DNA of 62,202 nt, the filler included, from Choristocarpus tenellus KU-1152 (Eukaryota > Protista > Phaeophyceae), in NCBI GenBank assembly GCA_964200185.2. It is 7 parts of 7 records of this genome, joined end to end, with 100 filler letters (N's around TTAATTAATTAA, not from the genome) between each part and the next. Parts side by side here need not be neighbours in the genome. Positions count along the whole stretch, not along the records: positions 32,735 to 41,363 come from CAXNAD020004514.1; 6 more parts are not named here. One strand, written 5' to 3'. The notes beneath the pieces were generated by a model that was not told where the DNA came from, ran no database searches, and saw nothing but the letters and a program-made list of their open reading frames with translations. Both the position numbers and the translations under genes were made by a program. Position 1 is the stretch's first letter; every line of letters begins with the position of its first letter. This document shows positions 1 to 62,202 of the stretch, piece by piece.

Positions 1-76
1 GAAGTTCTCTTTTCCTGGTTTTGGGCCAAATGGATACCCCGGGGTAGACCCCCCCCCCCCCCCCAGATACTTTGGG
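1..76 (-). mobile_element. MITE family C, partial copy cut by the window start
   Basis: The reverse complement, CCCAAAGTATCTG(G)nTCTACCCCGGGGTATCCATTTGGCCCAAAACCAGGAAAAG, matches copies at 27528-27700 and 41160-41337. Confidence 0.75.
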
Positions 77-1525
77 TCAAAGGAGCAGATATTACAGCTC
101 AAATACCATTGCTCGAAAGTTGTTGCTTGAACATCCGTTCCTGTGGGTGCCCCAACTAAGATGCTTTCTCTGGATGGTCAGCGAGTTTTTGACTGCAAAG
201 TCCGGTGGGAAATGCCTCCACTACATGTGTCGATAAAGAATGGTGATCTCCACCAGAGTCAGGGGACGAAGAGCGGGGAGAGGTAGCTGGACCTGTCAAT
301 GGTGTCATAAATGTTGGTGATAGAAAAAAAGTAGTAGGAAGTACGGTCACCAGTTCCATGGATACTGGTGAAGACGATTTTTGCTCTCAATAGCTGATGT
401 TGAGATGAAACCAGGAAATTTTATTTTGCTACATATGGTACCTTCTTGGACATCAACTTTAGTTTTCTTCTTGTGAATTTGTTGGCAGTATAGTTGTAGG
501 GTTGAGGTTGAGGTTGAGGTTTAGGTTGAGGTTAGGCAATAATCTAGAATGTTGCAAATTTTTTGCTCTTTCCTTATTTGTTCGAGGGGGGCTAGGCTCA
601 GGGTTGTTGCTATGTGTCTGATCTTCTTCTCATGTACAGAGGAGTACAGGACGGTCATTGTACAGAAAGTAATTGGAAGCACTACTGTACTCCAATTAAA
701 AAAAATTAAGGTTTCGAATGTATAAGATAAGTAATATTGTTTCCAATTATAGTTGAGTTCTTCGTACTATATCATTTCTCTGTGTACCTCATCTCTCTGT
801 ACCTCATCTCTCTGTTTCACTTCATCCAGTATCCTTCACCCTTTTCTCGATGATTCCTCATCACAGGGTACATTTTTCCCTACCTTCCTCACCACATTTG
901 CCTCCAATTCCGACTGTTAACTGTGCCTCACAACGACAGGAATAATAGTGATGATCTCTAGCAGCTACAAAAATAGTCTCATCAGTCTTCCACCGTTGTG
1001 TCAAGGGTTTTTGTGAGAACTCGATGTCTCACACCTTTCCCTGCATGTGCATCGTTTGTATTATCACCGGGTCTGTCTCACTAGACGCATTTATTATGAA
1101 CCGCTGCACAAGTGCCTGCTACGTTAGTAACAATGGCATGAACGGAAGTATACCCACCCATACACAAAAAAAGGGTTCAGATAGACAGTATAGCAAGACA
1201 TGTGTGTGGGTTGGGAGAAATCAAGGCGCTTCACAAGATGTGCAATGTGCTGCAGACAACAATGGACTTGTGGATACGACGCTCTGTTAAGTGCTGCCCA
1301 AGAACAAGGTGATGCACGACCTCCCTCCACCACCCATTGCATAATTCGTAGCCCGCTCTCCATGACTACTTATTCAGTCCAGTATTATACAAAATTAGTG
1401 TTGACTGTGTGTATTGTTGACTGCTGGGCTACATCTTACTTAATCGTTCACTAATAAAACATGCTAATAGTTTCAACCGCCAACCTTGTTATGTACCCAC
1501 TATCTTCTTGACTCGAGATACCCTG

Positions 1526-1785
1526 GAGTCAAACCCAGTGAGAGGTAGGCAGGGTTGCATTTCAAAGATCCCAAGAAGGGCAAAAATATGCCATTTTTGT
1601 ATGACTGCAAAAAGAACCTCTGCTGAATTGTGGTGTGACTTTGTATGTGGAAAAGCGGGAATGTCAATTTTGCGTGAACTAATGTGCATATAGGACAACA
1701 AAATATAGTATATTGCACAGGATAAGGAAGATCACTTGAAATGCGAAAGGGTCCAAACCTACCTACCTCTCAATTGGTTTGGCTC
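1526..1785 (+). mobile_element. MITE family A (~260 bp, ~30-bp TIR starting GAGYCAAACC; PIF/Harbinger-like)
   Basis: Left end GAGTCAAACCCAGTGAGAGGTAGGCAGGGTTG and right end (rc) GAGCCAAACCAATTGAGAGGTAGGTAGGTTTG are inverted repeats. Homologous copies at 25994-26250, 28975-29214 and 21692-21798. Confidence 0.8.
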
Positions 1786-1789
1786 CTTA

Positions 1790-2300
1790 CCACTCGCCTG
1801 GAGAAGAGGTGCACACTTTCTGTGGCAAGTTGCCTAACGTTGTAGTGGACTGGACTGGGCACAGTGCCGTCAAAACAATTCAAGGGTGGTTAGTAGAGGG
1901 ATATTATCGGTTAAAGATCTGTCTGTTTCGAGGGTTAACTTGCTGGGGCTTGGGACAAATTTTTGTACACTCAAAATATGGACCAGCGCTGTTCATCAAA
2001 CACCAGGTTCCATTTGCTTCATTATGTCCGATTGTCCTACACCATGTTCTGGACAAAATTTTATGCTAAAGAAAGTCGTTTTTTGTGCTGTCCAGTGCCA
2101 TCACGTACGCTGTTCTTCTAGTTTCCCATTAAATATCTCACTCCTTCAGGGATGAGGGTTCGCAATTGTTGTGCGACTTCTTTGAAGTAGAGTAAATTAC
2201 TGCTTCGAAATATTTGTTTGGGTGAATATATCCTGAGGTGATTACAGTCAAGGGACCTTTTCTCGTGAGAGACACCTAATACGGAGATCGACATACAGTG
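1790..2300 (-). pseudogene. Possible very decayed Tc1/mariner transposase fragment
   Basis: A minus frame with stops reads HKKRLSLA*NFVQNMV*D..SKWNLVFDEQRW, resembling the mariner K-x-R-L-x-F-A...V-x-x-D-E-K-W region around the first catalytic Asp. Confidence 0.3.
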
Positions 2301-3488
2301 AAATGGTGTGATATTATGCATTTAACCCCAACGATACATATCTCTACATACACCATAGTTGTATTTCTCACTTACATTGTACCGCCAACTAAACCTCTAC
2401 CCCTTTTTTTTTATTATGCCCTCTCTGACAATTTGGACATGTGCCAGAGGAAAACTAATGAAAACTTTTCACGTGTTTAAATAATCCCTAAAAAGTAGTT
2501 TTGTATTCATCACCGAGCATTTCATTTTTGTATGAGCGATGTACCACAAATACATGGTGCGTATCTGTATCGTCTCACACACAATATCAAAAATGTACTC
2601 AAAGCATGTTACTATCAACATTATCCTTATTCGTGTAGTAGTAGTAACAGTTGGTTATATCCATTCAATGATATTGATCTCAATTTGATAATCAGGTCAA
2701 CGTAATTATTAATGTTATCATGTACCTCCACTCATCTTCAATTGCAAAGCCATTCCTACCATCACATACCAGTACTACCACAGGTGAACGGTGAAAACAC
2801 AGACAACATGGAAGAAGGTGATCACCAACACTTGCATCCCATCTGTGCTTGCTCCAAAGGGTAAAAATTGCCTTTGTTCCTGTGATAAAGATACAAATTT
2901 TCTCTTCAGCAAACAGGTTATGTCCACATCCTTACCTCCAACGATAACCAGGAGAATATAGACATTGAAAGGGATTTTAACATGTTACTATGCTTCTAAT
3001 TAAATATTTGAAGTACGTGTCGTACACTCGCAGATGATTACAAAAAATCATGCTTTGATCATTCCAAAGCTTTACAGCTCTGTCATAGAGCTTGATTCAA
3101 AAGCAAAGAAAGTCAAAACAACAAATATATTGAGTCTCAAGATTCTGTTCTATCAACAATGAGACACATTCAATCAACAAGTGCTTGCACCATCTACGGT
3201 TTTAAACACACACTCAAAGAGGAAATTTGCACACACACACAACACACAAATATTACAATTTGCTTGCAGGTCCCAAGGCACGAGCATGCATCTTATGTAG
3301 TCTTTCTAAATCAAAAGCGGGTGGACCTTCCACTTAAACCTGGCACGCCTTCACATTGCAGCTAAGCCAGTAATAGATGCAGTGCCTGTTCACAAAATTT
3401 ATCTATCTTGGTAAAAGGTTCAAACCTTCAACCTCCCACCTTTTCTGCTAGTATTGTTTCTTGTTGCTTGGCAAGGACCAAGCAAGTC

Positions 3489-5201
3489 TCACTCCTGAGG
3501 TGTTTCCTCAAACAAGTCTGGGTGGGTCTCCATCCACACAATAGCTTGGTCAATATTCCATCGAAGCTGGGGTAATGGATGCAGTAGCCCATCCAAGAGG
3601 ATGACCACATTTTGTGGCAAGCGAAGGCCAAAGCCCTGCCAGTACTGCCACAGTCGGGTTTGACATCCTCCTGCAGGCACCCCAGCATCAAGAAGTTCAA
3701 ACATTTCCAGTCCACGCTTTCGCTGGAAAATGTTAAGTGCAGGAACTGGTTCTACTGCCCTGATCCCCACACTCAGGTTACCACTGCACTCAGGATCTAC
3801 CTTTATCCGTGTAACAATCGCATCATATCCTAAGAGCAGGAATAATGTCACTCCAGCACTGAAAACATCACCAGCAAGCAGCATAGCAGTTGATTCATCC
3901 ACTTTGTGCGCCTGCCATGCACTTCTCATTCTGATTGCATCTTGGTGGGGCGAAGCAAGCCATCGCTCAGGACCTTGGTAACATGTCGTGGGGTCGTTAT
4001 GAAGATCATCCAGACTTGTGGAGGGTACATGTTTTGCAAAGCCCAGATCGCATATCTTCGCGATGTTGCCTTCTCTGTCCAGCAGTATGTTTTCAGGCTG
4101 CGTCAAATCGAGGAAGGGTTTGAATTGGGGATTGGTGAGCAGTTGTGCGTGTGTGAAGAAGAGGCGTAACGCTTCAGGGTTGACGTAAGCAAGGAAGAGG
4201 GCAGGATTGTGCATTTCTTTGATTTGACGTGAAGACCTTACCTTAACATCCCGGTGAACAATGCCCCTGTGGTGAAGCCCACGCAAGCCCCTTGCAACTT
4301 GCCAGAATAGGTGCATGCCTTCCAGTGGGGTGAGGCTACCACGTGAGGAGACAAAGGCATGAGCATCGCCACCAGTGACCCAGTCAAATACCATGGCTGT
4401 GACACAGAAGTCAGTTGGATCCTTGGCTGCACTTCCCTCATAAACGGGGGCATCTATGATGACATCCCGTAGGCGGACAACATGCTTCAGATCTTCATCC
4501 ATAACACCCAAGCAACTGTCATGGAGTATTCGATGTAGTTTGAGTCCAGCAACCAGCTCGTCATGGTAGCGGGTAAGTGCGACTGCATCATCCGTCTTGT
4601 GGAAAATCTTGACTGCAACCTGTGTGTGAGACATGAGGAAGGCGTATTTGGGTGGGCAAGGAATCCAAGAATACGATAGGGTTTATGTTGGACGCCAAAC
4701 ACTACTGCAGTGCTGTATGCTGATGGGGTAGAGAAGCTGATGTTCTCTTTTTTACAGTACGAGTGCGGATGAACTCATTATACACTATACCTTCCGCTTC
4801 GTAGGAGATGTGAAGGCGTCGATGGCCTCGTAAACAAAGCCGACCCCACCCTGCACTTGGCCTCTAGGGTCTGCAAAGCAATGATAACGTCTGGACAAAG
4901 TGAAATCGCAAAGCTCTAGCTCTTTCGCGGCAAAGTCTTCAGGAAAAAGGCTCTGGTGCATGGCCTTACGCCTTCGTTGTGCCGAAGTACTTGTGAGCAT
5001 GATAGCCCTCTCGCTCCCTTCGCAAGTTACTGATACTTGAGGAGGTTGACGGTGCGTCAAATCATTGAAGAAGTGATGCAGATCTAGGAGGCCTAGCTTG
5101 CGATCAATTTCGTCTACCCCTCTTGGGAGTCGACGCTTGGTGCCAAGGCTGCATGAGATGGATGGGCAAGTAGTGGAGGAACACAATTGGTTGAAGAACA
5201 T
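3489..5201 (-). CDS. Ser/Thr protein kinase, 3 exons: complement(join(3489..4097,4242..4619,4791..5201)), ~465 aa
   Basis: Gly-loop-like GQVQGGVGFVYEA, VAVKIF, HRDVK|PENILL (joined by splicing), DLG, TCYQGPE, GDVFSAG. Both introns are GT-AG, phase 0. The start codon is uncertain. Confidence 0.88.
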
Positions 5202-6799
5202 GGGTTGTCAAGTCACTGCGAAGAGTTGATTCGAGCACAGTTGCTTCATTCAAGATTAAGGGGAGGGTATTCTTTACAGACGAGCAACCTTGTTCCTGAA
5301 ATATGGCACTGTGTAGTTAATGGACAGTTCCCTACCTTTGTCGTCTTGCAGTACAAACTCGGTCTTGCACCTGAGTGCAACATGTAGAACTAAGGTCGTC
5401 AAATGGAAGGAACATCAACGGCGACATATGAAAGGTCGCACGTAGAGGATGCTTTGCAGGCAGGATAAAATGTGGCAATGAGGTTTGAACAAAGGTTGGT
5501 GGAGAGGGATACTTCCCTGTCTTAGGTGTTCGGGTGAAAACGTTAAGGTACCTTTTTCAGTAGCGGGGATCTATTGCGATTTTGATTGTTGTTGGGTCCA
5601 TTTCTATTTTTAGCAAGCAAGAACAACCATCAGTCTGAGATGCAACATTTTGCGAACACGGAGCGGAATTATTATGGAGCAGGGTTGGATATAATCGATT
5701 CCAACAGTCAACTCTTTGTGTTCACTCCAATACCATCCAAATATATTTCTTGGAATCACAATGGATAACTGTTGATGTGTTTCCAAATCCCACAACCCTT
5801 TCGTCTTCTTACTCTCTCTTGTTTCTATTTTCATTTCAAAGAGCTATTTGATGTTTTCTTCAGAACATTTATTGATTTCAAAGTTAAAACACTGCATATT
5901 GCGACAGTAAGGAATTGGGGAGACCAAGAGAACCAAGAACGAGTATGCAGGAATTCATTCTTGATCTAGTATCTGGTTCGATGATCTCTGATCATAAAAA
6001 TAAAAATTGATTTGATACAATATGAACATTATATATATTTTCTTCATTGGTATATTTAGAGTGTGAATTACTACAGAACCTACCATTTTCACTGGCTCCT
6101 TTTTGGTAACTTATGTACAAATATTGGTGGATTGAGTTGATTCGATTCATCATATTTATTCCCTACATGATGATGTATGACGCATATATTGATGTTCGAA
6201 TATTTTGGAGATGTTGTCACATCCACAATTTGAATGCGTTCAAAAATTATATAATAACTAAACGATAATAAAAATACTCAATAACTAGAGATACAAAGAA
6301 AAGTATCATATTGAAGAAAAAATCATGGTAGGTTGAGTAATTAAGTATAAATTAATGTACATACCGTATATAGAACTAAGATGCGGAACTTCTCATCACC
6401 CTGTCGCACATGATATATTCTTGAATTTTATTCAGTATTTTTTTCATCACTGGAAATCGTTCAAATGTTGTTATGATGGTGGAATAGTTCCTACTTGTGA
6501 TTTTTCTTTCTCTACATTTCGGATGATTATCTGATATTCACCTGTCATCATATCGAATTTTTCTCCCCCAGATATGATATTCATTAATGTAATGTTCTCT
6601 GAAAGTACAGAATATCACTCCATCACAACTAACTAATATAATTTGAACACATTCTTCATGTTGTAATACGTTTGTTTTTAGTTATTTTGTAGGGCTTGAC
6701 ATCTTTGAAGGTTGACAATCCACTTCAAAAGTTCAACTAGTTTCCAATACGTTTTTCACACCTTCAGATCAGTATTGTAACGTATGGCCCTCAACCCTT

Positions 6800-7240
6800 G
6801 AAGGCTAATTCCAACCCCACTTGAGTCCAATATACTGGTCTGGCTCCACACAATCCCTGTGTACGTTGTCAGGGGTAAAGGTACCTTGCCACCCGACCAG
6901 CCCATCAACCACTAATGTGCCGTTGCTGTGGCAGCCGAGGTGTGAAAGCACTCACCCACTACCAAAGATCTTTTGATCCTCGTAGTTTTAATCTCGACAC
7001 CTTTGCAGTGGAAAGTTTTGACCTCCTAGGCCAGTGAGTAGACAGTTTCCTCGATGAGGTGGGCACGCATGTGTAGCAAGGAAAGGGCTAAGAGGTTGCA
7101 GTAGACAAGGGACTGTCAAGACTCGTTTGAGACAGATCGTGTTCACAACTGCATAGGGAGCCCGCTCGAGGCGTGTCGTGCGTTTTCAACCTGGAGACAC
7201 GAGCCCAGTGGGCAAGAACGGGCCTCATGCAGTCTTGGGA
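6800..7240 (+). mobile_element. Decayed 3' end of a non-LTR retrotransposon (restriction-like endonuclease C-terminal region, CRE/R2-type)
   Basis: Frameshifted translation AVAAEV*KH..HYQRSFDPRSFNLDTFAVESFDLLGQ*VDSFLDEVGTHV...KTRLRQIVFTTA..RSRRVVRF matches the AAAExxKxxHY...FAVESFGRLG...RLxQxxSVxxQ motif of REL-domain LINEs. Confidence 0.65.
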
Positions 7241-7488
7241 TTCTTCCGTATAGCTCCTCGGTCACACTTCTGTAGGGCGATGCTATGAGCATTGTTGCAG
7301 TGTTGACATCTGTTTGTAGGGAAACAATCCAACAGGTGATTTTGTTCCATAGTTGCGTAGATTTTGAGGAACTGTGTCAGAAGTTCTTGCGTAGGTTTGG
7401 TCTTTATCTTATCCAATGTGAGTGGGCATGATAAAATATGTATTTATACAATCGTCAAGGGGGCATGGGATCAAAGTATCTAGGGGGG

Positions 7489-7588
7489 NNNNNNNNNNNN
7501 NNNNNNNNNNNNNNNNNNNNNNNNNNNNNNNNTTAATTAATTAANNNNNNNNNNNNNNNNNNNNNNNNNNNNNNNNNNNNNNNNNNNN
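7489..7588. other. Artificial contig linker (N44-TTAATTAATTAA-N44)
   Basis: Identical 100-nt spacer with stops in all six frames; occurs six times in the window. Confidence 0.98.
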
Positions 7589-8362
7589 TGGGGTGTATTT
7601 GAGGATCATCTGTGAAAAGGCATGGATTGAGGAGGGTTGGGGGCAAGTATTTTTGTGCCTCCCATATCGCACACGTGTTGAGAAACTTATGGTACCCGTG
7701 ACTTCGTAAAAAGTGAATAACTTATTTTTCATGGCAAAGCTCAGAATCGTTAGCTCTAAAACTTCTGTTGTCCAACAATCGCCCTTGCCCTTTTGCTGTG
7801 TAACACCCGTGGTCCAGAATACCAATCATGGTGAATTCTTACTGTTTTGCACATTATTAGTTTGACATGTCAATACAGAGAAATATATCAGTTTAAGAAA
7901 TGTAGCAGAGGGATGAAGTGCTTATTATGTAAAAAAGAAGTTTGTCCACTACTACTGGTGAAAATAACACTCACAAATAACGTTTATTATGGTCATGGAC
8001 AACGGCTGGGGCTATTTCCTCTCTATTGTCTGTTGTCTATAACAGGACTCGGGGTCATACAATCTTTGCTGTTCATTGCTGGCAAGTGCTTTGAGTCTAT
8101 TGTTCAATGAAGTTGATTGTTTAGGATGATGGCTAGGACAAGTTTATGTCTAAAATTCCTTGCCTGACAATGGTTACGGTTTGTTGTATGTAACATCAAG
8201 ACGTTCAGTTGTGAGATGCAAGCGTCACGATTTTCAAGGTGTAGGGAACTTCAATACTAGAGGTAGGGGATGTTCTTGGTGACAAACAAAATTGTCATCT
8301 CATTGTCTCTCACTTGGCAACATAGTGCTCTGAGACATAAAAAGCTGACAACATTGAATACA

Positions 8363-9433
8363 TACTCCCTTTGTCCCATAAGCCTCGGCCGTTAAGTTGT
8401 AGCTATTCAGGATCACCTCCAATTACAAAACGGAACTTTCCGTTGGATTCCTTTTAGTATTTTACTACAAAATCTATGACTCGTCCTTATTCGACACCGC
8501 CAACCCACCACAACCCAGGGTTGTCACAGAGGCTGCTCGGTCTACTTCCACCGATCTAGCCAACCCGCCCTCCCAATGACTTTTTATTATCCTGGTGTGC
8601 TTTACCTCGAAATCGTTTCCCACCAGCGCCCTTAACACCTGATTGTACCTCTTAAACAAACTTTGCCACACCCTCTCGAGCGTGTCTGCGTTGTACGCGT
8701 GGAACATGCTTGGATCCCCCTCTACTCAACGGTGCGGTAACGCTCACTCAATCCTGCTCTTCAGAGATGCAAAACCCCCCAAATAATTGATGTTGAGATC
8801 TGGAGACTGCGCTGGGTGTGTCACAAGCTTATTGTTCCATCCCTCCTCCATCCCTGCTGCATTCAGCTTCTGCACCGTGCCCTTGCCCGTATGTGTGGTC
8901 ACGCAGTCCTACTGTATGGAGACCGCCTTCGATTCCAGTCATGGCATTTTTTCCTTGATCGCTGCCAACTGTTACTCCATGTACCACTCCAGGTACCACC
9001 CAGCGTCGATGGTGACGTCGACTTCGACTGCGAGGTCCACTTCAACGAGCTTGAAGGAACGTTGATCGATAGTCAGCGTGCGACTACTGGCGTTGATTTC
9101 CTGGATCTTTGCTTGTTTCGTTGGCGTAAAGTCCGACAGTCGTCCAGATCGTGCTTGTGATTTCATGGAGATGCTACCCCCCCTGTCTAACTGTTCGAAG
9201 CGCGCCCACACCCACCTAGGGTTTCTCTTTCCCACACCAAACTCTTTCGCCAATTTAGACCCCACACTGCTCGGGAGCCTCTCGTGACCTGGAGGAAGAG
9301 TAAATGCGTAACACAGAGCGAGTATGGTCTGACCTTCCTCAGTCAGCTCGCAGCTCTTTTCCCGAGACGGTGGGCTTCGTGCCAGGGACGACAGTTCTCT
9401 AAGGTTAGCGTCGAGGTTTCGACTATTGACCAA
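8363..9433 (-). mobile_element. Internally deleted, decayed Tc1/mariner (plant/oomycete DD39D-like) transposase
   Basis: An N-terminal HTH-like part (LAKEFGVGKRNPRWVWARF...ARSGR) is joined to ...AIKEKMP..IQ*D...HTGKGTVQKLNAAG...WNNKLVTHPAQSPDLNINYLGGFASLKSRI...YNADTLERVWQSLFKRYNQVL..GNDF. TA+CTCCCTTTGTCCCA at 8363 resembles a Stowaway/mariner TIR. Confidence 0.8.
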
Positions 9434-10772
9434 TCTAAGTTGTACTATAAATTAGTGCATGTGAGGAGTGATGTCATAACAATGCTGAAAAGGGTTGAGT
9501 TGACCGTTAAGGCATGCAGTCAAGAGTAGTTGTGAATGTTGCTCTTGTGCTTAGACATACTATCTCCGATGGGAGTCTATTTGAATGCGCCTTCTACCTG
9601 ACATTTCATCCCCATACCTGAAATGAAGGGAAATCCCCTTCAATGACTGTGTGTGTAGAGAAGATAACTGTTAGTCCATAGAAGCATGAAATTGCCATCG
9701 TGCTAGGACCAGAAGGCAGTCACAGGTACCCCCAAACGCTGTATATGACGGTACTACCGTCAAAGGTATATAAGATAGCTTTGCAATACAGAATGGTTTT
9801 GCCATGTCCCAAAAGTCTCAATGTTTGCACTGCTAGGGAGACAAAACCTGGGCCACACCATGACCACTTATACCTCTGTTCAGATCTCACTCCTCATTTG
9901 GTGAGATCATGGATCCACCTCTTTAGATAAAGATGGAAACGTCCTATTATTGGAGTTGTTTTCTACAAACAAAATAGTATGCTAAATTGCGTTAAAAAAT
10001 ATGCAATTCCATTTTCAAGATAAAGAGCTACTGCTATCATAGTTCCACAACCTGGCTCTACCACTCCAGTCGCCTCAAAACCGCAGCAGTCATAACAAGA
10101 CTCCACACACCAACCTCAAGGAAGTAACTCACTGACAAACACAAGACTATAACTATATTGAAAATAACATAAACAACAAGACCGCAATATGCCCCATGCG
10201 GAAAAGAGAAAAGTGCGACAAGTCAAAACCTGGTGGTCAGGTGGAGTGTAGGTCTACTCCCCAAAACTTCAGAGTGAACTACTATATTACAGTGCACAGG
10301 TTGTTGCATGCCCCCTTCCAAAAAAGGGTTTCATTCTAGAGGCATGTACAGGAGGACTGAACCACACCTCGAATACAAGTCAGACCAAAAAAACAGGACC
10401 CTACGGGTCGAAAAAGAAAACACAGAGGCAGGCACATCACCTCAGCAATATATAAAAGTAGATTGCCGCTTCTTGGTTGTACTGTGCTTCAAAATGTCCC
10501 AAACCTAACACGATGACATGGTATGCGTATTGTATCAGTGATGGCAATAGAAACATCAAAAATAACAAGAGAACAGAGGTGCGAAAAGGTGCTAGGCAAC
10601 TAACCCCATCTACTACCTCCTCAATGCAAAATAGAAACCATGCCACTGGTCCAAAAACAATGCTTCAACCACGCATATTCTCATCTATCTTTCATTACTA
10701 CACTGTCCCCTCAGAGAGTCCACCCCACCAGCTGCAGCCAATGTGCCACAACGCCTTCCTTGAGACAACAGC

Positions 10773-13700
10773 CTAGAGGTCGCTGTACACGTATTGGGGG
10801 CATGGGTGCCCTGTCCTCTGAAAGAGGTACCTGATCTCCACATCCTTAGTGAGTGGAATAACCAGATCTCGGTAAATGTCAGAGATCACATGTGGGTCCA
10901 GCTTGAAGTTAGTTTCACCATTGACGACGCCTGTTGTGGTGACATCTGTGATGTCCTGGCCATATGTGGATGCCTTCATAAAGGCACGTTGTAGGACTCT
11001 TTCCTCCACCACCTTATTGGTGAGCAAGTCATTCACCCCTGAAATATCGCCAGCCCTGCACAACGAATGGTAGGTCTCCTTGTCCTCCTGAATAAAGGAA
11101 CACATACACAGAAGGGTTTCAAGTCACACCTATGATGTTTACTTGCACGGTTAGGAAAATTTCGAAGTTTAAAATGTTACAAAATAAAATTCCCAGTAAC
11201 AATGATAACATGCTCTTTATTTCCACTCCTGCTCCATTTTTGTTAGTATCATTAATATATATTTTCCATGTTGAGTCGAAACAGAGAGCCATATATCCAG
11301 CAACATAGCAGTCACTCCATCACATCGAGTCAATGTACTGGTTGGATAAAATGGTCCCGAAGTATCTGCTAACCCTCTAAATGGGGGTCCCTGTACCTCA
11401 GCAGTTAATGAATGGTATTCCCCACTCATCTATGCTCTGATTTAACCCCCCCTCAACGCCAGATAACTTTCAGGGAAACCTGATTTCAACGATCCAAAGC
11501 CCGCAAAATCCTAACCCTGTACTATCCTCCTATCTGTTGCTGTATCACCAAAGGCTAGGCCAAGAACAAGATGGCAAGACTTTATTACTGACCGACGCCG
11601 AGCCAGTTCCAGCACTAGACCTTTTTTTTATTTAGGAATAGCGACAAGTAGAGGGAGTGTAACAATCAGTCACAGTAAGTAGGACAAGAAGCAGTGCAGT
11701 GTGTAGTACAACCGAACACTTACCTGGCTAAGGCAAAAGAGCAAAACAAACCAAATTACTGCAATTAAACAAACTTGCTGCAGACCATGGAACAAAAGGG
11801 GTTCAGGGACAAGATACAAGACACAGGACACACACACAAAAACTGCTGGGAAAACAAGAACATTTGTGAACAGTAAAAGAGTAAAAAGGGATCAATTCTG
11901 TAGTACCCTGGAGTGGAACATGCGATCAGACTTCACTTGGCAACTATTCAGGCCACTCTCTACAAAATGGAAGCAGGCCATTACCCCTCAAAAGGGCAAT
12001 TGTGTAACATTGTTGAACAAATAATTGTCCCACGCTCACCCAACAAACACTACCAATATAGTAAAGATAAAATTCTGATCCTCAGTTTGTTGATTGAAAA
12101 TTAGGAGGGGAATGACTGTGTTAGGTACCAAGTGGAGAGTACGAATTCAAGAAAGCTTGCTGAGTCCGTTACTTCTTGACATCACACAAGAAGTGCACTG
12201 TCCTGCAATAAACCACCTATTTATCAATATTTCCACTGTCCTGGAATAAACCACATATCCATCAATAATTCCACCGCCCTGGAATAGACCACGTATTCAT
12301 CAATAATTCCACCGCCCTATATTATACAACCTATTAATTATTATTTCCAATGTTCTGGAATATGCCACCATTTTTAATGCATAAATATATATATATATAT
12401 ATAGATATTGCAAAACCTATTGGTGCACACAGGTATGCAGTCACTCAACAAAAAAGGCAAAAGGTTCTGCCCAAAATTGACTACCAAAGAGTTAAATACC
12501 AGTTATACAGCTAGTTAAACATGCAATGCTACTTGTAAAATCCAGGCAACTGTATCTTGTCAATGTTGACGTAGATCGACATTTTGTTTGTATTATTTTG
12601 CTTGTATTGTCCACTTTCAGCAACTGGGTCATTGCTGTATGTTCACATGATTGCACTCCTGGGTTGCTGCCACGAATCATCAACATGGGCAGGGATATAG
12701 GTATTGCTAAAGCATTGTCATCATTATCATCATCATCACCAGGACAGCAACAATGTGAAATAAAGCAAAGGCAATTCTGTCGGATTCAATCTGTTCTATC
12801 AGCAATGAAATATTCACCGACACATCAACCGACCAGCTAACCAACCTCCTTATATCAGCTGTCTCTGTAGAATGAAGACAGGGCTATAAATATCATAGTG
12901 CTTGAAGTATTATACAACGTTAAATGATAAACACTAGTAAATAACTACAACCCATCATCCACTTACAGAGAAGTTAAATGATAATACTAGTAAGTAACTG
13001 CAATCCATCATTCACCTACAGAGGTCAAGAGAGGTCACACCTGGTATTTGCTCTCTGCCACAAACTTGCCAAGGTGGACTCTTCGACTGAGAGCCTGGAG
13101 TGCGTTGATGTCACAGATCACAGATGACCCATGCTGCTCATCGTCTCCCTCCTCACATATCATTGGCACTACTTCCGATATGTAACTGCACCAGGGGAAG
13201 TGAAGGCAAAGAAACGTCAATATAAACAAAAAATGGAGCAGAGTGTTGTTGTTGTTGTTGTTGTTGTTGGGTGTGGAAAAATACTTCACATCTCAAACCC
13301 ACAGCACTGCTCACTTGGCTTGCATTTTTGTGCTCAGATGTAGAATTCTATTAACTTGGAACAGGTGATAGGGTTAGGATAATAATAAAATGTATAAATA
13401 TATCATCTTCTATGGGTAACAAAGTGGGAAAAAAAAGTGGCTAAGCAAGCTCAAAACAAAATGTTACCGTGCCAAGTGCAAAGTCTACTCCCACACAGAA
13501 AACACTTTGGAGAAATGTGAATTTGATTCAGAATCATCGATCATTTCGTGCGATTCCAAGGGCATGGTCACACCTACCAACACCAAACCAAGTATTTAAA
13601 CAATTACAGGAGAGAGTTGTATTGAAACCCGTGTCTGTCAACACACTGCTATATGAAAAATAGGACGCAGGAACTTCGCGCACATCCGGGTGGTCGTGCC

Positions 13701-14787
13701 TCATAACAATATTCGAAGGACTAGAACTGGGAAACAGAAAGGGGTACTGCATCTCGATTCTGATTATGGAGGCAAAAAAGGGACCAAAACAAGTATTTTT
13801 TCTTACCGGGACAGTATCGAATCGTTAAGGTTGACATCATTAGGAGCCAACAGTGGAGTAAAATGCAGTGGTGGCAGGATGGGATCAGGCAGAAACATAG
13901 GGAAGAACGCCAGCTCCTCTAGGCTGGTGTAACGGCGTACTGTTGGAGGATAAGAAAGTGCCACGGTAAACAACAAACAGAAAAAAAGGGGATGCGGATA
14001 GAGGTACGGTTACGGTACCATAATATCTATTGGGGTCTAGGACGGAGATGTCACCATCAATGGGTCACGTGAAATGCTTACTATAGACAGCTTGTATCTC
14101 TTGGTTAATGAAGTGTTGTGGAGGAACCTACCCCTTGCGAATACCACCGAGCTCTCGCTCCACACTGTCCTCCAATAGGGGGAAAAGATGACAAAGGGAG
14201 AGGAGATGTCAAAAATATCCTCACAGCGTAGTCCCAACTTACAACCACGGCACCGACGAACCTCTAGCGTGCAGCTTCTCCGTCTCGCAGAGCATGTACT
14301 CCAAGAAACTCGCATCCCGGTCGAAGATCTTCTCTACACCCTCTTTGTGGAGTCGGAATGTCCTATCATTGTAGATGACAGGGTTTTTACTGAACTGCTC
14401 CCTTTCAATGAGTGCGAAGATGATCGTCTCCTCCTGGCGGATGAGCGATCCCCTCACGCTCTCAAGGCTCGGCGTAACAATGGTGGACGAGATAGGGGAC
14501 ACCTTGGACTCTTTCAAGTGAGAAAACCCAACCGCGTCTTCACCACCTCCTACCTCAACCCTAGATGGCACAGCAAGATCAGGTCCACAGTTTAGGCGCC
14601 GCAAAGGGGAAGAGGAGAGATCGACCGATCCCCAGTTAAGGTGTCGTGTAGAGTAACAGGTTCCCCACGCCTTTGGGATAGGGTCTGCGTAAAATCTAGA
14701 CGAAAATCCGCAAGTGGGTACGAGACACAACCAGCAGCAGAGGATTACAATGAACAGTTCGCTCAACGGGTGACCCCCAGGAAACAT
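10773..14787 (-). CDS. Chorismate mutase (eukaryotic AroQ type), probably plastid-targeted; complement(join(10773..11087,13041..13185,13807..13939,14262..14787)), 372 aa
   Basis: [98 protein letters not shown]. All introns are GT-AG with compatible phases (1119 nt). The N-terminus has a hydrophobic signal followed by a TCG-F cleavage-like motif. Confidence 0.95.
12198..12370. repeat. Minisatellite, ~38-bp unit, ~4.5 diverged copies (intronic)
   Basis: Tandem units like CTGTCCTGGAATAAACCACATATCCATCAATAATTCCA. Confidence 0.8.
12919..13023. repeat. ~54-bp imperfect tandem duplication (intronic)
   Basis: GTTAAATGATAA..ACTAGTAA.TAACT.CAA.CCATCAT..AC.TACAGAG occurs twice. Confidence 0.75.
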
Positions 14788-15847
14788 TTCAAATCATGGG
14801 ATGTGGTAAGGGAAGTTGGAGGTGTGGTGTCAACACCTCTAACGTGATCATAATACGAGTTTGCATTAAACAATCAATTTCATACCTAACCCTCATCTCT
14901 TCCCTAACCCTAAGATTAGGCAATTTAGTTTACGAGTAAAAAAGAAAATGTGAATTTCGTAGTGTCCTGAATTGTCGGATTGAATCGGACCAACTCGATT
15001 TCATCGCAGTATGATCGAAACTGAAAATCTTGGAACTGATTACTTATATATAGGGGGGGTTTGCCCTATAAATATTTCAAGGAGGGAACAAACAACCTTT
15101 GGCATACAAACCCCACAACCATCTCCACATATCTAGGACTGAATAATAGGCCATGATGTGTTCAGATACTTGGAAGGTGGTGAGGGTGGTGAGGTTAGAC
15201 AATTATGATATCGATCCATGTGGGGGATATGTCCTTCCACATGTATGTGAAGGATGATGGCAAGGAAGGTGAAAGCCCCGATGAAGGTACAGAATCTACT
15301 TTGAGGGTAGATTGTAGGGAATCATAATGAAGGCAAAGTTAGGCTACTTGTCGGAGGAGGAAAATCAGTGCATCATGACCCATTTTAGTCGAATGTGCAT
15401 GAAGCATAACATGCGAGACCCGATTCGCGGCCCTGAGCACCAGCCTTGCAATAAAAGGTACTGTTGTATGACGAGGAAAAAAGAATTGAATGGTAAGATT
15501 TTTTTTTATATTATATGGTAAATCATCTAGTTCCAGGGTAAAAAACTGGTCGATGGTTGGTTTCTACAAAATAATATATACAACTTATCTGATACGATGA
15601 TGTTTGAGCTATATATGGCAAATCGATATTATCAATATTCTCGTAACAAAGAGTTTTCCAACATGACCTTGAAAATAGATTGTATGTGATTCATTGGTGT
15701 AACAGGGTTGCGAGCCATAAGCAACTACTTCAAGAGGCAACTTTATAAAGCTCCGATAGAGATTAGTGCGTATGTTGATAAGTCCCATACTGATGAATTG
15801 GCGTCTTATGCTCAGCTTGCGTAATTTATTCTGAACACAATTACTCA

Positions 15848-16104
15848 GAGTTAGAGTAAACGAGATGTACCCAGTTTTTGGTCGTTTCCATTCTAAGCCA
15901 GTATTTAAACCTTTCGCAATTTACCCATATTTCTATGGATGAAGCTCAAAGATTGACTTGAGAAGGCTCATGCCGGTTTTGTTTCAAAAATTTCGATACA
16001 ACTCAGAAAATATCTCATACCCATTTGTAAAACAGATAAAATTTGCGCATATTTGTCAGCATCGTCAAAATGCAACTTTGGGTACCTCTCGTCTACTTTC
16101 ACTC
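15848..16104 (+). mobile_element. MITE family B (~257 bp) with 3-bp TSD TCA
   Basis: Inverted ends GAGTTAGAGTAAACGAGATGTACCCAG and (rc) GAGTGAAAGTAGACGAGAGGTACCCAA, flanked by TCA on both sides. Homologous to 21242-21498. Confidence 0.75.
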
Positions 16105-16589
16105 TCAGTTGTAACTGTTTTGATGCTTCGGTTGCAACCTGGGATATTCCTTGGCATCAGTCATATACTTGAGCAGATTAGGTCACATTATAGGGTGGTA
16201 ACTTGATATGACAGCCGTCACTGGGGATATGATGTAGATGGGATCAGGGGCAGAATTGTTCTTGCCACCAGCATTACCAACCGTTGACAACAGTAATGGC
16301 ATGGACAGAGTAGGGAACGAGTGAAAGTATCCTAGAGGGTACGAGTTTTGCCCTGTTTGTCCCTTTGGGGCTTGGCTTCCCATGGGTTATTTTATGACAT
16401 TTTCCCACTTCAAAAGTTTAGGAGTAGTTAAAATGTATACGTTATGAAACTTGTGTGCAGAATAAGGATATGGACACTTCCTAACCAACATGATAGCCAA
16501 AATAAGATCAAAATAGTAACATTGACTTTTGGCCCCCCAAATAGACGCAGCTCTACCCTCTAAGATACTTTCGCTCGAACATTACAGTT

Positions 16590-16805
16590 TGGTAGATACC
16601 TGGATAATCCTCAAAGCTCATCACTGGGGGGAATCAGTGGGATAATAGGGTGGGTACATAGTTGTGCTTAATCAGTAGTAATCAAAGCGCACAACGTGGG
16701 GTGGTAGATTCCTGGATAAATAATAAAACTCATCATTGGGGGGGCAACTCAGTGGGATAACAGTGTGGGTACATGGTCGTGTAAAGTGAGCAGCAGTAAT
16801 CAATG
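16590..16805. repeat. ~110-bp imperfect tandem duplication
   Basis: GGTAGAT.CCTGGATAA...CTCATCA.TGGGGGG...TCAGTGGGATAA...TGGGTACAT..GTAATCAA occurs twice. Confidence 0.75.
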
Positions 16806-17099
16806 CCAGTCCCATCAAAATTGAAAAAAAAAAATGCTGTTCCAGTTGGGTACCCAGTTGTAAATTCTACAATGTTGTAGAGTCCAGCCACTAGGTGCAA
16901 TATCTATGCCATGCCTACTTTCTTTGAAACTGTACCAGGTGTCATTTTCACAGCAAGAAATTGACCTTCACACCAGCCCTTCAACTACATATACAAAGTA
17001 GTAGGTAAGTACACAAGGATTTTGTGCACAACAATATGAACGACTAAATAGTAGGATGATTTACCATTGTTGTCTGTCTCTATACTAGGGACGTGTTTG

Positions 17100-17950
17100 C
17101 AGCTGGGATTTCGTCGCCTTTTAGGATCGATGAGCAAAAGTGAGCCTGGTGAGATCCCACGAAGAACACATTGTTCTCGTATTCTTCGATTTTAAGAGAG
17201 GGGAATGCATGTGAGGTACCTGACTTCTGTCCTTGGTCAAACTTACTTCAAGCATGACCTATACCTACACTGGATTACTCTTAGGGGATCAATACTTTTC
17301 CTTTGTGAGCGAATGGTTTATTAAAGGAATGGGCACACAGTTTTTTCTCGACTGCCAATACATAAGGATAACCTGTGAAACTGGGATACCGTACGCCATA
17401 GCACAACTAAGAACTCTTGCAAAGTCCGAGAAGTGTGGTCGGTGTATGTACATTTGCCAATTACAAACACAACACCACTTCGTCTCAGATTGAGGTGTGT
17501 CGCCAATTCACCATTTCGTCATTCGAAACTTTCATTCCTTGTTCCGCTCAAAGAGCTGAGAACCGAATATGGGATTGGGCTCCAAGGTTATCTCTTTGTC
17601 CAATGTGTCTGGCGATGTGGGACCTAGCTTGTCAGATTTCTTTCAGGAGTGCATGGTGGTGCCAACCATTCTTAAAAATAGCAAAAATAGCAAAGGAACA
17701 CAATACACGATGATTTAGTATTCAGGCTAAGAACTGTAGTCCACTCTTCACTAGTTGAGTTCAAGATTCGTGATGATAAGGTCATGTTCATTATGTTGTC
17801 CGTGATAAGTTGCAATGGGGAAACGGAGGCCAAAGCGCGAAAAAAAGAATACAAAAAGGGAAGCAAAAAGAGCTCGAAACAGAGGCGCCCAATTGCTCTT
17901 GGCGGGCGACATACATAAAGACGAAAGAGAACACAAACACTCCCCTCTGT
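17100..17950 (-). mobile_element. Probable heavily decayed Helitron Rep fragment
   Basis: Broken frames give HDLIIT, HHALLKEI, QSHI, DEMV..DTP, MYIHRP, CAM..G, GYP. This follows the order of the Helitron Rep motifs KPDLFIT...LLxxI...PHxHI...IDxxVxAEIP...MIHGPC...CMxxG...GYP. Identity is low. Confidence 0.35.
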
Positions 17951-18200
17951 GAGTGACTTCCTAAATGTCATGTTCATGTCACTTTCAGATCACTGTGTTG
18001 GTTCAAAAACTATACATTAACAGTTGAAAACGATACATACAGTTTGCAATGTACCTAGCAAGGAGGAGCAGGGTTTCTTTTGTAAGGGAATCCAATTCCA
18101 TACTCCTTCACCCCACACCCACGTCCCATCCAACAACAATCAACTTCCCAGATGACATGGTGGCATAGTTGAAACCTTCCTTTGAAAACGCTTGATCTTT

Positions 18201-18503
18201 TCATCCCTTCTTCTCTATATACCTCAACTGCTTCATCAATGCCTCGTTCTGCGCCTTCGCCATCGAGTCCACTCTCCTCCCTATATCCGATCCACTGTTC
18301 TCGGGCACAATCTTCGCCTCTCTGAGGTTGACATGAGCTCGACTCTGCGCCCACTGCATCAAGTAGTAACCGCCGACAACGGGGATGCTGAAGTAGACTA
18401 TACTCATGACCAGCTGCCCTCTGGGTGACAGCGGTATGCGAAACGCATGTATCCGTGCCTTAAGGACCTCATGCTTTTCTCTCAGGTCACCCAGGAGACC
18501 CAT
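18201..18503 (-). CDS. Small (100 aa) single-TM protein of unknown function
   Basis: Single coding exon MGLLGDLREKHEVLKARIHAFRIPLSPRGQLVMSIVYFSIPVVGGYYLMQWA... with one hydrophobic segment. An AG acceptor just upstream of the ATG suggests a 5'-UTR intron. I recall similar hypothetical proteins in stramenopiles. Confidence 0.75.
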   Translation of the reverse strand: MGLLGDLREKHEVLKARIHAFRIPLSPRGQLVMSIVYFSIPVVGGYYLMQWAQSRAHVNLREAKIVPENSGSDIGRRVDSMAKAQNEALMKQLRYIEKKG

Positions 18504-19002
18504 GGGACTGCCTGTTGTCAGATGAATCCCTGTACTCAAAACAACTTTAACCAACGCTGAGGTAATGCACAAAATCTAATCGTGTTGAGGTGTACGGACT
18601 AGAGTTTGTGAGCAAACAAAGGCTAAGAGATTGCCAACTTGCCCTAGGGAAACTCAGAGATATTAGAGGAGAGGAAAATGGAAGCCAAAGGAGTAGGTGT
18701 GGTCAGTTAAAAAAATGTTAGTCTTGGGTAACACAGAAACCTCGAAGGCGTTCTCGGCAACAAGGGACATTACCATCCAAAATCTCCCTTCCAAACCATC
18801 TCGTTAGGTGTGCAAAACCCTTTCTGTCGGCATATCTACTACCTGGTTGCCCTGTACAGCTCATCGGGGTGCTACAGGCCCTTCACCCGTCCATTGGGAA
18901 GACTTCGCTCTGTATCAACTGAAAGCCGAGGCCCTTGTGTAAGAATCACCTTATCTCGCATCGTCTTTCAAACTTGTGGCTGTCTTTCCCAGCGTCAGGG
19001 AG

Positions 19003-20387
19003 ATGGCAGTCACCGTGCCTTGGTCTACGCTTCGCCCTAACCCACGCGACATTCGGGAGCAGGCTGCCTCGAGCGAGGAATTTGCATCAAGGGATGACGG
19101 AGGTTCCAAGAATAAGAAAGACGTAGTATGGGATGCCAGTGACTTCGGAAGGAGGATGGCCTTCGGATCGATAGTGAGTTTGGAGCTACTTGGGGATAGG
19201 TTCTCATTAGATAGAATCAGCCACATACTCTGTGGCATCTAGCGCAACACCCTTCGACCAAATATGATGTGTATATGTGTCATAGTAACTAACCTTCTGA
19301 CCTTTCTGGACCCTCCCCATCCATCTGTTCAAGTGTGGGGGTATCACCGGCATAACCTTCGGAGCAAGTGAGTGGTGATTTATCGCGAATAAGAGGTTAG
19401 TTCGCCGATTTGCGGTCCATGTGCCTGGCACTGGTTTGTGGGACGCGGTGGGTCTCAACTTGTTTCAGTTTTCGCTGATTTCCAGACAATACCCTTGGAG
19501 TACATGACCATTTTGGCCTCCCACCTTCCTCGTCATGTGCCTGGTCTTTGGGTAGTGGATGGGCATCGTGCAATCCGGGATGACGGCCAAAACAAGTTCC
19601 CTACGACAGCACTCAGGACTAAGGAGTTCACAAGACTGACGGCTCTCTCTGGCACCATCTTTACAGGGTAGGGAACCACCATTGCCTTGTTCCGCTTTTG
19701 AAATGTGAAGTTATGATGCCTTGTTTCGTCTACATTCCATTACCCATTGGTATGCAGGGCACCATGTCTTATTGCACAAATTAATGTGCAGGAGATCGGT
19801 TAAGGATTATCGGTTAAGGATTCTTCTACAGGAGAATGGCAGGAAACTGAAAGTACAGATGAGGTAGCAAAAGTTTCTTAAGTTGAGCAATCCAGTGCAG
19901 TGTTCTTAGGTTGTGCTGAAAGTGCGGTCTCAGCCTTGTAGGTGGTTGTGAACAAAATGTTACACGTCACTCATGCACTCTATATAACCTCACAATCTTG
20001 TAATGGCAAAAAGTTAGTAATTGCTACCTGTAGCCCTAACCGGAACCCTGGCCTAATGACCATTTAGCCGTGTCAACCTCACCTCTTCCACAACGCCTTG
20101 TGATTGTTCAGAGTATACCCCCCTGCTGGACACAGAAGATACTGGTTTTTTGGAGTTTGGTCCACTTATACGTATAGATCCCTGCTCTGCTCCTCAGGTT
20201 CTTTTGCACTTATCAGAGTGCCAAGTACGCAGCAAGCTTGGCAAGGAAGGAGGACGACTTCTTCAACGTCGTCATTGCATCTGCTTTCTCTATTGCACCA
20301 ATGCTACCCTTCCCGACTATACGAGCACGCTTCCCATATGCAGTGCTGTTGATTGCGATGGATACTCTTAACAGTCATGTACTATAG
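19003..20387 (+). CDS. Tim17/Tim22/Tim23/Pmp24-family membrane protein; join(19003..19173,19334..19367,19556..19667,20198..20387), 168 aa
   Basis: The spliced product reads ...FGRRMAFGSICGGITGITFGAMDG...ALSGTIFTGFFCTYQSAKYAASLARKEDDFFNVVIASAFS..., with a GxxxG-rich TM1 and an R-x-x-D-D-x-x-N PRAT-like motif. All junctions are GT-AG with matching phases (507 nt). The ORF track misses this gene. Confidence 0.8.
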
Positions 20388-21241
20388 TATTTGACAATAT
20401 TTACCATGGTTGAGAAGTCTTAAACTGCTGTGTGGGATTGGGTTGGTACTTGAGCCTCTAATCACATTGTAAATGGCTGGAATGCGAAGAAAATGTTGTT
20501 GTGACCCCAGCGCAGGTAATCCTTGGTTCTTGGAGGCCCCGAGTCATTCCTTGCTTGTTGAGATTTCCAGCAACATTACGGGTTTTTTTTTGTGGGTAAC
20601 ATCCATCATAGTGAGAAGGGTGGTTGTTGCTTGCATTGTGGCGCACAGCGCTAGCTGGACACTTGATCAGTGATGCAGTGGGACCTAAGTGTAGAGAGAG
20701 AGGCGAGGATCTCTCACAGTGTTTTGTGCCCCTGATAAAGAGGAGCAGATTTCAAAATAATGATGCCCATGCAATGCAGGCAACCATTGAATTATGATAT
20801 ATTGGAACAGATACTGTTCCTTTTTGCCAAGATTTTGATAGGGATAGAGGACAAGGCTTGAAGGAATAGTCTATCCCCGTAGTAGGCTGCAGCCAAAACA
20901 TGGTATTAGCACCAATAGGTTCAACCTTCAGCCTTACCCTGATCCGACCCTCCACACATCTTGTCATCACTCAGAAAGCGCATCCATGCTTGTTGAGATC
21001 TTCTATGGTGTATCTGTGCAATCTGGTAGAACCAATGGATGTGCCATGAGAGTGTTTCGTGTTATTAGTGTCTTACAAGCAGTACACTTTTTACTTCAAT
21101 ACTCTCTGTCTGCTTTCTGCGCAGAAAACATACTGAGGATGAAAAGAACCAAGGAGTAAACACAAAAATGTTGGTTGGTTCCAATGTTAAGATATGGATG
21201 GGTTGCCTGCTGACCTGCCGACTAAGTTGTAATGAGGTACT

Positions 21242-21498
21242 GTGCCAAAGTAAACGAGAGGTATCCAAATGTTGACCGTTTTGCATTTTAAGCCATCTTT
21301 TCCCATCTTTTGCAAATCATCCATGTTTCCGTGGATGAATTGCTAAGTTGACTTGAGGGCATTGATTTCTATATTGTTTGAAAATTTTGGAAAGTTCAGA
21401 AAACATACAATGCGCCTTTTTTTGTAAAAGTCAAATTTTGCACATGTTTGTCAGCACCCTTAAATGGAACTCTGGGCACCTCTCATTTACTTCGGCTC
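21242..21498 (+). mobile_element. MITE family B copy with 3-bp TSD ACT
   Basis: Ends GTGCCAAAGTAAACGAGAGGTATCC and (rc) GAGCCGAAGTAAATGAGAGGTGCCC, flanked by ACT on both sides. Confidence 0.78.
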
Positions 21499-21691
21499 AC
21501 TGTCTTTCCCAACATTTTTTCATTCCCATCATCGTCCCCTGTGAGCTTTACCTCTCACACCAAGTGCTTCCTGGTCATCCAAATCTCACATCATTTCACA
21601 TTCTGGTTGCACTTGTGGTACAATATTTCCATCAGCGGTTCTCACATTATTTCCAGGACTCTACATGAGGTTGGGGAGTGAGATATCATTT

Positions 21692-21798
21692 CAGAGGTAT
21701 GTAGGGTTGCATTTTAAGGATACCTAAAAAAAGAAGTTATTTTGTACAATTGCAGAAATTGTCTTTGCTTAATTGTGATGTTATTTTGTGTGTGGAAA
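21692..21798 (+). mobile_element. MITE family A, truncated diverged copy
   Basis: AGAGGTATGTAGGGTTGCATTTTAAGGATACC...GTGTGGAAA aligns with 1540-1655. Confidence 0.6.
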
Positions 21799-24700
21799 TC
21801 TTAGAAAAACCTCTTCCCGCGTATGTTGGTGACTTGCATTGAATGAGAACCTTTATTGATCCACATTGTCGGCAATTACATAATGTGACCTATCATAGGT
21901 GATCCCAACGTTCAAGCTGTGGAGCTGTGTGTGTGGAAGAGTGAGCCAGGATACCTCGTTGACGGAGTGGCTACCCTGTCATTTTTTTGTACTTTTAGAG
22001 TTATGAGTAACTACGATTCAATAAAACCAAGAAGAGTTGAGATCAATTGTACTTGAAGTTTCTAATTAGTTGATAATTTTCTGGTGGAGGAGTACGTTGC
22101 TTGCTTTGATCAATATTTTTTCACGTTGCTCTTGGTGCATCTCATCCCATGCACTCCATGCTCTCCTACAACCTCCATGCGCCTTGGCTCAACTGGTGAA
22201 TAAGCAATTCGACGAAAAAATGAGTACACGAGAGTTTTCGAATCGATTCATACCCTCCCACTCCATCCATATCTATATACAGACTGGGGAAGTAAAGAAT
22301 GAAGTGGTAAGGGTTCATGGAACGGTACGAATCACTTGACGTGTTGTTGTTGGGAATCTCTGATATTTCTGCTATATTCACCTTCCTGATAAAAACTCTG
22401 TAGTCGTATTCTCTTGTACTGATTGGAGTTCTTTCTCCCTCTAACCATATTGTCTTCAAAATGTCAATGGGCATTGAAAAACGCAGTCCAGAACCTTACA
22501 TACAATCTAGGTAAGAAAATATATCAGGAATTGCCATCTGTAGGGAAGCAAGCCTGTCAGCCTCTTGAAACTTAGTTCCAAGGCTTCCTTCGACACTGTA
22601 ATGTTGCCGCACAGACAACCAGAATTGCAGCATACATTATCTTCTTCAGCTTCTTGCAGGTACTTCAGTTTGTTCGTACACAAGCGAGGTGATATATATA
22701 TATATATATATGTATGCAGCATACATATAGATTCGGATACAGGGACTGAGGGGATCAGTATCTCCTTCATTGACTTGAGGACAGATTCAGGCTGAGCCTA
22801 GGGGAACAGAATATGAGTATGACTGCAGGCACAGACCTGCACGTATGTAACTAGAACTGGAGGAGCGCAACTCAGACTCGGAACCAGAACCTATATTGTA
22901 ACCTTGGACCCATACGTGCACCTTTCCCGCCAGAGGCCTCATTCGGACTGGAGACAAGATTGGACCTGAAGCTTTAGATCCAGGACCATAGGTTGTCACT
23001 ATCAGCCCAAGGACCTGTTGTTAGACAGTATGACGATAATATAATAGTGGTGTAAGTGTTGAAACTCATATGTTCACTTGTTGTGTTTTGTCTTGGGTTC
23101 AACTCTCGCACTAAGCTCTTTGAGTTTTGTTACGACACCGTGCAAAGTAATAGGCCTGCGATGAACCATACTCCTTACCTGTATATCTCGAAAACATAAG
23201 CTCAGTCCTGCACCCAACACATGTGCATTCGGTGACCTCAGACCTGTACCTCTATCCTTGACTTAAACTCAGAAATCAGATCGAGCGGACCAAATGATCA
23301 CATTGCCAGTCCAGTATATGAAGTTTTGCACCCGCAATATTCCAGTTCAGCAGCAGAAAGGGGTACCTAGAGAGAACCCTTCCTCTTCAATGTCAAGTAC
23401 TCCAGAGAAAAGAAGTTGGACCAAGTCATAGGATATGGGACACCCACATATTATGTATCCTTTTTGCTTGGCTTGTTCACTGTTAAAATTCAGCCCTCGA
23501 TGCACCAAGTGATATACCAGAGAAGGTTACAGGGACAAAAAAATTAATGTTTGAACCCAGTCACAATTCGGGCTGCTTGAAATTATTCCAGGGTTGGTAT
23601 GGCGATGGGTGGATCCTTCAACAATTTTCCCTGCATCTTCCTTAAACAGATTTGATGTGGGCTACATGTTTTGTAGTTCTATATATTTCCAAAGGGTTAA
23701 CCTGTCCAAATCCACTGCCGATACTCCCCCCATTTAAAACACCACCTTGTTAACTCGCTATGATCTCTCCACCAGTTAACTACAGATGTTAGGGAAGAAC
23801 TTATGCACAGAACGAATGGTTCAGAAAGGTATCTGCTCAACAATACAACCAAAAACAACACAATTATATGCCCTCTTCACGTCAAAACCACAGAAGGCAA
23901 ACAAGCGATTATTTTCTCTTAGCGTATTACGTACCACTGGTGCTAACCGTGGGTGGTAATAATGAGATGGTGCTCTTGGTTGAAAAAAACATACTCTATT
24001 GGGTGCCAAGAATCTCCCACTTTAGTGCACAACTCCGCTATCAACTTTAGCATATATATGCGCTTTTAACATGGACGTAAATTGTGATATACACTAAATA
24101 GTTCTCGGGAATATAAGCGGGGGACATAAAATTATGGCATGCAGGTGGTGCTACTGTGTTGAGGCTGAAGATCAGCATCATGTGCATCTTGTAGGGTATC
24201 GTTACGATAGTAATTCATTCCTGTTGTATTGTTGGAAGACATGTGCATATATATTTATATCACGCCTGTAGAACCTCCAACTTTGGGACAATAGCATCAC
24301 TCCCCCCTGAGTTGGGTAACCAGAGCAATATATTGATTATAGTAACTCCCAAACACCAGGATAATACTCCAGTTTGTACATCATGCTAAAACAGAGAAGG
24401 TCGTTCAATAATCCTTAATGGGCCTACAGGGAATATGATGCGGTGATATTGGGCGATCTGCCTTGGGAACATGCGACTTGTGGTCTCGATTCCTCTGAGT
24501 AAACATGGTCCAGAGGAGAGCGGCAAGACGCATAGGCTTATCCTACAATTAGGGGTTTGCAACTGCCCCCGGTAATTTTCTATGAATTTCGTTGCTGTTG
24601 CCTATAAATAGTATGGGCAGCGTATCTAGAACAAAAATAATCAAGGAACATCTGGCATATGATGTGATACATAAAATATGCAACAATCTGTCCAACACCA

Positions 24701-25214
24701 CATCCAATCAGTAGATCCATCGTTGAATCTACCTGCCAATCCCTCTATATTTACACCAACGGGAAGGCCTGCATGATGTAGTATCAAGCCAATAGATTGT
24801 CCTCATCTTGCAGAAGCAACAATAATCTCAAACCTTTATTGTTACAATTAATAAATTGACAACGTTATTATTGACATCACTCGACCAGAACATGTTGCAC
24901 ACTACTTTATACATAAGTACATTTATACGCACATACAACCCCCCCCCCTGATGAAATCTTGGACATTCTGGCATACAAATTGTGCTTGGTCCCTACTAGT
25001 CTCTATTCCCATTTATGGACTTTGAAGTATATATATGCATGCATAGATACACACATATATATATATATGGAGAAATGTGTACTCTCTACCACACAAAGTA
25101 GTGTATACACCACTGTAAACTATTCAATATCGACCAAATCAACACGTTTTTGTCCATATTCTACACATACATGGAATTTAGCTCTACTAAATTGCACCAG
25201 TTTGTCTTGGCAAA

Positions 25215-25474
25215 ATGTCATCAAGACAAAAAACGAGAGATATAGAGTTGCATTATGGGATGCTCACATGTCCAAAGTTTCCTCTTCTTGTACAAACGAG
25301 TATAGGAACTTTCCTGAATTCTGTCTACAAGTTTCAAAACAATAAAGAGACGAATGATCTCAAGTCAAACATAGCCCTTCATCCATAGGAATATGGGTGA
25401 ATTTTACAAGATTGGAAAACTGGCTTAAAATACAAAATGGCCAAAACCTGGATACCTGTGATTTACTCTGGCTC
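25215..25474 (-). mobile_element. MITE family B, inverted diverged copy
   Basis: CTCAAGTCAA...TTCATCCATAGGAATATGGG...TTTACTCTGGCTC is the reverse complement of the family B left half. Confidence 0.6.
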
Positions 25475-25819
25475 ACAGCAAGAAAACAAATCTCCATACT
25501 CATCTTATGTGTTTGAAATATTTCCTTTGGATATCGCTAACCCTGGGAACCTTACAACGCAGTCCGAAAGTCCAAATTGAAATAATCAAAAGGTTAATAA
25601 CTTCCTACTTACACAACAGGCGCTACCCTAATATATCTACAAGCAACACATACACATCTCTATACCAAGTTCTGCTTCCTAGCTAGGAGCTCACCCCCTC
25701 CATCCTCTCTCCCCTCTCTAGTGTCTCATATATTGTGAAACAGAGCATTGTGAAATAGATAGGGGATGATTTGATCTGTTTCACAATTGTATGATCAAGC
25801 AAGGAAAACAGATGAGGTC

Positions 25820-28115
25820 TTTTGAGTAGACCAAACACGCCAGAGGTAACTTTTGCAATGCCATTCTGTTGCGCCAACTCCTCATTAGCTAGTCAGCAAA
25901 AGCAAGAATTTCCCATATATTTTGTTGACGCCCCTTCAAAAAGGTCTACTTACATATTCCTATAGTCAGTATATGCATAACGAATGCAAGAGTGAGCCAA
26001 ACCGATCGAGAGGCAGGCAGGCTTGCACCCTTTTGCGTAAGCAATTATCCTTACCCTATACAATACACTTTATTTCACGGTTTTATGTGCACAACAGTGC
26101 ACACAAAATTGATATCCCACCCTTTCCACATACAAAGTGACACACCACAATCCAGCAAAAACTCTTTCTGCAATTGTACAAAACGTCACCTTTTGCCCTT
26201 TCTAGGAATCCTTCAAATGCAACCCTGTCTACCTTTTGTTGGTTTGACTCAGTAAATGTAGACTTCCCCTAAAGTTAAACTCACCAGTTGGAGTTCCTCT
26301 ATTCTATTCTCCAACCTCAAAATAGATAGCCTACTACTGAATATAAGTAGTTCAACTACCGACTTCCCAGAGAGGTAAACAGCTAAAACACCTCCAAACT
26401 ATCTCCATTCTTGCTGTGGTCCTTGATGTCACCACTCCCATCAAAAGAGTCACCTAATGATCATGACATTAGGCCAGTGGATGTGGACGCGGGGGGAAAG
26501 CAATACGTTGGAACCTGCCACTGAGAGTCCTCCAATTCTGCCCCAGGGTCCCAGCGAATAAACTGCTAAGAAAATGAAACAAAAAAAATAGTAGGGAAGT
26601 GATTGATCTGATGCACATACATGCTTCTCTTATTTCCTTTTGTCCTCTGCCTAAGTAAGGCTACCTGCAAACAGGAGTAGCTAGATAATCCCTTGTTACA
26701 TTGACGCATTTTTGAACTTTCAAGGAAGAAATACTAACAACAACAATGGTACTGAAAATAATATCAATAAAATTCCAAAGTCATGATTTGCACAAGGTGG
26801 AGTATGTTGCAAGAGGTGAACATGTCCTAGTTTGACTCAAAATTGCATAGAGATCCTGCTTGAAAGATGTTTTCTTTCCAAAATTAGCATCACTAAAACA
26901 CTTATGAAAGCATAAGACAAGGTATCATAGGGGATATTGCAGCGAAGTGCAACATCGTAAGATAAAATGTTAAAAACGCAAATGAGCTTAGAAGTACAAT
27001 AATGTTAAATACTACAATTCCATGTTTATTGGTGTAAGTAGTAGTAACAATAAAACACTACTGGATCATGGTGTAGGGGATGTTGTATGGTCAACATATC
27101 TTACTTGACTCAATCTGGTACAGTACTGTAGTGCAGACACTTTCCTTCCATCACCATTCAGATTCGATGCTGCTTATATATTATATACATACATATATTT
27201 CACAAAGTGTCCAATACTACCTCAATATTGTCTTGCCATCATTCTTATTATTGCTATTTTAAATAGTAACGTAAGTTCATACACGCCTCAGCGATCAGTA
27301 TCCAACTACTACTACACTACTACAACTACCTCTTCAGCACCAAAGAAACACTGATGTCAAATATTTTTTTCTTTATATATTTTTTAATCAAAAAAGGTCA
27401 TATTTTTTGTATAGTAGACTGTTGACTCTAAACTGGAAAATCCTTTACTTTTTCTAGTTTTTTTTTTCACAAAATAGGTCCATGATAACTGTTAGGTCTG
27501 CAGAACAAGACACAACACAAGAGGAGACTCAAAGTTTCTGGGGGGGGGAGGGGGCCTATACCAGAGTATCCATTTGACCAAAATCAAGAAAAGTGCATTT
27601 ACATTATCCATCAGGTGTATGCAACCAAATCACCCAAAAATTGCTACATGAAAGAATTGACCCCAACTGGACAGCCGCCACCCCCCCCAGACATTTTGAG
27701 CTGGATATAGATGTAACTTTTATACTACGTAGGTAACATAACAAAATATTGATATATCAGAAATACCATCAACACTTACTCAAAATACTATCATTTAGTC
27801 AATTCCAGTTTTTAGGATAACTTTAGGGTTTAGTGCATTTCACGCCTCCTTGATCGTTTTCCTCCCAATCTTAAAATGTGACCAGGTGTCAAGGTACATG
27901 CATCCATCAATCTACAATTTCCGATATCTACACCACCCTTGAGGTCTGAACTAGCGAGCATGGCTGCTGAAAAAGTCTTCGCAGCCACAGAGGAAGTGCC
28001 ACCCAAAGATACAAGTGATGTAACTGCCAATATTGTCAACTTGGTGTCTTCATACACAGTCCATTTGTTGGACTCTGAGTCAGAAGTCCTTTAACCCCTT
28101 CATGGAGAGTACTTC
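25820..28115 (-). CDS. Putative internal exons of an unknown multi-exon gene (approx. 27885-28115, 26515-26561, 25830-25889)
   Basis: Pyrimidine-rich AG acceptors and GT donors with compatible phases give ...STLHEGVKGLLTQSPNKWTVYEDTKLTILAV...LTP-VYSLGPWGRIGGLSVA-ANEELAQQNG. No family recognised. Confidence 0.35.
25994..26250 (-). mobile_element. MITE family A, full copy with 3-bp TSD AGT
   Basis: GAGCCAAACCGATCGAGAGGCAGG...GGTTTGACTC, flanked by AGT on both sides. Inverted relative to 1526-1785. Confidence 0.8.
27528..27700 (+). mobile_element. MITE family C (~175 bp, G/C-tract TIRs)
   Basis: CTCAAAGTTTCTGGGGG...CCCCCCAGACATTTTGAG are inverted ends; the interior matches 41160-41337. Confidence 0.75.
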
Positions 28116-28355
28116 CTAGAGGGCGGTGTGCAAATGGTCAACCTCACGCAAGCTCCCCAGAAGCCTGAGAGGAACAGGAAAGGGCATGGAAACAACTGCA
28201 CAAATACACCCCAAATGCCACTTTCAAGGTGTTGAGGAAGGATAGCAAACAGTATCCACAATGTCATAACGTAGACATAAGCGTCGTTGAGAATATGGAT
28301 AGTACTGATCACCATAATAGGAATCCATGCCCTTCAAACACTGAACTACCTCAAG

Positions 28356-28455
28356 NNNNNNNNNNNNNNNNNNNNNNNNNNNNNNNNNNNNNNNNNNNNT
28401 TAATTAATTAANNNNNNNNNNNNNNNNNNNNNNNNNNNNNNNNNNNNNNNNNNNN
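28356..28455. other. Artificial contig linker
   Basis: Same N44-TTAATTAATTAA-N44 spacer. Confidence 0.98.
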
Positions 28456-28597
28456 GCAAAGTGTAGTCACAGTGGCCTCGTACATAGTGCTTCGCCCGCC
28501 CCCAGACCATCTCTATCAGGTTCAATTCAGTGTCGAGTGAGGGGCAAGCCACAACTCGGAGCTCATTGTGCGTCACAGTGTCCTGTGACTGGCTTAA

Positions 28598-28967
28598 ACA
28601 GTATTAAGCCGAGGTTAGCCCACGTACCGTTTTGGTGGGTACCAATATATTTTTTTAAAGGTTGCCCAACGAGTTAATCGACGAACAGTGTATCAAATGA
28701 AAGCTCTGGATCCAGGCCATCGATTTATTTAAAGGAATTATTTCAGAAAAATATTTTTGGTCGTGATAATTCATTCGGAAAAATTTCAAGGTTGTGCCGA
28801 AAATATTCGGTTAATATTTAACCTTACCAAAAAAAATCCCGAAAAAATTCCTTCTAGGAAATCGATAGGTTAGATCAATAGCTTTTATTCGATATGCTGA
28901 TCGTCGTTTAACTCGTTGGGAAACCTTTAAAAAAAAATCAAGACCAGTCTGATCCTGGAAGCGACTG
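28598..28967. mobile_element. Foldback-type non-autonomous element with long internal inverted repeats
   Basis: TTTTTTTAAAGGTTGCCCAACGAGTTAATCGACGAACAG...AAAGCT (~28650-28706) pairs with ~28880-28938. The outer ends are ACAGT...ACTGT. Confidence 0.65.
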
Positions 28968-28974
28968 TCAATAC

Positions 28975-29214
28975 TATAGGCAGGTTTGGACCCTTTTGCA
29001 TACTGAGCCATCATTATTTCCCTGTGCAATACACTCTATTCCATTGCTTTACATGCACATTAGTGTACGCAACTTGATATTCCCCCTTTCCACACACAAC
29101 GTGACACCACAATTTAGCAAAGACTCTTTCTAGAATTGTACAAAATGACATCTCTTTGCCTTTTCTTGGGATCCTTAAAATGCAACCCTAGCCCTACCTC
29201 TCAATTGTTTTTGT
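28975..29214 (-). mobile_element. MITE family A copy
   Basis: Aligns along its length with 25994-26250 (TTCCACAC..AAC/AGTGACACCACAAT...AATGCAACCCT). Confidence 0.75.
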
Positions 29215-29840
29215 CACATTATTGTTACAACTATTACTGATGTAACGAAGAGAGATAACACACACCCTTGATTTCCCACAACTCACTTCAAATGCATTCT
29301 AAGTCTCTAGTCCGAGTAGGTTTATACCCACAAAATGCTCAAGTCTAAAACAAGATAGAATCACTCCAACTTCTCACCCTCATCATGCTCAAGTATCAAA
29401 TTATTACAATTTCATCACAGCCCTCACATGATACATGATTACTTATGGTTCAAAGTACTGATAATATAACAAAGAGATAATGGAAAACAACAATTTCAAC
29501 AACAGCTCCAACACACACACACACCAACAACAGCATGGTCGACAGCAGAAACATAATATAAAGAATGATTAATAATGACCTACCCAGGACACTGGGTGCA
29601 CCACAGCCAAGTTGAAGTAGTTTTTGTGTTGATTTTTACTCTTCCATACCGCACACTGTAACGTAATAATAATACAACAATGCCTTACAAGTACAGGAGA
29701 GGATCAAGGTGTGGTGTTTCCTCATCGCAACAAAAAAAACACTTATTTGCAACATTTTATTACTCTTCATGCAGAATTTCACCATGTCACTTTCCATCGA
29801 AAGAGGTAGGGAACAGGAGTTCACCCCTCCCCTACCCCCC

Positions 29841-32520
29841 CCTCTCACATCTGTCTGTAAAATTTAACATTTCACTGTTAAATACATCTTTGAAACAAAT
29901 TCTGAGTGGGGATATGTGTGGACTTGAAAATTTGGTAGGACCTTTATAATAATTAGTATTGTTAGTGTAATAGTGGTGACAAGCAAGGTATGTATGGTGG
30001 ACACTCAATCCTGTTTCATACTTTTGTTGTACAACATGCAATAAATGGCATCAAAGTTTAAAAGTACGTAATAGTAGTGCTACGAAGATCAAGCAGAGAG
30101 GAGTGAAGGTATCTTTTTCATTTACATTCTGTCTGACTCTGCCATATCTACACATTACTGATATGTGTGTGAACTGTATCCTCTGGAGTAGATGTACATT
30201 TACCCAATTGTGTCATGGTAGAGATCATGTAGCGATAATAATAGTTAAATCACATGGGGAAGAAGTCGTAATGAGTGTGCGATGCCATAGCGATGCTTGG
30301 AAAAGGGAGAATTTGGGAGGATCAATAAAGCTAACAAAATGAGGATCAACAGGGTAGTAAATCATCCTAAAATCGAAATGTATACATATTTTTTACATCC
30401 ATAGCATTATCAAATGGTATGCTCCATATAGTCTGCTGCTTATCCTCATAAACCATCACATTCTAACACCTTTCCTCTCTGTGCCACCTCTCTCACTCAT
30501 CACACATGCTCAGGCATTTGGTTGACCACCCCACACAGAACATCAAAACAAGTATCCTTGAAAAACATAAAATGCACGATGAGCAAGCACTGAACACGTA
30601 CATATGGACTGGACTGAGCCAAGTACTGCACCACAACAAAAAAATGTGTCAGATGAGAGGTTACTACCGAAGGCATGAACAACTGCATATGCTTAACAAA
30701 ATATAAATAACGAGAAGCACAGAAACAACCTGATTGTCAAATCTACTTTGCACATCCTCTGCCGTAACAAAGAGCTACATCATGACAAGCAGCAAGTGCA
30801 GGGAAAACAAAACAGACACAAAACAACCAAAAAACATACCATGATGCACAGATAACAGCTAGTTCGCATGAAACCACTACCACACAGTGAACAACTCCAC
30901 AAACATAAAACATTCTGGTTGTGTTTTCTTTGACCCAGACTTTTAAATGTCTTCCCACATACGGTTAAGTATCCTTTTTTTATTATGTATCTGCAGTCAA
31001 CAATACCAATAGCAAAAATAAAGTTTGAGGGGTACTTGACATGGAACAAGGCGAAGCCATTACACCGTGGGGATAATCTATATGACTCAGTGAACCACTT
31101 GGATGTGTTCAACCTGCAACACCCCCTTCCCCTCAACCTTGCCATTACTGTGACTTAAAAACACACTCCACAGATATATCATCTTTTCCATCCACTTCAA
31201 TAATTCTCACTGTATCGGGGCACACACATCTACCTCAGGGTAGCAAAGCATAGTAGTGTGGTGACAGCATAGAGCAAAAACAAGGAGACCCAGGGAGCAA
31301 AGCATTCGGGGTAAAACACCTCGGACAGGCAAAGAAATATCAGAAATCTAGAGCAAACACAGAGGTCAGTCAGTACCTTCCAGAACAAAAACTACACTAA
31401 GAAATAAATACAGTGCCAGAACACGTACAGAAAACTCACGCCACCACCCATAGATGAAACCCTATATCGCCACACACTTTGCTTCAAGTCAGGCCGTATG
31501 CCAATACAGCTGCTTAATGGTCAAACTCCCAACCCCATTTCAAAAATCACTACACGAACCAACTACTTCAGGCATCAAGCACAGTAGTCACCTCAGCTAT
31601 TCTACTCTTCCCCCTCACCTCAGCTATTCTACTCTTCCCCCTCTGGCCCCCCACTGCATGACCATGGGGCACTTGAGAGTATTAACACTAAATGAGTAAC
31701 AAAAAAATAAATAACACAATTTATTCGTTTTCCCACCCCTTTCCCCTCACGTCGAGCCCACTAGCAAATCCCTCCACAGTTCATACAGCTCCCAGTCTGT
31801 CCTTCACCAACGAGACCACTAAACAAACATGCTCACACAACACACAACACAACACACAACACACACAATACACAACGCACAACACACACACATCCGTTGG
31901 CACAAAAACAATCACACAAGAAAAAATAAACACCACCTGCAGCACCTGCCAACACTGTCAAGGCCTCACACTCCTTGATGCACAATCACAACAACAACAT
32001 ATAAGGTCATCACACTCCTTGAGGTCCTGGCCGTGACCACAACACAGCTGACGAGCATAAATATAGACCGGGTTGATGATCAGTTATCTCATGACGGGAC
32101 ACAACACATATAAGGTTCTGTTCGCATCAACTCTACTAAACCGTCAGTTGCACCCTTCGACAAAAACAAAGTACCTTGAAGCAATCATGCTCTCAATCAA
32201 TCTACCAACAATCTTCGACACACTGGACTGCTGGTGATAGAACCATCATTGCAAATAAAATAGAGCAAAGATGTAACCTCAGTCATCAGTGTAAATAAAG
32301 AAAAGAAGAGCAACCAGTCATATCATCGCCCTTTACACACTCATTGCACCACCTTCCCACCAACGAGGTATGGCCCATTGAAATCTATGTACCCGTCTTG
32401 AGAACAGTAGTAGGCTGCTTCACTGAGGGCTTGCAGGCATCGTAGCACACGTTGTGGTGCTGGACCAAAAGGTGAAGCCTCAATGAGTATCACTGGGTCA
32501 AAAAGGGAACTCTCGGCAAC
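29841..32520 (-). CDS. Putative series of short exons of an unknown gene (approx. 32353-32520, 32175-32230, 30963-30990, 30730-30774, 30503-30556, 29850-29902)
   Basis: Phase-compatible AG/GT-bounded pieces give VAESSLFDPVILIEASPF...GGK, QSSVSKIVGRLIESMIAS-R-YIIKKGYLT-LFVTAEDVQSRFDNQ-DTCFDVLCGVVNQMPEH. No family recognised; boundaries are approximate. Confidence 0.4.
31589..31642. repeat. 27-bp exact tandem duplication
   Basis: TCACCTCAGCTATTCTACTCTTCCCCC occurs twice. Confidence 0.85.
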
Positions 32521-32634
32521 CTGTGAGTACCAAAAAGGTATAGTATTCAGAATGAGGGGGGGGGGGGAGGGCAAAGGGTGGGAATTGCTTGCCAAAGCTT
32601 GAGAGGGGAATTGGGATGATTGACAATTACTATG

Positions 32635-32734
32635 NNNNNNNNNNNNNNNNNNNNNNNNNNNNNNNNNNNNNNNNNNNNTTAATTAATTAANNNNNNNNNN
32701 NNNNNNNNNNNNNNNNNNNNNNNNNNNNNNNNNN
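32635..32734. other. Artificial contig linker
   Basis: Same spacer. Confidence 0.98.
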
Positions 32735-33880
32735 GGGTTCCCCACGCGCGTATACTGCTCGCGCCAGTCAAAGCGCGGGAAGAAATACTCGCGCTACTCG
32801 CCTGTAACAGATAGTGAGTTCACCAGAGAAAATAAAAATCGGCTATCATACACAGACTCTGCCATACACTTCCACTTATTGCCCACGAACCTGTTCTATC
32901 AACCACACACTCGTCTATAGATATGGGTGTAGGCGTTCACTAGTTTAAGTCACACATCAATTCTATATATTATATCATTATCATGACCTCTAACTTTTGG
33001 AGATGTGTTAGGGGAATAACCAATGAAAACTATTTACATATCAGAAAAATCCCTAACAAAGTAACAATTAATATATATATAAGAAAGACATTAATCTATT
33101 TGCTATTTTAAAATAGTAACAATTGTCATAAATATGAAAACATTAATCTATTTGCTATTTTACTGCCACCTATCCTGTAGCACTATGTATTTTAACAAGA
33201 TAGGGAAGTATCCCAAGAATTTAACAAACCCCTCCTTTCCCATCTCATGAATTCTATATAATATATTGACCAAATTTGAAAGTTCAATATTTTTTATGAT
33301 ATTTTATTTATTTGTATTATTATTATTATGCCCTCTTGACATTTTGCATATGTGTCAGGGGGGAATCCAATGGAAACTATATATATATGTCGTTATTAGC
33401 CCTAAAGAAATAAAATATCCTAAACGTAAGAACACTATAAAACATTGTAAGTATGGAAACCACTAATCAGTTACTTCACCACTATCTAATATTGTACTAC
33501 TGTCTTCCTTAGCTTCCCATCTACCTACTCCTGCCTACCATGTGAGTAGCCAGCTCATCCAGGAATTATATTAATTTAGTGAACCTTTCAACATTATTTT
33601 TTTATCTAGGATTAATTGGAACTACTTGTCATCATCAAGTCCTCCAAATCATATTGTTGATCATATCATAATAATATAGGACTGACTATATGGGAAATAT
33701 CCAGTATGAATTTATTTGTGAAAGTTGTGTTGTTTGTTTGATAGAGTGGTCTACGGAATAATTTATACCACCTCTACCTACATTGTTACACACTTCATCA
33801 ATATAGTTTTCTAAACCTGTGCAGGGTAGGAAGTGGTTCTACAAGCACTCTAATAATATCTGGGGGAGGTGGGAGGGGGA

Positions 33881-34962
33881 ATGGAGGGCTGTCACCTGCT
33901 TAGTGGGTTTTTCTCATGGTGCGTGCAAGGTATGCTAGGATGCACTGCATTGAGCATGCTCCTATTCAAGCGATGTAAGGAGAGGCCTAGAAGGCCATTT
34001 AAGGTCTGGTGCATGGACGCATCGAAGCAGGTAACATCGAACGGATTCCGTTGTTCTTGTACAGTATTGGTGGATTCAAAGAGCGTCAACTTGTTTGTCC
34101 GTGCCTTTTCGTTTACTGGGCTGAGGTTTGTCTTTAATCCGGTGGTACATCGTACAGGCTATAGGCGGACTTTTCGTCCACGTTTGGAACTTGGTATTGG
34201 CCATCTGGGTGACTTCGCTGTCGACAGGGATGGAGCAGGCTCGAGATGAGTGCGCCCTCTACTTCATCAACTATGGTGCGATGACCTAACTCGTCACCTT
34301 GCGAATTTCCTTCAGAATTTGATTACATGATGACAACTAGTATCCCCTCAACTAATACCGCATCCACCAATGTTGATACATAAACCCTCATTACGTTTTG
34401 TGGCAGACATAGTTGTTAGGATTTCATTCTCTCCTAATATCAATTGTATTACACTCTTTGCAATGAGGGGGTGTCCAACATTTTGGTACTGTCTTCTCAT
34501 TCCCCTCTTTTTTTGCTACCCTTGTCTGTTGTTCGGGCAGTGTTGGATATCACTATCGGCACTGTATCTGTGTGGTGGCTGTTGTTGCTGCTCCAGCATG
34601 TGGCGGTCATTCTTAACTTGCCAAGTCTTCAGCGTAGTGGCGATTACGGGAAGCCACCCTCGTGCTCGATTTACCTCGCACAACTAGTGGTTTTTCTTTT
34701 CATCCTTATGACGTACAAAACTGGTGCTACTTTGTTTGTGGTGGCATTGGCGGACCCCATAGAACAGATTGGGGTCTTCTTGATTGGGCCATTACAAAAT
34801 TATCCTGTTTTAGAGTTGGTGGTCGTTTTGGTTTTTTGCCCATGGATAATAAATTCTGTCCAATTTTGGGTGCTCGATTCCATTATTATGCATCAGGGTC
34901 TGTCAGCAGAGCACTACGAAAAGATCAGTGACACCCATAGAGGGGGTCGTATTAGTGTGTAA
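33881..34962 (+). CDS. STIMATE/TMEM110-family multi-pass membrane protein; join(33881..34030,34158..34275,34541..34962), 229 aa
   Basis: CHLLSGFFSWCVQGMLG..LSMLLFKR.KERPRRP.KVW.MDASKQ, HVWNL, DECALYFINY-VLDITIG, SGDYGKPP, LELVVVLVFCPWIINSVQFWVLDSII. GT-AG junctions with matching phases. Confidence 0.9.
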
Positions 34963-37900
34963 TTATGGCTATGTACTATATAACTCTAGAGAAAACATGT
35001 TTTGAATTGGGTTAACTCTTATAATGAACCCCACCCCCAATCCACATCGCTCCCTTTATCCCTATGGATCCACCAGTGTGCTTGGAGAAGATAACTGAAA
35101 GTAGGTGCCCAGGTATCAGATCAGCACATGTGTGAGCATCTAATTTGTATATAAACTCCAATGGGATCAAAATATGCAATCAGTTAAACCAAAATCTGCC
35201 AGGTGCAGGTCAAGTTTTTTGGAAAAATCTTTCTTGTCGATGCTGAATCCTATTTCTACTCAACAAGATTAACAAACCATTCGTGACCCATACATCCAAC
35301 ACACAACTGTTTTCTGGTGGAGAATGCCAGTAACTCAAGAAGCTTCAAGTGTGAAGCTTCTTTGTCGTGCTATCCTCAGATGGGTTTCATAGACAACTCA
35401 TATTTGATGCATCCGCTGTACAACATTTCAAGGTAAACCAAGAACTCACTCCTTAAATTAAAGACATGTGCATCATTGTCCCAAGGATCAATAATAGATC
35501 ATTCAGTCAAATGTTTTCACCAATTGTCTGTGAAAGTTGGGAACAGGTACTACGTACCTCACTGCATGAAAATGAAATGCTACGCTTCTTCAAGAGGTTC
35601 AGTTCAATGGTATCTCAGAAAGGTTGATTCTTACCTAGTATTGGTTTTAAGTATAGGGATTAAAATGTGACACACAGCCAACAGAACACACCAAAGGGAT
35701 CTAAGAGCTAGTGTTTGATGCCTTAGGTGTTACTGAGAGAATTTTGATCATTTTCTTTCAGTGCCTACATCTAAGCCCTAGGTGCAGACAAGTTCAAGCT
35801 TGGCCAGCTAACACACAAGTAGTTGTGCCGGGATCACACCTTCATGGAGCTAGGATTGTTATTGGATGATGAGACCCTTGTCAACATTATGGCCTTGAGA
35901 ACTAGAGTGCCATTCTACATGGAAACAAAATTTGTGGTGGGTGCTTATTTTTATTTCTAGGATGCTGGAGTGCATAAACTGCTCTGTACAGTCCACCTGT
36001 GACCTCATGTGGATGAGACAGAAGTCAACAAACCTGAGGGTTGGTAGGTATTTTCATAATCTTCTATTGTCAAATGTGAAACGTTCCTTGGGGTGGGTAA
36101 TTCTGCTGACACTGAAGCCTAAGTGTACACTTTGTTGCCCAGAAACAGCATTTGAGATATCACATGCAGACTATGAGCAGTAACTGTATGATAGGAGCAA
36201 GTCAAGAGCTCCAAGATGCCACACCAAATACACCATCAAATAATGGAAACGCCATGTAGCGGAAACCATGATGTCCTACTGTCATGGGTAAGTTGGTTGT
36301 GAGATGTTTTTGAGGACTTCTACGGAAATATTGTTTGCTTGGGGGTAATTCACCCATTTCTTGAGTAGAATTGGAACATAATTGGGACATCGACACAGAG
36401 GAAAGCTCAAAGTGTTTTAAAGGGATTTTGAGCAACATGTGGACAATTTGATCTTTGTCTTTTGTGTATCTCAACGATAGTGAGAGGAGTCCTCCTTTTC
36501 CAAGTTCGTTACCTTTCCGTATGGACAGGTTAGTTGTTGAATCAATTTATCGACCTGAGGTGTGATTTATTATTTCAGATTTGACAATTAATTGTGAGAC
36601 CATAGAGTCTGAACTATGGAATGTGTCTGCAGTGTGGAAAATATGTCATCACCTGTAGTCAGAATTCAAATAGTACAAATCTGAAATGTTTTCAATTTTA
36701 AAAATCAAATTCGAGTGGGGAGTCATGTGTATGTGCTCATGTTGAACACATCACAGAGGGTACAATAATGGCAGCACTGTACAAGTGTGAAGCATCAAGC
36801 ACAACTTCTTGTCTTTCATTGGAGTGAAAATAATCACATCGATCTGTTGTTGGATCCTTGTAGGGCTATATTTATATTGAGCAAGAATATGGAAAGCCTC
36901 AAGAGATTCAGTCGGGGATCATTGCTTTCGATGGGTAAAGAATAAACTTAAGAATAAACTTAAGAATAAACTCAAGGGTGATGCTTAATGGCGTACATTT
37001 GACAATATGTCCTGTTATACTCAGACATCGATGTTTGATGCATGTCCTGCAAATATCCTCAGAGGTAGTCTTCAGGCATACCCAACTTTCTAGTGGACAA
37101 ATGTTGACTGTGGATCTATCAGCAATTATGAATGCCACAGGTTAGTTAGGACCATTTTTTGTCATCTTGGAGGTAAATTTGTTGAGCTACAAACAACATT
37201 ATCTAATACCAGCAAACTTGTCTGATATTTGAACCAATAATTATTCTGACACTCACTTGAAAGAGGAATGTGAATAATGTTGCCTGCCTTATGGAGGACT
37301 AGGAGATAAGCACTCCAATATTGCTTTATGGTGTGTAGTGATCTTATAATGGACAGTAGGGTGTGTGGCAGTCATTGTGTCTACAAATTTACTCCTCAAT
37401 GATGCATGACCAAAATGAATACTAATAATTATTACCTTCACTATCACAAAGCAAGGAATGTTTGTAACTATTGACATACCTCCCCCTTTCCATTCTACTT
37501 GTATTGATAGTATTGTACTGCCATATGCTACCCTTCGCTTGTACTGTAGTACTTTGAAGGTACTGGAAAAAAAATTGGATTGGTTCTACCTGAAACATTT
37601 TGAATAGATTTTTCGCACACAATTTAGGGGATCAAACCTACCCAGTCAAGGGCAGTGATCTATTTTGGGGGCACTATGGTTGCATGTCTAGAAAGCGCAT
37701 CTAGAAAGCACACACACAAGGCGCAAAAGGTGCTAATGGTGCTAATGGTGGTCCATTCAGCAACTAAAACAAAACAAAAAATTCTTGTGCAATTGACATG
37801 CTCCTTTCCACATCACAGCAATAATAATAATAAGGAAGGAATGGTATGCTCACAAAATCAACACTCTAGTGATCTTCCACATGGAAAAAGTCTCTGTGAA

Positions 37901-39281
37901 CACCCTCCCTGGATCAAACAACTACTATAATATGAAGAGTATCTAGTCTTGTGTATCCTTGAATTCGACCATAATCAGTGCAATTGAAAAATGAAACTCA
38001 AATGAAACAAGGAAATTCTCCACTCAATAAAATGAAAATCAAAAATCAAAACAGCAATGCCTACTGCTGCAAACCCACCATCAGCTCTACATTCTAAAAG
38101 TAAGATAAGGCATCTACCATCAAATCCGCACTGTGCCCTGTAAATTGCTAAAAATTGGGTGCCAGAATCCAAAGTAAAGTTAGTACAAATTTGGCATTGA
38201 TCCTTGAGATTCTAAAACAAACAACTCTGCTCATGTATCATATAATAGTAATCTGATCATGATGCTATAGCACTATTATATGACATGAAATAACACAGTT
38301 TACCAAAGACCAGCTGGTGGAAATATCAGTCCCAAGAAAATACCCAGGGACCATCATGGCTCTACTTATTGATAGAATTAAAACAAGTGATCATCTTGAT
38401 CTGAACACAACAAACTCTGGGTAGATGTCATATTTTGTGGGACGTATAAATGCACACAGTTGACTACAGTTGGTCCATACCAAGTGAACAAGATCACTGG
38501 ACAGAACAGAGTAACGCCGGGTTAGACAATCAATTGATAGGTCACAACGAAAAGCCAGTCTTGCAATCCTCTCAAGTCTAGAATGTTATTTATATTATCA
38601 ATACATCAAGTTCTGCTTCAAGTTGAAATTGAGTATGGATCAATATGACTGGATGGGAGGATGATAATATCTACATGATAATTCCACAAGAAAAAAATCA
38701 TGGAATGGTCTTAATTGACCACTTAATCACTAGGGTGTTGCAGGGTTGGGAATCCAAACCATGTGTAACTACCATGTAGCAGTACTATGAATACTGAGAG
38801 TTAAATTGATTAAAAAAATTATTGGAGGTTTGAATCCAAACCATTTATGAGGGAGCATATATATGTTCATTTAGCATCAAGTTATTCAATATCCTCAACT
38901 ACAATTGAATCTTGCACAAAAGGATGAACCCGGAGCACTGCAAGGTGATTAGGACCTTCAGGTTGGAGGGGTTCCAACTCTATTTAAAGATTGTTGAGAT
39001 AGTCTTTTTTTGTGTGCTCTTTTGCCAATACCACGTCCACTTTGATCTGATCCCTCAGAGAATTTTAAGCCTATGTTCTGCAGAACAAAATGTGAATGAA
39101 GAGTTGCCAAGAGCAACATTGTGCAATCATGTAATAAATTATTCTGAATAAAAATTCTATTTCAGGCCTGTCTCTGCATGTGGCGTATGTGGGTACACAA
39201 TTCTGCCATAACTTTCTATCTACTCCAGGGTACTACTGAGTTAGTATTACTACTGAATTAATAGCCTTCACATGCTCATAG

Positions 39282-39630
39282 ATGGGCAAGGTATGTATGT
39301 ACCTGCAACCCACTGAGGACTCCCCCAAACCCCCACTTGCACAGAATAAGCATTACATTATGAAGGTGATATTCCTTGCAGCTGTGGCCCACCCTAGGAA
39401 GCTCTCCAACATGGTGTGGTTCAATGGGAAAATCGGGATCTGGCCAATCATGGACACCAAGGGCACGATCCAGCAAACACTGCCCCAAGGACACCAAGGT
39501 GCTTGTGCCAGCCACAGTGGATGAGGAGAGGTATAAGAAGCTAATGATCGAGGATATCATCCTGGCAATTAAGGTCCACATGCCTGGCCTAGAAGGACGT
39601 AACATCTTCATTCAGCAGAATGGGGCAAAG
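39282..39630 (+). mobile_element. Decayed Tc1/mariner (DD39D-like) transposase, 5' piece of the catalytic core
   Basis: YLQPTEDSPKPPLAQNKHYIMKVIFLAAVAHPRK..WFNGKIGIWP..RSSKHCPKDT..VPATVDEERYKKLMIEDIILAIKVHMP..IFIQQNGAK matches KVMFLAAVARPR...FDGKIGIWP...IQQDNAKPH. One frameshift. The match stops abruptly at 39630. Confidence 0.85.
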
Positions 39631-40181
39631 TGGGTCTGGTATTGGGATGGGATGCCCTAATTTTCGCTGTAAGGTATTTGAATGGGATATTAGAGATATC
39701 AACCATTGTGTTGATCGTGTTCACAAAAAAAAGCTATTTGAAAGATATTTACTGGGATAAGGATAGCACATGTAAATATAAAAATATTTATATTAACTAA
39801 AGTAACTAATAATATATATATATTGCTTGACTGGCAATTCTGGGTAATAAAGCACAAGGAGTTTTGAAATACTTCATCCAAGATCAGCACTGGGATCAAA
39901 GTGTTACTGTTTCACTCTAAGGATAATTTCTCCATTTACTAGCTCGACCTGCTTTTAAAATATCAATTGACTGTGTCTTTGTTACTTTCAAAGGGATCTA
40001 TTAGTTTTCATTTGTATTCACTGTATTTGTAGTATATATATTTGTAGTATAAATGTATTTGTAGTATATTACCAGTTTCTACTATCCTGGCAGTCACTAT
40101 TTGTCCAAATGGGGCATTAAAAAATAAATTGACAATAAATCATGATTTTAACGCCAAGCCCTTAACTTTATTAGGAGTTTT

Positions 40182-40270
40182 TTTAATAATGCAATAATTA
40201 GCATACCTAAACCTACTCCCAATGCTAGATTACAATTTTTTTGTATTGCTTACGCTGGAGGAGGAACAAG
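40182..40270 (+). pseudogene. N-terminal fragment of an NRPS/PKS-type thioesterase (GrsT/type II-like)
   Basis: FNNAIISIPKPTPNARLQFFCIAYAGGGT matches the thioesterase start consensus PxPNPNARLRLFCFPYAGGGAS. Confidence 0.7.
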
Positions 40271-40274
40271 AACT

Positions 40275-40430
40275 TTGGAAAACACTGAATTATTGGTTGA
40301 ATAGTTACCTATTGCTGTCTTTTGTGGAAGTGTTACAATAGTTTCTATTATTATGGTGGTATTGCCAAACATTTTTACAACTAGGAACCTACAAAAATAT
40401 AAACTATCGGCTTTTGAGTGTGGATTTGAC
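40275..40430 (+). pseudogene. nuoA: NADH:quinone oxidoreductase subunit A (NuoA/Nad3) N-terminal fragment, Rickettsiaceae-like
   Basis: LENTELLVE*LPIAVFCGSVTIVSIIMVVLPNIFTTRNLQKYKLSAFECGFD has the ECGF loop motif and a premature TAG at the conserved Tyr of EYLPI. The NxELLxEYLPIAxF...LPN pattern matches Rickettsia NuoA as I recall it. Confidence 0.85.
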
Positions 40431-40431
40431 A

Positions 40432-40560
40432 GGAACAGATGATTTGCGTAATACTCCCACTTTAGAACTTACTAATATATTGACACAAAATGACAAAAAA
40501 ATCATTGCGTATGACCCTGAAGAAGGGATGATTTATATTGATAAATATTATAGCGATATA
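40432..40560 (+). pseudogene. ugd: UDP-glucose 6-dehydrogenase C-terminal domain fragment
   Basis: GTDDLRNTPTLELTNILTQNDKKIIAYDPE matches the Ugd motif KxGTDDxRxSPAxxIxxxLxxxGxxVxAYDP. Confidence 0.75.
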
Positions 40561-40564
40561 GATT

Positions 40565-40766
40565 GTGTTTTCTCTTCATTACTTGCAAATTTAGTCTCAC
40601 CAATTTGTACAAAATTTCCTTAATTATTGACAATAATTCGTCCATATTGGTTTGGTTTGTCAAATTTAAATGCCAAAGTGGCAGCTTTTGAATCTTCTTC
40701 TTCTATGTGATCAAAAAGATCACTAAAATATATATTAATTAATTTGTGCATTATCCCCACAGACTA
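40565..40766 (-). pseudogene. glmU: GlmU (UDP-GlcNAc pyrophosphorylase domain) internal fragment, Rickettsiaceae-like
   Basis: The minus strand reads LVCGDNAQI (frameshift) SDLFDHIEEEDSKAATLAFKFDKPNQYGRIIVNN*GNFVQIGETKFASNEEK, matching GlmU LYGDxPLI...VTLxFxxxNPxxYGRI...GxFxxIxExKxAxxEEK. Confidence 0.8.
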
Positions 40767-41050
40767 GAGTAAGAGGCCAACCCTTTAGAATGATACTCTT
40801 TCCTAAAGCAACTGTTCAATAATGTTTAATATTGTTTTACTAATAACAAAATTTTACTATTAGGAATGCTTGTATTTAGCAGTTTCTAGTGGATGATATC
40901 AGTTTTGCTTTTAATATTATTTTTCACATTTCAGTGGAATATCTATATTAAAAAGACCATACAATTCTACTAATATTATTTTTAGTTGGGAGTGAACAAG
41001 GACAATGTGTTTTGTTACAAAGGGCTTGCTTATAATGTTTTACTAATAAC

Positions 41051-41158
41051 ATGGGGGTGACCAACACAGAGGAGCTGGTAGAGGCCACAATGGAGGCATT
41101 TGATGTGTACCTTTGGGAGACACTAGAGTGCATCTGACAGAGTCTCTTCACAGTCTAG
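41051..41158 (+). mobile_element. Decayed Tc1/mariner transposase, 3' piece resuming after the bacterial insert
   Basis: MGVTNTEELVEATMEAFDVYLWETLECI*QSLFTV is the same C-terminal motif as YNADTLERVWQSLF in the 8474-8707 element. Same strand as 39282-39630. Confidence 0.75.
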
Positions 41159-41159
41159 G

Positions 41160-41337
41160 CCCAAAGTATCTGGGGGGCGGGGGGCAGTCTACACCAGGGT
41201 GTCCATTTGTCCCAAAACCAGGAAAAGTGCACTTACATTATCCATTCGACGTATGCAACCACATCACTAAAAAATTGTGACATGAAAAAATTGACCCCAA
41301 GTGGACAGTAGCCATCACCCCACCCCGCTACTTTTAC
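41160..41337 (+). mobile_element. MITE family C copy, directly after the mariner remnant
   Basis: CCCAAAGTATCTGGGGGG...GTCCATTTGTCCCAAAACCAGGAAAAGTGCACTTACATTATCCAT matches 27528-27700 and 1-76. Confidence 0.78.
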
Positions 41338-41363
41338 CTTATACTATTACTCTTATGGTTCCA

Positions 41364-41463
41364 NNNNNNNNNNNNNNNNNNNNNNNNNNNNNNNNNNNNN
41401 NNNNNNNTTAATTAATTAANNNNNNNNNNNNNNNNNNNNNNNNNNNNNNNNNNNNNNNNNNNN
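41364..41463. other. Artificial contig linker
   Basis: Same spacer. Confidence 0.98.
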
Positions 41464-41742
41464 GGGGTTACATTTAACAGAAATCAAAGTAGAGGTGGGC
41501 AGATGAGGTGCACCGAACCACTGGGGCAGCTGCAGTACCAGCATTGTGCTGAAGGAGTGGGCTCGCCCTTTGAATTAGCACCGAGGTGTTGTGCAACATG
41601 ATGCTCCAAAAAATAGACCCTACCCTTGCTCGTTCTAGGGCTCCAGCAAGAAGGATCTCCCCCGAGATGACAATATTGAGTATCAGGTTATGATTTACAG
41701 GCAACTGTGAAATGCAGAACCAGTGCCACAGAAGAGCTCTGT

Positions 41743-41803
41743 CCCTAACCCTAAGGCGACAAGGCAGTGCTAACCCTGACCCTGACCCTGACCCTAACCC
41801 TAG
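41743..41803. repeat. Short telomere-like hexamer run (CCCTRA)n
   Basis: CCCTAACCCTAA...AACCCTGACCCTGACCCTGACCCTAACCCTAG. Confidence 0.6.
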
Positions 41804-42027
41804 CACAGAGTAACAATTCCTCTAACGTGGATCCAACCAGCTGAGACTCAAAAATAAATCTTAAATTTTTCTTCTCAATCTGCACCCCAAGTGAACATCC
41901 TGCTTGACTACTTGTTCCACATTCCGTGAAGGGATCTAAGCGAGGGAACGGAGGACAAGCGGGGTGAGGGGGTGGGGAAATTTCCACAGCAACGGTCTCA
42001 ATTGGGGAGGAAGGATTCTGATCTCAC

Positions 42028-45000
42028 CGGTTTGAAGCCCTTCATGAGAGGTATACACCAAGAGGCCGCCTGATGATGCCCCTTCCCCATATCTGATGCG
42101 TAACAACAGTGTATACAGCATCACCTAAAAATACGGAGGTTTAGAGGTAGAAGAGAAGGCATTTCGAAAATCGCTCAGCGCGCACACACACACGAACCAC
42201 TAGAGCTCTATAGTCACAGCTTCCGCTCTAGACAAACTTACTCATGGTATCATGTTTCGATCAACGTCCCCTAGCATGTAACAACTCCCAAGGCTATATC
42301 TTCACCTGAGCTCGGTGACTGCTATAAGCATCCCCAATCCGTTTGCCTGTCTTGAGCTCAACTGCCATCACCACACGCTCCCAATTGCCCTGCTTCCCCA
42401 AATCTCCCCCGGCCCCTGAAAGGCCCCCTTGTCCCATGCTGGTGGCCAGTGGCATCACCATTGCAGCCACGGTTGCGTCCATAATCCCCTTGAGACCCAG
42501 CACAGGGCTCCACACATCATCCTCAGTGGCGATGATACTAGTGATCACCACTCTCACTGAGTGGGACCGGTTAGGACCTGAGCAAACCACACCAGAACCT
42601 TTGAACTTGCCATCCCTGGTGCCATTACCTCCCCCACCATGATTGCCAGCAGGGCTTAGCCCTTTAACATTGTCGGCCTCTGCCTTCTTGCCATCCTTCT
42701 GGGTCAGAAACTCCCGATGCCATTCGAGGATAGGTCTACAAACTGCGAGGAGCTCTCGGCGGGCAGTGTCCTCATCCAACCCAACCCCATACAACGCCTC
42801 CAAATTCGACTGAACAATGTGGTCCACCAGGGAGTGCATGAACTGGAGCGTGACCCCTTCCGATGCCGCCGCACTCCCTGAGCTTGTTCTCACACTTGCC
42901 CCAGCTGCCGCTGCCGCTACTACCTCCACTCCCTCTTTCCATAACCCTGCGGCCTCTAGGAGAGAGGCCTCAAACAGCTCGTGCTCTAGGTTTCCCATCA
43001 CTGCGGCTTGACTTCTGCTAGCATCGGAGGCGAGCCGCGCCTGGAGCAAAGCTTTTCTCGAGCAGAGTACCGTGTCTGCTACCCTGGTTGGAGACACCAA
43101 GATATCTGGGTGTACCACCAATAGGTTGCTTGAGTCGTTATCGACTATTACATCGCGCACCACTGGTGATGCGTGTACCCCTCCCCCTCCCCTTCCCCTC
43201 CCCCCGCCCCCCTTGTCCCCAATCTTCCCCTGCTTTTTCTCCCCCAGATCTCCACCCCCAAGATTCACTACGTGCACAGTATCTCCTGGCTCCACCTCAC
43301 AGTTGTACCATTCCTGCCGGAGTGAAATTTCCTGCCTGGCAGCCAACATTCCCCCGCCATCACTGCCCTCTACGTCTAGAGGTGATTCTTGACCTTGCTC
43401 CAAAGCTACCAAGAGCTTCTCCTTGGCAACTGGCCCTGAGTTTGCCACCTGTATTACCTCTAGGACAAGATAACGTCGATGGACTAGATCTGGAGGATGT
43501 TGTGTGGGGGGCTGGGGGAGGGAGGGGGCAGGACCTTGACACTGAGCAACAAACTTTTGGTGCCCTGCCTCCCCCCCCTGCATTGCCCAGCCTGTATTGT
43601 GTGCTTGGCCAGGGTCTGTTGCTGCTCTTGCGATACTGCCTCGCTGTCCTTGCTTAAGCACAGATGGCTTCACCTTGGATTTAACAAATTCTTCAATGCC
43701 CCCATAGGTTGTGAACAGATCAGAACCTTCTCCCATAGAACCTGGTCCTGGCCTGATACCAAGTCCAGTCCCCTGCTGTGACAGTGACCTGACACTTTGT
43801 CTTGGCCTTGCCAGACTGGAGCCTCCATTATTGACCCTCTGGGGGGCAGATTCTAGTACCCCAACACCTCTGCCTCTACCTACACGATCCTGGGATGATT
43901 TGATGCCGGCACTCAGGTCCAGATTGCCTCCCCTACCCCGACCAGTGACGAACCCCTGCCCCTGGCTCATGCTTTTGCCCTGACTTTGCCCACCCTTGAA
44001 TCCTGTCGGTTGGCTGGCACTATGGCTATGGTGCCCACCTACTTGGCGCACAGATTGTGGAAATGAAGCAACAGGTTTGAGCGGGGGACGGGTCCCAACT
44101 TTGATGGTCTGTCCCTGCCTTGTTGCATTCCTACTCCCTCTGATTACTGGCTCTAGTCCACACTTTACCCCTCTTTCTGATCTTGCCTTGATGCCCCCAT
44201 CCCCATCCTTGCCATTGGCCAATCTGCAACGTCTGCTAGTGTTGTCACCAGGCTGCTGTTGTTTACTGGCAGCTGCGACCTGAGTAGCGACATCCTCCAT
44301 ACGCTGAAGGTCAGCATCTGAGAGGAAGCTGAAGTCATTATCACCATACTCATCTCCTATGCAACTATCCCCACTAACCCCAGAAGGACCACTACTCCCA
44401 TCCACTGAGAGTAATCGCCCGTTCTCTGTACCCATAGTACTATGGTAATTCGTTACCTTGCCACCAGCAGGAGGGACTGAAGATGAACTTTCAGGAGGTT
44501 GGAGGGAAATTCGTGCATTTGGTTCCTGCCTCAGCTTGGAGGGACTCAAACTTTTGTCCTTGATCACAACATCTGCTGCATTCGATATTGGGGCAGATTC
44601 AGAAACATTGCTGCCCTTCTCAGAAGATTTCACTGATGCTTCTTGTCTCGAATCATTACTATCTGTGTATATTAGTGGGTTGCCTCCACGCTGTCTACCC
44701 AGAATGACAGGAAATGCACTGCTTGCAGGGGCATTGCTCTTCTGCTGTAGTCGCATTTTCCTGCCCTTCTTCGCATCAGCCAACTTCTTTCGTTGAAGGG
44801 CCTTTTCTGCCCAGCAGCGCTCATTGCTGTCCCTGGGGGCATCTAGGGCCTTCGATCCTGAGGCAGATACAGTGGGTGGAGGATCACCGTCCTCATTAGT
44901 GACATTATCTTCATGCGACTCATGCAACTCACTCTCTTGGGACGGCAGTAGCCAGCGGGATAGCAGATTCTCACTGCTCGCTGGATCAGTCCGCCGCCCA

Positions 45001-45684
45001 CTCCGAGTACTCTTGCTTCTTGCGGTCCCTACCTCCTCCCCAGTTGCTTTATTGCTAGAAGTCTTCTGAAACTTTGCCTGGGCGAGCACACTGCCGAGGC
45101 TATCCAGTTGGTTCTGCACGACGGTATCACTATCGCCACCACCCTTACCTCCATTTGTGCTTGAATCGCACATGTCCTTAGGGACAACGTCGAACCTCAC
45201 GTCGTCGACAAACCTATCGTTGGTGGCAGTGACTGATGCTGGGGACTGCGAGTTTGGAGTAGAGGACTGGCCAATGCGACTTCTCTTCGAGGAAGTACAT
45301 GAGCCTGCACTGAAATCCTGGGCACGGGACTGTGGAGGAGTACGACTGCGCTTCCCCGTGCGGGAATTTCCTACCGATAAGGACCCCTGGTGGTTACCAA
45401 TGCAAACAGACAGTGAAATAACGAAGGATAACCTGTTTTAACACAATAATACAGGACCTTTACAGCATATACTGAACCTCAACAGCATATGCTCGACCTC
45501 GAGGTAATCCATAGGTGACAAAAACAACCAATCATGTATGTCAAAACTCAATAGCAAGATGACTGCTGAATGATCATTGAGCGAAGGTAAGGATTCAATG
45601 GTCTCGTGAATCACTCACCCTAGATCTTTTGCTCTTCCCTCCAATGCCAGCCCGTTCATCAGCTTTTCTACCCTCAGGTCTCAT
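42028..45684 (-). CDS. DNA2: DNA replication helicase/nuclease DNA2, 5' part; exons 45619..45684 (tentative), 42306..45386, 42028..42124; 3' exons absent from this contig
   Basis: RRYLVLEV, LRQEW...GDTVHVV (OB fold), LLVVHPDILVSPTRVADTVLCSRKA (Fe-S Cys), GNLEHELFE, EDDVWSPVLGLKGIMDATV, ELKTGK, HRAQ|VMLYTLLL. Confidence 0.93.
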
Positions 45685-46373
45685 TGTACCATCCACGGTC
45701 GACTCTTCATGTCGAGGACTAGGCTCTCTCACCAGTGAACACCAAAGCTGTGCACGACTAGGCCATCTTCACCCTCACGATCTAATCATCGAGCTTATGC
45801 AGAGTTACGCACCGAACGAAGAGGGTGTCGAGTAACACTGGATGAAAGTAGGTCAGCTTTTTGAAATCAATCGTGTCTCTCTCTCCTTTCTTATTTGGAG
45901 GCTGAATAGTACGTATTGATTGGCAATTATTTTCATACGGCGTATGCTTAACATTTTTGCCCAACTTTCAAAATTTGTTAACTGTCACTTGGATCCCAAA
46001 AAAGGTTGCGAAGTAGGACGAGCTTGACAGTGTAAGAGATTGCCACATCCTCAGGCTACTACTTGATACCATCAGGTGTTGGGTGTTGTGGAACACTCGC
46101 TGAGGTGGAGAGTAGGTAGCTTTCGAAATTTGAGTTGGCGCCCTCAACCAACAGAAGTTGTGTGACCTGAAGAGTTGGACGCAGAGGTGAGTCGTAGTAC
46201 ACCTATGGGATGAGGCGAGATATATCCGTCCACGATAGCCGATGTTGGTTGTGATTCTCTGGTAAGGTTGGTTTTGGTTTGTGTTCAAATGTTGATCAAG
46301 AATCTTCTGCAGTTTGCAGTGTATCTCACACAAAACAAATTGCCACACACTAGGACCCTATCCAGGTGCCACC
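45685..46373. promoter_or_regulatory. Putative bidirectional promoter region between DNA2 and SMC2
   Basis: Divergent starts ~690 bp apart on the same contig. No specific site is firmly identified. Confidence 0.5.
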
Positions 46374-47538
46374 ATGTTTATCAAGGAGGTGGTGGTCGAT
46401 GGCTTCAAGTCTTATGCTCAGCGAACGGTTTTGGAGGGTTTCGACCCTTACTTTAACGCCATCACAGGATTAAACGGCAGTGGAAAGTCCAACATTTTGG
46501 ACGCCATCTGCTTCGTTTTGGGCATCTCCAACCTTACACAAGTCCGAGTCGGGAACCTGCAGGAACTGGTATACAAGCAAGGACAGGCGGGCGTTAATAA
46601 GGCCAGTGTTGCTCTAGTCTTCAATAATAAGGACAAGGCCGGCAGGTTTGTTGCTCCCAGATAGTCGAGAGGCGATATCCCCATTCCCATTCCAGACTAT
46701 TCCTTTCATTGGCTGTTATAGCGACAAACTTACAAATCCCTCAACGCAAGTCTCGCCCACTCTCACAAAGTTCTGGCTCTGCCTCCACCCCCTAAAGCCC
46801 TATGGGTTATGCCGAATACGATGAGATCACTGTGACACGCCAGGTGGTGATTGGAGGCAAGAACAAGTACCTAATCAACGGTAAACAGCAACAGCAGTCG
46901 CAGGTCGCCAACCTCTTCCACTCGGTGCAATTAAATGTCAATAACCCTCACTTCCTCATCATGCAGGTGTGAACATTACTCTCTCAATCTACAAGCAAGA
47001 TTCGTAGACTGCATCGATGTTAACATCGTTTCTTATGTTCTATGGCCCTTGTATAGAACTGTCCACCTTGGTGATTGATTTCTCGTCGCTGACTTACGTA
47101 AAACTTGACGACTTAATCCTATTGGGCTATTTCAAAGCTCTTGCACCTCATTCCCTTTTGTCATTACACTTCCTGGTCTTGACGATGATACACATATAAG
47201 TCGTGACACAAGCTATGTTTTTTAATAATTATTTCCCTTAGTCTTTATTAAACTGTTCTGTGTGTAGAGTAGGTAGAGCAGGTATGATTGAAGCACTCAA
47301 GCAAATCCTCTGTTAAAAAAAATGATGGCCTTTAACTTTTACGTTTCTCACTGGTTAGTCTTTCATTCATAGTTGGGGGCCTGTCCTTGCCATATCTCTT
47401 GTCCAGGGGAGGATCATGAAGGTACTCAACATGAAGCCCCCCGAGATCCTGGGGATGATTGAGGAGGCAGCTGGGACACGCATGTTTGAGAATAAGAAGC
47501 AGACGTCCCTCAAAATCATAGAAAAAAAGCAGGCCAAG
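46374..47538 (+). CDS. SMC2: Condensin subunit SMC2, 5' part; join(46374..46645,46798..46966,47407..47538), truncated by the contig end
   Basis: [15 protein letters not shown], Walker [71 protein letters not shown]|[24 protein letters not shown]. Kozak-like GCCACCATG start. Confidence 0.97.
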
Positions 47539-47942
47539 GTAAAGAGCTCTCCTCGTATTTTCTCCCCTCTCCCTTGCTCACTCCTTGAAGTGTCTTTTGC
47601 TTGCCATGGGCTTGGGTCTCTCCCTGCAAGAACTGCAAGGAGGCGAGGTACATTTGGCTCAAACCTGGTTAGAAGAAAAGTGTTTGGGGTTTCTACACCC
47701 TTCTAAACATTATTACTTCAAGCTATGATTTTTTTGACGAATGAAATTAACAACCCCAAAAGGTGGGGGGTTACTATTGTAGGTCAGATGGGGACAGCCC
47801 ATGCAGCCAACACTACAAGATATAGGAAAGGTGGATTCAAGCTCACAGAAGAACACGTCTTTCAAAGGTTGCGCAGTGCACTCACCATCATAGGTTCCCA
47901 TGCTTTCCCCACCCCCCACCCCCCCCCCTCTCCCATCCCCCA

Positions 47943-48042
47943 NNNNNNNNNNNNNNNNNNNNNNNNNNNNNNNNNNNNNNNNNNNNTTAATTAATTAANN
48001 NNNNNNNNNNNNNNNNNNNNNNNNNNNNNNNNNNNNNNNNNN
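47943..48042. other. Artificial contig linker
   Basis: Same spacer. Confidence 0.98.
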
Positions 48043-48104
48043 ATGTTGAGTGGTGTGAGAACTGCTGTGGGCTTGAGGGGAGTGGAAACTTGTGTGGGTT
48101 GAAA

Positions 48105-48215
48105 GGATGGCTGGCAATCAGTGATGAAGGTCATTCGCACTGGTTGGTCATCCAATGGGGAGGGATGGCAACCATTGACGAAGGGCATTCGCACTGGTTG
48201 GTCATCAAATGGGGA
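48105..48215. repeat. Imperfect direct duplication (~58-bp unit)
   Basis: GGATGG..GGCAA.CA.TGA.GAAGG.CATTCGCACTGGTTGGTCATC occurs twice. Confidence 0.7.
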
Positions 48216-49329
48216 ATAGAGGATAGAGGAATAGGAAAATAGGAATGAGCAAATAATAATAATAATCCAGAATTCGTGAGCAAAACAAATAATGCAATAT
48301 ATATATACTGTCGTTGGCGCGTTGGTGTGGAATGTATTTATTTTTTATGTTGTGGTAGAGAAGAAGAGTCACATGACGAGGCTCTAGATTGGTTAAAACT
48401 TGCAATGTGACATTTTGGTGGGATCTCACCAGGAAACTATCCACACACTTTTAAAGTATCCGTCCGGGTGCAAAAGTGTGCAAAGTGAACGGATTTTGGT
48501 AGGAAAATGCCTCAGCCTCGATACATCGTTTCCTCTGTGGAACAGTTCCACTATCTTTATGCACTCACCAAAACCCTTCCCAAGGAGCAACTCTTACCAC
48601 ATTTGATAGAGAGCGACTACTGCAGGTTCCCACTACGCTACTGTCATGCATCAATAATAATTCATCTGCACCTCCTGTTTCTTTGACCATAACCGCCTGA
48701 CCCGCTTTCAATCACATGAACCAAGCAGACGGTAAAATATTAGCTTTTTAAGAGCTGTACACTCTTGAGTAGTATCTCCCAAGGCACTCATGTGGCAGCA
48801 TAGACAACAACTCCACAACCTTTTCCCTTCCTCACAATTTGAAAGCGCACACCTAATGCGATAGAGACGTTCTACTACCTCCAATGTAATACCTAAGATT
48901 CGTTTGAGCTTTAGACAGGATTATAAAAATATTTCACAACATAAATGAGTATTGTGCTTACCAGTAGTATCATATTGACCTACGATACTACACTCTACAG
49001 TATATAACTATCAATACTACACAATCGTCCAGGAAACAACTTCATTCAGAAAAGCATGAGCACTTACGACTCCAAAAAGAATTGATTAGCTACTACTGTA
49101 GTTGGCACACAACATTCAGCGCACAAGGCATTGGAGTAAGTCAAAGAAAGCAATAATGGACTAGAACTTAGAGGTTACAGGAAGCATTGAAATCATATCA
49201 GAGGGGCAGACATATACCAAGCATTGAATTGCAGACATGTCAAAGGAGACAGATCTTGTGTCTTTCCTCCTTGATCGAGATGGACATTACCTTCCTGTAA
49301 CAATGCAGTAAGAGTCCAGTTGAAAACAG

Positions 49330-52300
49330 TCACTGACCAGTCAAAGGCAAAACAATCACGACAAAACTTGCCTTGGTATGCACCTCCGGAACTCGGTTCC
49401 ACAGTAGGTCCAGCACATCCCAAGTCTTTGCCGCATGCAGGCTGAGATAGACATTCGAAGGATCCTGGCATGGCAAAAGAAGGCAATACCAGGTAAACAC
49501 ACATACACGTGAGATTGGAGAGAGACACGGGCACAGACTGGAAGTGAGCAACGAGTAGGTAAGCTCTTCAAAAAAACGTTACGTGGGTGGGGAGCATGAT
49601 ACAAAAAAAGACCAAGTAGAGCACCCAAGTCAGACCATGACAATTAGGTGGACTAACCCTCCATCATTTTATGGGCGCATGTTGCACTTCACAACATAAT
49701 TCCTTGAAAAGCAAACGTGAACTACAAGAGCAGAAAGCCCACAAATGCAAGTTGCGACGCCAACACAGCACTTCCGCCTTAATGGGATTAGAATCAAGAG
49801 GTACAGACACACCAACAAATCTCAATTCTAAGGCTTACTTCAGTCGTATTGCTTCGATCCCATTGGTAGTATACTGCCCCAGTCCGATCTCAAAAAAACA
49901 CTCTGTACTTAACTCTAACCCTACAAGTACACCCCCCTTTGTGAGGGAACAGGTTTGGAACGAGGGGGTGTATCCTAACACTGCTCAAAACCATGCTGTG
50001 CATGAATCACCAGCATCGGAATACATATACATAGCTGGACATACAGAGCATGCTAAAGATCCTAGCACCCTAACGGGCCATCCCATTCTACAATGCTCTT
50101 ATCATACTGATGCGAATCTTGCTGCAAGTGGATGCCCACATCTCCCACTCCTGCCGCGGAAAAAAATGGCATGTTCCGCCTATGTTGTGAGTGCTGGTAC
50201 ACGCGTAAGCGCTAAGTGACGGTTTCATTAATGTTTGTAGAGTTTTCCGTACAACAAAGAGGAGTAACTTACTGACAGTAGATGAGTTCAAGTTCAGCTA
50301 GGGCGACCATTAGGTGACCCAGTAGATGAAATGAGAGCTTCCAGTGGTAAACGTGCATTGGTGCATAAAAAGTCCCACCAAAAAAACACTCCAGAGTACA
50401 TGTTCAGTGCCTTTCCTACTCATGCACACATCCAGCATTTCTTCGCAACGAGCCTTACTTGCAGACACTGATCTTTCAGTAACTGGCACTCAAACAATAT
50501 GCAGGAGTCACACCGCCATCCAAGAACAACAACGGGGGAGTTCATGGCATTGCGAATCAAGAGGTTTGGTAAGTACCCCAGAGTATGTAAAATAGTATCA
50601 GCTAAAAATATTCAATGTAAGGTACTCCATGAGAATCCAAAAGCCGTTCACAGAGCACACACAGTGCTGCAGAGTGCCACAAGGAAAATTCCAGCGGAGC
50701 GAGCACTCATACACACGTAAAGAAAGAAAAATATATCATACTTTTTAGATAATCAATCGGACTGACTACAACCCCATAACCATTTGCAAAGTCAACCATC
50801 TTACACTTGATTGAATTTAATCGAATTGTAACCACCATCATTAATTATTGTTGACAATTACAAATCATAGCACACGACATTTCACCCCGTCCAAGAAATG
50901 TTACAACCTGCCTGAACACACCATGGCCTAGATGGCATCCTTGTAGCCCAGTGGGGAGGGAGTCTACAAGCTTCTACACAAGGAATCCGCAGGTTTGAAC
51001 CTGATCTAGGTTGGATTTTATTCTCAAAGAGAAGACTTCATTTTGATAGTCCATGTGGCAACTGCAAAGGGTACACCTGTACCTTCCTGTGTGCTGCTTC
51101 GGAAAGATACTATCTCTTCATTATCATACTGAAACGTTCTGCAACGCCTCTGAAGATAACACCAAAAAATGTAGAAAACCCAAAACACAGGTGCAAAAGG
51201 CTTTATCTCGGTGAGGCAAGTACCAAACAAGATTTGAGAGAGGAGGTGGAGCAATGAACTGCTGGAAAAACTTGGAATGTTCTTAATCAAAAAGACCCGA
51301 AAAATGCAAGGCACTCGTGAGTGCAAAAGTGGAACCAGCTCTAGTGCATCGGTCTGGTAGTAGGAAATTGATGACAAGAAGTAGTCCAAAGTAAAGTGCA
51401 TCTGACCAAAGGGCTGGGGGGGCTATCTCATAGGCAGGTAGGTTCCTGGTCCAAGAAAAAACTTCAGATAGTAGAAACATACCAGAAACAAGTAAGACCA
51501 TTAACATACAAAGAAAAATAACGGAAACGCGCAGGAACACAAACGCACAACAACAAAAAACACCCACAGCGTCTTTCTACGTTACAGAAATTAACAACAC
51601 CTGAAAAAAAAAAAAGTTGCATGACAGCCCTCAAAAAAAAAAAAACATGCGGATGAGGACCTCAAGTTTCTTACAAAAAAAAAGCAACAACAAAACAAAC
51701 AAAAAGACAGGGACACAAAGAAAAAAATATCATCTCCTCTTCTTTTCATGCCATCAATTCAATTCACAACTACTATGTTTCCACTTACTGTCCACGCCGC
51801 CCCCTCACCCCACACCAATCCAAGCAGAAACCTAACCTCACCAGCATCTGAGAATACGTCCCGATGGTCAAGGAAGCAACTAGCCGGGCCGCCACAAGGT
51901 CTCGCAGGTGCATTGTTTCTGCCGGTGTCAGCGGATGAACCGCCTGATACCCTCTCAAAAACAGCGCGCTCGCCCCGAACGAATTTCCGCTCTCTCTTTT
52001 TTTTTTTTGAAACAAAAAGCACATGCGTGTCAAGACGCAACAAGAAAGACAGACAGACCGCGAGAGACAGCAAGCACGCCCTCCAATGGTAAGCGAGAGA
52101 GCGCACGCACTTTACAAAGAAAATTTAAAAAAATAAGAACAAAAAAATAAAGCCTTTCGACGGTTGGTTCCGATACGACCAAGAACACTGCGCGTTTTTT
52201 TCCAACGGTTAGTGAGTAACTAACTAACCAATGAACTAACTAACGAACACCGCAGACTGAATGCTTCAAACAAAAACAAAAAATAGACAAAAAAAAAAAT

Positions 52301-54238
52301 GTGTCGCGCGTTGACCCGATAATCATTCTTTTTTCTTTCTTCAAATTCAAAACAAACAGCAGAGAAATTGAGTTGGGGAAAGGTCCACTTCCGGAGCCCA
52401 TCGCGTCGAATATTCCTCCATATGAGGATTCTCAACATCTATTGGAGAGTATTGGGAGATAGGCCGGCGGCGAGGGTGGGAAATGATATAAGAATAAGAA
52501 TAATGTTTTTTTTGAGGGGTTAAAAACAGGTAGGAAAAATGGTGACATAATATTATTATGAAAACGGATTTGGCAGGTGATAGATACTGCACGTCCTCTT
52601 GGAGACTCTTCTGCGCAGCTGCCCTTCCCCCTCCAAACAAGCTTCGAATTCACTCCCAACCCAGCAACCACAGAACCCATCAAAAGAGTCTTCTTAACCA
52701 CATGGAGGAGCGAGCGCTTGGATCGGAGAAGCCATGCAACTACGGCCCAAAAATACGAGGCCTGACAATTTTCAAGAAAAACCGGAGATTGCCACCAACT
52801 AAATTCGGTGTGCTCAGCATGTCAGTGTGGGAATAGGAGCTACATATATATCTCTTACCTCTAACTTATGGTAAAAGACAAATCTACTACACCACTGTTA
52901 GTTTCTTTCATAGTCACACTGTACTAGCGTACCACTGTATTTGTGTATCAATGTATCACTGTACCACTGTACAAAGGGCAAAACTGCAACCACGTGTACA
53001 TCCCTGGCTGGAATCAATGCCGTACTTTTCAACAGAACAACAGTCCAACACAAGTGTACGTGTACATTGTACACATGTTAAAAAAAAAAGAGGCAATCCT
53101 TCCTTCGTTATGGAAGGAAGGATTGCCTAATAAACAAGGCAAAATATTGGTTTTTATATAGTGTACAAAAGTGAAGGTGTGCAAGTCTGTCTGTCTACGC
53201 ACGGGAAAGAGCAAAGGGGACGAAAAAAAATAAAGGAATCATGACTTCTCATTGACTACCGAAGTATGTGCACTTGGTATTATTAATGGCATTAATCACT
53301 ACAATTGGTGAAGTACGTAACGTACACTTGTTCAACGGAGGAAATGAGCTTGAATTGGTCATTCATGATAGCAGGAATCAGCCACTTTGGTGGCATAACT
53401 TGCCGCGGGACTATTAATCTCACAGGACTACAATTAGAGAAACAACAACGAGATGCCCCAAGTGCTCTAGGGCACTACAGAACAAGCACAAATACACAAA
53501 ACACAAAGAACAAAGCACGCCCCATAGGTTTGAAAAACCTCAAAACTCCCAGATCAGCGACATAGAGAGCAAGGCATCCATCCTATCGGCTCAGAGTAAC
53601 ATGCAGTACAATTTAACAATTATGGATTTGCTATATTGAACAAATTTAATTAGAGAAGTTAGGGTAGATACAAAAAAAATCCACTTTTGAACTATATATC
53701 TACTGTAACTAGTGGTAAAACCGACTTAACTAGGTTTCGTAGTGCTACTTGATTATCAAAAAATTCTTGACAATAATTCTTACATAAATTGTACTTTACA
53801 TGAGAGGTCATTCTACTGGTGCAGACATTCCTTGCTACTACTCCTAACATGTCCCCTAAAAATAAGTTCCTATAGACCTTGATGTTACTCCAATCTGAGG
53901 TAGGGTAGCCCAGATCGGGAAGCAGCAACCAAATCGCCTTCACAAATACAAAAACCTTCAGACAAGCTCTGGCACACAAAAGACAAAGCACGAGCCACCT
54001 TCACATCAGGTAGACCACAAACCAGACAGGCTATCAATACTACCTTTTGAACTCAGTACTACAGTAGTACCAATGTAGGTTGGGTCTCTCACCTGGCAAA
54101 TGTTGAAACCATGGCATACATCATCCCGATAGCCACCTCATTGACGATCCAAGTGTAGCCAGTGTCGCCAAAGTCAATCAGTCCCTTGACTCTTTTCTTG
54201 TCCTCCGAGATTATGATATTGGCATCATTAAAATCACC
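49330..54238 (-). CDS. Hydroxylysine kinase-like / aminoglycoside phosphotransferase (APH) family, 3' exons 54093..54238, 51842..51995, ~49330..49464; 5' exons not identified
   Basis: Brenner-type GDFNDANII, GLIDFGD, NEVAIGMMYAM, FLRGYQAVHPLTPAE..HLRDLVAARL, DPSNVYLSLHA..TW. Exon phases are compatible; the exact 3' end is uncertain. Confidence 0.82.
50935..51016 (+). mobile_element. Possible tRNA-derived SINE head or tRNA pseudogene (intronic)
   Basis: A-box-like TAGCCCAGTGG and B-box-like GGTTTGAAC at tRNA-like spacing, with no clean cloverleaf. Confidence 0.35.
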
Positions 54239-55675
54239 CTGTAGGAAACAGAGTATAAAAAAAGGAAGGCGGAGGTGGTGACAAGGGGGGTGGGGAGGGA
54301 TGGTAAAGCAAGACTCTAGAGTGGAATGAAAAGCTCTTGTCCTAGATTGTGATAGGTCCATTCAACACAAGCATACAAGAGCTACGTTAACACAGCAATC
54401 TCCGTCACAAACTGGATGCAACAGTACTTACATAACAAAGACAAGCCAGGTTAACAACCCACAACATTGTTCAAAAATAACTTTGTGCACATTGCAGTGT
54501 TCCTATATTTCATTAAAACCTTTATTTGTGCATCGACTCTCATCACACTACTTTCCGCGAGTACAGTGCGGTCATTTATCACATTTCCAATCCCACCACA
54601 AGCTGCGAATCGCAACAGTTCAATCGGATTCAGTTTTGGACTAATCGGAATAACAAAAAAAGAAATGAAATCGAAAAGCTCAGATACGTCAATATATATA
54701 TATAAATATAAATATGTATATATATGTAAGTTTATCTCTTATCACAATACAAGGAGAAGAGCGACTTCTGAAAGTGTCAAGGTATCAGTCACAGAAAAAC
54801 CACATACCCGTGACAAGAAGTCACCACCCCCGCAACTAACTACATGTTTCACTCTTCATGCCCTCGGATCTTCCTGCTGAGACCTGTGGAGGCTTTGGTA
54901 ATTTCTCCTGCGTCGCCTCGTGCACCAACAGTAAACACTAAAAAAAAAAACGTAGTTGGTTTATCTGTAACCGTAGTTGACACATTTGTAACTGTACCTT
55001 CTTTTCAGTTCACAACACCAAACACCTGGTGATGCAGAAGGGTGATGCAGAAGATTGACCAATCACATCCAAATAATGCAGTACTATGTGGCATAAACAC
55101 AGCGTAGTAACCAGTCCTTAATGCGTATGTAAAATGGCGCAATGTTTTCTTCCGGAACGGGATAATGCAACAATAGGATTTTATTGTGCAACTGTGCGAT
55201 GGGTCCTATTCTTCACAAGTGTTAAGACGTAGGCTACTCATCTGTTTGTTACTTGATAGGATACAGTTCCACCAGTCGACACTGACTGTTGATTGGTCTG
55301 TTACGCTCTGGACGTTACTGTCACAAGTTCGTCATCACCACATCAATTGCCATCATAACACCGTAGTGCAGAACAGTTGCTCTGCATTCCACACAAATAG
55401 TATAGCATAGTATTCGTCACTTGAGTTGCATCATATATCGTTTCAATTTCGTTCTCTTGTCCTCTTGTTTGCTTTTCTTTCACTCTTTCTTCCTATTATC
55501 AGCAGAAGATGACCGTTGTACGTTGATTGTTGATTATTATTTCTTTCATGACTGCCATTGATCTCTCACAGTGCACCAAACTCACTCTGCAAACTGTCTA
55601 CAAAACACACACATGGATGTAATATAATCAGAGTTTAAAACATCAGCGGAAACCCTTGCCAGCCAAGGTAACAAG

Positions 55676-55775
55676 NNNNNNNNNNNNNNNNNNNNNNNNN
55701 NNNNNNNNNNNNNNNNNNNTTAATTAATTAANNNNNNNNNNNNNNNNNNNNNNNNNNNNNNNNNNNNNNNNNNNN
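55676..55775. other. Artificial contig linker
   Basis: Same spacer. Confidence 0.98.
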
Positions 55776-56663
55776 CCCCCCATTCTCCCTCCATATCCAG
55801 CAGTTTAGGCTGACGATCATAAAGAGATTTTGGTCCTCGTTTTGGCAGAGTTGCTTGAATGCATGTTAATAATGGGTTGTAGTTTTATTTTGAGAGTTTC
55901 TTCCCTTGTTGCATGGGCATTGAACTTTTTTGATTGCTATAAAAAATAATGATTTTGGAAGTCTGCTATTTTTATTTGCCAGGTCTTAAGTACATTGGCT
56001 TTCTTGCCAAGAAATGTGATTGGGTTTTTGTTTCCAACTCATGGAAATGTTGCAGTTAGAGGTCTCTTGTTGGTAAGTTTGGCTGTATGGTAGTTATCCC
56101 CACATGAATGTTTTGATACTTTATGAAAAAAATATATTTTTTGTTTATAGAAGGTGGATTGTGTGTGCTGTGAATCGTGTGTGCAAAGCATTTGTAGCTT
56201 AAACTGTGGTGGTCATCCTTGCTTTTGATTTGAAAATTTAGAAAATAGGTGTGATCTTCTCAGTTTTTACCTTTTTCTAACACCTTTTCGCACACATGTA
56301 GTGAAGGTCACAGACTCTACTGAAATTATGTTTGACTTATATTTGGTCTTGCTTTAATGTCGATACCCTTAAACTTCTTCTCCTTGAGCAAGTCTCACAC
56401 ATTCATCTTGTACAAGAAAAATAAATTGAAGAACTCTACTAGTGAACTTATCTTGTATAGCATCTTGTGATCGTCAGTGGGCAACTTTTGTTGCCTCCCT
56501 GTACACCAGAATCTCTGCTGTTGATCCATACCAGCCCTCGTTACTCTTATGTACCCTGCACAGGCGTTATTCCTGTATCACATGCATCTTCCTCACACCT
56601 CCTTCACAAACCTCACCCTGCCCTTTTGTTGTGTTAAAAACTGTGTTACTTACGTAATTTTAG

Positions 56664-59600
56664 GTGGACCCCAAAAACATTCCTGATGTGGGCACTGGGG
56701 GGGGTTGTGGTCAAGGTGGCAATACAGGGGGAGGCAATGATGAAGCACCTTACGAGCAGATATGGGCTCCAATGGAGAGTGCACGGTCACCGGAGATTGA
56801 TCGTCTTGTCAGGCGTTTTCAACAAGTTGTTAGCAGGGAGAAGGTGAGGGGGTTTGCTATGCATGACAGGCAAGGGGGGAGGTACCCAATTATGTATATC
56901 GGTGGGATAGTGGGGACATGACTAGGTAGGGATTAGAGTTTTGGGAGGACCCTGTTTTGTCACAGTGCCTGGTTGAGGTCTGAGTCGGGCACCAAAGGAC
57001 CATGGCTGGTTTGACTGTGAGTTCTATTTGAACCATTATGTTTGTGTCCGAATCCAGATCTGAAACTGCAGTGGTGCTGGCCAGAGTGTTATTAATGCAG
57101 GCCAGATTGAGTCTGGATCAGATCTGCACAATTAGGTTTAGGTTTAGGGGTAGGATAGGGTTCAGGCAAATACGCAGTTACTGTGATAAACTTCACATAC
57201 ATAAATGAAGAAATCAACATGTCAACAATTCAAACACTATTGTAGCAACAATGCTGATGGTACAACAAACCCTTTCTTTTAATATCATACATGTACCCCA
57301 TCTTGATTCAGTGCTTGGAAATCCTGTATCGATGTGGAAATGGCTTTGCTCGAGCATCAGCAAAGCTGACTGAACTGGAACGGGAGTGGAAGAAGCATGT
57401 TGGGAGGGTTCCTAATGTTGGGCAAGGGGCAATGCCAACGAAGGGGGTAACCTCAGGTGGAAGTGGGCCGGCTGTGGATGTTGGGAGTCAAGTGTTGGAG
57501 GGCAGGCAGTCTGCTGCCTCGGCTCTGGCCCCTTTAGTTGTGCACGGTGGTTTGGGTGGGGTAGACAGTGTTTCCTCTGTGCCTGCTACTCCTTTGGCTG
57601 CCACTGCTACCAAGGCAGGGACCCTTTGCTCAAGGGAGGGTGTTGGGAAGAGGAGGGGGAGGGGAAGAAGTGGTTTGTTACTGTTAAATCCGGATCTAGA
57701 CCTTCCTATGCCATGGGAAGAAGAAGAGGTGAAGCTGTTCAATGATGCTATGATCAGGAGTGAGAAGGAGTTTGACAAAGTCAAGGTATGTTGATAATGG
57801 CCTCAGGTGTGGTTTGGTACAGTAGTATTGTATCACTGCTTTTATAATCCTTTTGTACTATTGTACAAATATCTTATACAGTATCAAAATGCTGAGATTG
57901 TTGATGAAATGTTGTACTGTACTTTCAAGTGAATGCGACTCTATTTATAGTGTTGTCTCATTATATTTGAGTATTGTGTTGAACGGTGAGTGGGATTTAG
58001 TAGATCAATAGTGATCGATGAGAAAGTGCACTTGACCCGCTAACAGTCACAGAGTCTGGTTTCCTGCTAACCTTATGTTAACCAGGCTTGCAGTATGTAT
58101 TCAGTTTCTGTGGTACTCATGGCAATTTGTAGCCCCCTTCTTTCTTCAAGGCAGAAATATTAGGGTTTCTGTGTGAATCTCTTACCTGTTATTGTATCCC
58201 CCCGACAGATTGTGACAATGTGCTGAGATCACCTCCCTTGTGTGTACATTCCTGCTCTGTTTCCCTCTCCCTACACCCCACCAACCCGCTTACCTTGGCC
58301 TTCCCTTTTGATCCTGACGATTTTTTGCTTGGTACAGAAGGAGTTCCCTGGACGTAACACGTGCGAGTTGGTAGATCGATATTATGGGGGATGGAAAAAG
58401 ACAGAGTGGTATGTTGCAGCAAAGAATGCAATCATGTGAGTGTTTACTGTAGTACCGCTGAATTATTCCTTTTTTTTGTATTTCATTTTTTGTGGGCATG
58501 AGGGAGGGGGGCGAAAGAGCACCGCCTCTCTGTTTTTGTTGAATATGGAAGATGTGTCTGTATGGGGAGTGAAGGGATGAGTTCAAAGGCCATGGATCCA
58601 CTTCCTTGTGAGTGAATGGGTGTCTGGAGTGATGAATACAATTTCACATGTTGAGAGTTGTGGTGACCTTGGAAGGCTTGATCCTGTTTGTGCTCTCATA
58701 TTTCCTTTGCTTTATTTATCCTTTCCAACTACTATTGTGATCCCTTGGATATAGTATTCCCAAAAGCAATACCAGGGTGTAATTTTTTGCCTGACAAATC
58801 AATCTCTTTGCTGCTCTCTTTGCTATTCCTGACTCTGGTTCTGTTTGCCATTGTAATTGGATGTGGCACTCGGCATGGTCATTGGCTGACTGGCTCTATT
58901 CGTGTTGTTCATTTGATGTTCAGTACACGCAAGCTGCAATCGGTGAGCAGAGAACTGTTTTTTCAGTGTATGTGATGACTCAATGGATAGAGAAGATGTG
59001 TGTGTGTGCGCGTGTGTGTAGTGGATAAGTTGGGCAATAGGAGTTGGCAAGCAAGAGATCACGGGAAGGTGTGAAACTTGTAGGTTTGTTGGGCCCCTAG
59101 AATTATCACTAAACTACTGTGTTGTATTGCTGTGTTATTATTCAGATTACCATCAAGCACACTGAAGTATGAATTGCAATATAATCAACAAGTTGAATTT
59201 CACGCGAGACTATGTATATTTTTGCAAGAGTTGGTGAAAGGCATGATAACACATTTAACTCTTGGTCTCTTTCTTGCAGTTATTTCACCATTGTGGCACA
59301 AATATACCACTTCTGTGCCCCCGCCGTCCACCCCCCCATGAAAGTTTCCTTGGTCAGAGTTTCTATGTGGCAAAATTGTTTTGTGATATAATGGGCTACA
59401 TGAAGACTGGTAGTTGGTTTTGAGCTGGATTTTTTTTAAGGGGGCGGTGGTATCTGTGTGGAAAGGTGGACCATTTTCAGTGATTGAAGCTGTGAAAGAA
59501 TTGGTCGTATAATGACGAAATCATTGCTGGTGTAAGGGGATTGTTATGGATCATATCAAAATACTGTGAACATTTTTCATGTGGTCATGCTGTCCTGTTG

Positions 59601-61618
59601 ACCAAACTGACAAATGATTTCCAGTGCTGGTTTTTGTTGCAGTGGTCTATTAAGGCCTGGAGATATCACCCACATTTATCCCCCTTCGTACCCTAACACT
59701 GTGTGTGTTAAATTATGTGTGGTCTGTGGAATGTCAGAGGTGCTGGATCTGTCAAGAGGAAGGAGATCTTCTTTGCTGTGATAGCTGTGATGGAGGTGAG
59801 CCAGGGGGGATTGGGGGAGGGGATGAATATTTGGCTGACCATCTGTAGTGAGAGAATTAGTGGTTTCGTATTGAGTAGTGGTTATATGTTGACAGGGTTA
59901 TGGGATGTTGTTTGGATGCACTCTGTTGGATCGTTGTCACATTTAAACATTCTACTTGTGTCCAGCATTGCCTCTAGTTCCATGTACTGCCTACCCTTCA
60001 ATGTTACTGAGCTGGACCTGATTCACAGAAGAGTAGGGTGGGGGTAGTTGCACATTTCATGGTTGTGTATAGTATACACTTGTTTGCTCTTGATGGAGAA
60101 GCATTGATCCTTCCCTTATACACTTATAACCCACACCCTTTGCTTCATACTCTTTCATGATGTAGGCCAAGATATGTAGGGTTCCTGTGGATATGCCTTG
60201 TCCCGTGCAGCCCTCTTGGGGGGATTTTCAGTAGTACTAAAGTATTTACTCAGTACTATGTGGATTTTTTAAGATCACACACAATCCCAAATCTTTTGCT
60301 TTTTTATATATATGTGTTTAGAAGGTCTGAATCTGAAAAGAGGAGAAAATGGTAGCACAGGGTTTTAAGCTTACAGGGCTGACCATTCATAGATTTTAGG
60401 AGTTTTGGATACTTGTGAGCATGTAGCCCTTGGATCAGTTATCCATTGAAGAATGTTTAGGTTCAGGTGAATCAATATACAAACAAGTATCACCGCCCAT
60501 TCTGTCCTCCATCCCACTTGAAGCGTTACCTGTCAAACGCTGATATACCATTGTTCCACCAGGACAGAGAGTGTTGTGACTGCCTGTAACTGCCTGCCTT
60601 GTTGGAACCATGGTATCTCATTGTTCGACACTACCCCCAGATGTCAGTGACTTCTTATGCACCTCTTTCAATGTCCCCCCTCTTTCATGCGTGCTCACTG
60701 TGTGGTACTTTAGCACTATTGAATAATAACATGTGTTCATCATTGACTTGTTTTTCCATCTTCCTGGAACTCCCCACCCCAGTTCTCCAGTGCCCAGATC
60801 GCTCAATGCCTTTGGATCCCCATCATAGTCCAGTTTGGCACTGCCTCCCTGATATCTAGATCTTGCCCATTCCTTTTGAAACTTTTGTTGCTGTGCAGTG
60901 TACCATCTCAAGTGCCTTCGCTTGTCTGTGGTACCGGATGGTGACTGGTTCTGCCCTGACTGTATCAAAGCCGGCAAGCCACCCAGCATGAAAGAGAGGA
61001 CGGTGGAAGGTTCTGGGGTAGTTGGGGTTGGGGTTGGGATTGGGGCAGGGAACGTGACAAAGGCATCAGGAGGGGCTGTAGTAGGGGGCACAGCTGGGCA
61101 TGAACAGTTTGTGAAACATTTTGTGGACTTATCTGAGCCTACAAGTATGAGACGGTTGAATTCTGGTCAGGAGTGTGATGGATTGCAGGATGGCTCTGGG
61201 CAAGGACCGGTTTTGTTGCCAAGCAATTCAAGGACTACACCAACTCCAAGCTCAGTTCAGCGATCTGGGTTTGGGTCAATGGAAGGACGGGGGAAGGGAC
61301 CTGTAGGTCATGTGGAGCGTATCCCAATCCAGCTAGGCAAGAGCATTGACTCATCTCCAAGGACAGCCATGTACCCGGACATTATGGCTGTTGCACCCCC
61401 AGTGGCAGTGACGACCATTCACTCGGGAGCCACGAGGGTGCCAGTGAATGTGCCTTCTGTGACGGTTGGTGCCAGGGTGGTCGATGAAGGCATTGGTGGG
61501 ATTTCAGGAGTTGGACCTGTGACTGGTGCAAGTCCAGCTGGGACAGGACTGCTGCATGTGGAAGCAAATGGTCAGTTGGGCAATTCCGTTGTGCAAGGGG
61601 AAGTGGATAAGGACATTG
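56664..61618 (+). CDS. ELM2/SANT(Myb)-PHD chromatin regulator, internal exons 56664..56843, 57312..57785, 58338..58435, 58924..58942 (tentative), 59738..59795, 60899..61618; partial at both ends
   Basis: ELM2-like EQIWAP...EK|CLEILYRC, SANT-like WEEEEVKLFNDAM..EKEFDKVK|KEFPGRNTCELVDRYY..WKK, and a C4HC3 PHD assembled across exons (RCWICQEEGDLLCCDSCDG|VYHLKCLRLSVVPDGDWFCPDC). Confidence 0.85.
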
Positions 61619-62202
61619 GTTAAGCACCTTCGGCCCCTCACCCATGATATTTTGCATGAACCATGAGCTTTTCCCTATTATGGTGAGCTTGAGGCAGTAT
61701 GTGAGGTTGATGCTTCTCTACTGGCTTTTGTTCCATGTGACTTTTACTTATAGTAAGCAAGTTTGTGGGCCTTTACATATGTGGATAGTTCTGTACATCC
61801 ATCTAGGCGCATCTTCCTTTTTGTTGTCTGTCACCTTTTAGCCGGTTGTTACCACCTGCCACAGAAATAGGATGTATGTGCGCTGTTTGTCCAAGGAGGG
61901 GTCTGGGAACAGGTTTGGTAGGTAACACGAAGCAGTGTGTGTGTGTGTGTGCGCGCGCGTGTGTTTGGCATAATGGAGGTAAGGCCAAGTGTGCTAAGTG
62001 AACTCTAGGCAGCTCGTTTGAAGGCAACATGTTACACCCTTTACGTGTTTTTGGCAATACTAAAGGTAGGATCATAGTGATTGGAACTGCTGGGACCAAG
62101 TATAAATGTTCTCAAGTGATAGTGAATAACCTTCTGCTCTTTCTGCTGTATATAGGATCTGGAGGACAAAGGGAAAAAGTAGTATTAGTAGTGAAGGGAT
62201 AT

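Follow-up and report, generated by a model that had tools for sequence, protein, structure and literature searches.

A patchwork of decayed bacterial gene scraps, at least two of them from Rickettsiaceae, interrupts a nuclear Tc1/mariner-type transposase copy

Results

We found that an AT-rich insert of 1,420 bp (positions 39631-41050) interrupts a decayed, multi-copy Tc1/mariner-type transposase in eukaryotic nuclear DNA. It carries four directly abutting scraps of bacterial genes in the order type II thioesterase (+), nuoA (+), ugd (+), and glmU (-), which together cover ~625 bp, while the other 795 bp (56% of the insert) showed no match above shuffled controls. The locus is single-copy and nuclear, its glmU and nuoA scraps are of Rickettsiaceae type, their adjacency is not native to such bacteria, and they have decayed neutrally. 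The window, i.e., the whole 62,202-nucleotide stretch of DNA that was analyzed, was filed under Choristocarpus tenellus KU-1152 (GCA_964200185.2); its usable part was 32735-41363. An earlier note on this DNA had described the four pieces, their order, and both orientations, and all four were confirmed, with the thioesterase as the weakest. The piece size given there (90-200 bp) was too narrow, as the glmU scrap is 247 bp long.

The insert was linked to host DNA at host depth, and a STIMATE gene of three exons (~33881-34030, 34158-34275, and 34541-34962; + strand) lay on the same contig. The exons were separated by GT-AG introns, and the last one matched Pfam PF12400 (E 7.5e-25). Searched exon by exon, with a joined spliced model left out, the gene at 33881-34962 (+) was apparently intact, with introns of ~127 and 265 nt, and is a possible marker for host identity. 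Upstream of it, at 32935-33388, AT-rich local duplications were observed (109 nt at 71% identity and 57 nt at 84%). From 35000 on, CpG was strongly depleted (observed/expected 0.2-0.3) and TpG/CpA was in excess, which fits a methylating host.

The transposase was recovered on both sides of the insert. Its left part (39290-39630, +) was decayed, with a frameshift near 39465, and ended abruptly at the insert; the right part (41051-41155, +) picked up later in the catalytic domain, as seen from contigs of other copies and from translation. The summed contig depth over the left part was 2,300-3,300, compared to 20.6 in the unique flank, indicating a multi-copy element. Contigs of other copies linked 39559-39585 to 41049-41072 without the insert, and these copies had one extra base at 39465-39468 relative to the present one. 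Nearly all changes between this copy and the others were G to A or C to T, with CpG decay at 9 of the 17 such sites checked. The distance of this copy from its family amounted to at least 19 of 220 listed sites (~9%), a figure from which the 85% likeness cut-off hides more distant copies. The transposase stretch deleted at the insert is presumably ~150 bp, and the subfamily is one we take to be DD39D-like. Look-alikes in the Atlas were eukaryotic Tc1-like DDE clusters with scores of 0.91-0.92; the nearest cluster was mostly oomycete, which, on four records, may give only a hint of the host. The transposase flanks gave no Pfam or PDB match, a search for terminal inverted repeats found none, and no intact transposase relative was found in viral contigs. 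Further right, the transposase was cut off by the end of a hugely abundant repeat, possibly a MITE, at 41160-41363 (summed depth 3.6e5, ~17,000 times that of unique DNA).

Next, the read support of the insert was analyzed. The locus was present in two short-read runs of 2024 (X1 and X2) from one organism; a third run (X3), from another organism, contributed no reads. The assembly may itself have been made from the sample of X1. A polymorphic 12-bp tandem repeat at 36938-36976 (3.2 copies) had one unit fewer in X2. The left junction was crossed with 0 differences by a 323-bp contig in X1 (39507-39829) and by a 419-bp contig in X2 (39494-39912). A further X1 contig of 1,226 bp spanned 39831-41056, thereby including all four scraps and their joints, at a depth of 25 against 20.6 in the flank. 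This contig differed from the window at four sites, indicating allelic variation. The depth over the insert in X1 was 22-29, that is, single-copy, and the insert was likewise single-copy in X2; no second copy of any scrap at 85% likeness or more was found in either run. The GC content of the insert was 0.30, compared to 0.50 and 0.51 in the two transposase flanks; an AT-rich block had also been described in the earlier note. A junction was counted as bridged if a contig reached 31 bases past it. While the left of the two junctions to be checked was thus crossed in both runs, the listed contigs of X1 and X2 at the right junction both stopped at 41056, six bases beyond it and inside a run of five Gs. 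A length variant of this five-G run would account for these contig ends.

The glmU scrap provided the clearest evidence of the donor. It occupied 40568-40814 (-) and corresponded to nt 239-484 of a short, 243-aa Rickettsiaceae GlmU; a weak gapped extension to ~40875 is possible from the alignment. It was damaged by one stop (40620-40622) and a 1-nt frameshift near 40737. At the DNA level, the scrap was 79.8% identical over 242 nt to its relatives L124/L125 (E 2e-56) and 77% over 247 nt to L122; the protein identity was 74.5% over 51 aa. As the search route biased the set of GlmU sequences toward Rickettsiaceae, six outgroup GlmU were added, and the scrap showed 59-61% amino acid identity to its clade but 21-27% to these six non-Rickettsiales sequences. 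In the resulting 51-row tree, which contained no named Megaira GlmU, the scrap grouped with P0160/P0223/P0224 (support 99/100), and this group sat in a short-GlmU clade (100/100) that included sequences named Rickettsiaceae and Rickettsia. The row of the scrap in this tree is short and long-branched, but the DNA match at 79.8% gives independent support for its placement. The short scrap gave 0 matches when searched against 1.84 billion representatives. By these comparisons, a Rickettsiaceae origin of the glmU scrap can be regarded as shown, its clade having been encountered in this analysis solely in assemblies of metagenomes and sequencing runs. One metagenome contig (L045-L047) repeated a single 15.3-kb Rickettsiaceae block, from glmU to the nuo operon, three times, which is probably an assembly artefact.

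The nuoA scrap (40272-40428, +) covered about codons 2-53 at the 5′ end of the gene and contained one stop at 40302-40304. It was 70.5% identical to the Rickettsiales MAG UWPOB_RICK2 over 146 nt (E 4e-13). A pattern derived from the window found relatives in 38 genomes, in which Rickettsiaceae were mixed with other Alphaproteobacteria, and full-length relatives were then used; by DNA identity to the scrap, UWPOB_RICK2 and Rickettsia ranked first among the 38. The scrap showed 56-63% amino acid identity to unnamed Rickettsiaceae, compared to 48% to the NuoA of Ca. Megaera venefica. In the tree, a 100/100 branch set the scrap together with Rickettsiaceae; its placement among them was approximate, closest to unnamed sequences (63%), and it did not join the clade of Ca. 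Megaera venefica (99/91). Plant and fungal ND3 scored lower against the scrap than bacterial NuoA; stramenopile nad3 was absent from this tree. A homologous-protein search with the short nuoA scrap alone gave no candidate. The tree and the identities thus support a place for the nuoA scrap inside Rickettsiaceae.

The other two scraps could be assigned to gene families. The ugd scrap (40429 to ~40565, +; the right end is approximate) is an internal piece of the C-terminal domain of UDP-glucose 6-dehydrogenase. It matched Pfam PF03720 (UDPG_MGDP_dh_C) at E 5.7e-5, and we regard this family assignment, made from the domain match, as certain. Its best tested homologue was a ugd from a Wolbachia WO region (40 bits, E 3e-4; the others reached at most 35 bits), and it was 50% identical to the Wolbachia gene and likewise 50% to a deltaproteobacterial gene. 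The thioesterase scrap (~40190-40271, +) resembled the N-terminal part of a type II (NRPS/PKS-associated) thioesterase, with a best tblastn E of 7e-3 and matches annotated as thioesterase or alpha/beta hydrolase. Its identity was 48% over 27 aa, and the best tested match was an Alteromonas plasmid gene (71% DNA identity over 56 nt). This assignment is the weakest of the four. The comparison sets for ugd and thioesterase contained no Rickettsiaceae sequence, and the identities are to be read at family level. The Rickettsiales origin claimed for all pieces was borne out by trees and DNA identity for two of them, glmU and nuoA. As Megaira genomes carry NRPS/PKS systems (PMC10132079), a Rickettsiaceae source for the thioesterase scrap is plausible by analogy.

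The rest of the insert consisted of two AT-rich stretches without gene match. The first, 39631-40189, was at single-copy depth, contained a short triple repeat at 40022-40069, and gave no match above chance to Pfam, NCBIfam, PDB, phage, plasmid, or fetched-locus sequences; the GC content of its segment 39631-39770 (0.37) was above that of the rest of the insert. The second, 40815-41050, carried a 16-nt exact repeat (40833-40848 and 41036-41051) that ended at the right junction. The longest such repeat in 2,000 shuffles was 12 nt, although the end point was picked after seeing the repeat, which resembles the product of templated end-joining. The 795 bp outside the scraps showed nothing above shuffles in 1.19 Mb of fetched loci, and an Rfam search gave no match. 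Several candidates were rejected: an inverted homology between 38985-39044 and 39626-39751 scored 48 against a shuffle maximum of 58, an FTR1 match at 39816-39866 was due to chance, and Bacillus plasmid and phage DNA matches of 32-49 nt were AT-rich chance hits.

We then compared the order and decay of the scraps with living relatives. There, glmU was flanked by yebC and polA, and nuoA by flgB and nuoB; in some relatives glmU was 7 kb from nuoA, and in none did they abut. The neighbors in the insert differ from these, so the patchwork does not represent a gene order native to such bacteria. Between the living relatives L122 and L124, the differences by codon position were 3, 1, and 18 of 82 each, that is, mostly third-position. 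In contrast, the glmU scrap, at sites conserved in three relatives, differed at 19/79, 12/81, and 10/61 sites by codon position. Differences across all codon positions, together with the stops and the frameshift, indicate decay without selection, and therefore the insert is not DNA of a living bacterium. The scrap reads as the decayed DNA of a bacterium near the P0160 clade. The apparent decay of the insert was 15-24%, a range inflated by the donor's own distance from P0160, and no less than the family distance of the mariner copy. By this measure, the mariner copy does not appear older than the scraps. By arithmetic, both copies of the 16-nt repeat would come through 15% decay unchanged with a probability of ~0.005. 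Such a perfect junction repeat is thus unlikely to outlast the decay, and the last joining step may postdate the transfer.

Discussion

We consider it fairly probable that the locus arose when endosymbiont DNA was built into the nuclear genome as a patch at a double-strand break, yielding an insertion without function. In this view, a member of the P0160/P0223/P0224 clade of Rickettsiaceae would have resided in cells of the host's ancestor, and its DNA would have been set free and broken to pieces of ~80-250 bp. End-joining repair would then have linked several pieces from distant loci with one another and with the ends of a break midway through one mariner copy, part of the transposase being lost and replaced by the insert, which would afterward have decayed without selection. 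In this sequence of steps, we infer that all scraps had one donor, that it lived inside host cells, that repair took this route, and that all of this happened in one event. Rickettsiaceae are obligate intracellular bacteria. Because of this, and because non-collinear clusters of plastid DNA in nuclear genomes (PMC12863932) are analogous, the use of bacterial DNA as repair filler would be the best-supported mechanism. Against this explanation stands that a Rickettsiaceae donor was tested for only two of the four scraps and that more than half of the insert is without assignment; the contig ends at 41056 and the apparent age of the scraps relative to the mariner copy also weigh against it.

The age of the patchwork might be divided differently, although we think this unlikely. 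Longer Rickettsiaceae insertions could have decayed in the nucleus first, and template switching or deletion collapse could then have made the patchwork; in the template-switch version, break repair in the mariner copy would have taken short stretches from the older insertions. The second-position decay of glmU (12/81), which equals or exceeds the distance of the mariner copy (~9% or more), and the right-junction repeat, beyond anything in the shuffles and with its low chance of survival, speak for such an order of events. However, neither run contained a second copy of any scrap at 85% likeness or more, and the donor's distance from P0160 and the 85% cut-off blur the age gap between insert and mariner copy. 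An origin from several donors appears improbable: glmU and nuoA would be from Rickettsiaceae, and the thioesterase, ugd, and the rest from other bacteria, e.g., eaten or surface bacteria, from viruses, or from host DNA. The Alteromonas match of the thioesterase, the equal identity of ugd to the Wolbachia and the deltaproteobacterial gene, and the higher GC at 39631-39770 agree with it. Nevertheless, these are family-level identities from comparisons that lacked Rickettsiaceae thioesterase and ugd, NRPS/PKS systems do occur in Megaira genomes (PMC10132079), and the directly abutting scraps are alike in their low GC (0.31-0.37 each).

Three further origins, namely an assembly chimera, contamination by a symbiont alive today, and insertion of mitochondrial DNA (nad3), are largely refuted and seem very improbable. 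The right junction falls short of the 31-base standard, and Rickettsiaceae contigs do turn up in algal assemblies (P0135, Ectocarpus sp. 12). On the other hand, stops, frameshift, and flat codon-position decay are incompatible with a living genome; the gene order is non-native, the depth equals that of the nuclear flank in two samples, and alleles differ between the runs. Of the points made in the earlier note against contamination, the nuclear location, at single-copy depth in two runs, and the neutral decay were supported; the stops and frameshifts described there were recovered as well (one stop in nuoA, one stop and a 1-nt frameshift in glmU), and no gene is complete. A mitochondrial source could draw on the absence of stramenopile nad3 from the nuoA tree, but plant and fungal ND3 fell below bacterial NuoA. 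Moreover, glmU and ugd are not mitochondrial genes and, by established knowledge, are absent from mitochondrial gene sets. The nesting of glmU among bacterial short GlmU sequences also argues against a plain NUMT, in line with the earlier note.

The preferred reading, an endosymbiont insertion patched into a break, has close published precedents, and the locus works like the fossils in Volvox and nematodes (PMC4324946, PMC4046930). In Volvox carteri (2015, PMC4324946), Rickettsiaceae DNA likewise occurs as truncated pieces in a non-animal nucleus, with a non-native join (a 412-bp 16S piece abutting murB) beside a transposon and multi-copy host DNA. The Volvox pieces, however, are longer (75-768 bp plus the entire ddlB gene), show partial synteny, and have hardly been damaged (PMC4324946), whereas those observed here measure 80-250 bp, are heavily decayed, lie in both orientations, and trace to at least three or four separate loci; the donor here is of an unnamed clade, and the locus is known from sequence data. 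Wolbachia transfers in nematodes (Dictyocaulus viviparus, PMC4046930; Wolbachia-free filariae, PMC2882956) are similar in that short inactivated Rickettsiales fragments are joined to host DNA, and they have been read as fossils of a lost symbiosis. There, the donor is Wolbachia and the transfers reach ~1 Mb, compared to one locus from Rickettsiaceae here. In non-collinear and mosaic NUPT/NUMT clusters (reviewed in PMC12863932), fragments from distant donor positions also meet at one nuclear site, although their donor is an organelle and not a bacterium; such clusters have been explained by repair of a double-strand break through end-joining, in which flanking DNA was lost, or by later rearrangement (PMC12863932). 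Rickettsiales belonging to the Megaira group have previously been recorded in a brown alga project (PMC10132079). Besides, an undamaged Rickettsiaceae-type short GlmU (P0135) is recorded as a protein of Ectocarpus sp. 12 on a 605-bp contig (L141, GCA_964200275.2), which probably stems from a symbiont and was not removed from this brown algal assembly.

Compared with these precedents, the locus differs in the fineness of the shredding, the decay, and the unnamed donor clade, and would differ in the host group if that is confirmed. Tentatively, the host may be an ochrophyte or other stramenopile, and the insert one among many such fine-grained insertions whose source was an uncultured lineage of Rickettsiaceae, a reading that we regard as possible but doubtful. 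If true, a genomic fossil would document heritable infection by Rickettsiales in stramenopiles for the first time, as a limited literature search found no such report, and the locus would name a host type for an environmental clade seen only in metagenomes. No new host function is to be expected from the insert, as every scrap is broken. Instead, the sequence evidence indicates that DNA of an uncultured Rickettsiaceae clade once reached the heritable nucleus of its host, where symbiont DNA would have been used as repair filler, as organelle DNA is. From fossils of this kind, the former host ranges of Rickettsiales can be traced beyond animals.
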